Assembly (NCBI GenBank): GCA_964608725.1
Contig: CAZSPB010000003.1
Span: 55,645-119,644, forward strand
Origin: an uncultured archaeon
GTDB lineage: Archaea; Aenigmatarchaeota; Aenigmatarchaeia; Aenigmatarchaeales; Aenigmatarchaeaceae
DNA length: 64,000 nucleotides
Reading direction: 5' to 3'
This document shows, piece by piece, positions 1 to 64,000 of this stretch (its first letter is position 1; every line of letters starts with the position of its first letter). The notes beneath the pieces are model-generated. The model was not told the origin of the DNA. It saw only the letters and a program-made list of their open reading frames with translations, and ran no database searches. A program made the position numbers and the translations under genes.

Positions 1-1635
1 CTTACTATAGCTGGAGCAGGAACCAGACTTATCTGGTATCCAAGAAAAGCAGCCTTCAGAGCTGGAGAAGTAAATTTTGATCAATGGGATGACACTAATA
101 TTGGATGGACCTCAGTTGCAATGGGATACAATACGAAAGCTAGTGGAAGCAGTGCTGTGGCCTTAGGTCAAGGTACAACTGCTAGTGGAACGAGTTCAAC
201 AGCTTTAGGAGGTTATAGCACTGCTAGTGGAATAGCTTCAACTGCAATAGGAAATGGTGCTCAGGCTACAGGTTCTTATTCAGTGGCTTTAGGTGGGAAT
301 AATCCTCGTGCTACTAATTACGGTGCAATTGCAATTGGAAATGATGTCACTGCTAGTGGTCAATTTGCATATGTTATTGGTAAGGGAGCAGGTAGCGGAT
401 CCAATGCTCTCATCAATGATATACAAGACTCACTAATGATTGGTTTTAATAGTAATATTCCTACTTTATTTATTGGGCCAAGTAGTGGTTTAGAGACTAC
501 TGGTAATGTCGGTATTGGAACAGCTAGTCCAAAATCAAAGTTAGATGTTTCTGGGGACATAACACTTAGTGGGACTGCAAGAAAAATATACTTTGGTGTT
601 GCAGGAGAAAATGGACCTCATGGATTAAATTTCTCTAATGAGCTCTTCGTATTCTATAGGACTTCTCCTAACAATCTTGAGTTTGAACATTCGGATGGAA
701 CTGATATCTTAGTTATTGATAGGGATGGAAAAAGGGTCGGTATTGGGACGAACACTCCTGATCCGTATGTTGGTTTGGATATAAGGAATTCTGAACCTCT
801 TGGAAATAGAGGACAGATCATAGCTGATACGTATTTGCTCAGAAATAAGACAGGCTTAGCGTACGTTCCAAGTGATACTGGAGGTTGGATAGATGTTTAT
901 GAAGATAATTTAAACTTAAACTTAATGCATGCTATAAGTGGAAAAGGTATTTCATTTAACATCCCAGGCGGTGTTGGCGGCGTCACAAGAATGTTTATTA
1001 GATCGGATGGTAACGTCGGTATAGGGACAACGAGTCCACAATCTCCATTACATGTTGAAAAGGACATAGATAATTGGGGTAGAATAGCAAGGTTCTATGA
1101 TCCTTCAATGGCTGTAGACGATAATATGGTGATTCACCTTGGAAAGAGTGATGGAGGTCCAGCAGCAGAGATAGGATTTACATACAAAGGGGATACATCA
1201 GATCAAAATATACTATTTCTAGGACATTATAATAACCCATACATAGTTAAGATAAGAAAGGATGGTAATGTATATGTAGAAGGCAATATCTACAAAACTG
1301 GAACTATAAGCTTTGTTCAAGATTATCCTGACCAACCAGGAAAGCAAATAGTATATGTAGCTTTGGAAGGTCCAGAAGCAGCTACTTATATTAGAGGAAC
1401 TGCCGAATGTAAAGGTGTAGCAACTATTCAATTCCCAGAGCATTTCAAATTAGTAACTAGTAAAGAGGGGTTAACTGCTCAACTAACACCGAGAGGTAAA
1501 CCTAACAATCTCTTCATAATAAACTTGAGCAACGAAAAGTTAGTAGTTGGTTGTAGTGAAGAAGGAACTTTCGATTATTTCGTTCAAGGAACAAGAGTTG
1601 GTTATGAGGATTTTAATCCAATAAAGACAAAATAG
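1..1635 (+). CDS. Partial (5'-truncated by window edge) surface/adhesin-like protein with N-terminal Hep_Hag/YadA-head-like repeats followed by a beta-rich C-terminal domain
   Basis: The frame is open from base 1 with no stop before the M at 121. Repeated 'S.A.G..S.A.G / SVA(L/M)G' units and 'WDxxNIGW' resemble Hep_Hag-type fibre/adhesin repeats. Confidence 0.45.
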   Translation, partial: LTIAGAGTRLIWYPRKAAFRAGEVNFDQWDDTNIGWTSVAMGYNTKASGSSAVALGQGTTASGTSSTALGGYSTASGIASTAIGNGAQATGSYSVALGGNNPRATNYGAIAIGNDVTASGQFAYVIGKGAGSGSNALINDIQDSLMIGFNSNIPTLFIGPSSGLETTGNVGIGTASPKSKLDVSGDITLSGTARKIYFGVAGENGPHGLNFSNELFVFYRTSPNNLEFEHSDGTDILVIDRDGKRVGIGTNTPDPYVGLDIRNSEPLGNRGQIIADTYLLRNKTGLAYVPSDTGGWIDVYEDNLNLNLMHAISGKGISFNIPGGVGGVTRMFIRSDGNVGIGTTSPQSPLHVEKDIDNWGRIARFYDPSMAVDDNMVIHLGKSDGGPAAEIGFTYKGDTSDQNILFLGHYNNPYIVKIRKDGNVYVEGNIYKTGTISFVQDYPDQPGKQIVYVALEGPEAATYIRGTAECKGVATIQFPEHFKLVTSKEGLTAQLTPRGKPNNLFIINLSNEKLVVGCSEEGTFDYFVQGTRVGYEDFNPIKTK

Positions 1636-1703
1636 TTTGTTGATATTAAATATTGCTACTGAAAAATTGGCAAATCATGAATTACAATTAAAGAGGGAGA
1701 TGA

Positions 1704-2786
1704 CTAGATTTCAATTTTCCACCTTAAAATAGCAGCTATACCTCCAAGTTGATATAACTGTTTCCCTTCTCTTGTATCTTTAGAAATTATTTCAATTTTA
1801 GTTCCAAATTGTTTTGCTTTTTCCTTAAATTCTTTTGTCTCCAAACCTTCAGAAATGAGAATTATATCAACTGCACCTAATTCTAAAGCTTTCATAACTT
1901 TATCTTTACCATAAGTTACCATACCACTTTCCTTTTTTAATTCTTCAAAAAATTTTTGTAACAAAGCTTTTTCTTTTGCTATAGCAGCTTCAGCTAAAAT
2001 GTCTTGTGACTTTTCAACTAGTTCTTCTAGGCCATGTTCATCTGTGTAACCAGTATTTTTTATACCAAGAACTTGTTTTTTAATATCAGTTAAAAGATAA
2101 TCCCCAGAAAAGAAATTTTCTTTTGCAGGCCCTGGCCCTCCAATTATTATACCTTTCAAATTAAATTTTGAGAAATTATTTCTTACTCTTTCAGCTATTT
2201 TTTTATACCAGTCGTTTATTAACCCTTCCCTAACTCTTTGAAAACGCTGAGCACTTTGACCCCCTTTTATAGTTTTTGACGGGACTATTGATTCTAGTCT
2301 TTCTAATAACTCAATTTTTTTACCTTTTAGCAAACCAATAGAAGCTTCCCTATTATCCATAACTAAAAGACCAAATAACTCTTTTTCTGCAACCATGTCT
2401 TCTAAAGGCCCTAGCTCAAACTTCTTATCACACCAATACTTTTTTATCCTTAACTTTTCTGGAGGTTCTATTGCCCATGCTCTTATATCTGACTCGCCTT
2501 CTTTCTCTGAAATGTTACCTGAAAATATAACAAGTCCATTTTCAGGAGTTTTGCTGTAATGCTTAAGGTATTGTAAAATCTTTTCCAAAGCACCTAAAAC
2601 GTTGTTTCTTACTGTCTTATTCTTAACATTTTCAGTAAGTGTTTGTTCTTGTCTTATCATGTTTATTGCTTCTTGAATGTTGAAGCCTGAAGGTATGTAA
2701 AAGCTAACAAGCTCAGTATGTCTACCTTTAATTTTGCTTAATTCTTCAATTAGTTTCTTTACTTTGTACACCTTTTCCTCAACCAT
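1704..2786 (-). CDS. prf1: Peptide chain release factor aRF1
   Basis: GGQ motif ('KGGQSAQRFQR') and three-domain eRF1-like layout. The NIKS position reads 'NVKN'. Confidence 0.6.
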   Translation of the reverse strand: MVEEKVYKVKKLIEELSKIKGRHTELVSFYIPSGFNIQEAINMIRQEQTLTENVKNKTVRNNVLGALEKILQYLKHYSKTPENGLVIFSGNISEKEGESDIRAWAIEPPEKLRIKKYWCDKKFELGPLEDMVAEKELFGLLVMDNREASIGLLKGKKIELLERLESIVPSKTIKGGQSAQRFQRVREGLINDWYKKIAERVRNNFSKFNLKGIIIGGPGPAKENFFSGDYLLTDIKKQVLGIKNTGYTDEHGLEELVEKSQDILAEAAIAKEKALLQKFFEELKKESGMVTYGKDKVMKALELGAVDIILISEGLETKEFKEKAKQFGTKIEIISKDTREGKQLYQLGGIAAILRWKIEI

Positions 2787-2848
2787 ACTAACACCTAAAA
2801 GAAATAGCTACTCCCTGATTTCAATCTTACCTTTCATAGTTTCCCTAA

Positions 2849-5248
2849 TTATATTCTCACACTTATTTTTATAGGATATCCTTCAACTTCTAAATCTCCT
2901 TCTCCAAATTCTAAATTCTTTACTTTCATAGTACCTTTTATATCATCAAAAAATCTTTCTAGTCTCTTCATTATTACTTCATCACATTTTATAGTAACCT
3001 TTTCCAAAGGTGCATTTAAAGCTAAACCTCTCCTGCTTTTGTACTTCCTAAGGAAAGATATTATCGCAACTACAATATCTCCTATCTCTTCTGCATCTTT
3101 GTCTATAAACTTTTCATTCACTTTTGGCCATTTTGAAACATGAATTGAAATATCTTTTTCAACGTTTCTAAAGTAAATTTGCCACATTTCTTCTGTTATG
3201 TAAGGTATTATAGGGGCTAACATTTTATTAACATTTAAAATTAGATTATATAAAGTGAAAAGAGCAGCATCCTTATTCTTATTTTCATACAACCTATATT
3301 TTATGATTTCAATATAATTGTCAGCAACATCATGCCATAAGAATTTGTGTAAAACTTCAAATGCTCTTGAAAATTGAAAATTTTCATAATAATAAGTTAC
3401 TTCTTTAATGACTTTTTGAAGTTTCGTTAATATCCAATAGTCTATTAAAGTTGGTTCAGCTTCTTTAAAATCTTTCAAGTGCATTCTAGAAAATCTAAAA
3501 ACATTCCACAACTTCGTTAAAAATCTGAATGTGAATTCCATATCTTTCCAAGAAAATGGGACATCATTTCCATAAGCCCCCATCATGATAAGGCCAGCTC
3601 TTATCACATCAGCCCCATGTTTTGATAAGACATCATCAGGCATAACAACATTTCCTAAACTTTTATGCATTTCTCTCCCATCAGGCCCAAGAATCATCCC
3701 ATTTATTAATATTTTTTTCCATGGTTTCATTTTCGTTTCAAGAAAACATCTTAAAATAGTGTAATAGGCCCAAGTCCTTATAATATCATGACCTTGCTGT
3801 CTCAAATCATTTGGATAAAGCTTTTTAAACAATTCATCATCTTTCCAATAACCAGAAATTACTAATGGTGTTATTGAAGAATCTATCCAACCATCACACA
3901 CATCACTTTCTCCAATTATTTTACCACCGCAATCACATTTTTTCAATTTGTACTCCTCTATAGCTGGGTTAACTGGTAAATCTTTTTCTTCTGGTAAATA
4001 TATTTTTCCACAAGATTCACAGTACCAAAAAGGAATTGGGGTTCCATAAACTCTTTGTCTTGAAAATATCCAATCCCAATCCATAGAATCAATCCAATTT
4101 AAAAGTCTCTTTTTCATGTATTCAGGATACCACTCTATATTCTCAGCTATTTCTTTTATTTCTTTTGAAAATTTCACAGCATCTATTGCCCATTGTTTTT
4201 TAGTTAAAAATTCTATTGGATTTAAACAAGTTGATCTTTCAGTGTGACAAAGAACATTATGCTTAAATTTTTCTTCTTTCTCTAGAAAACCAAGAATTCC
4301 AAGTTCTTCGGCTATCTTTATTCTAGCATCTTCTATTTTCATTCCTTTAAACTTTCCTGCATTTTCATTTAACCTACCATCTTCTGTCACAATGTTTATA
4401 GCTGGTAGGCCATATTTCTTTTGCCATTTTATATCAGACTCATCCCCATAAGTACACAAGTAAACAGCACCGCTTCCAAATTTCATATCAACTTCAGGGT
4501 TAGTAAGAATTGGAACTTCTCTATTAAATATAGGAAGTTTGGCCTTTTTGTTAACGAATTTTTTATATCTTTCATCTTTAGGATTCACAAAAATTGCAAC
4601 ACAAGCTGGAAGCATTTCTGGTCTTGTTGTTGCAATAGTTATAAAGCTTTCTTCTACAGGAAACTTTATGTAATAAAGAATTCCTTCTCTCTCAATGTAA
4701 CCAACCTCTGCTTTTGCAAGTGTTGTTTTACATTTTGTGCACCACATAACCGGATGCTCAACTCTTTTTATCAAACCCCTATGATACAAATTTAACAAAG
4801 TTTTTTGAACGAATGCTTTGTATTCTTTACTATCACTCCTATATTCAAAATCCCAATCAGCAGAATACCCCATTTCTATCATTTTATTTTTCATCTTCTT
4901 TATGCAATCTTCTGTCCAAATTTTACATAATTCTAAAAACTTCTCTTTATCCTCCTTATTCACATTAAAATTCTTTTCAACTTGTAGTTCAGTTGGCAAA
5001 CCATGGCAATCCCATCCTTGAGGGAGCAAAACGTTAAAGCCTTGCATCCTTTTAAATCTTGCTATGACATCATTCCAAGTCCACCATAAAACATGGCCCA
5101 TATGAGGTACTCCAGAAGTAAATGGAGGGGGAGTATCTATGATAAAAGTAGGTTTATCACTTTTTCTATTAAATTTGAATATTTTATTCTCTTCCCAAAA
5201 CTTTCTTATCCTAGGCTCCACTTCTTTAGGATTATAAACTTTTTGCAT
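2849..5248 (-). CDS. valS: Valyl-tRNA synthetase (class I)
   Basis: 'PPPFTSGVPHMGH' HIGH-type motif and a 'KMHKSLGN' KMSKS motif; a 799-aa length fits archaeal ValRS. Confidence 0.6.
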   Translation of the reverse strand: MQKVYNPKEVEPRIRKFWEENKIFKFNRKSDKPTFIIDTPPPFTSGVPHMGHVLWWTWNDVIARFKRMQGFNVLLPQGWDCHGLPTELQVEKNFNVNKEDKEKFLELCKIWTEDCIKKMKNKMIEMGYSADWDFEYRSDSKEYKAFVQKTLLNLYHRGLIKRVEHPVMWCTKCKTTLAKAEVGYIEREGILYYIKFPVEESFITIATTRPEMLPACVAIFVNPKDERYKKFVNKKAKLPIFNREVPILTNPEVDMKFGSGAVYLCTYGDESDIKWQKKYGLPAINIVTEDGRLNENAGKFKGMKIEDARIKIAEELGILGFLEKEEKFKHNVLCHTERSTCLNPIEFLTKKQWAIDAVKFSKEIKEIAENIEWYPEYMKKRLLNWIDSMDWDWIFSRQRVYGTPIPFWYCESCGKIYLPEEKDLPVNPAIEEYKLKKCDCGGKIIGESDVCDGWIDSSITPLVISGYWKDDELFKKLYPNDLRQQGHDIIRTWAYYTILRCFLETKMKPWKKILINGMILGPDGREMHKSLGNVVMPDDVLSKHGADVIRAGLIMMGAYGNDVPFSWKDMEFTFRFLTKLWNVFRFSRMHLKDFKEAEPTLIDYWILTKLQKVIKEVTYYYENFQFSRAFEVLHKFLWHDVADNYIEIIKYRLYENKNKDAALFTLYNLILNVNKMLAPIIPYITEEMWQIYFRNVEKDISIHVSKWPKVNEKFIDKDAEEIGDIVVAIISFLRKYKSRRGLALNAPLEKVTIKCDEVIMKRLERFFDDIKGTMKVKNLEFGEGDLEVEGYPIKISVRI

Positions 5249-5281
5249 GAGAGAATTTTATTCTTTCTAATAAATAAATTT

Positions 5282-5848
5282 TTAAAGAATGTTAAAGCTT
5301 TTTAAAAATCTCCTTATTTTCTTAAAATCTTTCTCCATTTTTTCTTTAATTTTTGGAAATCTCATTGCAGCAGAAGGATGAAAAGTTGGAATAAAAATGA
5401 TACCGTTTTTCTTAATAATTTTTCCATGTAATTTTGATATTTTTGCTTTTTCATCTATCAAAGCCTTTAAAGCAGTATTTCCCAAAAGGACAATTACTTT
5501 AGGCTTAATTATCTCAATTTGTTTTTTTGTATGAAGCATACCATGCCTTATTTCTTTTATGTTTGGAGCTCTTTTTCCAGGATAATACTTTACAGGAGAT
5601 GTTATGAAAACTTTTTCTCTTTTTATTCCTATTGAATTAAGCATTTTTGTTAAGAATTTCCCCGCTCTCCCAATAAAAGGCCTTCCAACTTTGCTTTCTT
5701 CTATTCCAGGTGCTTCACCAATGAACATAACTTTAGCATTTGGATCGCCTTCTCCTGGAACAGGCAATCCATATTTATTTTTCCTACATTCTTTACATTT
5801 CTTTATTTCATCAGCTATTTTTTCTAAAGCTCTCTTCTTATCAGACAT
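5282..5848 (-). CDS. udg: Uracil-DNA glycosylase, family 4
   Basis: 'PGEGDPNAKVMFIGEAPG' family-4 UDG motif, with Cys residues upstream that fit Fe-S cluster ligands. Confidence 0.7.
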   Translation of the reverse strand: MSDKKRALEKIADEIKKCKECRKNKYGLPVPGEGDPNAKVMFIGEAPGIEESKVGRPFIGRAGKFLTKMLNSIGIKREKVFITSPVKYYPGKRAPNIKEIRHGMLHTKKQIEIIKPKVIVLLGNTALKALIDEKAKISKLHGKIIKKNGIIFIPTFHPSAAMRFPKIKEKMEKDFKKIRRFLKSFNIL

Positions 5849-6557
5849 ACTTTTTCAGTCCAGGTTTTGGTAAATTTTCAGTATCTATTTCAACTAATTT
5901 TCTATTTATAGTGAAACAAACGTTAAAGACTGGAATAGAATCAACAAAAGCTAAAGGTATTCCATAGTGTGCATGTCCATGAACAGCAAAAGTTGGCTTT
6001 GTCTTAATAAGAACTTTCTCAAGTTTTTTACTCCCTAAGCCACCATAAACTCTAGGATCTTCACCTTTTAATGTTTTATAAGTTGGTGAATAATGAGTAA
6101 GTAGAATTTTTATATCAGTTTTCAAATTTTTTAGTAAAATTTCTATTTTCTTTATCCTTTCTTTGTAAATGTCTTTAATCCCTGGTATGTGAGATGATTG
6201 CCACCAAGTAGGGACATCTAAAGAACCTCTAGAACCAACTATTCCAACTTTTTTATTTTTTATTTTTAAAACTATACTTTCATCATTCAAAAACTTTATT
6301 CTCTTTTTGCAAACTTTCTTTATCTCATCTATATCTTCATCAAACTCTCTGTTTCCAAAAACAGCAACTATTGGACACTTCCACTTCCTTAATTTTATAA
6401 AATCTAATATTAGGCCATACAATTCAGGAGAACGAAATTCGTACATATCTCCAGCAAAAAGCAAAAGATCTGGTTCTTTTGATTCTCTAATCATTTTATA
6501 AAAAGGTTCTAAATCTACACCAAGAGGATCAAGATCTGAAATAGCTTTGACAATCAT
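5841..6557 (-). CDS. Calcineurin-like metallophosphoesterase
   Basis: 'GDMYEF', 'GNREFD' and 'HGHAHYG' metallophosphoesterase motifs. At 238 aa it is too short to be Mre11. Confidence 0.55.
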   Translation of the reverse strand: MIVKAISDLDPLGVDLEPFYKMIRESKEPDLLLFAGDMYEFRSPELYGLILDFIKLRKWKCPIVAVFGNREFDEDIDEIKKVCKKRIKFLNDESIVLKIKNKKVGIVGSRGSLDVPTWWQSSHIPGIKDIYKERIKKIEILLKNLKTDIKILLTHYSPTYKTLKGEDPRVYGGLGSKKLEKVLIKTKPTFAVHGHAHYGIPLAFVDSIPVFNVCFTINRKLVEIDTENLPKPGLKKYV

Positions 6558-6594
6558 AAATATTCTTTTAACTTAATAAATTTAAAATTATGAT

Positions 6595-6666
6595 GGGCCG
6601 GTAGATCAATGGAAGATCGCTACCTTCGCAAGGTAGAGGTTGTGGGTTCGAATCCCACCCGGTCCA
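6595..6666 (+). tRNA. tRNA-Ala (anticodon CGC)
   Basis: Cloverleaf drawn by hand: acceptor GGGCCGG/CCGGUCC with a G3:U70 pair, anticodon loop UUCGCAA, T-loop UUCGAAU, discriminator A. No encoded CCA. Confidence 0.85.
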
Positions 6667-7173
6667 CTAAAAAAGAGTGTGCGATTTAGTTACATCAAAA
6701 GGTTTTCCTTTACTCTTTTTATTTCTAAAAATTCTTTTGAAAATTTTCAGCTCTTCTGGTATCTTTGGCCTTTCCTCTGGAATATATCTTTGTGGTTGTT
6801 CTTCCTTATCAACTTCAATTTTATATGAATTTGGTGCAATAACTTCCAATATACTCCATTTTTCCATATCTTTTTCAGAAGCTGAAAAACTTACATAACC
6901 ATTATTTGATTTTAACCTCCTCTTTTTTCCCATCAATTCTTGCATCTTAACTTTTCTTAAAATTTCTCTAACAGGCTCTTCATCTTCTATTTTAATTTTA
7001 ATTGTGTATTTGTGATTAAATAATCCTCTTTTTTCTCCTTTCACAACATATTTCTCTCCATTACAAGAAAGAGAAAAATTATAAGTTTGATGAAAAAATT
7101 GTTTTATTTTTGATAAAGGAGACCTCATATATGAAATAGAAAAATCAAATTTATATAAGTTCATCAAAAACAT
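6667..7173 (-). CDS. Hypothetical protein
   Basis: 168-aa ORF with no recognisable motif. Confidence 0.3.
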   Translation of the reverse strand: MFLMNLYKFDFSISYMRSPLSKIKQFFHQTYNFSLSCNGEKYVVKGEKRGLFNHKYTIKIKIEDEEPVREILRKVKMQELMGKKRRLKSNNGYVSFSASEKDMEKWSILEVIAPNSYKIEVDKEEQPQRYIPEERPKIPEELKIFKRIFRNKKSKGKPFDVTKSHTLF

Positions 7174-7179
7174 TAATAC

Positions 7180-7252
7180 GGGCCGGTGGTCTAGTGGCTA
7201 TGACGCCACCTTGACGAGGTGGAGGTCGCAGGTTCAAATCCTGCCCGGCCCA
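7180..7252 (+). tRNA. tRNA-Val (anticodon GAC)
   Basis: Acceptor GGGCCGG/CCGGCCC, anticodon stem CCACC/GGUGG with loop UUGACGA, T-arm GCAGG-UUCAAAU-CCUGC. Confidence 0.85.
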
Positions 7253-7316
7253 TTAGTAATAGTTACTTTTGCTATTTCTAGCGAAAAAAGAAAATTTTTT
7301 GTTCATTTAATACTTC

Positions 7317-7520
7317 TTAAAAATTTTTATTAAGTGAATAATACCTTACCAACTTTTCTTCCATTGGAAGAAACTCGATTTCACTTTTTACATAACCATT
7401 TTTTTCCAGTTTACTCAAATAAATTTTTATTAAGTTTTCATCCGAATTAATTGCATCTGCTATTTGTTTTAAAGAAAGTTTTCTTTGATGTTCTAACAAC
7501 TTCATTATTTTACTCTCCAT
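7317..7520 (-). CDS. Small winged-helix DNA-binding protein (putative transcription regulator)
   Basis: 67 aa with an HTH-like 'LSLKQIADAINSDENLIKIYLSKLEKNGYV' segment. Confidence 0.35.
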   Translation of the reverse strand: MESKIMKLLEHQRKLSLKQIADAINSDENLIKIYLSKLEKNGYVKSEIEFLPMEEKLVRYYSLNKNF

Positions 7521-7608
7521 CTAAAACACCTTTTACAAAAATTCGAAAGAAGATTTTTATAATTTGCGAAAGCAAACTATTTTAAAATAGAAAGATAGAT
7601 GTATGATA

Positions 7609-7692
7609 GGGCCGGTAGCTTAGCCTGGTGGAGCGCTCGGCTGATATTAAATAGAAACCGAGAGGTCGCAGGTTCAAATCCTGCCCGGCCCA
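7609..7692 (+). tRNA. Intron-containing tRNA, probably tRNA-Ile (GAU) with a ~10-nt intron after position 37
   Basis: 84 nt. Acceptor GGGCCGG/CCGGCCC, D-arm GCUU..GAGC, anticodon stem CUCGG/CCGAG enclosing 17 nt (CUGAUA + 10 nt + A), T-arm GCAGG-UUCAAAU-CCUGC. Confidence 0.6.
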
Positions 7693-7722
7693 CTATTTTT
7701 CAAAAAGTTTATCCTTATTAAA

Positions 7723-8343
7723 ATGAGCAAAATGAAAATCATAAAGAGAGGTGCAGAAGCAATTTTGTATTTGGAAGATAATAGTTTAGTTAAAGAAAGG
7801 ATTAAGAAAAGTTATAGGATAAAAGAAATTGATACTCAGCTGAGAAAAACTAGAACTAGAAAGGAAGCAAAATTATTATCAGAAGCAAGAAGAATTGGAG
7901 TAGAAACTCCAAAAATATTTCTTGTTAACGAAGAAAAATTTAAAATTTTTATGGAGTTTGTAGATGGTAAAAGACTTAAAGAATTTTTGAATGAATGCAG
8001 CGAAAGCGAGAAAAAAAAGATAGCGAAAAAAATTGGAGAAAAAGTTGGAATTTTACATGAGAATGGGATTGTTCATGGTGATTTAACAACGAGTAACATG
8101 ATTCTAAAAAATGGTAAAATATACTTCATTGATTTTGGCCTTGGTTTTTTCTCGAAAAGAATAGAAGATCTTGCAACCGATCTTTCCGTCTTGAAGGAGG
8201 CATTTAAATCAACTCATTTCAAGTACCTAGATATCTTGTGGAAGAGTTTCATGAAGGGTTATAAAGAAACTTGTAAAAAATGGAAAAAAATCTTGAAAGT
8301 TTTAGAAAAAATAGAAAAGAGAGGAAGATATATTAAAAGATAA
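7723..8343 (+). CDS. bud32: Bud32/KEOPS-type atypical Ser/Thr kinase (RIO-like)
   Basis: 'ARGAEAIL', 'HGDLTTSNMIL' and 'FIDFGLG' kinase motifs; small size typical of archaeal Bud32. Confidence 0.65.
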   Translation: MSKMKIIKRGAEAILYLEDNSLVKERIKKSYRIKEIDTQLRKTRTRKEAKLLSEARRIGVETPKIFLVNEEKFKIFMEFVDGKRLKEFLNECSESEKKKIAKKIGEKVGILHENGIVHGDLTTSNMILKNGKIYFIDFGLGFFSKRIEDLATDLSVLKEAFKSTHFKYLDILWKSFMKGYKETCKKWKKILKVLEKIEKRGRYIKR

Positions 8344-8374
8344 TTATAAATATAAACTAAAAAAATAGTAGGTT

Positions 8375-10225
8375 ATGAAACAATACTTTTCAATATTTGT
8401 TCTTTTGGTTGCACTTTTCTTTGTCTATTTTATTTTAACAAGTTTCAAACCACCAATAACTTTAAAAGAAGATATGGTAACTTTTCTTTCTGAAGAAGAT
8501 TTTAAATCATACCTTAGTAAATCTCAAGAATTGGCAGCTTATCCTTATGGAGCTTTTGGTGCAGCTGCACTAGGAGCTATGAGAGCTGAAGTTGCTAAAG
8601 AAGCCTTGCCTGAAGTTCCTGAAAGAGTATCAACCACAACAGTTCAAGTGAAAGGGATAGATGAGCCTGATATAGTTAAAACTGATGGCCTTAGAATATA
8701 TTTTTCTTATAGAAAGACTAGAGCTATAAATGCTTTCCCTCCTCAGAATCTCTCAATTTTATCAGAAATTGATAAAACAGGAGATATGTTTCTTTACAAT
8801 AACAAATTAATTATCCTCTCTTATAGAGAAATTTATGGTTATGATGTTTCTGATCCTTCATCACCAAAACAAGAATACAAATTAAAATTAAATGGTTCTA
8901 TAGTTGGTTCAAGACTTTACAATGGTAAGATTTACTTAGTTTCTAGAGAGTACATAGATATTTACAAACCATGTCCCATTTATCCAGTTTCAATTAATGG
9001 AAAAAGAGTTGTAGTTAGATGCAAAGAAATATATCATCCTATAAGACCAATTCCTACTGATATTATTTATACTGCCATGGTTTTAAACCCAGAAACAGGA
9101 AATGTCGAAAATTCTATATCATTTGTTGGTTCTTACGGTTCTTCAATAATTTACATGTCAAAAAATGCCGTTTTCGTTACTTACTCCTATTATGGTGACT
9201 ACTTCCAAATATACTTAGATTTTCTAAGAGAAAAATGTAGAGATATAATTCCTTCTTACATTATAGAAAGATTAGAAGAAATTAGTAAATATAACATTAG
9301 CACAACATCAAAACTTTTTGAATTAACAAATATTTTGGAAAAGTATAAGAGAGGATTGAGTGATGACGAAAGGATGAGAATTGAAAATGAACTTGAAAAT
9401 AGGATGGAAGACTATTACAAACAAGCAATGAGAGACCTTGAAAGAACAGGAATAGTAAAGATAAGTTTAGATAACTTGAAAATTTTAGCTACTAATAGCA
9501 TTCCTGGAAGACCATTAAATCAATTCTCTTTAGATGAGTATAATAATCACTTAGGAATTGCAACAACAGTTGGAAGATGGGAAAAAAGTGAGAATGATAT
9601 TTACATTTTAGATAATAACTTAAACGTTGTTGGTTTCATTCAGGGTCTTGCTGTTACTGAAAGAATTTACTCAGTAAGATTCATTGATGATAAAGGTTAT
9701 GTCGTAACTTTTAGAGAAACGGATCCATTCTTTGTTTTAGATTTATCAAATCCAAGAAAACCTGAATTAAAAGGTGAGCTTAAGATACCTGGCTATTCTT
9801 CTTATTTGCATCCTATAAAAGAGAATCTAATTTTGGGTATAGGAAAAGAAGGTAGTAAAGTGAAAGTTTCTTTGTTTGATGTTTCAAATCCTAAAACTCC
9901 AGAAGAAATTGATAAGTATACGCTAAATGAATACTGGAGTGATATCTTATCAACTCATCATGCTTTCCTCCTTGATAAAAAACATGAAATATTTTTCTTG
10001 CCTGGAAGTAGAGGAGGTTATGTATTTTCATATTCACCAAAATTAAGCTTAATAAAAACAGTTTCTACTTACTATGCAAAAAGAGCAATTTATATTGAAG
10101 ATTATCTTTACATTATATCAGAATCAAAAATAATTGTTTTAGATGAGAATAATTGGGAAAGGATAAACGAGATTGAAATTCCTTATTCTTATTATCCTTT
10201 AAGAGGGGTTGAAGAAAAGATTTAA
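8375..10225 (+). CDS. Secreted/membrane-anchored beta-propeller-like domain protein
   Basis: N-terminal hydrophobic segment and a 616-aa beta-rich repetitive sequence. Resembles the archaeal 'beta-propeller domain' family, but the family assignment is from memory only. Confidence 0.3.
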   Translation: MKQYFSIFVLLVALFFVYFILTSFKPPITLKEDMVTFLSEEDFKSYLSKSQELAAYPYGAFGAAALGAMRAEVAKEALPEVPERVSTTTVQVKGIDEPDIVKTDGLRIYFSYRKTRAINAFPPQNLSILSEIDKTGDMFLYNNKLIILSYREIYGYDVSDPSSPKQEYKLKLNGSIVGSRLYNGKIYLVSREYIDIYKPCPIYPVSINGKRVVVRCKEIYHPIRPIPTDIIYTAMVLNPETGNVENSISFVGSYGSSIIYMSKNAVFVTYSYYGDYFQIYLDFLREKCRDIIPSYIIERLEEISKYNISTTSKLFELTNILEKYKRGLSDDERMRIENELENRMEDYYKQAMRDLERTGIVKISLDNLKILATNSIPGRPLNQFSLDEYNNHLGIATTVGRWEKSENDIYILDNNLNVVGFIQGLAVTERIYSVRFIDDKGYVVTFRETDPFFVLDLSNPRKPELKGELKIPGYSSYLHPIKENLILGIGKEGSKVKVSLFDVSNPKTPEEIDKYTLNEYWSDILSTHHAFLLDKKHEIFFLPGSRGGYVFSYSPKLSLIKTVSTYYAKRAIYIEDYLYIISESKIIVLDENNWERINEIEIPYSYYPLRGVEEKI

Positions 10226-10255
10226 ATCTTCTAGTAAAGATAGTTTAAAGGGATA

Positions 10256-10513
10256 ATGATGGATAAAAAAAGTTTAAAAGAGTTTATTAAAGGTAAAAGT
10301 AAAGCAGAATCTCTAGAAAATATTAGCTTCATAATAATTGTTATTTCAGCTATTCTCATTTGTATTGGAATCTCTCTTGGAAGTTTTATAAAGGGAACTG
10401 TTTTCATTGCAAGCTTTGGTTCTTTCACCGTTATGGTAGGAATAGTTATTTATATTATTTCACAATTTATAGGAGAGGAACATGGCGAGAATGCACTCAA
10501 GGAAGAAAGGTAA
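10256..10513 (+). CDS. Small membrane protein
   Basis: 85 aa with two hydrophobic helices; overlaps the start of rps15. Confidence 0.25.
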
Positions 10514-10940
10514 ATCTGGCAGTAAAAAACCATTAGTCCCTGCAAAATGGGTAGAATATGATGCAAAAGAAGTTGAAAGGCTAGTTTTAAAGCTAGCCAA
10601 AGAAGGTTTACAAACTGCATCTATAGGAAGAGTTCTGAGAGACCAGTATGGAATACCTTCTGTAAGAGCTGTGACAGGAAAGAAAATAGCGAAAATTCTT
10701 GAAGAAAATAATATGCTTCCAAAAATTCCTGAAGATTTGTTAAATTTGTTAAAAAGGGCTGTTAACTTAAGAGACCATTTAACTAAACATAAAAAAGACT
10801 ATACTTCTAAACATGGGTTAGAACTTTTGGAAAGTAAAATAAGAAGGTTAATAAAATATTACGTTAGAAAAGGAAAGTTGCCTAGAGACTTTACTTACGA
10901 TCCTGAAAGAGCTAAACTTCTAGTTGAAACAGCAAAATGA
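10482..10940 (+). CDS. rps15: 30S ribosomal protein S15 (uS15/S13e)
   Basis: '[17 protein letters not shown]...' N-terminus and the S15 helical core; a GGAGAGGAAC Shine-Dalgarno-like sequence lies upstream. Confidence 0.85.
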
Positions 10941-10968
10941 TTAAATGTTTTAAATTAATATTATTTCT

Positions 10969-12261
10969 ATGAAAGAGTTAATGAGTTCTATAGAAGCTGC
11001 TATTAAAAAAATAAAGGAAAGTAAAGATATAATCCAAATTGTTTCTCATTCTGATGCTGATGGTTTAGCAAGTGCAGCTATCATAGCTTCAACTTTAATG
11101 AGAATTAATAAAGAATTTCAAATAACTGTGGTAAAAACAATTAATGAAAAGGTTATAAAAAGTTTGAAAGAAAGAAAGCCTAATCTTATCATATTTACAG
11201 ATATAGGATCTGGTTACCTTGATTTAATTAAAGATTTAGATTGTGATGTCATAATAGCTGATCATCATGAAGTGGAAGGTGAAAGTGCTGAAAATATAAT
11301 ACATATAAACCCTGAAATTTTTGATATTCATTTATCAGGAGCTGGGACAACTTACCTTTTAGCAAGAGAAATTTTAAAAAATGATGATTTAGCTCCCCTT
11401 GCAATAGTAGGAACTGTTGGCGATACTATTTACTCAACGAATTCTAAGTTGTTTGAAACTCCCCTTATAGAAGTTGAAATGGGTTTAAATTTGTTTGGAA
11501 GATACTCAAGACCTCTTTATAAAGCATTAGAACTTTCAAAGATACCTGGAGTAAGTGGGAATCCGGCGAGAGCTATACAATTCTTATCAGAAATAGGAAT
11601 TAGCTTACAAAAAAATGGAAGATGGAGAACTTTGGCAGATTTGAATGAAGAAGAAACTAGAAAACTTACAGATGCTATAGTTAAAGAGTGTTTGAAACAT
11701 GGAGATTTTAGCAAAGAAAAAATATTTGGAGATATATTAACTTTAAAAAACTATCCTGAAGAACTGAAAGATGCGAAAGAATTTGCAACTTTACTAAACT
11801 CGTGCGCTAATATGAATGAACCTGGAATAGGTATTGCTGTTTGTTTAGGTAGTGAAAAGGCCTTAAAAATTGCAAAAGGTTTGCTAAAAGGTTACAGAAA
11901 ACTCATTTCCAATTACTTAAGATGGATAGAAGATCACCCAGAAAATATAAGGAGAGAGAAATATGCAAATTATATTCTTGCTGGAAATAACATAAATGAA
12001 AATTTAATAGGAACCATAGTTTCTATGCTTTTTAAGCCTTCAGAAAAAACTTTAATTGGTTTGGCAAATGGAGAAGAAGGTATAAAAGTTTCAGCAAGAT
12101 CAAAAGATGTTAATATAAGAAATGTAATAGTTGAAGCTGCAAAAGAATGTGGAGGGAGAGGAGGTGGCCACAAAAGCGCTGCAGGGGCAATCATACCTTT
12201 TGGAAAAGAGAAAGAATTCATTGAAGTTTGTGAAAGAATATTGAAGAAATTATATAGTTAG
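10969..12261 (+). CDS. DHH-family phosphoesterase, RecJ-like/GAN-like
   Basis: 'SHSDADGLASAAI' DHH motif I and an 'IADHHE' motif, plus a DHHA1-like C-terminal domain with a GGGH motif. Downstream of rps15. Confidence 0.6.
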   Translation: MKELMSSIEAAIKKIKESKDIIQIVSHSDADGLASAAIIASTLMRINKEFQITVVKTINEKVIKSLKERKPNLIIFTDIGSGYLDLIKDLDCDVIIADHHEVEGESAENIIHINPEIFDIHLSGAGTTYLLAREILKNDDLAPLAIVGTVGDTIYSTNSKLFETPLIEVEMGLNLFGRYSRPLYKALELSKIPGVSGNPARAIQFLSEIGISLQKNGRWRTLADLNEEETRKLTDAIVKECLKHGDFSKEKIFGDILTLKNYPEELKDAKEFATLLNSCANMNEPGIGIAVCLGSEKALKIAKGLLKGYRKLISNYLRWIEDHPENIRREKYANYILAGNNINENLIGTIVSMLFKPSEKTLIGLANGEEGIKVSARSKDVNIRNVIVEAAKECGGRGGGHKSAAGAIIPFGKEKEFIEVCERILKKLYS

Positions 12262-12996
12262 CTTCATGATAGACTCATAGACCTTTCTTGGTTCCTTCCT
12301 TACATTCTTCTGGAAAGGTTTCTTGCCTAACCTTGAAAAGTATCTAACAACTTTGAAATAATTTCCATAATCGTATCCAACATACGTTAAGGGTACACCC
12401 CTTTCTATTATATCATCTAGGGAATACTTTTTATCTTTTAATTTATCAAAAACTTTTTCTTCTATTTTTGCTTCCCTGAACCCAAATCTCTCTAAGGCTT
12501 TGTTCTTTGCGGCTGTTGCTACACCTTCTGCAAGACAATAAACGATCTCAACATCTGTGGGTTCTTCTACTTTTCCTACAACTTTTAGAAGAACGTGCTT
12601 AATTATTTCCCCTTCAGAAAATTTTTTGATGAAAGGGTTAACATGAAAATAATACCTTTCGCCTTCTTCATGAGCCAGATTAGAAAAACACAAGGCTTTA
12701 AGAGATATTCCAAATTTTTTGGCTACGGATTCGGATATTTCTATCCCACCAAATATGACTTTACCCTTTTTTGGGTCAAACATAGGAAATGTGCCAAACT
12801 CTATGGAAATTTCCAGATTAGTATCGAATAAAGAATTATAGAAATCTATTAACTGTTCATGAAGACTTGAAAGATTTTTCTTGTAATATTTTTTTGATTT
12901 CCTAATAGCCCTATAATTTTTTACTTTTTCTCTTAATTTTTCCATATAAACTAAAAAATTATAAAAATTATTTAAATAGTTCCTAAAATCAAACAA
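12250..12996 (-). CDS. Hypothetical protein
   Basis: 248-aa ORF with no recognised motif. Confidence 0.3.
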   Translation of the reverse strand: MFDFRNYLNNFYNFLVYMEKLREKVKNYRAIRKSKKYYKKNLSSLHEQLIDFYNSLFDTNLEISIEFGTFPMFDPKKGKVIFGGIEISESVAKKFGISLKALCFSNLAHEEGERYYFHVNPFIKKFSEGEIIKHVLLKVVGKVEEPTDVEIVYCLAEGVATAAKNKALERFGFREAKIEEKVFDKLKDKKYSLDDIIERGVPLTYVGYDYGNYFKVVRYFSRLGKKPFQKNVRKEPRKVYESIMKLTI

Positions 12997-13035
12997 GGAA
13001 AAATTTTATAAAGATGTAAAATGATTTAATCTCTT

Positions 13036-13587
13036 ATGGCTAGAAGACTTAAAGGAAAAGAGTGGTATCAAATAGTTGCACCACAATTCTTTGGAGATTT
13101 TGTTATAGGTGAAACTCCTGCTCTTGATGCTTCTCAATTAATAGGAAGAACTGTAGAAATAAGTTTGAGTGATATAACCAACGATGCAACAAAGTATTAT
13201 ATGAAGTTTTATTTCAGAATTTTTGAAGTAAAAGATAACAAAGCTTTAACAAAGTTTGTTGGGCATGATTGTACAAGAGATTTTCTCTCAAGAATAGTGA
13301 GGAGAAGAACAACAAGAATAGACACTAACGATGTTGTAAATCTTCAAGATAATAAAATAAGAGTTAAATCTATTGCTGTCACAAATAGAAGAGTAAGTCA
13401 AAATGTAGAGAAAAAAATAAGAAAAACTATAAGAGAAATGATAATAAACGAGTTAAGCAAGATGAAAACAGAAGAATTTGTTAGAGAAATGATAGATGGA
13501 AAGTTGCAGCAAAAGATAAGAAAGAATGTAAATAAAATATATCCTCTAAGGCATTTTGAATTTAGAAAAACAGAAGTTATCTTATAG
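13036..13587 (+). CDS. rps3ae: 30S ribosomal protein S3Ae (eS1)
   Basis: 'KGKEWYQIVAPQFF' N-terminal signature of S3Ae. Confidence 0.8.
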   Translation: MARRLKGKEWYQIVAPQFFGDFVIGETPALDASQLIGRTVEISLSDITNDATKYYMKFYFRIFEVKDNKALTKFVGHDCTRDFLSRIVRRRTTRIDTNDVVNLQDNKIRVKSIAVTNRRVSQNVEKKIRKTIREMIINELSKMKTEEFVREMIDGKLQQKIRKNVNKIYPLRHFEFRKTEVIL

Positions 13588-13827
13588 TTCTTCTACTTGT
13601 ATGAGAGTTGTTGATATCCAAAACATTCCACCTAAAAGTATCAAAATGAAAGCTATTAAGTAGGCTATTAACACTGAAGATGGAGTGGCTCCCAGAACGG
13701 ATGGTTCAACACTTCCGGCTATTAAAGCCCCAAAAAATACACATAAAGCTCCTATAAACCAAAAAGCTATAACTCTTGCATCTGCCATGATATGTGGTTT
13801 TGTCTTCACATATTTAAATTTATGCAA
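13582..13827 (-). CDS. Small membrane protein
   Basis: 81 aa with two predicted TM helices. Confidence 0.25.
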   Translation of the reverse strand: MHKFKYVKTKPHIMADARVIAFWFIGALCVFFGALIAGSVEPSVLGATPSSVLIAYLIAFILILLGGMFWISTTLIQVEEL

Positions 13828-13832
13828 TTTTA

Positions 13833-13841
13833 TAAATCTTG
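13833..13841 (+). promoter_or_regulatory. Candidate TATA box for the SRP RNA gene
   Basis: 'TATAAATCT' lies ~20-26 bp upstream of the RNA 5' end. Confidence 0.3.
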
Positions 13842-13858
13842 AAATTTAAACTATTTTT

Positions 13859-14135
13859 GGCAGAGGATTAGGCTGGGGAGCTACCGGTTCCCTGTAAGCA
13901 CAAATCCGGTTTATGGTGCGGCCGAAGCCTGAGGGCGGTGTCAGGAGTCATTGAGGTCCCACCAATCGACTGAGAAGCTTCGTCCCACAGAGTTGTTATC
14001 ATGGCGAACCGACGGAGGCCCGGAAGGGAGCACGTCTAAGTCATGGTAACAGCGTTTGTGGGGTTGCGAAGTGGAGAAGATTGGTGGGAGAAACCTCAAT
14101 GGTTCTTGACATCCACCGATGGCGCATCCTCTGCC
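13859..14135 (+). ncRNA. ffs: Signal recognition particle RNA (7S RNA)
   Basis: A GC-rich island in AT-rich DNA carrying the helix-8 motif 'GGCCCGGAAGGGAGCA'. The 5' GGCAGAGGA pairs with the 3' UCCUCUGCC (helix 1), and a T-run follows. Confidence 0.7.
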
Positions 14136-14146
14136 TTTTTATTTTA
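14136..14146 (+). terminator. Oligo-T terminator after the SRP RNA
   Basis: 'TTTTTATTTTA' immediately after the helix-1 3' strand. Confidence 0.3.
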
Positions 14147-14167
14147 TTGCTTATAATAAAGATAATT

Positions 14168-14962
14168 ATGAGTTACAAATACAAGCATAAAAGAAATAAA
14201 AGAGAGACTTTGCTATTTTTGATAGGTGTAATAATTGGTATAGTTATAGGAAGTGCAGTTAGCTATCACTTTTACAATTTCTATTTTAGTCTTCAAACTC
14301 CGAATGTTACAAATTTACCTAAACTTCAAAAAATAATAATTCCTCAGGCCAATTATACTTACTCTTATGTTGAGTTAGGCTTACCTGCTGTTGATCAAAA
14401 TGGAAACGGTGTTATAACTAAGTTAAGAGTTGAAGCAAGGCCAGGAAATGGAAAAGTTTTAACAAACATAGATAAACTTTTGTTTTGGGTCGATACTCAA
14501 CAATCTATACAAACTGCTAAAATAGTTGCAGAAAATGTTACTGGAATAGATGCAAGTAAATTTGATTTGATTTACACTATTGAAAGTAATGCTTCTCTTG
14601 TTGGTGGGCCTTCAGCTGGAGCAGCTTTAACAATTGCAACTATAGCAGTTTTGGAAAATAAAAGCTTAAAGAAAGGTGTTATGATGACAGGAACTATAAA
14701 TCCAGATGGAAGCATAGGAGAAGTAGGAGGTGTTTTAGAAAAAGCAAGAGCAGCAAAAGAATTTGGTGCAACCGTATTTTTAGTTCCTTATGGACAAGGA
14801 ACAGAAACTTATTTAGAACCTGAAGAAAAATGTGTAAGGAAGTTAAACTTTGTGTTTTGTGAAACAACCTACAAGCCGAAAACAATAAACATAGGAAAAG
14901 AAGTTGGTATTTCTGTTATAGAAGTTAAGAATATAGAAGAAGCATTAAAGTATTTTATTTAA
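14168..14962 (+). CDS. Membrane-anchored Lon-like (S16) serine protease domain protein
   Basis: N-terminal TM segment; 'GPSAGAALTIATIAVL' Ser and 'GEVGGVLEKARAAKEFG' Lys catalytic-region motifs. The longest ORF starts at 14081, but that start overlaps the SRP RNA, so the ATG at 14168 is preferred. Confidence 0.55.
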   Translation: MSYKYKHKRNKRETLLFLIGVIIGIVIGSAVSYHFYNFYFSLQTPNVTNLPKLQKIIIPQANYTYSYVELGLPAVDQNGNGVITKLRVEARPGNGKVLTNIDKLLFWVDTQQSIQTAKIVAENVTGIDASKFDLIYTIESNASLVGGPSAGAALTIATIAVLENKSLKKGVMMTGTINPDGSIGEVGGVLEKARAAKEFGATVFLVPYGQGTETYLEPEEKCVRKLNFVFCETTYKPKTINIGKEVGISVIEVKNIEEALKYFI

Positions 14963-16469
14963 GTACTTTCTTCAGAACACTTTGAGGATCTTTTCTATAT
15001 TGGGCAAGAATTGATGCAACATCTTTAAACTTAGTTATACCTTTTTTCTGCATCCATTCTAGAACAAGCTTTCTCTTTTTTAATTCTTCCCATAAATCTT
15101 CAAGTCTAACTCCTTTATGAGCTGCTAATTCTTGAAGGTACCAAGAGGAACCCTTTCTACTAAATTCAAATTTATCTTCATCAGGAGACCAATAATAAAC
15201 TGCATTTGTCCTTGCAACGCCAGTTTTTGGATCAACTGATTCTATTTCAACAACTTCCTTAACTCTTCTCGCTGTTTCACCTTTTTCTCTTGCATGAATC
15301 ATTATCACAACCATATCAAGAGTATCAACAAGAGAAGGAGATAAGTTTATAGGTGGTGTTTCCAACCTGTAAATAATATCTTCAACTCTTCCAGCGTGCA
15401 TAGTTCCTAAAGCAGGAATTCCAGCTGCCATACCTTGAAATAAAACGTAAGCTTCTTTACCTCTAACTTCTCCAACTATAACATAATCCGGAGTTTGTCT
15501 GAATGCTTCTTTTAATAAATCGAACATAGTTACTTCTCCATAACCTTTTGCAAAACCTATTCTTACAACAGAAGGAACCCAATTTTCATGAGGTAAGTTA
15601 AGTTCTCTTGTGTCTTCAATAGTTATGATTTTTGCTGCAGGTGGTATGAACATTGATAAAACATTTAAAAAAGTTGTTTTTCCTGCTCCTGCCCCTCCAC
15701 CTATTAGTATAGATGCTCCGTTTTCAACAGCTAACCAAAGGTAAGCTAAAACTTCACTACCTACAGTTTTGTTATTTAGTAAATCTATAGGAGAGAAAGG
15801 TTCTTTAACGAATTTTCTTATAGTAAAACTAGGTCCTCTTGCTGTTACATCTTTTGTAAAAGATGCTTGAACTCTTGAACCATCAGGGAGAGTACCATCT
15901 AAAAGAGGCTCAGCATAAGATATAAATCTTCCACATCTTTCAGCTAATTTTACTATAAACTCTCTCAACTCGTTAGAATCTTCGTAGATTATATTCGTTT
16001 TTATTGAACCATATTTTTTGTGAACAACGTAAAGTGGTACCCCTATGCCGTCACAAGAAATATCTTCTATATAAGGATCTTTCATTAAAGGTTCTATCTT
16101 GTTTAAACCAACAAAGTTTCTATAAATGTAATACATTATTTTTGCTTTACTTTTTTCAGAAAGTTTTATTTCATATTCATATAAAATTTTATTTATTTGT
16201 TTTTCTAAGTACTCTATTGCTTCTTCTTTCTTTCTTATAGCAGAAAGTTCTATATCAAGTATTTCAAGCAAACCATTTATGATTTTTTTATAAGTTTCTT
16301 CTTCACTTTTGCTTAATTTAGGTTCAACAACGTTATAAACAAACTCTTTATTTTTTTCATCCCACTTTATATCTGCAAAAACAAAAGGTGGTATTAGTTC
16401 ATATTTTACTCCAGCATTTCCTTTTGGAATATTAGGGAGAATTTCAGGTTTTTCCTTCTTAACTTTCAT
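14955..16469 (-). CDS. Type II/IV secretion-system ATPase (FlaI/VirB11/TadA family), archaeal pilus/archaellum assembly ATPase
   Basis: Walker A 'GGGAGAGKTT', a Walker B/Asp box, and VirB11-like His box regions. Confidence 0.7.
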   Translation of the reverse strand: MKVKKEKPEILPNIPKGNAGVKYELIPPFVFADIKWDEKNKEFVYNVVEPKLSKSEEETYKKIINGLLEILDIELSAIRKKEEAIEYLEKQINKILYEYEIKLSEKSKAKIMYYIYRNFVGLNKIEPLMKDPYIEDISCDGIGVPLYVVHKKYGSIKTNIIYEDSNELREFIVKLAERCGRFISYAEPLLDGTLPDGSRVQASFTKDVTARGPSFTIRKFVKEPFSPIDLLNNKTVGSEVLAYLWLAVENGASILIGGGAGAGKTTFLNVLSMFIPPAAKIITIEDTRELNLPHENWVPSVVRIGFAKGYGEVTMFDLLKEAFRQTPDYVIVGEVRGKEAYVLFQGMAAGIPALGTMHAGRVEDIIYRLETPPINLSPSLVDTLDMVVIMIHAREKGETARRVKEVVEIESVDPKTGVARTNAVYYWSPDEDKFEFSRKGSSWYLQELAAHKGVRLEDLWEELKKRKLVLEWMQKKGITKFKDVASILAQYRKDPQSVLKKVLK

Positions 16470-16501
16470 AAGGATTTATTAGTTAAGTTAATTATTAAAG
16501 T

Positions 16502-17443
16502 TTGCTTCTTCATTTTAATAACATGATACCAGAAAAAGTTAGAAAAATATTGAAGAAACAAAGGTATAAAATAGTAGGTAATCACTCAGCTGCAAAACTT
16601 TGTTTATGGACTAAAAGGTCTATAAAAACTGGAGGAAAAGAACATTGCTACAAAGAAAAATTTTACAAAGATATAGGAATAAAAAGTCATGGTTGTTTGC
16701 AGTGTACTCCAGCTGTAATGTGGTGCACTTTAAGGTGTAAATTTTGTTGGAGGGCCATAGAGTTGACTCTAGGACAAAAAATTGAAAAGGAAGATGATCC
16801 AAAATTTGTTGCTGAAAAGTTAATAGAAGCTCAAAGAGAACTTTTAACTGGTTTGGGTGGTGTTCCTCACGATGAAAAGCTATTGAAAGAAGCTTATAAT
16901 CCCACTAACGTTGCTATATCCTTAAGTGGAGAACCTTTCTGTTATTCTCAACTTTCAGATTTAATAAAAGAATTCCATAAAAGAGGGATGAAAACATTCG
17001 TTGTTACTAATGGCACTTTTCCAAAAAGGATAGAAAGTTTGGAAACTTTACCAACTCAGCTTTATGTTTCTTTATGTAGTAACAGTAAAGAAATGATGAA
17101 AAAAGTTCAAAACCCATTAATACCTGATGCATGGGAAAGGCTAAATGAAACTTTGGAGTTATTGCCAAACCTAAAAACTAGAAAAGCTATCAGGTTAACT
17201 ATGGTCAGAAATCTAAATATGAAAAATCCTGAAAAGTATGCAAAGCTTTTAGAAAAGACTAACGCAAATTTTATAGAAGTGAAAAGTTTTATGAGTGTTG
17301 GTTTTTCTAGGTTGAGACTTCCTTATTCTTCCATGCCATCACATCAAGAAATAAAAGAATTTGCTGAAAGAATTGCGAATTGTTTAAGTTATAAAATTGC
17401 TGATGAGAAAAAAGAGAGTAGAGTTGTTTTATTGAAGAAATAA
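16502..17443 (+). CDS. taw1: Radical SAM tRNA 4-demethylwyosine synthase (Taw1/TYW1)
   Basis: 'CTLRCKFCWR' CxxxCxxC cluster together with the upstream 'HSAAKLCLWTK ... CYKEKFYKDIGIKSHGCLQCTP' TYW1-type auxiliary-cluster region. Confidence 0.6.
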   Translation: MLLHFNNMIPEKVRKILKKQRYKIVGNHSAAKLCLWTKRSIKTGGKEHCYKEKFYKDIGIKSHGCLQCTPAVMWCTLRCKFCWRAIELTLGQKIEKEDDPKFVAEKLIEAQRELLTGLGGVPHDEKLLKEAYNPTNVAISLSGEPFCYSQLSDLIKEFHKRGMKTFVVTNGTFPKRIESLETLPTQLYVSLCSNSKEMMKKVQNPLIPDAWERLNETLELLPNLKTRKAIRLTMVRNLNMKNPEKYAKLLEKTNANFIEVKSFMSVGFSRLRLPYSSMPSHQEIKEFAERIANCLSYKIADEKKESRVVLLKK

Positions 17444-17914
17444 CTTGAAAATGAGAATTAAAAAAATAAAAATTATGTTAAATACTAAAAAGTAATTTTC
17501 AGAAACACCTTTTATTTGCCATTCTTTCCATTTTTCAGAATTTGGAATGAATATACCAAGTCCCTCCCTTTTCTTAACTTTTGAAAATGGTGCTAAAGGG
17601 TAAGTTTCAAAAACACATAAGTAATCTAAGAGTATATGAGTACCATAAGGAACTAAGACTAGAGTAAAAAATAGTTCATTTAAAAAGCTCAACAAAAATG
17701 CTGTAGGGATTGCAATGAAAACAAAACCTAAGGGTTCTTGAATCCAAGTCCTTTGATGAAACCATGGTTTTTTCTTGAAAATTTTATGATCATAATCAAT
17801 AAAAACCGCAAAAATTAGAGTAAAAAGAATAGAATAAAATAAGTTTAAGAAATTAAGTTCTACGAAAATCAAACATAAGGCCAAAGCGAAAATGAAATGA
17901 TTTAGCTTGTTCAT
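17429..17914 (-). CDS. Integral membrane protein
   Basis: 161 aa with multiple hydrophobic helices. Confidence 0.3.
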   Translation of the reverse strand: MNKLNHFIFALALCLIFVELNFLNLFYSILFTLIFAVFIDYDHKIFKKKPWFHQRTWIQEPLGFVFIAIPTAFLLSFLNELFFTLVLVPYGTHILLDYLCVFETYPLAPFSKVKKREGLGIFIPNSEKWKEWQIKGVSENYFLVFNIIFIFLILIFKLFLQ

Positions 17915-17921
17915 GTTAGAG

Positions 17922-18014
17922 TGGGCCCGGCCGGATTTGAACCGACGTTACCAGCACCCCATTCCAGCAGTTAAACTGTAGCTGGTGTCCTAGACCAAGC
18001 TGAACGACGGGCCC
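17922..18014 (-). tRNA. Intron-containing tRNA (93 nt; ~18-20-nt intron in the anticodon region; anticodon unresolved)
   Basis: Reverse complement gives acceptor GGGCCCG/CGGGCCC, D-arm GUUC..GGAC, anticodon stem CCAGC...GCUGG enclosing 25 nt, T-arm GUCGG-UUCAAAU-CCGGC, discriminator A. Confidence 0.6.
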
Positions 18015-18016
18015 TA

Positions 18017-18238
18017 TCATAAATTTATTTCAATGATTTTATTTCTATTTTTCTTTCCTCTTAAAATTAAAATAGAAGATTTAGGGACAGCAAAATGTTT
18101 TGATAGTATTTCTATTAAACGCTTGTTAGCTTTGTTCTTAGATGCAGGAACGTCCACTTTAATTCTATAGTTATTCTCATCAATCTTGATTACTTCAACT
18201 TTCTTTGAGTTTGGAACAACATTAACCAGAATTCTCAT
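18017..18238 (-). CDS. DUF167/YggU-like small protein
   Basis: 'VVPNSKKVEV...VPASKNKANKRLIEILSKHFAVPKSSILILRGKKNRNK' matches the DUF167 pattern. Confidence 0.45.
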   Translation of the reverse strand: MRILVNVVPNSKKVEVIKIDENNYRIKVDVPASKNKANKRLIEILSKHFAVPKSSILILRGKKNRNKIIEINL

Positions 18239-18239
18239 T

Positions 18240-18434
18240 CTATCTCTTATACTTCGCTATCTGTTTATAACTATCGACGTGAGTTAGAAATAAAGTTCTA
18301 CAACAATATTTTTTTAGTCCTAAATCATCTAAAACTTTCTTTGGATCTTCACCAGCTTTAACTCTCTTTTGAAATTCCTCCCACAAATGAGCAACTGGCT
18401 TCCCACAGGTTAAACATCTTATTGGTATAATCAT
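18240..18434 (-). CDS. rpoN: DNA-directed RNA polymerase subunit N (Rpb10)
   Basis: 'MIIPIRCLTCGK' with a 'CC' at the C-terminal metal site; 64 aa. Confidence 0.85.
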   Translation of the reverse strand: MIIPIRCLTCGKPVAHLWEEFQKRVKAGEDPKKVLDDLGLKKYCCRTLFLTHVDSYKQIAKYKR

Positions 18435-18768
18435 ATTAATCCTTATTTTTTTACTTTTCTAAGTTCTTAAATCTTTCTATTTTGAATAGATTTTGTTCAA
18501 AATAGATAAAAAGATTCAAATTTTATGGAAAATATGGGAAAGTTCAAGAAGTTTGGCAAACCTTTAAAATGTGACAAACAGTATAGGAAAAGAAACAAAA
18601 GTTTATCTATCATTTTTCGTGAACGTTTAGGACGTTATCAATTTGGTGGTTTTGATATGGTATATTGTCGTGATAATGATAAAATTTGTCCTTTTAGAGG
18701 TAAAGAAGAAAAATGCAAAAATTATAGACCTCGTAAGACTTAAATTTTTTCTTGATTAATTTTCTCAT

Positions 18769-19224
18769 ATGGATAAGAATCTTGCTAAGAAAATTATAGA
18801 TTGGGATTTAGAGCATGCAGATTTTGTTGGTAGTTTGCCTGGAATCCCTGAAGCAAATTTTTATGAAGCTTTAGAAAATGTGTTTAAGGATGCTGAGAAA
18901 TTGGGAGTTGAGCCACAATATTTTAGAGAAAGGGCCTTAGCTATAGAGAAAAGATACGTAAGAAGGCAAGCTAGAATTTTGAGTCAACATGCTAACAAAT
19001 GCCTAGAAAGAGGAGACTATAAAGGTTACGCTGCTTTCACGATGCTGAAAAATAGACAAGAAAATTTTAGACAAACTCAAAAGCTCACAGGAAAAACAGC
19101 AGTTGAACTTGGAAAAGAAGAATTGTTCAAAAGAATGTTTATTGTTACTCCAATTAATGCTTTGAAAGATGATGTAGTATCTTATGCTTTGTTAGCAGCT
19201 ATTTGTCCTCCTTTAGAAGTATGA
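18769..19224 (+). CDS. Hypothetical protein
   Basis: 151-aa ORF with no recognised motif. Confidence 0.3.
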   Translation: MDKNLAKKIIDWDLEHADFVGSLPGIPEANFYEALENVFKDAEKLGVEPQYFRERALAIEKRYVRRQARILSQHANKCLERGDYKGYAAFTMLKNRQENFRQTQKLTGKTAVELGKEELFKRMFIVTPINALKDDVVSYALLAAICPPLEV

Positions 19225-19327
19225 TTAGAAAAATTGAAGGAACAGAATAAAAATTTAATATCAAAATGAAAAAATGGCAGAAACAGTTAAGAAAGTATAT
19301 GAAGCTTGAAATAAGCTTATACTTCCT

Positions 19328-19747
19328 TTATCTCTTTGAACGTTGCTTATGACGACGGGGACCTTTCTTACTCCTAGAAGGTTTATGTGGTTCTGTTCTC
19401 CTAGAATCAGAAACCAAAAGAGTTCTATCGTATTCTAAAAACTTATCTTTCAAACTTTTATCATATTCAACTAGTACTTTAGCTATTGCTTCTCTTGCAG
19501 CTGTTGCCTGACCAAAAATTCCACCACCTTTCACATTAACTTGAATATCTAAATTGTTAGAAATATTTCCTGCTAAAATTAACGGTTCTTTTATGAAAAG
19601 TTTTACTGGCTCAGGTTCTATTAAATCCAAGGGTTTTCCATTTATGTAAATTTTTCCTGTTCCAAGTTTAGCAAAAGCTCTAGCTATAGCTCTTTTTCTT
19701 TTTCCCACTGTGTGTATAGAGAGTTTTTTCTTAGCCAAGTTTAGCAC
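19328..19747 (-). CDS. rps9: 30S ribosomal protein S9 (uS9)
   Basis: '[17 protein letters not shown]' and a basic C-terminal tail ending in 'SKR'. Confidence 0.85.
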
Positions 19748-20135
19748 CTAATTTTTTACAAACTTCTTCAAGTGTGACGTACTTACATCTTATATCTTTT
19801 AAAGATTTTCCTATTTTTTCTCCTTTTAATCCTTCTGGATTTCCAATGTAAACTCTTAACCTTTTCAAAGCTTTTCTTCCTTTATCTTTTTTATAAGGAA
19901 GCATTCCTCTAACTGCTCTCCATAGTATTCTATCAGGATACCTAGGGTAAAAAGGGCCCTTTTTTGGATCACCTCTCGCCCTCTTTTCCCTAAACCTTTC
20001 AAAAACTGCTTTTGGGTTTCCTGTTACAATGGCCTTTTCAGCGTTAATCACAATAACGTTTTCTCCTTTTAAAAGCATTTTAGCTATTCTTGAAGCAAGC
20101 CTTCCTAAGATAGCATTCTCAGCATCAACTATCAT
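19731..20135 (-). CDS. rpl13: 50S ribosomal protein L13 (uL13)
   Basis: '[14 protein letters not shown]...' N-terminus typical of uL13. Confidence 0.85.
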
Positions 20136-20497
20136 GTTATTATCCTCACTCCTTTTCCTTTAGGATTTTCTTTTATCAACTCTGTTACCGTTAAAGCTCT
20201 CCCACCTGCCTTTTTTATTTTTTCTAAGGCTGCCATTGAAAAGCTTGCAGCAGCTATAGTCAAAGGTTTTTTTAACTCTCCTGTTGACAAAACTTTTCCT
20301 GGAACAACTATTGTTTCATTTTCTTTACAAATCCTGTTTATCTTTGAAAGGTTAACCTCTATCCTTTTTCTCCTTGGTTTTTCTAATTTTTTTGCTAAAG
20401 TTATTAAAAATGGTATTTTTTCTTTATAACCTTTTCTCCTTATTTCTTCTATCACTTTCTTCATTATAGGATTGGTTGGGCCAGTTGGTCTTGTCAT
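20132..20497 (-). CDS. rpl18e: 50S ribosomal protein L18e (eL18)
   Basis: 'TNPIMKKVIEEIRR...' L18e-like sequence at the conserved position upstream of L13 and S9. Confidence 0.75.
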   Translation of the reverse strand: MTRPTGPTNPIMKKVIEEIRRKGYKEKIPFLITLAKKLEKPRRKRIEVNLSKINRICKENETIVVPGKVLSTGELKKPLTIAAASFSMAALEKIKKAGGRALTVTELIKENPKGKGVRIIT

Positions 20498-20566
20498 GTT
20501 AATCTAAAAGATGTGTTTTATCTTTTATATTTTTAAGGCTTTGCCGTAATACTTAAATTTTTTTCC

Positions 20567-21340
20567 TTGAATAAAAGATTTATGAAAAAGCAGAAAATTG
20601 AAACAGGATGTAAGATTATAAGACCTTTTCCCAGAGTGTATCAAGTTGAATTAATGGATGGTAAAGATAAAATCGGACTTAATATAAACTTTAAAGAAAA
20701 GAAGTTTGATTTAACATATTCTTCTCTTGATGAAAATAATGAAGTTAAAGCTTCTGGAACTATGAGCATGTCGCTTAAAGGTATACCATTTGAATTAGAA
20801 ACAAGGGAAAGTTACACTTTATTTGAAAAAATTGAAGAATTAGAAGAAAAAGAAGAGAAAGTTCAAATGAAAGGTTTGGGAGGTCGCACAGCTAAATATA
20901 TCTCTACTTTAAGTTCTTTAATTAAACCTGGAGATTTTATTGAAGAAAAAGATTTGGATAAGGCTTTCCCAGAGAAAAATGAAAGAAGAGGTGTAAAACA
21001 GAGTTTGTATTATCTTGAAAGAAAAGGCATTGTAAAAATTGAAAGTAGTACTGAAGGTAAAAGGTATAGAATTTTAGATAAAAGTTTGTTCGAAAGTTAT
21101 GAACAAAAAGAAATAGAAATAAAAGATTTAGATTTTTTAGGGTGGAAAGAAAAGAAGTATGCTTTGAAACTGTTTAAACTTGAAAAAGATGGTAAGATAT
21201 CAAAAGAAGATATATTTCATGAATTTACAAAAGGAGAAAGGATAGTTATTGGAAGAATAAACAAAAAATTAATAAAGCACGGATTTTTAAAAGAAGAAGA
21301 AAGTGAATATGAAGTAATTAAAAATGTGAAAATTGATTAA
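20567..21340 (+). CDS. Hypothetical protein with a C-terminal winged-helix-like segment
   Basis: 257 aa; 'GVKQSLYYLERKGIVKIE' looks wHTH-like. Confidence 0.3.
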   Translation: MNKRFMKKQKIETGCKIIRPFPRVYQVELMDGKDKIGLNINFKEKKFDLTYSSLDENNEVKASGTMSMSLKGIPFELETRESYTLFEKIEELEEKEEKVQMKGLGGRTAKYISTLSSLIKPGDFIEEKDLDKAFPEKNERRGVKQSLYYLERKGIVKIESSTEGKRYRILDKSLFESYEQKEIEIKDLDFLGWKEKKYALKLFKLEKDGKISKEDIFHEFTKGERIVIGRINKKLIKHGFLKEEESEYEVIKNVKID

Positions 21341-21345
21341 TAATT

Positions 21346-22584
21346 ATGAGTTTTAATTATACTGTTAAAAAAGATAAAAATAACTTACTTCTTGAAATAT
21401 GTTTTTACCCTGATTGTTCATCTGAGCTTAAATTCTTAGATTATGTTCAATTTTCTGAATTAATTTTATATCCAGATAGAATAACAGATAATGTAAAAAT
21501 AAAGATACCTAAAGAAAATATTCCTGAAGATAAACAAGTTGGAATTAAAGTTAATGATAACTTTTATAATCTTCTTTTAGAAGTAAAAAAGAAGACTAGA
21601 AAGAAAAAAGTCGTAGAAGAAGTTGAAGAAAAAGTTGAAGAAGAGTACAAATGTCCAGAATGTGGAAGTGTTAACATAATTCAAGACTATGGCTTGCTTA
21701 CAGAAGGAGAAATTGTTTGTGGTGATTGCGGTCGCGTTATTGGGAGAGAAATAAATTATGGACCAGAATGGAGAGCATTTGATGATGAGCAAAGAAAGAA
21801 AAGAACAAGAGTTGGTGCTCCCATAACTTTTTCTATTCACGATAAAGGCTTGACAACAATAATAGACCCTAGAGATAGAGATCATTTTGGAAAAAAATTG
21901 GATGAAAAACAAAAAGAATTATTTTATAGGTTAAGAAAATGGCAAAAGAGGATTAGGATTAGCGATGGAAAAGAAAGGAGTATGAGCTATGCACTTTCAG
22001 ACATCCATAGAATATCTGAAATAAGTGGAAGTGTTGCAGAAGATGCATCAGTGCTTTTCAGAAAGGCAACTAAAAAAGGTATTATTAGAGGGAGAACGAT
22101 AGAAAATGTTGCTGCTGCTACTGTTTATTTAGCAAAACGAAGTAGAGGAATTCCTGTTACACTAGATGATGTTGCAAGTAAAGCTGTAGGAGAAGATTAT
22201 GCAGAAATAAAAAAAGCAAGAAAAGCTATAGCAAAAAATGTTAGAGAGTTACAGAAGCGTGGTATAATTAAGGATTTGAAAATACTTAAACCTGAGGATT
22301 ATGTTACCTACTTCATAGAAAAGCTTCCTGTTAAAAATAGGAAATTTGTTGAAGAATCTTCGATAAAAACTTTAAGAAAAATGAGAGAAAACTTAAAATT
22401 GAAAAAGCTATTGTTTAGAGATCCAAGAAGTCCCGCTGCTGCATTAATTTACATTTACGATAAAATTTCTGACGGTTATTTAACTCAAAGAGATATATCA
22501 GAAATTTCTGGTTTAACAGAAGTGACAATAAGAAATAGATACAAAGAACTTTTAGAAAACCTTGAAATTGCAGTTTACATATAA
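21346..22584 (+). CDS. tfb: Transcription initiation factor IIB (TFB) with a ~100-aa N-terminal extension
   Basis: Zn-ribbon 'CPECGS...CGDCGRV', B-reader/linker, and two cyclin-like repeats. The ribbon begins about 100 aa into the ORF. Confidence 0.8.
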   Translation: MSFNYTVKKDKNNLLLEICFYPDCSSELKFLDYVQFSELILYPDRITDNVKIKIPKENIPEDKQVGIKVNDNFYNLLLEVKKKTRKKKVVEEVEEKVEEEYKCPECGSVNIIQDYGLLTEGEIVCGDCGRVIGREINYGPEWRAFDDEQRKKRTRVGAPITFSIHDKGLTTIIDPRDRDHFGKKLDEKQKELFYRLRKWQKRIRISDGKERSMSYALSDIHRISEISGSVAEDASVLFRKATKKGIIRGRTIENVAAATVYLAKRSRGIPVTLDDVASKAVGEDYAEIKKARKAIAKNVRELQKRGIIKDLKILKPEDYVTYFIEKLPVKNRKFVEESSIKTLRKMRENLKLKKLLFRDPRSPAAALIYIYDKISDGYLTQRDISEISGLTEVTIRNRYKELLENLEIAVYI

Positions 22585-22613
22585 TTTAAATTTTTAACTT
22601 TCTTACAATTTTT

Positions 22614-23060
22614 ATGAATTTAGTGAGAATTTTAGAAGATGCTGTTAAGAAAAGAAGGTATCCTAAAGTTATTAAAAATCTTAATAAATTGTGTGAAGAG
22701 TTAGATTATGAAGTTGTAGGTACTTGTTCACCAAGCATAAACGCTAGTTTTTCTATTAAAGCTATGGAAATTACACCAGAGAGCATATTAATCATACCAT
22801 CTCAAACTTATTCATTTACAGTAGGAAATTATTGTCGTCATTATTCAAATGAGGGTAAAGAAGGTATAATTTACTCTTTAAAATTTCATGACTTAAGATT
22901 AGACAACTTGGAGTTGTATGCTTATGGAAAAGTTTGGAAAGGAGAAATGATGTTAGCACAAGACCGCTTTAAGTGTATAGAAGCTGAGGAAATTTTGAGA
23001 GTTCCATCTATAATAAAGAAAGTTTCTTTAAAAGAGTTGGAAAGAGTAGTTAGGAGATAA
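22614..23060 (+). CDS. Hypothetical protein
   Basis: 148-aa ORF. Confidence 0.3.
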   Translation: MNLVRILEDAVKKRRYPKVIKNLNKLCEELDYEVVGTCSPSINASFSIKAMEITPESILIIPSQTYSFTVGNYCRHYSNEGKEGIIYSLKFHDLRLDNLELYAYGKVWKGEMMLAQDRFKCIEAEEILRVPSIIKKVSLKELERVVRR

Positions 23061-23472
23061 TTCGTTTTCCCTTTTGCTGCTCTGTTTCTAATGGAGCTCC
23101 AGTTCTTCTCCTTATTTGTCTTTGTACTTCTTCAAAGTTACATCCAAACTCCACACATAACCTTCTTTGCTTTTCAACTTCTTCTTCAATCCTTTGAGTA
23201 TTACAACCTGGCTTCTGTTTACAATATTCTCGTTCTATCTCTCTTTGTGCCATACATTCTTCATGCCACGCTTTTTTATTAGGGTGAACAAAACTAATAA
23301 TTACTTCTCCTGCTCTCATTATACCGTAAGGCAAATCTTCTGGTGTAAATTTAGTTAAACCTTGATGTTGTGCCAGCGCTAAACCACTAGGAATACCTGT
23401 TAGAACGCCTGCAGCTATTAAAGCGTAAATTACAAACAATGCTGGAGTTATACCTTTTTTCATTTTCTTCAC
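23050..23472 (-). CDS. Secreted Cys-containing small protein
   Basis: N-terminal signal/TM 'ITPALFVIYALIAAGVLTG' followed by six Cys; composition is richer in Q/R/E than neighbouring genes. Confidence 0.3.
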   Translation of the reverse strand: MKKMKKGITPALFVIYALIAAGVLTGIPSGLALAQHQGLTKFTPEDLPYGIMRAGEVIISFVHPNKKAWHEECMAQREIEREYCKQKPGCNTQRIEEEVEKQRRLCVEFGCNFEEVQRQIRRRTGAPLETEQQKGKRIIS

Positions 23473-23519
23473 ATGAATATTATTGAGTTTTGTTTAAAAA
23501 AGATTGCTCCATAGAAATC

Positions 23520-23891
23520 CTATTCTTGTTTAAAATTAACTTTATATTCTTTACAGCCTTTTTGGATTAATCTCAAGTGGCCTAGCCCTATTCTTAATGA
23601 TTCTTTAAGAGTTTCCCTTATCTGCTTCCTAACCTCTACTTTCTCTCTATAAAGAGGATGCTGCTCTTCAGGAGATTTGAATGCATTCATAACAGTAAAA
23701 TCATCCCAATCTTCGCAAACAGAAATTGCAAGACCATCTTTATAAGGTTGGTATAAAAAACCTTTTTGAAATATCTTTTCAATTTTTCCATCTATTTCTT
23801 TCTCTTTCATTAACAAACCGTATAATTTGCTTAAATTTTGTTTTTGTTCTGGAGTTAAGTTTTTAATCACTTCATCAGTTAATTCTGCCAT
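23520..23891 (-). CDS. Hypothetical protein
   Basis: 123-aa ORF. Confidence 0.3.
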   Translation of the reverse strand: MAELTDEVIKNLTPEQKQNLSKLYGLLMKEKEIDGKIEKIFQKGFLYQPYKDGLAISVCEDWDDFTVMNAFKSPEEQHPLYREKVEVRKQIRETLKESLRIGLGHLRLIQKGCKEYKVNFKQE

Positions 23892-23956
23892 GAAATCACT
23901 AGGATAAGAAATTTTAAATATTTTACTAAAATCTCAAAGTTATTAAGAAACAAAGT

Positions 23957-24344
23957 TCAATATTCAGGAGATCTAAGTTTGGCAAGTAATTTCAGCTCCT
24001 CACTAGGGTGTTCTCTATATAATTTTCTAGCTAGTTTTATAAGTAAGCTGGCTATTCCATCTTCAAATCTTTCATTATTTATGTCCTTTATCCTATAATT
24101 GTTTTGAGCTGCATGTTTTTCTATCAAAATACGCAACTTATCTAAATCTAAAGGTTCTTCATGATCTAATGACTCCCAAAGGCCTTCTTCAGTTACAAAA
24201 AGAGTTATTGGATCCATTCTTGGTTTTTTTTGCAGCATCTTTAATGATAACATAATATCCTTCTTCAGGAATATCAAGAAGTTCTACTTTTAAATCTCCA
24301 TAAGTTCCAGATGCCCTACGAATACCTTCTTTAGTAAAGCTCAT
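23957..24344 (-). CDS. Hypothetical protein, apparently split by a frameshift at an A8/T8 homopolymer (two overlapping frames)
   Basis: An ORF from the ATG at 24344 (MSFTKEGIRR...KDAAKK) and the listed 106-aa ORF (23957-24277) overlap in different frames across the T8 run at 24224-24231. A 1-nt change in the run would fuse them into a ~125-aa ORF. Confidence 0.3.
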
Positions 24345-24425
24345 AATTTTTTGATAAATATCAATCTTTAAATACTTTTCTTCAAGAATCCTAACGTCTG
24401 CCTAGTTAATTCGCTTAATATATGA

Positions 24426-24586
24426 TGCGGAGGGCAGGATTTGAACCTGCGAAGGGACTAACCCACAGGATTTCTTTCATCTTTTGATCAAAACTTAAGA
24501 GCCAAGTCTTAAGTATCGCACAGCTGTCCTGCGCCTTTGCTCATGTTCGCTATGCGAACATATTGACCTGGCTTGGCTACCTCCGC
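24426..24586 (-). tRNA. Type-II-like tRNA (Leu/Ser class) with ~85-100 nt of intervening sequence; exact intron positions unresolved
   Basis: Reverse complement: acceptor GCGGAGG/CCUCCGC, discriminator A, D-arm 'UAGCCAAGCCAGGUCAA', T-arm GCAGG-UUCAAAU-CCUGC, and a variable-arm-like hairpin GGG-UUAGU-CCC. Confidence 0.5.
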
Positions 24587-24622
24587 GTAATTTAAAATAT
24601 AACAAAAGAATTTATAAAATTT

Positions 24623-25426
24623 TTACATTTTCTTTTTCAACTTTTCTAATTCTTTCTTGAATTCTTTTATCTTATTTTTTAAAATATCTATTGATTGCAA
24701 AACTATTTGCTCTGCCGTTAGTCCTGAAATTGATTCAACGTTAAAAATAAATCTTGTAGGGTCTCCTTCTATTTCTAAAACTTTTGGTTTAGAAACTTTA
24801 ATACATTCTTTACACATATCACAATCTAAAGAAAGAGAAACTTTTTTTCCTTCTATTTTTATAGCTTTTTTTGGGCAAGCATCCATAACTTCCTTAGAAT
24901 TTTTTAATTCACCTTTTAATTTAGCTATAGGATAATATCTGTACCAGGCATTAGCAGCTTGGTACCTAGCATGTTTTTTTCCTAAACCTAAGGATGCGAA
25001 AGCTTCCAATCTCAATTTTTGATCATCAAAAAGTTCTATGATTGGAATGTTATCGTACAAAGGTTTAACTTCTGGATCATCACTTTTCATATCCTTTGAA
25101 TAAACTATTCCTGGCCCTTTTTTATTAATTATGAATTTAACAACGCACAAAGAACATGTTTTTCCATCTTTATGCTCTTCTTTAAAATGAAACTTTTTTG
25201 GTTCAAAAACTAAGGGTATTAATCCTAGTCTATGAGCTATGACTTCATCGTAAAATATTGAATCATTTTCAAAAAAATCAACAGTATCTATAGCTAACAC
25301 AGGAATTTCTGAAATCATTATCCTTCTTAAAGCGTTAGCAAATTGGGGATTTGACTCTTCTAATAAGAATTGCATTTCCCTTTCGTTTTTCTTCAAAATT
25401 TCTATTTTCAAAGTATCACCAAGCAA
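24623..25426 (-). CDS. rpoD: DNA-directed RNA polymerase subunit D (Rpb3)
   Basis: Rpb3-like dimerisation domain with a 'CDMCKEC' Fe-S/Cys motif; located downstream of S11. Confidence 0.8.
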   Translation of the reverse strand: MLGDTLKIEILKKNEREMQFLLEESNPQFANALRRIMISEIPVLAIDTVDFFENDSIFYDEVIAHRLGLIPLVFEPKKFHFKEEHKDGKTCSLCVVKFIINKKGPGIVYSKDMKSDDPEVKPLYDNIPIIELFDDQKLRLEAFASLGLGKKHARYQAANAWYRYYPIAKLKGELKNSKEVMDACPKKAIKIEGKKVSLSLDCDMCKECIKVSKPKVLEIEGDPTRFIFNVESISGLTAEQIVLQSIDILKNKIKEFKKELEKLKKKM

Positions 25427-25464
25427 AGTAATGAATAGTAAAAGAAACTTATTAAGATTTCGGT

Positions 25465-25863
25465 TTATACTCTTCTTCCTCTCCTTCCTCCTTTAGGCCT
25501 CATATAGCCATGAATTATAGGAGTCACATCTTCTATTCTCCCTATCCTTAGGCCTGCTCTAGCTAAAGCTCTTATAGCAGGTTGAGCACCTGCTCCAGGA
25601 GTTTTTGATTTTGTCCCTCCTGGACCCCTAATTTTTATGTGAACTGCATTTATCCCTTTATCTAAAGCTATTTCAGCAGCTTTAGTTGCTGCAAGAAAAG
25701 CTGGATAAGGAGCTCCTCCTTCTCTATCTTTATCTGTCATCATTCCAGAGCTTATTCTTGCTATAGTTTCTGCTCCAGTTATATCAGTAATATGAACTAT
25801 AGTACTGTTGGGAGAGCTAAATATATGAGCTACACCCCATCTCAACTTCTTTTCTTTTTTCAT
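25465..25863 (-). CDS. rps11: 30S ribosomal protein S11 (uS11)
   Basis: '[19 protein letters not shown]...IRGPGG' uS11 core. Confidence 0.85.
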
Positions 25864-25867
25864 AAAA

Positions 25868-26341
25868 TCACTTATTCAACTTGCTTTTTTCATAAAAACT
25901 TATTTTATCTTCATGCCCTAAAGGAACTAGCATGCTCGGCCATCTCACTCTTCTACCATCAAGAGCAATATGGCCGTGAACTATGAATTGTCTAGCTTGC
26001 TTTAAAGTTTTTGCTAATCCTTTTTTATGAACAAGAGTTTGCAGCCTCCTTTCCAAAATATCTTCAACAGTTAAAGCTAAAACATCATCAAGCGTGGCAT
26101 CTTTTTTCTTAAGTATGCCCATTTTGAAGAGCTTATCTATTAAAATCTTTTCCTTTTCTTTATCTCTTTTAGCTGCAAGCTCTCTTGCAATTCTTCTATA
26201 ATTCCTTAATATACTCTCAGCTCTCCAAATTTCTCTTTTCCTCCTTAAACCGTACTTTTCCAAAAGTTTCTTTTCTTCTTCTATCCTGGCCTTATCCCAA
26301 GGTTTTTTTGGTCTCTCATATTTTTTCTTTTGTCTCTTCAT
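25868..26341 (-). CDS. rps4: 30S ribosomal protein S4 (uS4)
   Basis: Basic N-terminus '[12 protein letters not shown]' and an S4 domain. Confidence 0.85.
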
Positions 26342-26420
26342 CTTCTCACTATGAAAGTTTTATTTAAAATCAATGTTTATAAAGCTAACCTTTTTTAAAA
26401 AGGAACGCTAAATTCTAAAC

Positions 26421-26843
26421 ATGAAAAGTGTTTCAACTATTATAGTTTCTGTTTTAATTTTAATGATTGTCATTTCTTTAGCTGGCCTTGCCTATGTTTG
26501 GTTTACTGATATAATGGGAAGAATAACTGAAAGTACAACAGGAGTTATGAACCAAACTATAGTAGCTTTTGGTACTCAATTTAGGATAGAGGTTGCAAAG
26601 TATGACGCAAATAATAACATAACTGTCTCCATAAGAAATACTGGAACTCAAAATATAGATATGAGTAAAATTGCTGCTTACATAGAAGAAGAACCTGCAC
26701 AAATAAACTCTGGTAATAGTGGGATAGCGGAACCTGGAGATGTGAGAACTATAGGTGTTACTAACACAACAGAAGTTTGTGGAAAGTTGTTAAAAATAAC
26801 TACTGCAGTTGGTGTTTCCGATTCTAGAACAGTTAGCTGCTAG
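26421..26843 (+). CDS. Small secreted/membrane-anchored beta-sandwich-like protein, inserted on the opposite strand between S13 and S4
   Basis: N-terminal TM helix and a 'ITVSIRNTGTQNID' CARDB/DUF11-like strand pattern. No class III (pilin) signal-peptide cleavage motif was seen. Confidence 0.3.
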   Translation: MKSVSTIIVSVLILMIVISLAGLAYVWFTDIMGRITESTTGVMNQTIVAFGTQFRIEVAKYDANNNITVSIRNTGTQNIDMSKIAAYIEEEPAQINSGNSGIAEPGDVRTIGVTNTTEVCGKLLKITTAVGVSDSRTVSC

Positions 26844-27411
26844 ACTTTTTCTTCTTCTCTTTCTTTTTCCTTGAAACTCCTACTATCATACCTTTTCTAA
26901 AACTAGTTCTAGTTCTTTGACCCCTTACTGGTAAGCCAAGTTCATGCCTTATCCCTTTATAACTTCTTATCTTCTTCATTAAATCTATATCTGACTTAAC
27001 TGCAATAACAAGGTCAGAACCCACTAAATGCTTATGCTCTCCTGTTACTGGATCAAACCTTCTGTTAAGCATATGATACGGTATTCCATACTTTAAAGGA
27101 TTCTTTATAACATCTTCAAGTTTTTTCAACTCTTCATCACTTAAGCTTCCTATCATAATTTCTGGATCCAAACCAGCAGCTATTGCAATACCTTTTGCTA
27201 AAGAATGACCTATCCCTTTAACATGAAGGAGAGCATTCCTTAATCTTTTTTCTCCAGGAATATCAACTTCAGCTATTCTCACTATACCTTTAATACCTTC
27301 TATTTTCTTTTTCTTCTTAACTACTCTTTCCTTTCTCTCTTTTTTCTTTGCTTTTGCTCTCTTTACTCTCTTTACTTTAGCTTTTTTAGCGCTCATGAAA
27401 CCACTTTTCAT
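26833..27411 (-). CDS. rps13: 30S ribosomal protein S13 (uS13) with Lys-rich N- and C-terminal extensions
   Basis: 'IVRIAEVDIPGEKRL...HVKGIGHSLAKGI' uS13 core, preceded by ~35 K/R-rich residues. Confidence 0.8.
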   Translation of the reverse strand: MKSGFMSAKKAKVKRVKRAKAKKKERKERVVKKKKKIEGIKGIVRIAEVDIPGEKRLRNALLHVKGIGHSLAKGIAIAAGLDPEIMIGSLSDEELKKLEDVIKNPLKYGIPYHMLNRRFDPVTGEHKHLVGSDLVIAVKSDIDLMKKIRSYKGIRHELGLPVRGQRTRTSFRKGMIVGVSRKKKEKKKKSSS

Positions 27412-27465
27412 TTATTATTCGTAATGCTTATAAAGATTTTAGGTTGAAACACTTATATATTAAAG

Positions 27466-28629
27466 ATGGTTTACAATGAAATTTTAATAAAGTATGGAGA
27501 AATATTCTTGAAATCTGAACCAGTTTTAAGAAGGTTTGAAAAAATTCTTAGAGAAAATATAAAGGCTGGCTTAAAGGAGAAGAAAATAAAATTTGAAATT
27601 TTAAGGAAAAGGGGAAGAATTTTTGTTAAGACAAAACAAATAAGAAAAGCTTGTAATGTTTTGAAAAGAATATTTGGGATAGTTTCTTTTTCCCCATGTT
27701 TTCATCTTAAAACGAGTGAATTAAAAAAGATTCAAGCTTTTGTTAAAATGAATTATCCAAAATGGATAAAGAAAAATCAAAGCTTTGCCATAAGAGCTAG
27801 AAGAGTAGGAAAACACAAATATAATAGCCAAGAATTGGCTAAAGCTTTAGGAAATATTATAAATAGGAAAGTTGATTTAAGTAAGCCAGATGTTGAAGTT
27901 TTTGTTGAAGTAAGAGATAACGATACTTACATATACACAAAAGAAATTAAAGGCCCTGGTGGAATGCCATTAGGAAGTGCTGGAAAAGTTGTTTGTCTAA
28001 TATCAGGAGGGATAGATTCTCCTGTTGCTGCTTGGCTAATGATGAAAAGAGGCTGTGTAATAATACCTTTGTTTGCATTTTTTTGTAAGGGTGATAAATC
28101 AGATTTGAAAAGGTTTAAAGAAGTTGTTAAAGAATTGAAAAAATGGCATATTGGAAAGAAAATGAGAATTTTCTTATTTAAGCATGAGTTGAACCTTGTT
28201 CAATTCAGAAAAAAATTTTATAAGTATACTTGTATTCTTTGTAAAAGGATGATGTATAGAGTTGCAAATGAATTGGCTAAAAAAATTGGAGCTAAAGCCA
28301 TAGTTACAGGAGAATCTTTAGCCCAAGTTGCATCTCAGACTTTAGATAATTTAATGGTTATTGACCAAGCATCTGAACTTCCTGTTTTTAGGCCTTTGAT
28401 AGGAGCGGATAAAATTGAAAGTATTGAATTAGCTAAGAAAATAGGCACTTATGAAAAATCTTGTATTCCAGTAAAGTATGGTTGTGGAAAGTTAGAAGGA
28501 TGTTGGGCAAGGCCTAGGAAACCTGCAACTAAAGCAAATTTGAAAAAAATAATAGAATTTGAAAAAGAGCTAGATGTAGAAAAACTTTTGAAGTTAAGTT
28601 TGTTAAGTTTAAGAGAAATTAAAGTATAG
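27466..28629 (+). CDS. thiI: tRNA sulfurtransferase ThiI (THUMP + PP-loop)
   Basis: N-terminal THUMP-like domain and the 'LISGGIDSPVAAWLM' PP-loop SGGxDS motif. Confidence 0.7.
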   Translation: MVYNEILIKYGEIFLKSEPVLRRFEKILRENIKAGLKEKKIKFEILRKRGRIFVKTKQIRKACNVLKRIFGIVSFSPCFHLKTSELKKIQAFVKMNYPKWIKKNQSFAIRARRVGKHKYNSQELAKALGNIINRKVDLSKPDVEVFVEVRDNDTYIYTKEIKGPGGMPLGSAGKVVCLISGGIDSPVAAWLMMKRGCVIIPLFAFFCKGDKSDLKRFKEVVKELKKWHIGKKMRIFLFKHELNLVQFRKKFYKYTCILCKRMMYRVANELAKKIGAKAIVTGESLAQVASQTLDNLMVIDQASELPVFRPLIGADKIESIELAKKIGTYEKSCIPVKYGCGKLEGCWARPRKPATKANLKKIIEFEKELDVEKLLKLSLLSLREIKV

Positions 28630-29092
28630 AGATACTTAAAAGGTATCCTTTTGCATTGTTTATATTTATCTCAGAGAGTTTTCTGAACTTTACAGTATTA
28701 CCTCTTATCCCATACTTCTGAAAAATTATATTTGGAGATTCCCACCTTATTTCGTAAAGAGTTAAAGAACCTTTTTTAATGCATCTCTCTCTTATTCTAC
28801 CGTTCAAATTTGTCCAATCTTTTGGTTCACATATGTCAGTTTCTACAATTTGATAATCTATTATATCATCTTGTAAAGTTAACATGCCTTTTTCAACTGA
28901 AAATTTACACTCTCCAAAAGAGCTTTCTTCAATAGCGTTAAGAATTTTTCTATCACAAAAAAGAAACTCATTCTTAACTTTTTCAATTTCTGAAATAGCG
29001 TTAGATCTTTCAAAAGAAGTATAATTCATCCATATTAAAGAGAATAACAACAAACCTACACCAACATTCCCTATAACAAATAAAGGCTTCAT
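28619..29092 (-). CDS. Membrane-anchored hypothetical protein
   Basis: N-terminal TM helix; 157 aa. Confidence 0.3.
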   Translation of the reverse strand: MKPLFVIGNVGVGLLLFSLIWMNYTSFERSNAISEIEKVKNEFLFCDRKILNAIEESSFGECKFSVEKGMLTLQDDIIDYQIVETDICEPKDWTNLNGRIRERCIKKGSLTLYEIRWESPNIIFQKYGIRGNTVKFRKLSEININNAKGYLLSISIL

Positions 29093-29122
29093 AATTATTC
29101 TATAACATTTCTAATTAAAAAA

Positions 29123-29434
29123 TTAAGTAGGGGTTTCTAAAGTTGGGGGAATATAAGAAAGAGTTAGTAATATCATACCTAACAAAAAGATGTAAATTAA
29201 GAAGAGTAGTAACAATATTTTTGAAGAACCAAACACATACTTTAAAACAAAAAATAAAACTATCGAAAAAATGAAAACTGCTAAAGCGAAGCCTACTGGA
29301 CTTAAGCCAGAAATTACACTTAAAACTATGAAAAGTTCAATAAGCTTAAGGTAAATGAATTGGAAAGTATTGAGCATTTGAAGAATGAGACCAACAATTA
29401 ATTCTATTAACACTACTAGAGGAGATTTTAACAT
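29123..29434 (-). CDS. Small integral membrane protein
   Basis: 103 aa, almost entirely hydrophobic. Confidence 0.25.
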   Translation of the reverse strand: MLKSPLVVLIELIVGLILQMLNTFQFIYLKLIELFIVLSVISGLSPVGFALAVFIFSIVLFFVLKYVFGSSKILLLLFLIYIFLLGMILLTLSYIPPTLETPT

Positions 29435-29464
29435 AATAGTATTTTATCAAAAATATTAAAAATT

Positions 29465-30286
29465 TTAAGTTAAAATATTTCTTGTTGTTCTATAAAATTT
29501 GGTTGAAATTATTCTTGAAAGTGGAGTGTAAATTTTAACTAAAGTTGTGAAACCATTAACTTCTTTTAATTTTTTCCAGTAATCTCTTAAGAAAAAGTCA
29601 ACCTTTTCTTTTTCAACACCTTTATCCCCATCAATTTTATCATCTATTAGTTGAGCTATTATTCCAGAGTTATATGCAATTCTTCTCGTTTCTTCCCTTT
29701 TCTCTTCTAAAACATCTGGAAAGCTTTCTACAATATCACAAATTGTAAGTTGAAGAAGACCTCCAGTTTTTACACGTTCTTCATACTTTTTATTCTTATT
29801 CTCATCATTATGCCAAACTTTTATGAAATTTTCAAAATCATCTTTAAAATTACTTTTACTTTCTTCCCAACATGGTAAGGAACTTAACTCTTCTCCCACA
29901 AGCTTAGCTACTTCTATTGCTCCTTTTACACCAAATTCATTAGGCACAAAACCTTCTTCTCCAAGGATGTTTTCACCTATACTTTTTAAAAAATCATACG
30001 GTTTTGAAAGAGGTTTAACAAAATGGCCATCAATTAAATTATCTGCTACTCTTATCAGAAACAAGTAATCTCCACACAAAGATAAAACAGAAGAGTCGTA
30101 ATATTTTCCTCCTTCCATTTTATAATAATAAACTCCAACTATACCTTTTTCAAAACTTCCTGTACAAGCCAAGCTCCTTTTTAAAAAATCTTTCTCTTCT
30201 TTTTCTAAAATTAAATTGTTTATTTTTTCTTTCATAATTTTGAAATTCTTCCAAGATTCTCTTAAACTTTTCAAGAGAGTTTGCAT
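29465..30286 (-). CDS. Hypothetical protein with 'DNLID' and 'DDKID' Asp-rich motifs
   Basis: Two Asp-rich segments loosely resembling DDxxD motifs of isoprenoid synthases. Not enough similarity to assign a family. Confidence 0.25.
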   Translation of the reverse strand: MQTLLKSLRESWKNFKIMKEKINNLILEKEEKDFLKRSLACTGSFEKGIVGVYYYKMEGGKYYDSSVLSLCGDYLFLIRVADNLIDGHFVKPLSKPYDFLKSIGENILGEEGFVPNEFGVKGAIEVAKLVGEELSSLPCWEESKSNFKDDFENFIKVWHNDENKNKKYEERVKTGGLLQLTICDIVESFPDVLEEKREETRRIAYNSGIIAQLIDDKIDGDKGVEKEKVDFFLRDYWKKLKEVNGFTTLVKIYTPLSRIISTKFYRTTRNILT

Positions 30287-30341
30287 ATTTTTCTTTTGAC
30301 ACTAAATTTTAAAAATAGAACTCTTAAAAAGAATTTTACCA

Positions 30342-30896
30342 TTAAGAGTTAGAATTAAAAGATCGTAAATGTTTCAATTTATTCAACTTCCTTATTCTTT
30401 TAGCATATTCGTTCAGCTCTGAATAAAATTTTTGAAGTTTATTTGATTTTTTTGCTTTTAGTTTAACGTATTCTATTCTCTCCCAAGGAGAAGAATGAAC
30501 AATCTCATCTTTACATTCTACTGAAATCTTGCAATCTTCAAATTCATTTACAGGAAAAATGGGAGTTAAAAGTTTATCAAAGGTAGCATCTATCACCCTT
30601 CCTTCTACTTTTAATGCAAGGTGATATTGTTCTGGAAGATTACGAGATAGTTGTTTTAATCTTTCGCTAAGAAATTTTTGTTCTTCCCAATAGAAGGTAT
30701 AAGTTACATACGAAACGTCCAATCCTATTTCTTCATAAAGTTTTCCGAGGTAAAAATGTTTCGAAGTGCAACTACCTCTCCCATATTTTTCAATACTTTC
30801 TATAGCTTTTTGGTAATCTAATGAAGTTCCTGGAATAACTTCAAACGGTAAATCCCTGACTTTAACAAATAATTTTTTAGAGTGAGCTTCTTTCAT
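30342..30896 (-). CDS. Hypothetical protein, possibly transglutaminase-like Cys protease fold
   Basis: 'GRGSCTSKHFYLGKLYEEIG' weakly resembles a transglutaminase-core Cys motif. Confidence 0.2.
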   Translation of the reverse strand: MKEAHSKKLFVKVRDLPFEVIPGTSLDYQKAIESIEKYGRGSCTSKHFYLGKLYEEIGLDVSYVTYTFYWEEQKFLSERLKQLSRNLPEQYHLALKVEGRVIDATFDKLLTPIFPVNEFEDCKISVECKDEIVHSSPWERIEYVKLKAKKSNKLQKFYSELNEYAKRIRKLNKLKHLRSFNSNS

Positions 30897-31546
30897 TCCA
30901 ACACCTTCAAACAGTAAAACCTCAACCTTTCGTCAGAAGGAAAAGAAGGAGAAAAACGAATTTCAAAGTCTTCTCTCTTTAATAAATCTTCCATAGAAAA
31001 TTTTGTGGGAAAGTACCAATAACGACCATCGTAAAGTATACTATTCTTAACTTTATACTTTTCACATCTCTTAAATCGTGGAGGATAAAGAAGATTTTGG
31101 ATACATATATAAAGAACACCATTGGGTTTTAATACTCTCCAAAATTCATTTATTGCTTTCGCTTTTTCTTTATGGGGAAGATGTACAAGTGATGCGATAG
31201 ATAGAACACCATCAAAAAAATTATCGGGAAATGGCAATTTCCTTATATCAGCTTTGATAAGACTCGTATTTTTAAGTTTATTTTTTGCTAAATTTAACAT
31301 ACCTTCTGATAAATCGACTCCATAAAGTTCTGCAGAAAGATTCTCAAGATAAGCTAGATCTCTTCCTGTCCCACATCCTGCATCTAGAATCTTAGGTTTC
31401 TCTGATTCTGTTAGTTGGTAAAATGCATACAAATAAGGTTTTTCACTTTCACTCAATTCACCGTATTTTTTCTCATACTTTTTCGCTATTTTATCGTAAG
31501 TTTCTATTGTGAAAACTATTTCTCTCATATCTAATTTAAGAAACAA
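30893..31546 (-). CDS. Class I SAM-dependent methyltransferase
   Basis: Motif I 'ILDAGCGTGRD' and a downstream acidic motif. Confidence 0.6.
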   Translation of the reverse strand: MFLKLDMREIVFTIETYDKIAKKYEKKYGELSESEKPYLYAFYQLTESEKPKILDAGCGTGRDLAYLENLSAELYGVDLSEGMLNLAKNKLKNTSLIKADIRKLPFPDNFFDGVLSIASLVHLPHKEKAKAINEFWRVLKPNGVLYICIQNLLYPPRFKRCEKYKVKNSILYDGRYWYFPTKFSMEDLLKREDFEIRFSPSFPSDERLRFYCLKVLE

Positions 31547-31578
31547 ATTTTTATATTTATTCTGAATGAAAAACTTAT

Positions 31579-32226
31579 ATGAGGCTTACTAAAAAAGCTT
31601 GGAATAAAACATTTAAACAGCATGGCAAATTCTTTATAAAACCACAAGAAGATATACCAAAACTAGCTAGAGAATGGAAAAAAAAGAAAGTAAAAAGAAT
31701 TTTAGATTTGGGTTGTGGTTCTGGAAGGCATGTAGTTTATTTCGCAAAAAAGGGTTTTGAAGTTTATGGAATAGATATTGCCGAAGAAGGGATAAAAATT
31801 GCTAAGAAGTGGTTAAAGGAAAAGGAGTTAAAAGCTAAATTAAGAGTTGGCGATATTTACAAAAAACTTCCTTACAAAAGCAATTTTTTCGATGCAATAA
31901 TTTGTATAAGGACTTTGAATCATGGAAAAATTGAATGGATAAGAAAAACTATAAAGGAAATTTGGAGAGTTTTGCGACCATCTGGTTATCTTTTTGTAAC
32001 TGTTCATAAACATATGGGCAAGAAACATATACCAAAAGATAAACTTTATGGAATAAAATGGATTGCCCCAAGAACTTACATAATTTTAGGGGGGCCTGAC
32101 AAAGGAATTCCTCATTATCGTTTTAATAAACAGATTTTGATAAAAGAGTTTAAACCTTTCTTTAAAATAAAAAATATTTGGATTGATTCTGAACACTATT
32201 ATTGTTTATTGGGCATCAAAAAATGA
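31579..32226 (+). CDS. Class I SAM-dependent methyltransferase
   Basis: Motif I 'ILDLGCGSGRH' and 'VYGIDIAEE'. Confidence 0.6.
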   Translation: MRLTKKAWNKTFKQHGKFFIKPQEDIPKLAREWKKKKVKRILDLGCGSGRHVVYFAKKGFEVYGIDIAEEGIKIAKKWLKEKELKAKLRVGDIYKKLPYKSNFFDAIICIRTLNHGKIEWIRKTIKEIWRVLRPSGYLFVTVHKHMGKKHIPKDKLYGIKWIAPRTYIILGGPDKGIPHYRFNKQILIKEFKPFFKIKNIWIDSEHYYCLLGIKK

Positions 32227-33032
32227 TAACAGACTTCAATTGGCTAAAAAATCAAACGGATGAAGATGGAGTAAAAACTCTAGAATTATTAGAGAAAAAA
32301 TATTTTGAAATATATGAAAAAGGGAAAATATCTAAAAATAAGAGTTTATTTTCCCTTAAGTTGGGTGATTACAATTTATGGTTAAGAGAATGTAGCTTTC
32401 ACTCTTCTCTGGACATGTATGTTGATATATTTAAAAATAACAGGCATTTCCTATTGCCAGATTTTTATGAAAATTCTAAAACAGTGATAGATTGTGGTGC
32501 TCATGAAGGTTATTACACTTTGAGAGTCAAGAAAGAATGTCCTCAAGCTAAAATTATTGCTGTAGAGCCCAATTCATTAAATTTTGAAATTTTGTTAAGA
32601 AATGTTAAGTATAATAAATTGAGCGATGTATGTTGTATAAACAAAGCTCTATATGTAGAGCGCAAAACGATTCCATTCTATTTTGTGGAATATGTAGGAT
32701 CAGTGGGTGGTGTAGATCCATCACTACTAAAAAACCTTCATTCTTGGATAAAAGGAGAAATAAAGGAAACAGATATAGAAACTATAACTCTCCCAGAAGT
32801 ATTAGGTTCAATGAAGGTTGATATTCTTAAATTAGATATACAAGGAGTAGAACTAGCAGTATTAGAAAAAGAAAGAGATCTCATAAAAAGTAATGTAAAA
32901 AGAATAATCGTAGAATACCATAAAAAATATGAACGAGATAAGCTTATAAACCTTTTAGAGTCGATAGATTTTGAATTATGTTTAGAAGAAAAAAACAAAT
33001 TCCCTGCTGATTTATATTTCATTAAAAAGTGA
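32202..33032 (+). CDS. FkbM-family methyltransferase
   Basis: 'VIDCGAHEGYYTL' FkbM motif. Confidence 0.5.
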   Translation: MFIGHQKMITDFNWLKNQTDEDGVKTLELLEKKYFEIYEKGKISKNKSLFSLKLGDYNLWLRECSFHSSLDMYVDIFKNNRHFLLPDFYENSKTVIDCGAHEGYYTLRVKKECPQAKIIAVEPNSLNFEILLRNVKYNKLSDVCCINKALYVERKTIPFYFVEYVGSVGGVDPSLLKNLHSWIKGEIKETDIETITLPEVLGSMKVDILKLDIQGVELAVLEKERDLIKSNVKRIIVEYHKKYERDKLINLLESIDFELCLEEKNKFPADLYFIKK

Positions 33033-33503
33033 ATTTCTGTTATAGGTGTTTAGTTTGTGTACTTTACTATTAATAAAATAAAAAACTTCTTTTTCTTTAG
33101 TAAGAAGACCTACAAACTTAACATTTTTATAAGAGGAAAAAATTTTTGCTGCATAATATCGAGTTCCTCTTTTCTCGTTAGGCTTAATCTTTGATTTTTT
33201 TATTAATAGCATCCTACAAATACCTATAAAATGTAACTTTCTGTTAAGAAGATGAAAACCATCATGAAATTCTTTACTTGTTGAAAAGTTTATTAGAGTT
33301 TTAGCAACTGTATCCGTAGTTTTGGGCAAAGAATTTACTTTACGTAGCAATTTTGGTTCTTTTGAAGGTCTTAAAGGAAGGGTTTTTTCTAACAAACTTT
33401 TTGTTGTTATTGAAAAGCCTAATCCATAAAATTTTTTTGAGTAAATGTTAGAAAAGTATATACACTTTTCAAGTATTTCTCTTCCTATCATCTCTACTCC
33501 CAT
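33012..33503 (-). CDS. Hypothetical protein
   Basis: 163-aa ORF. Confidence 0.25.
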   Translation of the reverse strand: MGVEMIGREILEKCIYFSNIYSKKFYGLGFSITTKSLLEKTLPLRPSKEPKLLRKVNSLPKTTDTVAKTLINFSTSKEFHDGFHLLNRKLHFIGICRMLLIKKSKIKPNEKRGTRYYAAKIFSSYKNVKFVGLLTKEKEVFYFINSKVHKLNTYNRNSLFNEI

Positions 33504-34069
33504 TTTGCTAACACCTCTTTCACTCTAAAATGAAACTCCTCTAATTTCTTAGGCCTGGGTAATTTTTTCCTACCTTTAGGTTGAATAAAGATTCTGATGA
33601 AAATCGGGCCTTTTTTCTTAAACGCTAATTCAAACTTTTTTACAAATTCTTTTTTATTTTTAATAACCCAGTAAACTCTATAGCCTGCTATCTTCGCTAC
33701 TTTTTCCAACTTTATGTGGGATGAATACGTCTTCATACCTCCACTCGAGTAATAAACCCCATTATCTAAAAGTATATGGATCAGATTTGGAGGTTTTTTA
33801 TTGCCTATAGTACATATTCCTCCAAAATTCATTAGAAAACTACCATCACCATCTATACTGATAATTTTAACTTTCGGTTTAGAAAGGGCCATACCAAGGC
33901 CTATTGAACTTGCTAACCCCATTGAACCTGCCATATAGAAATGCTTCTCATATCCTCCTATTTCTACTCCTTCACGTCCTATCAAACCAGTTGGCGTTAT
34001 AACTATTGCTTTTCTTTTTTTAATTTTTCTGAAAATAATTTCTAGAACTTCTCTTCGACTCAACATCAA
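33494..34069 (-). CDS. TPP-dependent decarboxylase beta subunit (sulfopyruvate/phosphonopyruvate decarboxylase ComE/Ppd-like; TPP-binding C-terminal domain)
   Basis: 'GSMGLASSIGLGMALS...IDGDGSFLMN' TPP-binding GDG-x(n)-N motif. Confidence 0.6.
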   Translation of the reverse strand: MMLSRREVLEIIFRKIKKRKAIVITPTGLIGREGVEIGGYEKHFYMAGSMGLASSIGLGMALSKPKVKIISIDGDGSFLMNFGGICTIGNKKPPNLIHILLDNGVYYSSGGMKTYSSHIKLEKVAKIAGYRVYWVIKNKKEFVKKFELAFKKKGPIFIRIFIQPKGRKKLPRPKKLEEFHFRVKEVLAKWE

Positions 34070-34683
34070 AATACGCCTCGTTTAACTATAAGAGCTACAC
34101 TCTTATTTTTTTCAAGAATTTTACTAGCCTTTAAAATAAGATTCCTTATGTTATGTTGAAATATGATGAAATATTTTATTTTTAAAAGGGAAAGTATAGG
34201 AAGAGTAATTTTACCATCAATTAAATGATGGGTAGCATCTTCTCCAGGACAACCTCTCCAAGTTATTAAGAATGTGACTGGAATCTTGTAAGTAAGAAGT
34301 AATGAAGATATGTTATGGATAGAATTTAAAAAACCCGAATTTTGCATATATATAACCGCCTTCCTTCCCCCTATTACAGCTCCTGCAGCAATTCCTATTG
34401 CTTCACTCTCCCTTACAGCTGGAACATGAAGAATTTCTCTACGTTTTTCAATTTCTTTGATAATATATTTTTGTACTGCACATGGTACACCCGTTGCAAA
34501 ATTTATACCTACTTCTAATAACACTTCCACTAATTCTTTTGCCCTCTCTTTTCTAATATCCTCTGATAAATGTTTGTAAGTATTGGCCCCCAATTTTTTC
34601 ACCCTTAAATCTTGTGTACCACAATCCACGATAATTCTCCCATAATCTTGGTCTAAGGTTTGTATCTTCAAAAATTTCTTCAA
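34066..34683 (-). CDS. TPP-dependent decarboxylase alpha subunit (ComD/Ppd-like; pyrimidine-binding N-terminal domain)
   Basis: 'GVPCAV...RESEAIGIAAGAVIGG...MQNSG' TPP_enzyme_N pattern. The true start is probably downstream of 34683 because of the overlap with the radical SAM gene. Confidence 0.55.
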   Translation of the reverse strand: MKKFLKIQTLDQDYGRIIVDCGTQDLRVKKLGANTYKHLSEDIRKERAKELVEVLLEVGINFATGVPCAVQKYIIKEIEKRREILHVPAVRESEAIGIAAGAVIGGRKAVIYMQNSGFLNSIHNISSLLLTYKIPVTFLITWRGCPGEDATHHLIDGKITLPILSLLKIKYFIIFQHNIRNLILKASKILEKNKSVALIVKRGVF

Positions 34684-35647
34684 AAATTTTTCTTGCTTTT
34701 AAAAAATAGTCCAATTTCCTAGCTTCTGAACATCTCAAAACTTCATGAGAAGGGTGATACACTTGAAACAAATTTATTACAGGAAATCTTGTTAACAACT
34801 TTTTAAATTTTTGAAAAGCATAAGAAACGTTAGAAAGAGGATCTAAACCAAGTATATAAAGCAATGAAATCTCAAAATTATATTTTTGTAAGCGATGAAA
34901 AAATTTTATAATTTTTTCTATATGAAAGGGGGAAAAACTTTTTCTTTTATCAAGAAATTTATCTTGTTTTAAAGTTTCTAGTGTAAAATAATACGAAAAT
35001 TTTGGAATAATAGCTGAAATTTTCTTTAAACTTTGTTCACTCTTTAGTTGAGCTCCTATATATTTTATTTCTCCTGAAAAATTAAGCAGTGTAGCAGCAT
35101 TATGAATTGCAATTAAATGTTCAACTAGCTCCTTTTCATTTTTGAATAATCCTGTATTAAGGCAAATTTCTTCTAACTCTGAAAACTTTACTTTAGCAAA
35201 AGTTTCAATTTCTTCAAACCAATTTAAAAGCTCTTCAAATTTTAAAATTTTTCTATGAGCCCTTGGTGTTTGATAACGAGTACCACAAAATTTACATTTT
35301 CCTATGCAATTACTTCTTTCATTAGTATTTAACACAAGAACTCTTTTCTTTTTCCTAAAGTAACATAATTCGGCTACATCATTTTCCATTTTTTTTAAAT
35401 TACCTATTACTTCTCCATTTAAATGAACTTTTGAATTAGCTAAGTAAAATGGGGTGTGTGTAGTATTTAGGCATATCATAAGATAAAATGTTTTGTTTGT
35501 GAGTTTTGGAGAAAAATATGATCTTATTCTAAAAAACTGTAAAGGACTTTTGGCACCCCATGTATTTAGTGCAATTAAACATATATCAGTAGTAGGAATC
35601 TCATAATCTTGTGAATAAGTATAAATACTCTTTACATTTCTTAACAT
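34553..35647 (-). CDS. Radical SAM enzyme
   Basis: 'CIGKCKFCG' CxxxCxxC motif about 110 aa from the N-terminus. Confidence 0.5.
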   Translation of the reverse strand: MLRNVKSIYTYSQDYEIPTTDICLIALNTWGAKSPLQFFRIRSYFSPKLTNKTFYLMICLNTTHTPFYLANSKVHLNGEVIGNLKKMENDVAELCYFRKKKRVLVLNTNERSNCIGKCKFCGTRYQTPRAHRKILKFEELLNWFEEIETFAKVKFSELEEICLNTGLFKNEKELVEHLIAIHNAATLLNFSGEIKYIGAQLKSEQSLKKISAIIPKFSYYFTLETLKQDKFLDKRKSFSPFHIEKIIKFFHRLQKYNFEISLLYILGLDPLSNVSYAFQKFKKLLTRFPVINLFQVYHPSHEVLRCSEARKLDYFLKARKIFEEIFEDTNLRPRLWENYRGLWYTRFKGEKIGGQYLQTFIRGY

Positions 35648-35707
35648 ATTAAAATTAAAAATTACAGATTTTTATTTTTTTCTACTTAGAAAGAGTAAAT
35701 AATTAAG

Positions 35708-35898
35708 CGCCGAGGGCAGGATTTGAACCTGCGAGCCCCAAAGGGGCACCAGATAACTTACATCATTCCGCCTATCACTCCACATTTGCCGCCTTTCAGA
35801 GTCAAGCCATCATTTCATCTGTCTCAAGTATCGCTATCATCTCGAAATCAAAACTTGAGATGATTCTGGCGCGTTAAACCTGGCTCCGCCACCTCGGC
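35708..35898 (-). tRNA. Type-II tRNA (Ser/Leu class) with ~105 nt of intervening sequence in the anticodon region
   Basis: Reverse complement: acceptor GCCGAGG/CCUCGGC, Ser-like D-arm 'UGGCGGAGCCAGGUUUAACGC', anticodon-stem candidates CCAGA...UCUGG, variable-arm hairpin CCCC-UUU-GGGG, T-arm GCAGG-UUCAAAU-CCUGC. Confidence 0.55.
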
Positions 35899-35948
35899 GT
35901 AATTTAAATTAATATCTAAGAATTTTTAAATTTTACAGCACTTTATAA

Positions 35949-36095
35949 TCATTTCTTTGCTAGCTTTTTTCTCTTAATGTACTGCCAAATCTTCTTAGTC
36001 ATTTGAGCTGGAGATAAAGGTTTCTTTCCAACTATCTTAGCTAAATTTTCATCTGGTATTATCACATAACCTCCAAAAGGTTTTCTTTTGGCCAT
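35949..36095 (-). CDS. Small basic protein (48 aa)
   Basis: Unlisted small ORF 'MAKRKPFGGYVIIPDENLAKIVGKKPLSPAQMTKKIWQYIKRKKLAKK'; the 'KKIWQYIK' stretch weakly resembles a SWIB-like helix. Confidence 0.25.
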   Translation of the reverse strand: MAKRKPFGGYVIIPDENLAKIVGKKPLSPAQMTKKIWQYIKRKKLAKK

Positions 36096-36108
36096 TTTCT
36101 CACTTTTC

Positions 36109-36930
36109 TTATTTACTTTTCCCCCTATTTAATTGTGATTTTAAATGAAGAATATAAATTCCTCTCAAATTTTTAAACAAATCAGGAAAATCTGGGAAGA
36201 GTTCATTTATAGTTTCTTCTAAAATTTCTGCTTCAAAATAATATTCTTTTTCTCTAGCTACTCTCCTAACATCATTCAAATTCCACTTTTCAGACAATTT
36301 TCTGCCCATGAAATCGGATATAGTTGAAGTTATAGCTGTGAAAAAGTGAGAACATTCTTCAGGTGTCATTTTAATTAAATTCTTTTTAGTAAAGTTCCAC
36401 TTTCTCTTCACAGCTTTTAAAAGATTATTTTTGAAAATTTCATCAAAACTTTTTCTTGGATAGTCTATTTTTTCTCTAATAAATTTTTTTCCAAACTTTC
36501 CTATACCTTCAATATGAGCTCTCCAACAATTGAAGTAATACCAGTACTTATCACCTTCTCTAACATCACCTCTCAAATAAAAAGCATTAAAGTATTTTAA
36601 TAGTTTTTCATCTTCAGAAAAAACTTTAGGATTCAGGTTTCCATGAACATAGTGAGTTATCTCTTCTTCTAAAGAATAAGCAACATACTCTTCAATTTTT
36701 GGTTTTGGTTCAGGAAACTTTTTCTTAAGTTTTTTAAACTCATTATTAACATCTAAAACACCAACTTCTATAACATTTTCTCTAGGATTGTAAGAAAATG
36801 GTGAGAAACTTCTTGTTTTAATTTCAAATTTAGGAAGAGAAGTATCAAAATCCAAAAGATTACAAGCTTCCTCATGTATAACTTCAGAGTATTTATTTAT
36901 AGCTTTAGTTACAGCTTTCTTGAGCTTCAT
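36109..36930 (-). CDS. Hypothetical protein
   Basis: 273-aa ORF. Confidence 0.3.
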   Translation of the reverse strand: MKLKKAVTKAINKYSEVIHEEACNLLDFDTSLPKFEIKTRSFSPFSYNPRENVIEVGVLDVNNEFKKLKKKFPEPKPKIEEYVAYSLEEEITHYVHGNLNPKVFSEDEKLLKYFNAFYLRGDVREGDKYWYYFNCWRAHIEGIGKFGKKFIREKIDYPRKSFDEIFKNNLLKAVKRKWNFTKKNLIKMTPEECSHFFTAITSTISDFMGRKLSEKWNLNDVRRVAREKEYYFEAEILEETINELFPDFPDLFKNLRGIYILHLKSQLNRGKSK

Positions 36931-36961
36931 GTGAATTAAAAAGAGATAAAATTTTAAATTC

Positions 36962-37417
36962 TTAAGCTCTTTTCACTATAACATTTAAAGTTTTCTCTGC
37001 AAGCTTAGTGTTATTGTAATAAAGCTCTATTTTTATAGTGTATGGAGAGTATGGTTGATTACCCATTATCTTACCAAAAACTTTAAATTGAATTATATCT
37101 GAAGAACCCATGTCTATCAAAGTTCTAGTTGTTATTTCCTCTATTCTTTCATTAGTGTAAACTGAGATAGGATAAGCATAATCTGGATCTGAAGGTATGA
37201 ATTTTATGGTAAAGTTTGTAGGAATGTTTTTATTATCCATTTTTTTAATTGTTAAGGTAACTATTTCATTTGACTTTTCACCGTTTAAAGTTTCTATAGA
37301 ATCTTTATTCATTTCAAAGGATATTCCTGGTGTATACTTCCTTTCTTTAAAGAAATAGTAAAAAGAAAAAGCTATTATTAACAAAAAGATGAAAAGAAAA
37401 ATAACTTTCAATTTCAT
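36962..37417 (-). CDS. Secreted/membrane-anchored hypothetical protein
   Basis: N-terminal TM 'IFLFIFLLIIAFSFYYFF'. Confidence 0.3.
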   Translation of the reverse strand: MKLKVIFLFIFLLIIAFSFYYFFKERKYTPGISFEMNKDSIETLNGEKSNEIVTLTIKKMDNKNIPTNFTIKFIPSDPDYAYPISVYTNERIEEITTRTLIDMGSSDIIQFKVFGKIMGNQPYSPYTIKIELYYNNTKLAEKTLNVIVKRA

Positions 37418-37465
37418 AAAATCATTTACGTTTAACTTATTAAAATATTTAAGGTAAATCTTATT

Positions 37466-37714
37466 ATGTTAAAAGATGTTTTAATTTGCATTTTACTTTT
37501 TGTTGGAATAATTTATTCAATACTCTTATCTTTTTTAGTTGGTCTTTACATAAGCTTCATTTTGATTTTGATAACTATTGGATTTGCTTCAACAATTTAT
37601 TTGTTAGATAAGAAATTTGATTACAAAATTATCTTTTACGTTTGGATAGCTATAATAGTAACAGCTATTTCAACTTTAATGGTCGCTAAAGCTTTTCAGA
37701 TGTTAAATCTTTAA
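37466..37714 (+). CDS. Small membrane protein
   Basis: 82 aa with three hydrophobic segments. Confidence 0.25.
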   Translation: MLKDVLICILLFVGIIYSILLSFLVGLYISFILILITIGFASTIYLLDKKFDYKIIFYVWIAIIVTAISTLMVAKAFQMLNL

Positions 37715-38072
37715 GTTCGTACAATGGCTTAGAATCAACTTTAATCTCTCTTTCTTCAAATATTCTTGAAATTGCTCTAGAAAGCTCTGCTTCACTCAAC
37801 TCACTTCTCAACTTTCTAATTTCTCCTGAAAGCTTGTTCTCCAACTCAAATCTTAAAGAATCTATTTTACTATCTAACTCATCTATCTTCTTTTCACTTT
37901 TTTCAAACCTTTTTATCAAGGCATCAACTAGCTCGTTTGAGATTTTCTTTTTCAATTTTATAGCATCCTCTTCATACTCGCTAATACTTTTTCTTAATAC
38001 TTCAATTTGAGATTTTAAGCTTTCAAGTTGTCTTTCAATAAACTTTTCAAATTCTTCGCTCATCACTTTCAC
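37686..38072 (-). CDS. Coiled-coil protein
   Basis: Heptad-rich E/K/L sequence. Confidence 0.3.
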   Translation of the reverse strand: MKVMSEEFEKFIERQLESLKSQIEVLRKSISEYEEDAIKLKKKISNELVDALIKRFEKSEKKIDELDSKIDSLRFELENKLSGEIRKLRSELSEAELSRAISRIFEEREIKVDSKPLYELKDLTSEKL

Positions 38073-38313
38073 TTTGAAGAGCTTTCAACAAAGTTTTATC
38101 AACTCTACTTTTCATTTTCAATGAATTCACTATGAACTCAAGATCTTTAACTTTCTTCTCTATCTCTTTCAAAGGTTCTTCAGACTTAGAACTTTTTAAC
38201 TTCTCTATTTCATCTTTTAGAGATCGAATATCCTTCTCCAAGTTTTTGAACTTCTTGTTAATGAATGTAACTAGTTGATTCAGAAACGCATTTAGCTCTA
38301 TTTTTTCTTCCAT
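38047..38313 (-). CDS. Coiled-coil protein
   Basis: Heptad-rich sequence; overlaps the downstream coiled-coil gene. Confidence 0.3.
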   Translation of the reverse strand: MEEKIELNAFLNQLVTFINKKFKNLEKDIRSLKDEIEKLKSSKSEEPLKEIEKKVKDLEFIVNSLKMKSRVDKTLLKALQSESDERRI

Positions 38314-38418
38314 AACTCTTAGATAGAAGCTAAATTTTAAATACTTATTCCTTTCGAAAATTCAACATTTGTCTAACAATAAGAAAAAATTGAAATTTCT
38401 TTTTCAAAAAATAAAATT

Positions 38419-38679
38419 ATGAGCCAAATTTACATAATTCACTTCAATCTGAAAGATTTGATTTCAGGAAAAACCCTGCATAAAAGTAAAATAGCAAAGA
38501 GTGATAAAGAAAGAGAAGAAATTTTAAAAAACTATATAAGAGAAGAAAATGGAAAAATAAAGTATGTTTCTAAGTATGATCAAGTTAGTGGGATGTATGT
38601 TACACCAGTGAGAGAAGATATTTACATGATGGAAAATGGGAGACTAATATTCTTAACTACAAGAAAACTTTTACTTTAA
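38419..38679 (+). CDS. Hypothetical protein
   Basis: 86-aa ORF. Confidence 0.25.
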   Translation: MSQIYIIHFNLKDLISGKTLHKSKIAKSDKEREEILKNYIREENGKIKYVSKYDQVSGMYVTPVREDIYMMENGRLIFLTTRKLLL

Positions 38680-39336
38680 AATTTTCAACAAATCTTTTAT
38701 ATTATTTATAACAAAATCTGGCTTAACCCTTGCTTTCTCTTTACTACCTCCATACTTGGCAAAGACAGTCTTGAAACCAAGTTTCTTTGCAGGCGCTATA
38801 TCCCTTTTCAAAGAGTCACCAACCATAACGCATTCTTCTGGTTTCAATTTTAATTTCTTTAAGATATAGAGGAATGGTTTTGGGTCAGGCTTCTTTTTTC
38901 TAGTTTCATCATAAGTTATGACAATATCAAAATTGTCTTGGATACCCATTGCAACAAGTCTTATCCATGCTTGTATTTTTGGAGCATCTGAAAGGATTGC
39001 TAGCTTGTATTTTTTCTTAAGCTCGTTTAAAACAGGAACTACATTTGGATAAGGATAGAGCAAACCTTCTTTCACTCTTCTGTAAGCTACTATTCCAGAG
39101 GCCATTATTTTATAGTCCACTCTCCCTATTACTTTTTTCAAGAACTTTTGGAATATTCTTTGATATTCTAAACCATACTTTGAATACAATTCGAAAAGAA
39201 TCTTCATTCCTTTTTGTTTGCTTATGTTTAATCCAGCTGATATCATTGCATCCATAGCTGCTTCACAAGAAAGCCTTTTCATTTTCATGAAATCTATTAG
39301 AGTATTATCAAGGTCAAAAATCACTGCTTTTATCAT
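38671..39336 (-). CDS. HAD-superfamily hydrolase (subfamily IA-like)
   Basis: 'VIFDLDNTLIDF' motif I, 'LSDAPK' motif II region and 'MVGDSLKRDI' motif IV. Confidence 0.65.
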   Translation of the reverse strand: MIKAVIFDLDNTLIDFMKMKRLSCEAAMDAMISAGLNISKQKGMKILFELYSKYGLEYQRIFQKFLKKVIGRVDYKIMASGIVAYRRVKEGLLYPYPNVVPVLNELKKKYKLAILSDAPKIQAWIRLVAMGIQDNFDIVITYDETRKKKPDPKPFLYILKKLKLKPEECVMVGDSLKRDIAPAKKLGFKTVFAKYGGSKEKARVKPDFVINNIKDLLKILK

Positions 39337-39371
39337 AAAAATAATTAACCAAGGAAGTTAAAATATAGGGT

Positions 39372-40043
39372 ATGAAGAAGAGAGTATACTTGAAGAGAGA
39401 GTATAAAGTTATCAAGGTTTCTTCATTAATAAGCAAAAACATTAGGAAGGCTGCCCTTAAGATAATGCCGAAATTTAAGGAAGAAACTCTATTTGCTGTA
39501 TCATTAACTGTTCTCATATTGGATCTCTTGAATCAAAAGCTTTTCTTTCTTCACATTTTTGATATTCCATTTCTAATATTAGCCCTAATAGCTTACTTAT
39601 TATCTATATTTTTCGCGCTAACGCCAAGAAAATTATCAAAAGGTGGCCTCTTATTCACTTTCATAGTTGGGATTATTTTCTTAACGGAACTTCATATGGG
39701 AGTTCTTTCTTCTTTTTATTTCTTTCAAAAGTACTTTAAATTATCAGAAAGTTCTAGTCTTTTGGATAATATATTAATGTTTTTTGGAATTGCCGGAGTG
39801 GCCCACAGCGTTTTAATAGCAATTATTTTCAGGGCCGAATTGGTTCGTTTAGAGGAAATATATATAAGTGGCAATGCTGATAAAAGAATTCTTGCTATCT
39901 GTACTATAATTATTATAATAGTTGTTTTATGGGGAAAATATTGTACAAACTATCTTCCCGAGGTTATTGGATCTACAGCATTAGGTTTTTGTAATATAGT
40001 GATTGGATCAAAGAATTTGTTGGAAATGAGAAAAGAAGGATAA
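39372..40043 (+). CDS. Integral membrane protein
   Basis: Multiple TM helices. Confidence 0.35.
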   Translation: MKKRVYLKREYKVIKVSSLISKNIRKAALKIMPKFKEETLFAVSLTVLILDLLNQKLFFLHIFDIPFLILALIAYLLSIFFALTPRKLSKGGLLFTFIVGIIFLTELHMGVLSSFYFFQKYFKLSESSSLLDNILMFFGIAGVAHSVLIAIIFRAELVRLEEIYISGNADKRILAICTIIIIIVVLWGKYCTNYLPEVIGSTALGFCNIVIGSKNLLEMRKEG

Positions 40044-40054
40044 ATCTTATTTAT

Positions 40055-40351
40055 TTAAAATTCTGACTCTAAGCAATCTGTATCCATTGGCTTCAAGTGG
40101 GAACCTATTATTCTTGAATAAACTCGTTTCGATATCTTAATGCGTTGATATTCATACAACACTGAGCCTGGAAACTTTCTTGAGATCTCTTTTAAACTTC
40201 TCTTAGTTATCAAAAAATCCTTTTTACTTCCACCTTCATTAATGGAAAGTAAAAATACCCTCTCATAAAATTTACCTTCTGTATCTTCTATATTGAACGT
40301 TATGTAATCTTCTTCAAAATGATCTAGAGTTGTTCCACTTTCTTTAAACAT
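40055..40351 (-). CDS. Hypothetical protein
   Basis: 98-aa ORF. Confidence 0.25.
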   Translation of the reverse strand: MFKESGTTLDHFEEDYITFNIEDTEGKFYERVFLLSINEGGSKKDFLITKRSLKEISRKFPGSVLYEYQRIKISKRVYSRIIGSHLKPMDTDCLESEF

Positions 40352-40443
40352 GAAATTTTATACTTCAGTTAAAAATTTAAAATTAAAATGGAGTATGTTT
40401 TCAACAAAAAAGTTTAAATTATTTTTATATTATATTAAGACAC

Positions 40444-40701
40444 ATGTCAGGTAAAACATCAATCGTTTTAGTGAAAGAACATGTGACTGGAAATTATTAT
40501 GATTACATTGGAAGAGTTAATATTATAAGAGGCCAAGATGGTTCTATCAGCTACGTTTTAATAGAAGACAAAGATACAGGAGAAATTCTTGGTCAAATAG
40601 ACACTCGATACAATGATATGTTCGCTAAATACGAAGGTAAAGTGATAAAATTTAGAGGTAGAGAATGCTCTCCAGGACTGATAATTCCTCACACTAAATA
40701 A
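40444..40701 (+). CDS. Hypothetical protein
   Basis: 85-aa ORF. Confidence 0.25.
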   Translation: MSGKTSIVLVKEHVTGNYYDYIGRVNIIRGQDGSISYVLIEDKDTGEILGQIDTRYNDMFAKYEGKVIKFRGRECSPGLIIPHTK

Positions 40702-41910
40702 TTATTCAAACTCTATCGTAGCTGGTGGTTTTGGAGTTATATCATAGTATACTCCAGCTATTTCCCGCATTCTGATCTCGCTGGCTATATCATCTCTTAA
40801 AATATCACGTGGAATTGGTGTTACTTGAGCTGTTGTGAAATCTTTTGTGAGAATTGATCTTAAGATAACAAGGTATTTCCCTCTTGGGTCTCCTCTCCAT
40901 AATAGAGTTGCACACCTTCCTATTCCCTTGTTAATATTATCCTTTATTATCTCTTCTGAATAATCTATCAAATCTTTCGTTTCATCCCATGAATCGAAAA
41001 GGAGGAGTTTGGTATAGCTTCTCTTACCTTCAATCATTCCAGTAACTTTATCTTCTGTTACTCTAGGATCTTCTATGTCAACATCTGGGTGAACTTCTAT
41101 TTCAATTTTATTAGTTTTATTATCCACTAGAGCACATAAACATTGGTAATCCATATCTTCTTGAGAAGAGTAGCGGAGCATACTCGCTGTTACTTCTTCC
41201 AATTTTGGCCTTACTAAAGCATCAACTTCTCTCAAAACTTCCATCTTTTCTACTGTAACTTGACCAATTGCTCTACAATACAAGCCTGGGCCAGGGAAAG
41301 GTTTTCTTTCTGTAACTTCTGATGGTAATCCTAAGTACCTTGCAACTTCTCTGACTTGAGGTTTTCTTAAGTAATATAGAGGTTCTATAACTTCAATTCC
41401 TTCTTCTTTAAATCTTTTCTTTTGCTCTTCTAGCAAAACGTTGTGCTGTCTTTTAAGTTTAAGAGTTGAAGTTTCTAACCAGTCTGGTTCTATAGTTCCG
41501 TGAATGAAAAATTTTGCATCAAACATCTTTGCTTCTTTTAATGCTAAATCAAAGTAAGTTTTGCTAACTACTTCCCTTTTCTTCTCAGCATCAGCTCCTG
41601 CTTCCATTACAGCCTTTAAAAAAGTTTCACTATAATCGTGAAAACTTGTTGGAATTCCACATCCATTGTTTAAATAGTAAATCACATCTTTCCATTCATC
41701 CTTTCTCATACCTCCATGATCAAAATGTCTCCCTCTGAAACCTCTTTCTCCTAATGCTTTAACAGCTAACTTTCCACAAGTTGTTGAGTCTATTCCTCCA
41801 GAAAGAAATCCTAGAACTGTTTCATCAGCAACTGCATACCTTATTCTCTCCACAGTCTCTTCAACAAACTCTTCTGGGCCAGTATATTTTTTCACAGGTT
41901 CAAAACTCAT
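40702..41910 (-). CDS. guaA: GMP synthase subunit B-like PP-loop ATP pyrophosphatase
   Basis: 'LSGGIDST' PP-loop and the C-terminal 'KPFPGPGLYCRAIG' GMP-synthase dimerisation-domain motif. Longer than typical archaeal GuaAb. Confidence 0.55.
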   Translation of the reverse strand: MSFEPVKKYTGPEEFVEETVERIRYAVADETVLGFLSGGIDSTTCGKLAVKALGERGFRGRHFDHGGMRKDEWKDVIYYLNNGCGIPTSFHDYSETFLKAVMEAGADAEKKREVVSKTYFDLALKEAKMFDAKFFIHGTIEPDWLETSTLKLKRQHNVLLEEQKKRFKEEGIEVIEPLYYLRKPQVREVARYLGLPSEVTERKPFPGPGLYCRAIGQVTVEKMEVLREVDALVRPKLEEVTASMLRYSSQEDMDYQCLCALVDNKTNKIEIEVHPDVDIEDPRVTEDKVTGMIEGKRSYTKLLLFDSWDETKDLIDYSEEIIKDNINKGIGRCATLLWRGDPRGKYLVILRSILTKDFTTAQVTPIPRDILRDDIASEIRMREIAGVYYDITPKPPATIEFE

Positions 41911-41946
41911 GTTTTTATTTAAAGAGAAAAAAATTTATTTTTAACT

Positions 41947-42867
41947 TCATTTCTCTTTAAGAAAACTATTAAACTTCATTTCAATCCCTTCATAAACTTT
42001 TTCAAGTTCTGAAAATTTAGTTGGATTTTTAACTTTATCAAGAATTTCTTCAAAATCTTCTCTAAGGCCAACAGCATCAAAAAATTTTACTTGCTTAAGA
42101 TAATCATTTGTTATTTTCCTCATTTTCTTAGCATAACCTTCCTCACCTTTATGTTCAAATGGTACAGGGTAGCTTGAAATTAATAGAACCGGTAGAAACC
42201 AATCTATGGGTCTTGTTCGCCCTTTCTCATAACCTTCAGATTTGAATCTGTTGAAATTGTAGCTCGATGAAATGAAAACATCATCCTTGAAACCAAAATC
42301 AATACAAACTTCATTTGCAGATATATCATCACAAACAATTTTCAAACTCACAAAAACAGAGGTAAAAGCTTCTGAAAATGAGTCATACATGTACTTCTCA
42401 GTGAATTTCATAAATGCTTTTTGAATTGGTTTGTAGTAACCATAATCTATCTCAAACTTGTGAGAGAATTCGTGCTTAATCAAAGGTTTCTTTGCTCTTC
42501 CAGCTTTAAAGAATTCCCTAGCATTTATGATCAAGTTTGGTTTAAGTGTCTTCTCTTCTCTCGTTCCTATGATGTTTTGAATATCCTTCGTTGAATAAGC
42601 CATTCTTGCCACTACTCCCTTGAAGCATTTGAAGGCCTCCTTTGGTATTGATGTTATCAATCTTCCGTGGGCTTCCTCCCATTCTCTATCATTCCTGCAT
42701 ATCCAAACGTTAAGGTACTCGTTACCCCATTCACCAAAATCTTTTAGGGAATCTGATACCAATTTCTGAACCTCATTTAAGCCATATGGCCATGTATAAA
42801 GGTAATTAACCTGAACTTTTTCTTTAGGTAATTTCACAGTTTTCGTTTCTGAAAGCCATCTTACCAT
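41947..42867 (-). CDS. Hypothetical protein with an HExxH motif (putative Zn metallopeptidase-like)
   Basis: 'KHEFSHKFE' HExxH motif. Confidence 0.3.
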   Translation of the reverse strand: MVRWLSETKTVKLPKEKVQVNYLYTWPYGLNEVQKLVSDSLKDFGEWGNEYLNVWICRNDREWEEAHGRLITSIPKEAFKCFKGVVARMAYSTKDIQNIIGTREEKTLKPNLIINAREFFKAGRAKKPLIKHEFSHKFEIDYGYYKPIQKAFMKFTEKYMYDSFSEAFTSVFVSLKIVCDDISANEVCIDFGFKDDVFISSSYNFNRFKSEGYEKGRTRPIDWFLPVLLISSYPVPFEHKGEEGYAKKMRKITNDYLKQVKFFDAVGLREDFEEILDKVKNPTKFSELEKVYEGIEMKFNSFLKEK

Positions 42868-42935
42868 GAAACTTTTTAGTACAAAAAAGAATTTAAATTC
42901 GAAAATCGTTTAAAGATTGCCTTTTTATTTTTTAT

Positions 42936-43688
42936 ATGAATTTTGATTTCAAAGTTCAGAAAGGCCTTGATAAGAAAACAGTTGAATTAGCTAAAAAATT
43001 AAAATCTGATTTCACTAGAACTTTCCCTGTTTTTGTGATGCACTTACCCTATGGCTTTACTTCAGAAACACTCTCAAAGAGAGTAAAGTACAGGATATAT
43101 AAGTTTAATTCAGATAGTAATAACTCTGAAACTTATAACTTTAAAAATGGTTTTGGTTACGTTTCCTTGAACTCTAAAATACTGAGAAGGGATTATCACA
43201 AAGCTTTTCAATACTTTTCGCATGGTGTTGCCCATTCTTTCACTTGCTTTAACAAATTCGGTCTTGAATTCAAAACTCTTATGGAAGAAATGAATGCTGA
43301 GCTAGTTGGCTATAGGGCATTAGAATTTTTATTAGAAAATAATGATGAAAAAGATGTTATTATCGAAAGAGTAAAGAAAGCTTCTCCTTCAAAATATACT
43401 GAAGCTTATGAAATTGGTGAAAGGTTAGAAGAAAAGAAGCCAGGCTTTTTGAGAAAGTTAAATTCTTTGTTATATCAGTTAGAGAGAAATTCTCCAACAA
43501 GTATTTTAAAAAGAATTCCATTCTTGAAATTTCTTGATAAAGAAGAAAAAATAATTGAAAAGGTTGAAAAGGAGTTTTTAGAAGCTTGTAAGGAATTAGG
43601 AATTAAAAAAGAAAAGCTAGAAGATCTTGAAAGAAGATTTGGAAATGAGAAGATGTATTTGAGGGAAGAAATTTTTATCCCAATATAA
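42936..43688 (+). CDS. Hypothetical protein, apparent divergent paralog of the upstream HExxH protein with the motif degenerated
   Basis: 'HKAFQYFSHGVAHSF' aligns with 'HEFSHKFEIDYGYY...KAFMKF' of the neighbouring gene. Confidence 0.25.
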   Translation: MNFDFKVQKGLDKKTVELAKKLKSDFTRTFPVFVMHLPYGFTSETLSKRVKYRIYKFNSDSNNSETYNFKNGFGYVSLNSKILRRDYHKAFQYFSHGVAHSFTCFNKFGLEFKTLMEEMNAELVGYRALEFLLENNDEKDVIIERVKKASPSKYTEAYEIGERLEEKKPGFLRKLNSLLYQLERNSPTSILKRIPFLKFLDKEEKIIEKVEKEFLEACKELGIKKEKLEDLERRFGNEKMYLREEIFIPI

Positions 43689-43795
43689 TTTCAGGTTTTT
43701 TTCTTAGATAAAAAATAGTTTATCGGAATAGTTAATTTTAAATAGTTTAACTTATAATTAAAATATAAGAAATGAATATGTGATGAAGTGATGAT

Positions 43796-44110
43796 ATGGT
43801 GAAAAGAATAACAATAAATGTAAATGATTTATTATATGAAAAGATTCAAAAAATAAGAGCAGATATAATAAGAAGTTTAAGAAAAAATGTTAGCTTTGCG
43901 GCTGTATTTAATGCTGTTGCTTTTGGTGGATTATTGGCAGCTGATAAATTTACTGAAGCTGACTGGAAGTTAATATATTCATTTATTAAAGAATTCGTGA
44001 GATCAGAAAAAGCTAAAAGGCTACCAGAAAAAAAATTCGCGAAAAACATAATTGAGGTAGAAAAACGAATACAAATGATGATAAAAGTTAAACAAATAGT
44101 GAGAGAATGA
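43796..44110 (+). CDS. Hypothetical protein
   Basis: 104-aa ORF. Confidence 0.25.
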   Translation: MVKRITINVNDLLYEKIQKIRADIIRSLRKNVSFAAVFNAVAFGGLLAADKFTEADWKLIYSFIKEFVRSEKAKRLPEKKFAKNIIEVEKRIQMMIKVKQIVRE

Positions 44111-44538
44111 TATTACTCACTATTATCTTGGGTTTAATTATAATCTTTTTAATATTTGTTATACATCATTACAGAAAACAGATAGAAAAAGCGGAAGAAG
44201 AGATAATTAAACTTAGAGAAACTAAATTTTCAAAAGCATTTAGTCTTGGTAGTAACCAAATAAAGGGCTTCTTTGCTCAAATTCTTGGAACCTTCGCAAT
44301 GCTAAATGAGTATGATGAAATAATAATTCTTTCTACCACTTCAAAACAACCTTCACTTGATTTACTAGGAATAAAAAATGACTCACTTGATTTTATCGAA
44401 TTGAAGAAAAGTGGTGCAATGTTGACTTCTAATGAAAGAAAAATTAAAAAACTTGTAGAACAAAAGAAAGTTAAATACAAAATAATAGATGTTGAATTGC
44501 CAGAAAATACGACAATTAAAGAGAGGATTAAAAAGTGA
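44107..44538 (+). CDS. Membrane-anchored small protein with a PD-(D/E)xK-like nuclease motif
   Basis: N-terminal TM helix; the 'SLDLLGIKNDSLDFIELKK' D..(E)LK pattern resembles Mrr/Hjc/VRR-NUC catalytic cores. Confidence 0.3.
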   Translation: MILLTIILGLIIIFLIFVIHHYRKQIEKAEEEIIKLRETKFSKAFSLGSNQIKGFFAQILGTFAMLNEYDEIIILSTTSKQPSLDLLGIKNDSLDFIELKKSGAMLTSNERKIKKLVEQKKVKYKIIDVELPENTTIKERIKK

Positions 44539-44542
44539 TCCC

Positions 44543-45889
44543 ATGGTATCCCTAACCTTCTATGGAGGAGTTAACGAAATAGGAGGAAATAAGATACTAC
44601 TTGAAGATAAAGGTGCGAGAATATGGTTTGATTTTGGCCTATCTTTTAAGAAAGGCCAGAAATTCTATACAGGATTTTTAACAGCAAGAAGAGCAGCTGG
44701 TTGTGCTGATGATCTTGAGTTAGGAATAATACCAAGGATAGAAGGTTTGTATTCAGAAGAAATGTTGAAATTCACTGATTTGAAGTATAAAGAGCCTGAG
44801 TTCGATGGAATAGTTATATCTCATGCTCACATGGACCATTGCGCGCATTTGCAGTACATAGATGAAAAAATACCAATTTACCTTGGAGAAACAACTCATG
44901 CAATAATTAAAACAATAGAAGAAACTAGCTCTGGAGTAAAATTTGGTGAGCATAAGTATAGAAAATTCAGAACAGGTAATAAAATTACTATAGGAAGTGT
45001 TGAGATTGAGCCTATTCATGTTGACCACAGCATTCCAGGTGCTTACGGTTTTCTTATTCACACAACAGAAGGAACAATAGTTTACACAGGAGATATAAGG
45101 TTTCATGGCCCTGCTGCAATAATGAGTATTGAGTTCATTAAAAAAGCTAAGGAATCAAGGCCAATTGCCTTAATAATTGAAGGTACAAGGTTAGGGAGAG
45201 AAGAGAAAACAGAAAAAATGACTGAGGCTGATGTTCAAAGGCTTGTTTGCAAAATATTAAAAAGAACAAGAAAGTTCGTTGCAACAACATTTTATGGAAG
45301 GGATTACGATAGGATAATGAGTTTTTACCATGCTTCATTGAAATGTGAGAGAAAATTTACTGTTTCAATGAGGACTGCTCATTTATTGAATAAGCTAAAG
45401 CATGATAAAAGGTTGAATTGTCCTGATCCATTGAAAGATCCGAACATACTGATATACATTAGGAGGAAGAAGAGTTACTATAAGTGGGAAAGGCCTTACA
45501 TTAACTCTTCTAATGCTGTTAACTATGAATGGATAAGGAAGAATTTTTCAAATGTTCTATTGAATCTTGATCTTTACAATTTTGCTGAGCTTGTTGATAT
45601 AAAGCCTGATGGTGGAGATTTTATTCATTCGATGTCAGAACCTTTTGTTGAAGGTGGGTTGGATCAGATTGAGCAAGAAGTTATGTTGAATTGGCTTGAG
45701 CATTTTAATTTGAAATTTCATCAGGCCCATGCATCTGGCCATTGTTCTGTTAAGGATTTGGGAAAGGTTGTTAGATTCATCAGCCCTAAGGTTGTGATTC
45801 CTGTTCACACGGAGAATGCTAGATTATTTAGAAAGTTTGGAGTAAAAGTGAAACAGTTAAAGAGCGAAAAAGTTAAAATTATGGTTTAG
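44543..45889 (+). CDS. rnj: Archaeal RNase J-like beta-CASP metallo-beta-lactamase ribonuclease
   Basis: 'GGVNEIGGN' RNase J N-terminal signature, the 'HAHMDHCAH' MBL motif and downstream beta-CASP His/Asp residues. The ATG at 44543 is preferred over the longest ORF. Confidence 0.65.
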   Translation: MVSLTFYGGVNEIGGNKILLEDKGARIWFDFGLSFKKGQKFYTGFLTARRAAGCADDLELGIIPRIEGLYSEEMLKFTDLKYKEPEFDGIVISHAHMDHCAHLQYIDEKIPIYLGETTHAIIKTIEETSSGVKFGEHKYRKFRTGNKITIGSVEIEPIHVDHSIPGAYGFLIHTTEGTIVYTGDIRFHGPAAIMSIEFIKKAKESRPIALIIEGTRLGREEKTEKMTEADVQRLVCKILKRTRKFVATTFYGRDYDRIMSFYHASLKCERKFTVSMRTAHLLNKLKHDKRLNCPDPLKDPNILIYIRRKKSYYKWERPYINSSNAVNYEWIRKNFSNVLLNLDLYNFAELVDIKPDGGDFIHSMSEPFVEGGLDQIEQEVMLNWLEHFNLKFHQAHASGHCSVKDLGKVVRFISPKVVIPVHTENARLFRKFGVKVKQLKSEKVKIMV

Positions 45890-45915
45890 AAAGAAAAAAA
45901 AAGATAATAATATAG

Positions 45916-46635
45916 TTACATTTTTTTCGATAATTCTTCTAAAGCTGTAATAATATAATTTATTTCCATTCGAATTTGCTCCATGTAAATGTTAGCCAAA
46001 AAATTATGTGCGGCAGCATCACCTAGAAATTTACTTCTTTTCAAATGAATTGCCGTCTTTGGCGAAATATAAGGGGTGCCATCTTTTCCTTTTTCTCTTG
46101 AGGCTATATTAATCATTTTTTCTAACCCAACAATTTTTTTATGATTTGATGGGTCATTTAACTTTTCAATCATACCTTGTTTTGCAAATGCAAAGTAAAT
46201 GGACTTTTCTATTATTCTTCTTAAAAGAAATGCTGTACAATTGCCACTTTTATTCCAGACTAAATTCAAATCGTTAAAATCTATCTTAAATTTTTCTCCA
46301 AGCTTTCTGAGTAGTTTCTTTGGAAAAAAAGCAAAAAAGGTATTTGGAGTATTTCGTTCTTTAAACTTAACCCAAGAACCATACCATATTCTTTTACCAT
46401 CAACAAATTCGGTTTTTACTATTCCATTTTTTATAAAAGGTTTCATATAGGTAATAACTATACTACTTTTTATTCTTTTTAGCGTGGCGTTCCTTAACTT
46501 TTTAGCAATTTCGCAAGAGTACATTGGTGTATGAAGTATCTCATTTTTAAGAATAAGATTCTTAATTTCATTATATAGAGAGTCTTTTTTAAATTTCATC
46601 TTCATTAATTTTTTTCTAGCTTCTGCGAATTGCAT
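45916..46635 (-). CDS. Hypothetical protein (accessory; possible HEPN/Abi-like C-terminal region)
   Basis: 239 aa; 'RSKFLGDAAAHN' loosely resembles an R-x(n)-H HEPN-type motif. Last gene of a 3-gene minus-strand operon. Confidence 0.25.
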   Translation of the reverse strand: MQFAEARKKLMKMKFKKDSLYNEIKNLILKNEILHTPMYSCEIAKKLRNATLKRIKSSIVITYMKPFIKNGIVKTEFVDGKRIWYGSWVKFKERNTPNTFFAFFPKKLLRKLGEKFKIDFNDLNLVWNKSGNCTAFLLRRIIEKSIYFAFAKQGMIEKLNDPSNHKKIVGLEKMINIASREKGKDGTPYISPKTAIHLKRSKFLGDAAAHNFLANIYMEQIRMEINYIITALEELSKKM

Positions 46636-47042
46636 TATTTCACTTTTTTAAAATTATTTTCAACATATTTTTCTCCAGAATTAGTGAGTTGAAATGCCTT
46701 AAACCCCTCTTTTTCGCCAACTTCCATTATATAGCCTTTTCTTATATTCAAATTTATTTTATCATTAATATTAAGGGGAATTTTTTCCCTTGCCTCTATG
46801 AAGATTTTTTTAAGATCATTCTTATTAAAAGGTGTTAATCCCTTATATTTTTCTAGATAATAACCCATTGCTAAGGTTTTGTCGGTATCACTGTTAGGAT
46901 TTTTTTCATTTAAAAATTCTCTTATTGATAGAGGTTTAATCACAGGGGTAGATTTTCTGAATAAACCTTCTAATTCTGATAATCTCTTTTCATGATTTTT
47001 TAAAATAATTTTAATTCTTTCTATCTCATCCATAAAAACCAC
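46635..47042 (-). CDS. Hypothetical protein (middle gene of 3-gene operon)
   Basis: 135 aa; start/stop overlaps with its neighbours. Confidence 0.3.
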   Translation of the reverse strand: MVFMDEIERIKIILKNHEKRLSELEGLFRKSTPVIKPLSIREFLNEKNPNSDTDKTLAMGYYLEKYKGLTPFNKNDLKKIFIEAREKIPLNINDKINLNIRKGYIMEVGEKEGFKAFQLTNSGEKYVENNFKKVK

Positions 47043-47045
47043 CGT

Positions 47046-47321
47046 CTAATTTAATTTTTTTACCCTTTTATATCTCCATTTTTCTTGTCCTATCCTCTGT
47101 TCTTTAGATAGTTTTTCACGTTCTAACCCTATGGAAGAATCTCTACACATCAATGTTAACTGCCTATTAACCGCACCAATTTGTCTACCTTTGAGAGTGA
47201 ACCCACGAGCTGATAATTTTTTAATGACTTCGATTGAGGTTTTAGGTGTATCAAAAAAACCATCATCCACCAATTCTTTCAAAATTTTCTTTATCTTCAT
47301 ATTATATTTAATACAGCTCAA
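47046..47321 (-). CDS. Small winged-helix transcription regulator
   Basis: 'SIEVIKKLSARGFTLKGRQIGAVNRQL' wHTH-like. Confidence 0.35.
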   Translation of the reverse strand: MSCIKYNMKIKKILKELVDDGFFDTPKTSIEVIKKLSARGFTLKGRQIGAVNRQLTLMCRDSSIGLEREKLSKEQRIGQEKWRYKRVKKLN

Positions 47322-47362
47322 GGGTATTTAAACTTTTCTATTCCTTGTTTTATTATGTGAAT

Positions 47363-47449
47363 TATGAAAAAATCAATATAAATCAAGAGAAAATCGGGAC
47401 AGTCAATTAAATTTGCATATTTTTAATGAGTTACTTATTAATGAAAAAG
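47363..47449 (+). repeat. Direct repeat copy 1 (87 bp; frameshifted duplicate of the 5' end of the gene at 47642)
   Basis: Matches 47641-47725 except for one extra A in the 'ATGAAAAAATC' run. Confidence 0.8.
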
Positions 47450-47640
47450 CGAAGAAATTTTGTTTGTTAAGAATTTTTTGATAAAAAATATGAATTTTTA
47501 ACGTGAAAAAAGTTTAAGTATATTCTACATCTGAAAAAAACATAATGTTCATAATTTCCTTTTTAATTTGTATCGAAAAACTTATTAAGAATATTTAAAG
47601 ATACAGTAAAATTTAAATATTTATTATTTATTATAAATAT

Positions 47641-47725
47641 TATGAAAAATCAATATAAATCAAGAGAAAATCGGGACAGTCAATTAAATTTGCATATTTT
47701 TAATGAGTTACTTATTAATGAAAAG
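47641..47725 (+). repeat. Direct repeat copy 2 (85 bp; includes the start codon and first ~28 codons of the regulator gene)
   Basis: Identical to 47363-47449 apart from a 1-nt indel. Confidence 0.8.
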
Positions 47726-48085
47726 GAATTGTTAATTCAACTTGTCGAAAGGTTGAAAAATAAAGTTAAGTTCTTAGAAGGATCTTCATATCCCATTTTT
47801 CTAATTGACATGAATAGACTAGTAAATGAGGAAAAAATTGCTTTATGGTTAATTACAAAATTTATCTTAAAAAAAATTGGTGCTGTTGAAAATGAAGATA
47901 TGTCTATTGATGAATTAGAGGAGAAATGTAGATTAAGTAGAAAAATTATTATAGCAAGGCTAAAAGACTTAAGAGATAAAAAAATAATTGAAAGGACTAA
48001 AGGAATTAACTTTAGGATAAATTTACCTGCTGCAATTTTCATTTTAGATAAAATAGATAAGAGACTTGAAAAGGAAATTAACTAG
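47642..48085 (+). CDS. HTH DNA-binding protein (putative regulator at the head of the R-M/defence block)
   Basis: 'MSIDELEEKCRLSRKIIIARLKDLRDKKIIER' HTH-like segment. Confidence 0.4.
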   Translation: MKNQYKSRENRDSQLNLHIFNELLINEKELLIQLVERLKNKVKFLEGSSYPIFLIDMNRLVNEEKIALWLITKFILKKIGAVENEDMSIDELEEKCRLSRKIIIARLKDLRDKKIIERTKGINFRINLPAAIFILDKIDKRLEKEIN

Positions 48086-48183
48086 AGGTTTTTTAATCTT
48101 ACTTCCAATTTTTCCTAAAGATTATTATTAAGATTATAAATAAATATTTCTTTTACAAAGAGATTATTAAAAGTGAAATAAAT

Positions 48184-48993
48184 ATGGAAGAAAAAGTAAA
48201 TGATTTAGATCCGAAAAAATGGAGAGAATATGAAAAGGAAGGATTACAATTTTTTACAGTATGGGATACACCCGAAAGAGATCCTTATAATTGGACAAAT
48301 TACACAATTCATGGAAATTCACCAGTAGAAATAGTAAGACAATGTATTCTTAGATTTTCAAGGAAAAATGACTTAGTTTTAGACCCATTCGTTGGCTCAG
48401 GAACAACTTTAATTGTATGCGCAAGAGTAAAAAGAAGAGGTATAGGAATAGAAATAAACCCTAATATAGTAAAGATAATTAAAAAAAATTTTGCACAAAA
48501 GGGATTAGAAAAAGAATATAATGAGTGGTTAACAAAGCAAAAAATTATTTGTGATGATGCAAGAAATCTTAAGAATTATGTGAAGGATAATTCTGTAGAT
48601 ATGGTATTTACACATCCGCCTTACTGGGATTTGATTAATTATAGTAAAGAATATGGGATGGTTAAAGGGGATTTATCGAATATGAGTTTTGAAGAATTTT
48701 TGAATGGCATAGAAGAAGTTTTTCAACATATTTACGATGTACTTAAAAAAAATAAATTCTTTTGTGTTTTAATTGGGGATGATTTCAAAGAAGGAGGAAA
48801 AGTTATCCCTCTTGATTACTATTTAACAAAAATCGGATTAAATGTCGGTTTTGAATTTTATACAAAAATAATCAAAATAACTAGAGAGGCAACTTCAAGA
48901 AGAAACCAGATTAATATTATGAAGTATAGATCTTTAAGAAACAACTTTTTTATATGCATTCATGATTTTGTTCTTATATTTAAAAAGGTATGA
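48184..48993 (+). CDS. DNA amino-methyltransferase (N6-adenine or N4-cytosine), gamma-class motif order
   Basis: Motif I 'LDPFVGSGTT' precedes motif IV 'THPPYWD'. Confidence 0.7.
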   Translation: MEEKVNDLDPKKWREYEKEGLQFFTVWDTPERDPYNWTNYTIHGNSPVEIVRQCILRFSRKNDLVLDPFVGSGTTLIVCARVKRRGIGIEINPNIVKIIKKNFAQKGLEKEYNEWLTKQKIICDDARNLKNYVKDNSVDMVFTHPPYWDLINYSKEYGMVKGDLSNMSFEEFLNGIEEVFQHIYDVLKKNKFFCVLIGDDFKEGGKVIPLDYYLTKIGLNVGFEFYTKIIKITREATSRRNQINIMKYRSLRNNFFICIHDFVLIFKKV

Positions 48994-49949
48994 AAATGAA
49001 ACATGAAGAAGTTGTAGAAGTAGTGGCAGAATGGTTCAAATCCAACCCAAAAGTAATTTTGGTAGGTAAATGTTCCGGAGACTTTCCTGAACCTGATATA
49101 TATGCACAATTTAAAGATAATAGTATAGGGTTTGTAGAATGTAAACCAAGTGATGTTGGAGGTAGAGAATATTTAACTGGCTTTGGGCAAGCAATAGCTT
49201 ATGCCACACTTTCTAACTACTCTTTTCTAGCGATACCAGAAAAAGAGATGAAAAAGTATAAAAAATATTTTTGGGTTGAATTAATAGGTTTATTAGCAGT
49301 AAGAGAAAATGGCATTGTTAAAGTAATAAGAAAGGCTAAAAAGATAGAACTAAAATCAGTCCATGAAAGAAGGACCCGGGCTTATGGATATTATAGAGAC
49401 CTTCATCCTTATGAAATTCATCAGATCCTAGAATCAATCACTCATAGTAAAAATGAATCTTCAAGAAAGAAAGAAATATGGAAAACCATTTGTAAATTGA
49501 GAAACATAAAAAGTATGAAACAGAGGAATGCATGGATACTTAATGTAAAACTCCTTTTAAGAGATCTTGGTTTGGTTAATTATGATCTATCTCTCACAGA
49601 AAAAGGATTTTATTTACTACAAGTTGGTAGATCAAGAAATAAGAAATTATATCTCTCTGAGTTAACACGATGTTTTCTTATAAACGCCAATTATCTCGAA
49701 TTGTTAGCATTAATTCAAAGGTTAAATGACATATATACAGCATTTAGTACTGTAAAAAAATTTAAAATGTTATTAGCAAAAGAAATATTAAAAGAGAAGT
49801 TAGCCACAACACAGACAAATATAATGAGAGATTTACAAGATATACCTAGAATATTGAAAGAACTCGGTCTCATAAATGACTGGCAAAAGCATGGATTTGG
49901 ATACAGATATACTATTAATTGGGATAAAATAACCAAATTGCTAAAATAA
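48990..49949 (+). CDS. Candidate Type II restriction endonuclease (PD-ExK)
   Basis: Start overlaps the MTase stop (ATGA). N-terminal 'EPDIY...GFVECK' PD-(D/E)xK motif. Confidence 0.45.
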   Translation: MKMKHEEVVEVVAEWFKSNPKVILVGKCSGDFPEPDIYAQFKDNSIGFVECKPSDVGGREYLTGFGQAIAYATLSNYSFLAIPEKEMKKYKKYFWVELIGLLAVRENGIVKVIRKAKKIELKSVHERRTRAYGYYRDLHPYEIHQILESITHSKNESSRKKEIWKTICKLRNIKSMKQRNAWILNVKLLLRDLGLVNYDLSLTEKGFYLLQVGRSRNKKLYLSELTRCFLINANYLELLALIQRLNDIYTAFSTVKKFKMLLAKEILKEKLATTQTNIMRDLQDIPRILKELGLINDWQKHGFGYRYTINWDKITKLLK

Positions 49950-49969
49950 TCACATATAGACGAAATTCT

Positions 49970-50254
49970 TTATTTAATCTTAAAGGGTAAGCCTGCTTCT
50001 TTTATTCTTCTTAATATCTCTTCCCTAGATGGCTTTTTATCTCTCAAAGCTTTCTCTAATTCCTTTCTTGTTTTTCCACAATTAGAACACTTCTCGGATA
50101 AAATCTTGTATTTTTCCCTAGTTCTGTAAATTTTTCTTTTCGTTCCTGCTGCAGAAGAATGTGTAGTTGCAAATTGTAAAACTGAAGGTTTATACAAAAC
50201 CTTTATTGTTTCTTTCTTGCAAAAAGGACATTCTATTGTTAAAATTTCAGGCAT
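49970..50254 (-). CDS. Small Zn-ribbon protein
   Basis: 'CPFCKK...CSNCGK' CxxC...CxxC. Confidence 0.4.
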   Translation of the reverse strand: MPEILTIECPFCKKETIKVLYKPSVLQFATTHSSAAGTKRKIYRTREKYKILSEKCSNCGKTRKELEKALRDKKPSREEILRRIKEAGLPFKIK

Positions 50255-50301
50255 AGTATCTATCTATATGTTTATAGAAACTTATAATTTAATGTGATCT
50301 T

Positions 50302-50790
50302 ATGGATTTTGAAGATCTAACAAAATTAATTTTCAGCGAAATGAAATCTGTGTTAGAAAGCAACCAAGGTTTATATATCTTCGCAAAAGAAAGAGCTAAA
50401 TTTGAAGGTTGGCTAAAAGTAGAAATATGTAAAATTTTATCAAAACAGTTCGAAGATGTTATTCCTGAAAAAGATAGGATTGATATTATATTTCAAAATT
50501 GGGTAATCGAATTAAAAACAATCAATACTAACTATAGGTACAAAAATGTTAAGAGAAAAAACCGGCCGATAACCAGAAATATACAGAGACTACTTGATGA
50601 TATTAAAAAATTGAAATCTATTAATTATACTAATAAAGCCGTTTTATTTATCGTTTTCCCAACAAACCACAATAATCAAAAATGGCAAAAACACTTAAGG
50701 AAAGTTTCTAAATTACTAAGAAAAATAGAATATAGTGATTTTAAGTTCAGAGATCGAATTCCTGGAGTTATTTATTTTGGTTTGGTATAA
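50302..50790 (+). CDS. Small PD-(D/E)xK nuclease-fold protein (Mrr/Hjc-like core)
   Basis: Helix 'WLKVEICKILSKQF' followed by 'DRIDIIF...WVIELKT' (D...E-L-K). Confidence 0.4.
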   Translation: MDFEDLTKLIFSEMKSVLESNQGLYIFAKERAKFEGWLKVEICKILSKQFEDVIPEKDRIDIIFQNWVIELKTINTNYRYKNVKRKNRPITRNIQRLLDDIKKLKSINYTNKAVLFIVFPTNHNNQKWQKHLRKVSKLLRKIEYSDFKFRDRIPGVIYFGLV

Positions 50791-50832
50791 ACTGCCAAAT
50801 CAGATATTATTAATTTATTAAAGCCTATTGTT

Positions 50833-51480
50833 TTGTGTGAAGAATATAAAATAAAATCTCCTATAAATATAGATATGATAACATTCGAAGAACAAATTGT
50901 AAAATCTTATTATAATTTAAAGAATTACTTCACAATAGAGAACATTCCTTTTTCTGCTAGAAAGAAAAGCAAAGGTGGGAAGGGAAGAGGAGAAATAGAT
51001 TTGATTGCAGTCAAATTAGATAAAAATAGTGGAATAATAAAAGACATAATTCATATTGAAATAACAGCTTCAATAGTTGAAAAATTTCCATTCGTATCCA
51101 AATATAAAGGTAGTGACGAGATTTATAAACTTCTTAAAAAATTTTTCATAAACAATTCAGATGAGAAACTTAAAGAATTTTACTTAGGTAAATGGAGATA
51201 TCAATTTGTAACCAGTAGGTTTAGAAAAAATATAGAGATTCTTTTAAGAAAAAGGTTAAAATACTGGGGCGCAAAAATTACATATCTAAAAGAAATCAAT
51301 GGAGAACTCTTTACTAGAATAGAATATGATTCGAAGTGTAAGGAAATAGAGATAACTCCATTCACCAAAATTTTGGGAGAGTTCAAAGAAAAAATGAAAG
51401 ATAAAACTGAACATTACTTATCTACGAGTATAAGAGCAATGCAATGGTGGAAAATTATTGAAAGTACCAAAGCCATTTAA
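50833..51480 (+). CDS. Mrr-cat/Hjc-like restriction-endonuclease-fold protein with an E-x-T variant of the E-x-K motif
   Basis: 'SKGGKGRGEIDLIAV...IIHIEITAS' parallels the Mrr/Hjc pattern 'G..DL(I/V)A...IE(V)K', but with T in place of K. Confidence 0.4.
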   Translation: MCEEYKIKSPINIDMITFEEQIVKSYYNLKNYFTIENIPFSARKKSKGGKGRGEIDLIAVKLDKNSGIIKDIIHIEITASIVEKFPFVSKYKGSDEIYKLLKKFFINNSDEKLKEFYLGKWRYQFVTSRFRKNIEILLRKRLKYWGAKITYLKEINGELFTRIEYDSKCKEIEITPFTKILGEFKEKMKDKTEHYLSTSIRAMQWWKIIESTKAI

Positions 51481-51546
51481 TAAAAAATCTAAACCGAAAA
51501 ACTAGAGATTTAGAAAATAACTAGATCCCTAAAGGTTTCAAATTTC

Positions 51547-53025
51547 TCACATAAACGCTCTCACATCTCTCCTTCTCTGCTCTCTTTCTTCAACAGCCTC
51601 CTTCCACTCTTTCAAAACATCAGGATCCTTTCCCATCAACTTTCCCAAAAACTTGTCTATTTTAACTAAAGCTGGAATTTTAACCATCGGCCCTAGAACA
51701 ATTGCTTCACCAACGTTCAAAGATGGCAAATGTTCCATCAACTCATTGCTTAAAGCTTCACTAGCAGCCTGAACATGTCTTTGATCTCCAGGTTCAACCA
51801 ATTTTAAAATTATCATGTTATTAACTTGTGATAACGCATCAGCATCCAAAGCTTTTGGCCTTTGACTAACTAAGCACAAACCTACTCCAAATTTTCTTCC
51901 CTCTCTTGCTATCCTGCTTATGTAATATTTTGATAAAGTACTCCTGTTAGCAGGAGCCAAAATATGAGCTTCCTCAAGAACAATAAAAATAGGTGTTTTC
52001 AATCCTTCTCCTTTTCTCCTATAATTCTTCCTCTCTTCAAGTATCTTTCTTAAGCAATGACTAACAATAACATCTGCCCCATCCTCATCTATCAAACCAA
52101 GATCAATTATGTTAACCTTTCCATAGCTTATTCTATCTATTATATCTGAAACTTTCATATCAAATATCGAGGCCCTATACTCAAGCATGTCATCAAGCTT
52201 ATTCTTAACAGCAACTATCCTATTCTTATCAGACTTATAACTCTCATTTTCCAAAAGATTATCAAGCTCTTTTTGCATTGCATCAAAGAACCCTTCTAAG
52301 CTCATTAAACCTCCTCTTTTCCTGAACTCTTTCTCTGCTTTTTGATAAGCCATTCTAAAATATCTATATTGGATATAAGCATCACTCCATATGTTTGCAA
52401 GGCCAGCTGCTTCACTTATTGACAAATTCAATGGACTTATCTTTGTTTCTATTATATTTTTCTCTCCATTTGGAAAGTTTGCATCCACATACTCAGAATG
52501 CATATCAAATATTAAAACAGTTCCATTGTATTTCAAAAGGCCATTGACTATGACAGCAACAGCATTGCTCTTTCCTGCTCCAGTTAAAGCAAGAATGGAA
52601 AGATGCCTGTTAACTATCTTATTTGCGTCAATAAAAACAGGAACATCTTCCTGAGTTATCAAATTCCCTAACTTAACACCACTTTCTCCAAATATTTTTT
52701 TCAAAATTTCAGGATCAGCTTTCTTAACCTCTGTTCCTGGTGTTGGAGGTGTTCTAGGTATTTTTAGATTCTCAATATCACCAAGAATTTTGATAAAACC
52801 TTTTATGTAATACTCATCACCTTCTATTTCCTTTATCTTTTCAACAACTTTAGGGTCAAAGATATCATCTGTTATGCTAGGGCTTCCCCTAACTAAAGCT
52901 TCAATCATTCCAAGAACCTTTTTTCCATCATACTCAAGGATAACATATTCTCCAACTTTTGGCATTTTCTTTGAAACAAATTCAACTCTAGTTGGCAAAG
53001 CTTCTCCTATACACCTTCCAATCAT
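51547..53025 (-). CDS. herA: HerA-family (DUF87/FtsK-HerA) ATPase
   Basis: N-terminal HAS-barrel-like segment, Walker A 'LTGAGKSN', Walker B 'IFIVLEEAH'. Confidence 0.7.
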   Translation of the reverse strand: MIGRCIGEALPTRVEFVSKKMPKVGEYVILEYDGKKVLGMIEALVRGSPSITDDIFDPKVVEKIKEIEGDEYYIKGFIKILGDIENLKIPRTPPTPGTEVKKADPEILKKIFGESGVKLGNLITQEDVPVFIDANKIVNRHLSILALTGAGKSNAVAVIVNGLLKYNGTVLIFDMHSEYVDANFPNGEKNIIETKISPLNLSISEAAGLANIWSDAYIQYRYFRMAYQKAEKEFRKRGGLMSLEGFFDAMQKELDNLLENESYKSDKNRIVAVKNKLDDMLEYRASIFDMKVSDIIDRISYGKVNIIDLGLIDEDGADVIVSHCLRKILEERKNYRRKGEGLKTPIFIVLEEAHILAPANRSTLSKYYISRIAREGRKFGVGLCLVSQRPKALDADALSQVNNMIILKLVEPGDQRHVQAASEALSNELMEHLPSLNVGEAIVLGPMVKIPALVKIDKFLGKLMGKDPDVLKEWKEAVEEREQRRRDVRAFM

Positions 53026-54050
53026 AATACCTCCCTTCCTGTTCTCTCAAAAAAACCAAAGGCCTTCACGATCTTTTCCATTTCCTTATTGCTTATTAAA
53101 ACATCATTGTGTGCTTTCTTCAACAAGTAAGGATAACCTTCAACACATATCCTTTTTATTTTTTCTAATAGCTTTTCAACATTACTAATTCTTTTAGGTA
53201 TTTCAAACTTTAAAACATTTCTTCTATCTTCTAGCCTGGCATAAAAAATTGTGAATTGAATGTTCCTGAAGAAATCATCTAATATAGGGAAGCTTCTCTT
53301 TAATCTAGCATCTATGCTACCGTAAATAGGAGATGAATAACCTTGTTTATGAGTTGATTTCTCGAATATTGCTATGTCAGGAATGTTTTCCTTGAAATAA
53401 TCTGTTGCTTGTGAGGTCTTTGCTATAGCCACTATTTTATCATTGTTCTTCAACAACTCTTTCATGCATAACAAATGCTCTAAATACTCTAAATAGCTCT
53501 GGGCCTCTGCTTTTTCTTCAAATCTTTCTTCTATTTCCTTGAAGAATTTTCTCGAAGATATTTCTATTCCATTTGAAATTTCTAGCTTAGGTAAGAATTC
53601 TTTTTTTATTTCATTTTTAACCTCAGATTTTGGATTCAACCTGAATGGTAATGGCCTTATTATGTCTCCTATTATTGAACCATCTAGCAAAGCAATATCA
53701 GCATGCTTTAAAGCTTTTAAAAGAGCTTTTGTTTCGAATATGTGCATGTAAAACCTTAACCTTTCTTTAGTGAATTTATAGGGGTATAAAATATCAATAT
53801 CGCAAGCTTTAATTGATTTCAATTTTTCATCAAATACTAATGCTTCTGAAGTCACAGCATAGATAGTGAAACCTCTAAACTCTTTGAAGTTGTAACTTCC
53901 ATCACAAGCTGCTATAGGAACCTTTTCACCTTCTTTTATCTCCTTTTCTATCCATAGCTTTTTTGCATCAAAACTTTTTAAATCAAAATTTACTTTATCA
54001 AGAATTTCCTTCTTTTTTTGAGTGAGTTTTTCAGCTATGAAGTTGAACAT
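53022..54050 (-). CDS. nurA: NurA-like nuclease
   Basis: N-terminal 'IAACDGSYNF' NurA motif I (catalytic Asp). A 342-aa size is typical of NurA, and the stop overlaps the herA start. Confidence 0.55.
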   Translation of the reverse strand: MFNFIAEKLTQKKKEILDKVNFDLKSFDAKKLWIEKEIKEGEKVPIAACDGSYNFKEFRGFTIYAVTSEALVFDEKLKSIKACDIDILYPYKFTKERLRFYMHIFETKALLKALKHADIALLDGSIIGDIIRPLPFRLNPKSEVKNEIKKEFLPKLEISNGIEISSRKFFKEIEERFEEKAEAQSYLEYLEHLLCMKELLKNNDKIVAIAKTSQATDYFKENIPDIAIFEKSTHKQGYSSPIYGSIDARLKRSFPILDDFFRNIQFTIFYARLEDRRNVLKFEIPKRISNVEKLLEKIKRICVEGYPYLLKKAHNDVLISNKEMEKIVKAFGFFERTGREVL

Positions 54051-54214
54051 ATTTCCTTATAAGATTTTCAGAAATAAAAGCTTACTTTGACTAGAAAAAT
54101 CTTTTTCTAAAAAAATTATAAGTTGTTTCTGAAGCTAGTTATCACTTTCTTACCACCTAGAGTAGTTAGAAAATCTGAAGGTAACTTCAACAAAACTTCT
54201 AGAAGGGTGAGTGA

Positions 54215-54394
54215 ATGAGAACTCTTGAGATAAGCTTTGAAGAGGATTTTTTCGCCTGGAAATTCCTAGAATCACAGTTTTTACAAGAAGAAGAAAAGTG
54301 TGCTACTTGCATTCATTACAAAAATGGTAAATGTGAACTTCCTTTTTGTAAATACGAGAGAAAAGAAATTCCTCTTTACTATTTAGCTAGATAG
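54215..54394 (+). CDS. Small Cys-containing protein (59 aa), first of three tandem micro-ORFs
   Basis: 'CATCIHYKNGKCELPFCKY'; a GGGTGA Shine-Dalgarno-like sequence lies upstream. Confidence 0.3.
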   Translation: MRTLEISFEEDFFAWKFLESQFLQEEEKCATCIHYKNGKCELPFCKYERKEIPLYYLAR

Positions 54395-54405
54395 GAGGTG
54401 AAAGA

Positions 54406-54603
54406 ATGAGTGCTTCATGGCACAACTACCATTTAATGCCTGGAACGCCTGAGTGGAGAGCTTTACACAGGCCTGGAACACTAGATGAATTTTTAGATAT
54501 CCACAGACCAATTAGGCCATTAATAGAAGAACCAAAGTATGACCCAAGAACAGATTTGGAAAAGTTATTGGAGAAATACAAGATAGAAAAGGAGTACAGG
54601 TGA
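54406..54603 (+). CDS. Small His/Pro-rich protein (65 aa)
   Basis: A strong 'AGGAGGTG' Shine-Dalgarno sequence 5 nt upstream. Confidence 0.35.
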   Translation: MSASWHNYHLMPGTPEWRALHRPGTLDEFLDIHRPIRPLIEEPKYDPRTDLEKLLEKYKIEKEYR

Positions 54604-54607
54604 AAAA

Positions 54608-54772
54608 ATGTCAGAAAGAGTAATAGAATGGGTAACTAAAACAGATTTTGGAAAGTTTCCAAAAGGAACTGAGCATGTGAAAATAGAAAACCCTTATGGA
54701 GTTGGATACAAAGGAACAATACATGCATATAAGCTCCCTGATGGAAGGGAAGGAAGACATATAGATTATTAG
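54608..54772 (+). CDS. Small protein (54 aa)
   Basis: ATG 5 nt after the previous stop, suggesting translational coupling. Confidence 0.3.
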   Translation: MSERVIEWVTKTDFGKFPKGTEHVKIENPYGVGYKGTIHAYKLPDGREGRHIDY

Positions 54773-54926
54773 GTGTTAAAAATATCTAAGCTGTGCGACA
54801 GACAATTCGAAGCATTGCATCACTTGCTTCACGATCCCGGTGTTAGGTATTGTGAAGAGAGGCAAAGAAGGTATCTAGAAACTTACAGAAGTAAGAGTTA
54901 AATCTTTTTTCCTTAATATTTAAGTC

Positions 54927-55733
54927 ATGAAAATTCTTAGACCAAATCCTTTAAAATTTTTGAAATTTTTGAAAAATGAATTTCTTTCAGTCCATTATGA
55001 TGTACTTGGAAAAAATAGCGCTAATCGAGATGCTTACATTCTTAAATCATTAGAACATAGAATCGAAGCTTTGAAAAATCAAAATTTCCTTTTAAAAGAA
55101 GTTGTTACTTCTGAAGAAAAGAAAAAGGCTTACGATGCTATTTTAAAAAGGCACGATAAAAGAATAATCTTTCTAGAAAATTGCGAAATTTTAACCCCAA
55201 CTCCTCATTTCACAAATTGTTACTCAATAATAGACTTGAGGAATGAAAAAGAGTATCATATGGATAAAATACTTGAATATGGAAATATTCTTTCTGAAGA
55301 ATTGAAAGGAAATGAAAAACAAAAACTTGAAAATTGGTTAGAAGCAGTAGAAATTATTAGGAAAAATAGTGAAGAATATGATAGAAAATGTCTTGATTGC
55401 TTTTCAGAAATTTCAAAATATGCTTCAAAAGAGTTGAGACTAAGAACTTTATCACAATTGCTTAAAAGGCACAGCGAAAGGTTTGAAATGCTAGTTAAAT
55501 TTGCTTGGCCATGCGATCCTTTTAAATCAACAAATTTTTCTTCTTGCTTGTTTGGTGTTGATGTTAAAGATGAACTTAAATATCACGCTGGTATGGAAAT
55601 TCATTATGCTTCTCTAATAGATAAAATTGAAGGTAAAGAAAACTCCAAAAAGATGGAAAAATATTATAAACTTTTTATAGAAAAACCTTATGAGTTATGC
55701 AAGGATTGTTTTTCTCAAAAATTTAGCATATAG
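54927..55733 (+). CDS. Hypothetical Cys-containing protein
   Basis: 268 aa with 'CLDCF', 'WPCDPF' and 'CKDCF' motifs. Confidence 0.3.
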   Translation: MKILRPNPLKFLKFLKNEFLSVHYDVLGKNSANRDAYILKSLEHRIEALKNQNFLLKEVVTSEEKKKAYDAILKRHDKRIIFLENCEILTPTPHFTNCYSIIDLRNEKEYHMDKILEYGNILSEELKGNEKQKLENWLEAVEIIRKNSEEYDRKCLDCFSEISKYASKELRLRTLSQLLKRHSERFEMLVKFAWPCDPFKSTNFSSCLFGVDVKDELKYHAGMEIHYASLIDKIEGKENSKKMEKYYKLFIEKPYELCKDCFSQKFSI

Positions 55734-56925
55734 AATATTTTCCTTTAGCGAGATCCATACAAAATTGTTTTATGTTACTTAACTCTTTATCAATAACTTC
55801 TGTAACTTCTTTTCTAATAGAATCAACTTTTCCAGAATTCATTATTATTTGAGCAGCTGCAACTTTTGGCTGATCTATAGGAGTTCCTATTTGACTTAAC
55901 AACCAAATGTAAATTTCTTTTATTCCTGGAACTTTATTGTAAACTTCGTTAGCTATTTTATGACTCAAAACATTGTAAATCTTACCAACATGACTTACAG
56001 GATTCTTTCCTGCAGCAGCTTCATTGCTTACTGGCCTGTTCAAAGGTATTAACCCATTAACTCTATTTCCTCTTCCAACTTCTCCACAATCAGCATCTTC
56101 AGCACAAGTTCCAGTAACAGTTAAGTAAACTCCACTAATTCCCCTTCCCTTTTCATCTAAAGTGTTCATATAAACGAAAGTTTTTAAGCTAGTTTTATTC
56201 GATAAGAAGTTTTTTACCCTTTCTATTAACTCTTCTTTCTTCCTAAAATAATCATTCTCACTTTCAACAAACCTATCAACTAAAGGCATGGCTATAGTCA
56301 AATGTAACTCACTATTCTTTCTGAAACCCATTACCTTGACATCTTCTCCACTCTCAGGAAACTCTTTCTTAAAATCTTTATCATTTAACAACCTTTCTGT
56401 TTCAAAAACTAATTTTTCAGTTTCAGTTAAAGGAGCATAACCAACAGCAGCAGAAGTATCATTTGCTCCAAGGATTTCTCCTTTTCTTTTGAAAATGTCT
56501 TGCAAAGCAGTAGAACCTCTCTTTAACTCAACTTGATACTTTAAGTGCAACTCAGGATCAACAAACCTCATATTTTTTCTTATCCATTCTTTTGCTGTTC
56601 TTATTGCAATATTTTCAACAGGTATTCTTTCTCCCCCAACTTCAAAAGTTGCTCTATCACCAAAGATTAATAGCATGGGAGTTATTATTTTTCCGCCTCC
56701 AAACTTTTGTTGTGCTTCACCAGCAACTAACATCCCTTTATCAATGTTGTGGTGCATTATAGCTCCAAACCTTTTCAAGTATTCTTTGCACAATTCAACA
56801 GAAACTTGATTCATTATAGCATCACACATGAAATCTGGATGGCCAATTCCTTTCCTTTCAACTATCTCAATTTTTTGTTCAGAAACAGGGGTTGCATGCA
56901 AATCTTCAACTACAATATTCCTCAT
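55723..56925 (-). CDS. mat: S-adenosylmethionine synthetase, archaeal type
   Basis: 'GIGHPDFMCDAI' and overall archaeal MAT architecture (~400 aa). Confidence 0.8.
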   Translation of the reverse strand: MRNIVVEDLHATPVSEQKIEIVERKGIGHPDFMCDAIMNQVSVELCKEYLKRFGAIMHHNIDKGMLVAGEAQQKFGGGKIITPMLLIFGDRATFEVGGERIPVENIAIRTAKEWIRKNMRFVDPELHLKYQVELKRGSTALQDIFKRKGEILGANDTSAAVGYAPLTETEKLVFETERLLNDKDFKKEFPESGEDVKVMGFRKNSELHLTIAMPLVDRFVESENDYFRKKEELIERVKNFLSNKTSLKTFVYMNTLDEKGRGISGVYLTVTGTCAEDADCGEVGRGNRVNGLIPLNRPVSNEAAAGKNPVSHVGKIYNVLSHKIANEVYNKVPGIKEIYIWLLSQIGTPIDQPKVAAAQIIMNSGKVDSIRKEVTEVIDKELSNIKQFCMDLAKGKYSIC

Positions 56926-57041
56926 TAACTCACCTAGTATAGTAAATTTGCATCTATTAATTAGTTTCCATACTTATAAAATTTACTCTTTGTCGAATTC
57001 GTAAAAAATTTTTAAATAATTTCTTTAGTTTTTTTAAAAAC

Positions 57042-57323
57042 ATGGCATTAGAAATGAAAAAGCTTATAGTTAAAAGAAAAATAAAACCTAAGTTGTTAAG
57101 AGAACTTAGCAAAACAGAATTTCAAAAAGTTTACATAAAATTTTCTGAAGGAGTGAACCCAGAATCTTATGCAACTCAGCTATTAGAAGAAGGAACAATA
57201 AGAGAGTATAGGATAGAAAATAGGGGTATTGAAACTGTAGTTAGGAAAATTGAAATTCCCTTACTAGCATCTAGAGAAAAAATAAGTTGGATAGCAAGAA
57301 TAGATGAAAAGATAAATTTTTAG
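57042..57323 (+). CDS. Hypothetical protein
   Basis: 93-aa ORF. Confidence 0.25.
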   Translation: MALEMKKLIVKRKIKPKLLRELSKTEFQKVYIKFSEGVNPESYATQLLEEGTIREYRIENRGIETVVRKIEIPLLASREKISWIARIDEKINF

Positions 57324-57357
57324 AAAATGATTAATTTCTTTCTTAAAGAATATAATT

Positions 57358-57696
57358 ATGCTAACTACTTTAGAAAAATTTAGAAAAAAGTATAATTTTC
57401 ACAAAAAGGAAGTTGAGAATCTTTATGAAAAAGTTAAGAGGGTAAAATGTGGGAACTTTGAGAATTGTTATCTTAAACTTAATTTGTGGAGGAATATTGA
57501 GTACCATTTAGAAATGGAGGAAAGTTATTTAATAACTATTGGTAGAGAGTTGAAAGGACTTTTATCAGAAGAATGTGAAAGTAAGCTTTTTGATGAAATT
57601 AGAAAATTAAGAGAAATTCACAACTTAGCTCAACTTGAGTTAGAAGAATGTGAAAAATGCTTTTTTGAAAAGTTCGCACAAGTTTATAAAGGTTAA
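57358..57696 (+). CDS. Hypothetical protein
   Basis: 112-aa ORF. Confidence 0.25.
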   Translation: MLTTLEKFRKKYNFHKKEVENLYEKVKRVKCGNFENCYLKLNLWRNIEYHLEMEESYLITIGRELKGLLSEECESKLFDEIRKLREIHNLAQLELEECEKCFFEKFAQVYKG

Positions 57697-57762
57697 AAAT
57701 AAAGTTATATTGCCTAAAATGCGTTTTCTGCGTTTTAAGGCAAATGAACGGAGGAGAAGATA

Positions 57763-57990
57763 TTGAGAAGGAAAAGATTCAACAAAGGCTTTAGCAGGCC
57801 ATTTAGGGAAGCCCCTGTTAAAGAGGGTGAAGAATACGATGTAACAATTTCAGAAATTTCAAGAAGAGGAGATGGAATAACCAGAATAAAAAATTTTGTC
57901 GTATTCGTTCCTCGTACAAAAAAAGGAGACAAAGTCAAAATAAAAATAAAAGAGTTAAGAGGGAGAGCGGCCGTCGCTGAAGTTATATAG
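57763..57990 (+). CDS. Stand-alone TRAM-domain protein
   Basis: 'EYDVTISEISRRGDGITRIKNFVVFVPRTKKGDKVKIKI' TRAM OB-fold pattern. TTG start with a GGAGGA Shine-Dalgarno sequence. Confidence 0.55.
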   Translation: MRRKRFNKGFSRPFREAPVKEGEEYDVTISEISRRGDGITRIKNFVVFVPRTKKGDKVKIKIKELRGRAAVAEVI

Positions 57991-57993
57991 GGT

Positions 57994-58926
57994 TTACTTT
58001 CTAGGGTAAACCCCTTTTTTCATTATAACTCTATCAGTCTTTACAGCTATTCCCCTTCTTTTTTTATAAATTTCTTCAGAACTCATAACAGCTTTTCCTA
58101 ACGCTACTAACTCTCCTTTTAAAGAGAATATTGCAACCATATCCCCTTTATTTATATTATCTTCAAGTTTAACTATTCCTGGAATAGCTAAAGGAGCACC
58201 ATTACAAATGTTCCATATAGCAGTATCAGAAATAACTATCTTTCCAATTGTCTCAACTGCTCTTTCTAGTGGTAGTATAACTTCCCTTACTTTTTCTTCA
58301 TCATTCATAGCATGAAACAAGTCTTGTAAAGTTATCGCATCATCTTCACTAAAATTTCCACTTTTAGTTCTTCTTAACTCTTGCAAGTGAGAACCTATAC
58401 CAAGTTTTTTACCAACATCAACTGCAAATCTTCTAACATAAAAACCTGCTTCACAACCTATTTTGAATAAAACATTCCTTCCATCTTTCTCTAAAAACTC
58501 TAAATAATAAATCTCCCTTTCTCTCACCCTTCTTGCAACTGCTGATCTTAAAGGGGGAAGTTGCTTAACTTTTCCTTTAAATTGAGAAAAAACTTCCTTT
58601 ACTTTTCTTTCACTAACATCTTTATGAAAATGAATGACACCAACATACTCCTTTTTTGAAGAAAGCAAAATTGGCATCAACTTTGTTGAATTTTCTAAAG
58701 CAATTATAAGTACACCTGAAACTCTAGGGTCAAGAGTTCCTCCATGAGAAAGCTTTTTCACTCCAACTATCTCTTTCACCCATCTATCAACTTGGTGAGA
58801 AGTTGGTCCAACAGGTTTATCTAAAACTATTATACCATTTCTTATATGCTCGTCTAATGACCTTGATCCTGGATAACATCCAAATGGAGTTAAAGAAGCT
58901 TCTTCTTTTTTTACTAACCAACTCAT
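57994..58926 (-). CDS. cbf5: tRNA/rRNA pseudouridine synthase Cbf5 (TruB family with PUA domain)
   Basis: 'GIIVLDKPVGPTSHQV', 'GGTLDPRVSGVL' and a C-terminal PUA domain. Confidence 0.8.
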   Translation of the reverse strand: MSWLVKKEEASLTPFGCYPGSRSLDEHIRNGIIVLDKPVGPTSHQVDRWVKEIVGVKKLSHGGTLDPRVSGVLIIALENSTKLMPILLSSKKEYVGVIHFHKDVSERKVKEVFSQFKGKVKQLPPLRSAVARRVREREIYYLEFLEKDGRNVLFKIGCEAGFYVRRFAVDVGKKLGIGSHLQELRRTKSGNFSEDDAITLQDLFHAMNDEEKVREVILPLERAVETIGKIVISDTAIWNICNGAPLAIPGIVKLEDNINKGDMVAIFSLKGELVALGKAVMSSEEIYKKRRGIAVKTDRVIMKKGVYPRK

Positions 58927-58998
58927 GATTGATTTAAAATAGAGGGAGCTAGGATTTAAATCTTTAGTATCAACAAATATCGTTTACGGGTTCTCTAA

Positions 58999-59610
58999 TC
59001 ACCATTTAAATTTTTCTCTTCTCAGAAACTTACATAACTTAATAATATTGCCTGCTATTTTTGATGCATCTTTCAGGACCCAATCATCCCATATAACTCT
59101 TCCTTTTTTCACAACTCCCTCTCTACCAGGATAGAATAGTAAACCGTATGGTGGGATAAGTAGTCCGAGATGATTTAAAGCACTTGCCATGGATAATACT
59201 GCATTAACCCTTCCGCCTTCATCCTCTCTAGAAACAGCAAAGAAAACACCTACTTTTCCTTCTAATAAGTAACCACCAGTGGCCATGCAAGTAAGCCTAT
59301 CGATGAAATTCTTCATTAAACCGCTCGTGTTAAACCAGTAGACTGGCGTTCCAAATACAATAGCATCAGCCTGTTCTAACAATGGATAGATTTTTTGCAT
59401 ATCATCTTTCTGTATGCAAGGATACTTGCAAAGTTTGGGACTTTTGCTATAACAACCGAGACAAGGATTGATCTTATGATCAATTAGATGAATTAGTTTG
59501 GTCTGTCCGTTGTATTTTTTGATCTTCCTGAGGAACTTATTAAGCATTAGTGCTGTTGTACCCTCTTTATGAGGTGAGCCATTAATCCCGACAACGAATA
59601 TTTTTGTCAT
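58999..59610 (-). CDS. Flavodoxin-like NAD(P)H-dependent FMN reductase/iron-sulfur flavoprotein
   Basis: 'IFVVGINGSPHKEGTT' flavodoxin-fold N-terminus and a CxxC pair. Confidence 0.5.
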   Translation of the reverse strand: MTKIFVVGINGSPHKEGTTALMLNKFLRKIKKYNGQTKLIHLIDHKINPCLGCYSKSPKLCKYPCIQKDDMQKIYPLLEQADAIVFGTPVYWFNTSGLMKNFIDRLTCMATGGYLLEGKVGVFFAVSREDEGGRVNAVLSMASALNHLGLLIPPYGLLFYPGREGVVKKGRVIWDDWVLKDASKIAGNIIKLCKFLRREKFKW

Positions 59611-59691
59611 AAGTTAAGTTTAGAAATTTTTAACATATAAATCTTGTAATAAAATTTCTAAAGATCAAAGCAGATTGATAGCTAACAATCT

Positions 59692-60036
59692 TTATGAGCT
59701 CTGTTTAGTTTCTTCTTGTTGTTTTTCTCCTTCACTCTTTGGTCTAGTTACCTTAGCAGGAACCTTTATTCCAAGCTTCTCTATCAAACCTGACTTCTTC
59801 CATAACTCTTCTATAACCGAATCTTCAGCTTTTTCATTGATCTCAAACTTATGCTCAGTTGGTTCCAGATGATTGATGTTACAGCGCCTTCTCTTTACTC
59901 CTGTTATCGTCTTGGGGCCTGTTATCAAAACAAAAGTATCATCAATCTTCTCAACTATAACAGCATACTTTCCTGCTTCCCTTCCAGCTATTTTTAAGCA
60001 TATCCTTCCTGGTTCTAACATGATATCACTCTCCAA
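59692..60036 (-). CDS. rpl14e: 50S ribosomal protein L14e (eL14)
   Basis: KOW-like 'GRICLKIAGREAGKYAVIV'. Confidence 0.7.
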   Translation of the reverse strand: MESDIMLEPGRICLKIAGREAGKYAVIVEKIDDTFVLITGPKTITGVKRRRCNINHLEPTEHKFEINEKAEDSVIEELWKKSGLIEKLGIKVPAKVTRPKSEGEKQQEETKQSS

Positions 60037-60241
60037 TTATCAAGTAAGGAATTCTTTTGTAACTAACTATGAAAATCATAGTTATTATTGAAAGGAAAAC
60101 GAAAGCAAAAACTATTCCCATTAACAAGTTTGGCTCATTTCCAAAAAATGCTTCATACTCTATTGAAATTAGTATTGGGATAAAAAGGATTAAAATAAAC
60201 CATGCAACCCACTTTGGTAAGTATATTTTTTTAAATTTCAT
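60026..60241 (-). CDS. Small membrane protein
   Basis: 71 aa with two TM helices. Confidence 0.25.
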   Translation of the reverse strand: MKFKKIYLPKWVAWFILILFIPILISIEYEAFFGNEPNLLMGIVFAFVFLSIITMIFIVSYKRIPYLIIGE

Positions 60242-60334
60242 CTAAAACTTCCTCCACAACTTTTTCAACTAAATCTTTTTCAAAATCATTTTCATATTCT
60301 TCAACTTTCTTTTTTAAAGAGTAAGACTTTTCTT

Positions 60335-60589
60335 TCATTCTCCACCTCTCACAATATTTTTAAAATATTCCCTCATACACTTAGGACATAAATGAGGTAA
60401 GGGCCTTTCTGGTCTTCTTTTAACTTTTGGCAACTTTTTAATTTCGATTGGCCTTAACCTTTTCCTATTAAGCTTTGCTCCACAAACTCCACACCTTGCA
60501 TAACTTGGCCTTTTCTTTTCTTCATGAATAACTTTTCTTCCTCCAGGTGTTTTTTTCTTAATTCTCCTTTTTGATCTTGAAACTCTCAT
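60335..60589 (-). CDS. rpl34e: 50S ribosomal protein L34e (eL34)
   Basis: 'CGVCGAKL...CPKC' Zn motif and a basic composition. Confidence 0.7.
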   Translation of the reverse strand: MRVSRSKRRIKKKTPGGRKVIHEEKKRPSYARCGVCGAKLNRKRLRPIEIKKLPKVKRRPERPLPHLCPKCMREYFKNIVRGGE

Positions 60590-61056
60590 AACTCAACACC
60601 CATTAATTTCCTGAATAATTGTGTGAGAGGGAAAGTTATTACTATGTACCATGCTAAAAACCCAAAATCATCTCCAAAAAATGGTAAGGAAAATGGGAGT
60701 TTTACTATCGGGCCTTTAAAAACATAAGCCATCCACGGTAAAAGTATTAAAATTAAGATGAAAGTTAAAAACATTGGTTTTAAAGTTAACCTCATTTGTT
60801 TATGAGAAAGCATTAACATTTCGCTCAAAAGTCTGTTAGCTTCTTTTGGATTAGTTTTTTGAAGCTCTTTTATCTTCATTTGCTTTTCTTTTTGCTTTTC
60901 TTTAATTTCTCTCAGTTTATTTTGATCTATTAAAAACTTGTAAGGAAGAGTTACTAAAAAAGATATTATTATAGCTAAAATTAACTCGCTAATAAAGGGT
61001 GGTAAAGCTAAAAGAGGGGAAAATATTGAGTCCAAAACTAAAAAATATCCTTGCAT
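60586..61056 (-). CDS. DUF106/EMC3-TMCO1-like membrane protein
   Basis: Conserved position between adk and rpl34e; TM-coiled coil-TM layout. Confidence 0.55.
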   Translation of the reverse strand: MQGYFLVLDSIFSPLLALPPFISELILAIIISFLVTLPYKFLIDQNKLREIKEKQKEKQMKIKELQKTNPKEANRLLSEMLMLSHKQMRLTLKPMFLTFILILILLPWMAYVFKGPIVKLPFSLPFFGDDFGFLAWYIVITFPLTQLFRKLMGVEL

Positions 61057-61060
61057 AAAA

Positions 61061-61702
61061 TCACTTTACACTCAAAATTTTTAATATTTTCTCTACCATA
61101 ACTTCTGGAGGAATATCAATTTTATCACATGAAACTTTTTTTAATATTCCTTTTTCTTCATAATAACTTATTAAAGGTTTAGTTTTCTTTTCATATTCTT
61201 CTAATCTTTTCTTTATAGCTTCTGGAGTTTCATCTTTTCTCCTTATAAGTTTTCCTCCACAAATATCACAAATTCCTTCTTTTTTTGGTTTCAAAGTTCT
61301 TAAGTTATATATTTTCCCACATTTCTCACAAATAACTCTTGATGTTAACCTTTCGAGAAGTATCCATTCTGGAACATCTAAGTAAAGAGCAACATCTGGA
61401 GGTGCTATTTTTTCTAATTCTTTTGCTTGGTTTAATGTTCTTGGGAAACCATCTAGTATGAAACCATTTTTACAATCTTCTTTTTCTAATCTCTTTTTTA
61501 ACATTGAGATTATTATTTCATCTGGAACTAATTCTCCAGCGTTAACATATTTTTCAATTTCTTTCCCTAGAGAAGTTCCTTTTTTTACTTCTTCTCTACA
61601 TATGTCTCCTGTTGAAATGTGGGGAATTCTAAGCTTTGGACTTAACCTTGAGGCATAAGTCCCCTTCCCTGAACCTTGAGGTCCTAATATTATTATTTTC
61701 AT
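61061..61702 (-). CDS. adk: Adenylate kinase (long form with Zn-binding LID)
   Basis: P-loop 'GPQGSGKGT' and LID 'CEKCGKIYN...CDICGG'. Confidence 0.8.
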   Translation of the reverse strand: MKIIILGPQGSGKGTYASRLSPKLRIPHISTGDICREEVKKGTSLGKEIEKYVNAGELVPDEIIISMLKKRLEKEDCKNGFILDGFPRTLNQAKELEKIAPPDVALYLDVPEWILLERLTSRVICEKCGKIYNLRTLKPKKEGICDICGGKLIRRKDETPEAIKKRLEEYEKKTKPLISYYEEKGILKKVSCDKIDIPPEVMVEKILKILSVK

Positions 61703-63232
61703 TCACTCACCTAGGAATTTTCTTAGAGTAGGAGGCATGTCTTCATAGTGTTGAGTAATTATTTGTTGATAAAATTGATAAATTATCATAACAGTTAACA
61801 ATATTCCTGTTCCAGTTCCTATTGCAGAAGTTAAGTCTGCAAAAGCTGCAAGAAAACCTATTAAAGCTCCTCCCAAAACTGTTAAGGCTGGAATATATCT
61901 GCTTAAAACTTTCTCTATTATTCTAGGATCATGCCTAAATCCTGGAATAGTTAAATAAGCAGATTTGAACTGTTCTGCAACACTCTTTGGATCCATACCG
62001 GCTGTATTAACCCAAAAAATAGAAAATATTATTGAGCTTATAACATAAACACTTAAGTGAACTATTGCTCTCAAAGCACTATCAAAGCTTATAGATGGTA
62101 AATTGTAATATTGAAGTAAGAAATAACCAGTTACCATACCAACTATTGCTCCAATTATACCAAAACGAGCAGCATATTTTCTCCATAACCTTAAAGCAAT
62201 TAAAGCAAAACACAAAGCAAAAATGCTTCCAACTACAGTTACTATGATTAGGCCAACATCTCCTGAAGGATTTGAAAGGTAATACATTAAACCAGAGACT
62301 GGAACTCCTCGTTCATTGTAAGTTCCTAAGAAGGTTATCCCTTTACTATATAAAGCTCTTCCTAAGACTTGCAAATTAGCTAAAACAGCTGCTGTTAAAA
62401 TTACTGGAATGTTTGAAGTATACAATAATCTTATTGGCCATCTTCTAGCAGCAAACTTCCCAAAAGGGAGTGAAAATGCCATAGGTATCTCCACTTTAAT
62501 GTCTTGAATGTATAATGTCATTATAAAAACTATGGCCGTTGCTATAAGGGGCAATAAAGAGAAAAATAGTGGAGTTCCTTCCATTAAAGAAGCTATGAAA
62601 CCTGGAATTATTCCTGCTGGTGGCTCACCATAAACAGGTAATTCCCCAGCTTGAGTTAATGGGTTGAAAATTCTTATGAAAATAGTTTTTGAAACTCCTG
62701 CAGCTATAAAAAGAGAAACTCCTGAACCTATTCCCCATTTCGAAGTTACTTCATCAAAAAGCATTATTATTATTCCTCCTAAAGCTAGCTGTAAAATTAT
62801 GAAAAGAGAAAATGATGGATGCATTGGAGGTATAGCACCTGCAAACACATAAGCTACAGCTTCTATGAAACAAAAAGCTATAGTTAACAATTTCTGAGCT
62901 GATGTGAATTTCTTTTGGCCCTCTTCGCTTCTTAAATTCCAATCAATTATTTTACTTCCTACTAAAAGTTGTAATATTATAGAAGCTGTAACTATTGGCC
63001 CTATACCAAGTGTTATTAAAGAACCGAATCTTGAACCAAAAACTATTTCCAAAAATTCAAAATGGGCAACTGCATCAGGATTTACTCCCCAAATTGTTAT
63101 TGAACCTAGAATGTAAAATAAAACTAAAACTAGTAAAGTCCATTTTGCTTTTTCTTTAAAATTTAGTCTGTATTTTGGTTTTTCAACTGTTGGTACAAAC
63201 TTTGTTAAAACTCCCCAATTAAACATGTTCAA
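61703..63232 (-). CDS. secY: Preprotein translocase subunit SecY
   Basis: Ten-TM topology with a SecY-like sequence, downstream of L15. Confidence 0.85.
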
Positions 63233-63626
63233 CTGCCTTTCCTCCAGCTTTTTCTATTTTTTCTTTAGCTTTTTTAGAAAATTTTTTAGCTTTTATTATT
63301 AAAGGTTGAGAAAGTTCTCCTTTTGAAAGAACTTTATCATAACCAAATTCTGACAAATCTATTTCTTTTTTATTCAACTTTTTGGCAAGATTATCAACAT
63401 CTCTCAAATTTATAGCTTTCAATTCTTTTTTAGCTGCAGGAGGAACTTTAAACCCTTTTTTTCCAAAATGGTCTGGCTCATACTTTAGCATCCAAGATTT
63501 CATATGTTTTAGCATACCTGCTTTTCCTCTCCCTCCTCTTGAACCTGCCCCTCTATGATTTTTCCCCCATCCACAAGTTCTACTTCCTCTTTTCTTCCTA
63601 ATTTTTTTTCTTCTCCTAACAACCAT
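63219..63626 (-). CDS. rpl15: 50S ribosomal protein L15 (uL15)
   Basis: Gly/Arg-rich '[13 protein letters not shown]' N-terminal region. Confidence 0.8.
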
Positions 63627-64000
63627 TAAATCATCCTCTTTAACAATTTGTTAATTTCTTTTCCTCTATAACCTAACTCTCCTTTTGGGTAAGGTTGCTT
63701 TATGCTCTTTTTAAAACCTTTTGATGGTGGTCTTAATCTAAAAACTGGCTTTAGAACTTTCGGAATCTTTCCTTCACTCTTAATTTTTTCAAAAATTTCT
63801 TTAACTTCTTCTTTTTTTAGCCTCACATCTCCTTTTTTTCTTCCCCTTCTTTCTAACAATAGTTTCAAAGTTTCATCATCAATTTCTCCCCAAGTAACAT
63901 AATCTTTAACTTTTTTTAACATTCCTTTCAAACTATCTTCTTCCCTTATGAGAACACAATGCATTTTTCTATTCAACCTAAGCATTTTAAGAGTGTCTTG
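63626..64000 (-). CDS. rpl30: 50S ribosomal protein L30 (uL30), N-terminus beyond the window edge
   Basis: 'HCVLIRE...DYVTWGEID' uL30/L7e pattern; the frame stays open upstream of the M at 63985 through to 64000. Confidence 0.7.

Follow-up and report, generated by a model that had tools for sequence, protein, structure and literature searches.

A nurA-herA gene pair from an Aenigmarchaeota archaeon that probably encodes a canonical HerA-NurA resection machine uncoupled from mre11-rad50

The nurA and herA genes located in a 64-kb stretch of DNA (hereafter, the window) from a low-GC archaeon of the Aenigmarchaeota (DPANN) probably form a two-gene operon for the canonical archaeal HerA-NurA complex, the housekeeping resection machine, judging by sequence comparisons of both proteins. 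This HerA-NurA copy is ordinary in itself and stands out only because its lineage has lost the link to mre11-rad50 and because the pair recurs beside restriction-modification (R-M) genes. The first-pass annotation of this DNA had raised the question of whether the pair is the housekeeping machine or a HerA-based defense module.

The two genes are adjacent and are encoded on the same strand. The operon and its edges comprise the following features, the last three of which come from reading of the sequence:

53022-54050, minus strand: nurA, gene 1 of the operon, encoding an RNase H-like 5'-3' nuclease of 342 aa
51547-53025, minus strand: herA, gene 2 of the operon, encoding a hexameric DNA translocase of 492 aa with a HAS-barrel and a RecA-like domain
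53022-53035, minus strand: nurA/herA junction
54073-54078, minus strand: TATA-box-like TTTATT, 28 nt 5' of the nurA ATG
51482-51501, minus strand: two oligo-T runs, T5 (51497-51501) and T6 (51482-51487)

The reported overlap of the stop and start codons is confirmed for these two minus-strand ORFs: the TGA of nurA and the ATG of herA share 4 nt (ATGA, 53022-53025), and GGGAGG at 53030-53035 is separated from the herA ATG by a 4-nt spacer. An overlapping nurA/herA junction is found in all related loci, and its structure suggests translational coupling, such that the two proteins would be co-translated. The TTTATT element upstream of nurA is a candidate archaeal promoter; the oligo-T runs, which lie 46-65 nt past the herA stop codon, inside the 66-nt gap that precedes a convergent ORF, form a candidate archaeal terminator.

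The identity of NurA follows from several comparisons. The 342-aa ORF yields a Pfam NurA match with an E-value of 3.4e-36, the top PDB match is NurA of Saccharolobus (Sulfolobus) solfataricus (2YGK, 1.1e-24), and an HMM of operon-linked NurAs assigns the window protein 339.9 bits, compared to 131-618 bits for the operon-linked orthologs. Alignment with the S. solfataricus proteins locates the key residues of both NurA and HerA:

53682-53903, minus strand: codons of the NurA catalytic triad, D50 (53901-53903), E106 (53733-53735) and D123 (53682-53684)
53418-53420 and 53133-53135, minus strand: codons of the further conserved NurA residues K211 and Y306, respectively
52567-52581, minus strand: Walker A motif of HerA, GAGKS, with K152, aligned with the S. 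solfataricus segment that holds K154
51964-51981, minus strand: Walker B motif of HerA, VLEEAH, with E351/E352

All three motifs on which the first-pass annotation had relied were recovered, namely these two and AACDGS (53895-53912) in NurA. The NurA active site, whose conservation that annotation had proposed to check, is intact: D50, E106, D123, K211 and Y306 align with D58, E116, D133, K202 and Y298 of S. solfataricus NurA, so that the D-E-D site is accompanied by the conserved lysine and tyrosine (the roles of the S. solfataricus residues are taken from PMC3326311). At the positions of I295 and F300, which belong to the hydrophobic patch of S. solfataricus NurA that docks on HerA, the window protein has the conservative replacements V303 and Y308, and docking of NurA on HerA via this patch is predicted.

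HerA is equally typical. Pfam identifies the HAS-barrel (5.4e-16, residues 2-86), the DUF87/HerA central domain (8.2e-47, residues 117-328) and HerA_C (residues 344-443). The Sulfolobus repair HerA (PDB 4D2I) aligns with it end to end (388.9 bits, residues 2-478), and the Walker A motif, the Walker B motif and the REGRKFG segment (residues 374-380) are identical to those of S. solfataricus HerA, of which a K154A mutant has been described (PMC3326311). The HMM of operon-linked HerAs gives the window protein 765 bits, within the range of 562-998 bits observed for the operon-linked orthologs. Identity of the window HerA with its counterparts in Asgard, Methanobacteria, Methanomicrobiales and Thermoproteota is 55-63% (49-63% for the HerAs of the four-gene operons of Asgard, Methanobacteria and Thermoproteota described below), and it matches 149 of the 152 alignment columns with at least 90% conservation. 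The best-scoring NCBIfam models for the two proteins are HerA_Thermprot (497.6 bits over HerA residues 2-481, cut-off of 800) and NurA_Sulf (153.8 bits over NurA residues 5-338, cut-off of 400). Neither equivalog cut-off is reached, a shortfall that is real but expected because these models are lineage-specific; accordingly, we classify HerA and NurA as members of the respective orthologous groups rather than as Thermoproteota or Sulfolobales equivalogs.

The first-pass annotation also had the pair standing apart from mre11-rad50, and this observation holds. HMMs derived from the operon-linked Mre11 and Rad50 produce no matches in the entire 64-kb window at E<1e-5 and, with the filters off and E<10, the top score in the window is 9.4 bits. 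A 238-aa Metallophos ORF (5841-6557) was rejected as a candidate degenerate Mre11 because it scores 8.8 bits on the Mre11 HMM and has no PDB match. The longest ORF in the window encodes a class I aminoacyl-tRNA synthetase of 799 aa. The closest homologs in other phyla are all found in four-gene operons: approximately 15 distinct loci from Asgard, Methanobacteria and Thermoproteota (L004-L019 and L024-L037) share the order nurA-herA-mre11-rad50, one of them with an 8-kb insert in between. Within the clade to which the window belongs, mre11 and rad50 are absent beside nurA-herA in all six loci. Given that nurA-herA always stands alone in this clade, its uncoupling from mre11-rad50 appears to be a lineage trait. 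Linkage with mre11-rad50 has been described for 'most', not all, hyperthermophilic archaea (PMC2288612). For the Aenigmarchaeota, the supplementary table of PMC8407114 apparently covers putatively transferred genes only, with core genes marked in few MAGs, and is thus uninformative with respect to Mre11 and Rad50.

The NJ trees obtained for HerA and for NurA agree in large part, with the sequences grouped coherently by taxon; the branch lengths of the clade are unremarkable in both trees, and no relatives of the window HerA were found in viral contigs. The first-pass annotation had taken clustering of a single herA/nurA copy with canonical repair orthologs, in conserved synteny, as the mark of a housekeeping copy. 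The clustering was observed: in the NJ tree, the window HerA nests among the operon-linked HerAs. The synteny is conserved in part, in that the relatives retain the nurA-herA pair but the flanking genes differ, even in comparison with a relative with 76% identity.

On one flank, nurA-herA adjoins core genes, namely those for the archaeal SAM synthetase and Cbf5 and the SecY-Adk-L15 cluster; the GC content of the pair (0.31 and 0.352) is core-like as well. The other flank, downstream of herA and outside the operon, is occupied by an island of lower GC content:

45916-51480: accessory block with a GC content of 0.273
48184-48993: type II N4/N6 DNA methyltransferase (PADLOC MTase_II, 2.5e-46)
48990-49949: putative PD-ExK endonuclease of 319 aa, with a PD...ExK-like motif
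Other ORFs of the block: small wHTH-like ORFs, and three unknown ORFs of 94, 162 and 215 aa

The placement of the pair next to R-M genes is borne out by the methyltransferase and the 319-aa ORF, which also share an ATGA overlap. The 'nuclease-fold genes' reported at this location are supported at the level of motifs, by motif inspection and a NotI match below the threshold (E=0.015). Searches of Pfam (E<=1), PHROGs and PDB with the unknown neighbors retrieved nothing significant, and the AlphaFold models built from single sequences for the 215-aa and the 319-aa proteins are unusable (pLDDT of 37). The 94-aa Zn-ribbon ORF is the only ORF of the block that is shared with the closest relative. 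No att-like repeats were found around the low-GC block; an exact internal duplication of 80 nt was the sole notable repeat encountered in this search. The R-M genes of the window probably represent an island that was acquired separately and is positioned at a variable boundary of the genome.

Adjacency to R-M genes recurs across the clade. In four of the six loci, an R-M system or a DNA methyltransferase is located within about 3 kb of nurA-herA, and the type differs each time: besides the type II N4/N6 system of the window, a type I system with KwaA/KwaB is present in L002, an N6_N4 methyltransferase 270 bp downstream in L020, and a C5 methyltransferase with a type II restriction endonuclease in L038. 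Recurrent adjacency to R-M genes is a pattern used for flagging defense-linked genes. No R-M matches were detected in 15 out-of-clade control loci (129 ORFs) or in the 1-40.7 kb portion of the window (54 ORFs); the comparison of the clade with the control loci (4/6 vs 0/15) yields a Fisher p=0.0025, a value that carries the caveats of a small sample and of controls drawn from other phyla. Moreover, the slot 3' of herA that is used by mre11-rad50 in other archaea is filled by the R-M genes in three of these four lineages. These observations speak for an alternative under which the canonical enzyme has been recruited to restriction, with HerA-NurA loading on the ends of unmodified invading DNA cut by the R-M systems and destroying this DNA, much like RecBCD in bacteria after restriction; the uncoupling from mre11-rad50 would then reflect a shifted or added role. 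We consider this scenario unlikely. The evaluation was limited to 4 to 6 lineages, and the association is confounded with taxonomy given that R-M systems are reported to be common in Aenigmarchaeota (PMC8407114) whereas the controls represent other phyla. Furthermore, the R-M genes are encoded on the opposite strand or behind unrelated ORFs, and none are conserved between the loci, so that a variable-region boundary fits the R-M pattern equally well. A comparison of the clade with the remaining HerAs reveals no separating columns and no clade-specific fixed substitutions, and in L038 the nearest neighbors of the pair are Orc1/Cdc6 and an HhH-GPD glycosylase, a housekeeping context of DNA metabolism. 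There is a similarly small chance that, in this clade of Aenigmarchaeota, the otherwise canonical HerA-NurA, once uncoupled from Mre11-Rad50, serves as a fixed anchor for exchangeable R-M or defense cassettes. It would then processively destroy foreign DNA cut by restriction, as an archaeal counterpart of RecBCD, and might, given the reduced DPANN genome, also be the only end-resection system.

The L038 neighborhood also bears on a different housekeeping role, in chromosome segregation or resolution (FtsK-like) or in replication-fork processing, as opposed to double-strand-break resection. Such a role would explain the independence from Mre11-Rad50, HerA belongs to the HerA/FtsK superfamily and shows weak Pfam matches to FtsK_SpoIIIE and T4SS, and involvement of archaeal HerA in cell division has been the subject of speculation (PMC12977600). 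Direct adjacency to orc1/cdc6 is, however, limited to a single lineage, and the intact NurA nuclease together with the conserved docking patch favors a coupled nuclease function, which makes this possibility quite improbable.

The 'HerA-partner' defense module raised as a possibility in the first-pass annotation, that is, a dedicated anti-phage device comparable to Sir2-HerA or DUF4297-HerA, with HerA as the scaffold and activator of a toxic effector that brings about abortive infection, is scarcely credible: the accessory neighborhood and the homology-level matches of HerA to the PADLOC HerA and mad8 models (best score of 202 bits) are compatible with it, but HerA is partnered by NurA, with an intact repair-type D-E-D site, instead of Sir2 or a DUF4297/Cap4-like nuclease; among the NCBIfam models, HerA obtains 497.6 bits from the repair model vs 152.6 and 108.9 bits from the two anti-phage models, whose cut-offs are 850 and 800; the solved defense HerAs align with the C-terminal ATPase part only, at 78-121 bits (maximum of 120.8) vs 389 bits over the full length for the Sulfolobus repair HerA; NurA has no credible PADLOC match (the sole match is to Cas2b, E=0.0031); and the distribution follows taxonomy rather than being patchy. 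A MADS- or Dnd-like system was rejected as well because the matches to mad8, mad2 and DndH amount to weak core-domain similarity and the mad8 match is obtained also for the control loci.

If the pair is the canonical resection complex, as we believe, the complexes solved for Sulfolobus and Thermococcus suggest its mode of action. HerA would form a hexameric ring capped by the HAS barrel, and a NurA dimer would sit on this ring via the hydrophobic patch that adjoins the active site of NurA. Powered by ATP hydrolysis, HerA would push the DNA duplex into the narrow channel of NurA, where the D-E-D metal site would digest one or both strands, providing resected ends for RadA-mediated homologous recombination. 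The pair may act together with an unlinked Mre11-Rad50 or without Mre11-Rad50, as proposed for Deinococcus. ATP-dependent translocation and end resection are, then, the activities predicted for the two proteins from their sequence features.

Among the characterized systems, the S. solfataricus HerA-NurA (4D2I, 2YGK) resembles the window pair not only in the identical HerA motifs but also in the NurA alignment, which extends over residues 30-332, and in the adjacency of nurA and herA; it differs in that the Sulfolobus genes are co-transcribed with mre11 and rad50, both missing from the 64 kb analyzed here, and in that the host of the window pair is a low-GC DPANN archaeon. The operons of Asgard, Methanobacteria and Thermoproteota have the same nurA-then-herA order and overlapping junction and, according to the HMM and tree analyses, belong to one orthologous group with the window genes, but in these operons mre11 and rad50 come after herA, which is never the case in the clade of the window. 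The HerA-NurA complex of the Thermococcus kodakarensis/Pyrococcus type (9X1L) is of the same kind, with a score of 228.8 bits for the window HerA and a match in the N-terminal catalytic half of NurA, including the aligned Asp and Glu; the Thermococcales proteins are nevertheless longer (592 aa for HerA and 443 aa for NurA) and far more distant, the window pair being of the short, Sulfolobus-like type. Sir2-HerA (8J4U/8SU9) and DUF4297-HerA (8XAU) share with it the HerA-family hexameric ATPase core and the two-gene format of an ATPase and an effector; these systems employ Sir2 or a Cap4-like nuclease as the effector, in contrast to the NurA partner of the window HerA. The stand-alone nurA-herA of Deinococcus radiodurans, described as a minimal end-resection machine without Mre11-Rad50 (PMC12977600), is likened to the window pair, as another lone nurA-herA, by description only; in that case, the host is a bacterium, and the pair is thought to have been horizontally acquired from archaea.

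The window pair appears to be a well-conserved DPANN addition to the known HerA-NurA family. The nurA-herA-mre11-rad50 gene order reaches into mesophilic Methanobacteria and into Asgard lineages, and seems to have been lost as a unit in one clade of Aenigmarchaeota. Should this clade turn out to lack Mre11-Rad50 altogether, it would represent natural, Mre11-Rad50-independent resection in archaea; should the adjacency to R-M genes hold genome-wide, it would connect archaeal restriction with a core machine of DNA repair.

The nurA-herA pair lies on the minus strand of the window, with both ORFs exactly where the first-pass annotation had placed them and the three sequence motifs that it names all present:

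53022-54050, minus strand: nurA, 342 aa (Pfam NurA, 3.4e-36)
51547-53025, minus strand: herA, 492 aa (Pfam HAS-barrel, DUF87/HerA central domain, 8.2e-47, and HerA_C)
53895-53912, minus strand: AACDGS motif of nurA, from sequence reading
52567-52581, minus strand: GAGKS motif of herA, from sequence reading
51964-51981, minus strand: VLEEAH motif of herA, from sequence reading

The start/stop overlap described there reads as ATGA, shared by the nurA stop and the herA start, and GGGAGG precedes the herA ATG at 4 nt, a combination that resembles the usual signature of translational coupling. A TTTATT element precedes the nurA ATG by 28 nt, and the two oligo-T runs past the herA stop are followed directly by a convergent ORF; the unit thus appears to be a self-contained bicistronic operon.

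That mre11 and rad50 are not adjacent to the pair proved correct and turned out to be unusual relative to its closest relatives. Using HMMs built from three annotated four-gene operons, we scanned every retrieved locus and found the order nurA-herA-mre11-rad50 in all of the approximately 15 distinct loci outside the clade of the window (Baldrarchaeia, Asgardarchaeum, Jordarchaeia, Methanobacterium, Methanobrevibacter, Methanobinarius, Thermofilaceae and other Thermoproteota). In neighbor-joining trees, the window groups with two named Aenigmatarchaeota metagenome-assembled genomes (MAGs) and several metagenomic sequences, and nurA-herA stands alone in all six distinct loci of this clade (the window; L002/L003; L020; L021; L022/L023; L038-L040). 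The HMM scan of the window detected no relic of Mre11 or Rad50, also when filters were switched off and the threshold was relaxed to E<10. The uncoupling from mre11-rad50 is therefore a trait of the lineage, for which a single event at the root of the clade would be the simplest explanation. Such a separation has precedents: linkage to mre11-rad50 is described for 'most' hyperthermophilic archaea (PMC2288612), and the Deinococcus herA-nurA operon is described as functioning without Mre11-Rad50 (PMC12977600). In a Methanobrevibacter MAG (L010:11534-19731), about 8 kb with two ORFs (969 and 988 aa), neither matched by PADLOC, separates herA from mre11, which shows that other lineages can also have this junction split. 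A HerA 46% identical to that of the window (L018:9980-11509) is encoded in a bin labelled 'uncultured bacterium', with no NurA, Mre11 or Rad50 within 10 kb.

The top structural relative of the window NurA is Sulfolobus solfataricus NurA (2YGK, 1.1e-24), in which the catalytic residues are D58, E116 and D133, K202 and Y298 are conserved, and I295 and F300 dock HerA (PMC3326311). The alignment shows the catalytic residues to be conserved as D50, E106 and D123, along with K211 and Y306; V303 and Y308 occupy the docking positions. On the NCBIfam repair model HerA_Thermprot, HerA matches along its full length with 497.6 bits, and the general model for repair HerAs gives 293 bits, versus only 152.6 and 108.9 bits on the two anti-phage HerA models. 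Likewise, residues 2-478 align to the S. solfataricus HerA structure (4D2I, 388.9 bits), whereas the likeness to DUF4297-HerA and Sir2-HerA structures (78-121 bits) is confined to the C-terminal ATPase part. Among 77 aligned HerAs, the window protein matches the consensus in 149 of the 152 columns conserved at >=90%, and no clade-separating column was found; it is 55-63% identical to HerAs of Asgard archaea, Methanobacteria, Methanomicrobiales and Thermoproteota, and two of its named relatives, the closest one (76% identity) included, come from Aenigmarchaeota/Aenigmatarchaeota. Neither protein reaches its NCBIfam equivalog cut-off, and the models concerned are lineage-specific; we therefore assign both to the orthologous repair group without calling them equivalogs of these models.

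The window (GC ~0.31) is archaeal, given its archaeal SRP RNA, intron-containing tRNAs, aRF1, TFB, archaeal SAM synthetase, Cbf5 and SecY-Adk-L15 cluster; the named relatives of SecY are almost all Candidatus Aenigmarchaeota/Aenigmatarchaeota, so that, together with the HerA relatives, they place the host in this phylum of the DPANN archaea. Three tRNA matches (7609-7692, 17922-18014 and 24426-24586) were found by Rfam and not by ARAGORN; two of them are long, at 93 and 161 nt, as archaeal tRNA introns would explain. The TFB homologue (21346-22584, plus strand, 412 aa) carries an N-terminal extension of ~100 residues ahead of the Zn-ribbon. A 504-aa ORF (121-1635, plus strand) of this archaeal genome contains YadA-head repeats, a motif of bacterial trimeric-autotransporter adhesins. 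At 5282-6557 (minus strand), a uracil-DNA glycosylase gene overlaps that of a 238-aa calcineurin-like phosphoesterase; the phosphoesterase has no PDB relative and, at 8.8 bits, is not Mre11-like.

Core genes lie on the upstream side of nurA, and a block of lower GC (0.273, versus 0.31 for nurA and 0.352 for herA) on the downstream side of herA:

within 45916-51480: type II N4/N6 DNA methyltransferase, its stop overlapping the start of the 319-aa ORF
within 45916-51480: 319-aa ORF with a PD...ExK-like motif
within 45916-51480: small wHTH-like ORFs and three ORFs without assignment
49970-50254, minus strand: one of these three ORFs, encoding a Zn-ribbon-like protein of 94 aa with two pairs of CxxC

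With AlphaFold models of the downstream neighbours at pLDDT 37, the 'nuclease fold' is a candidate only. The 94-aa protein shares 57% identity with the product of a 104-aa ORF close to herA at the locus of the closest relative (L002:13499-13813), where the gene has the opposite relative orientation; even with this 76%-identical relative, it is the sole flanking gene conserved between the two loci. The lowest-GC block contains an exact 80-nt direct repeat (47368-47447 and 47645-47724, 277 nt apart); its second copy forms the 5' end of a 147-aa wHTH-like ORF (47642-48085), so the start region of this gene is duplicated upstream. In the closest sub-clade, a same-strand ORF of 184-190 aa, absent from the window, overlaps the herA 3' end (L002:11442-12014 and L022:2835-3386; 68% mutual identity, weak Peptidase_M50 match only, E=0.0017) and is possibly a third operon gene.

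The methyltransferase system bears out the reported proximity of restriction-modification (R-M) genes, and a functional tie of the pair to restriction has to be weighed. R-M genes lie within ~3 kb of the pair in four of the six clade loci (type II N4/N6 in the window; type I with embedded KwaA/KwaB in L002; an N6_N4 methyltransferase 270 bp downstream in L020; a C5 methyltransferase and type II endonuclease in L038) versus none of 15 control loci (Fisher p=0.0025, from a small sample with controls from other phyla). PADLOC found many R-M matches in the clade flanks and none in the control loci (129 ORFs, ~261 kb) or in window positions 1-40.7 kb (54 ORFs). However, R-M systems are reported to be common in Aenigmarchaeota (PMC8407114), no R-M gene is common to two clade loci, the immediate neighbours in L038 are Orc1/Cdc6 and an HhH-GPD glycosylase, and a core/variable boundary fits the pattern equally well; we regard such a tie as possible but unlikely. 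In L038 (7602-10004), orc1/cdc6 is directly upstream of nurA with a 92-aa ORF between, followed further upstream by the glycosylase, the C5 methyltransferase with its endonuclease, and a short ATP-dependent-ligase-like ORF. Two ORFs in window positions 1-40701 are hit by the PADLOC mad2 model (best 7.1e-25) but by none of the R-M methyltransferase models; they probably encode RNA methyltransferases instead of defence proteins.

A housekeeping role of another kind, for example in segregation or in the processing of replication forks, is less probable still. The dedicated HerA-partner defence system raised in the first-pass annotation is very unlikely, the HerA and NurA model and structure matches rejecting a module of the Sir2-HerA or DUF4297-HerA type. 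The best explanation, which we hold with considerable confidence, is that the pair encodes an Aenigmarchaeota archaeon's housekeeping translocase-nuclease, HerA-NurA: an intact, strongly constrained machine that is unlinked from mre11-rad50 in this clade and lies beside an R-M island that was acquired independently.
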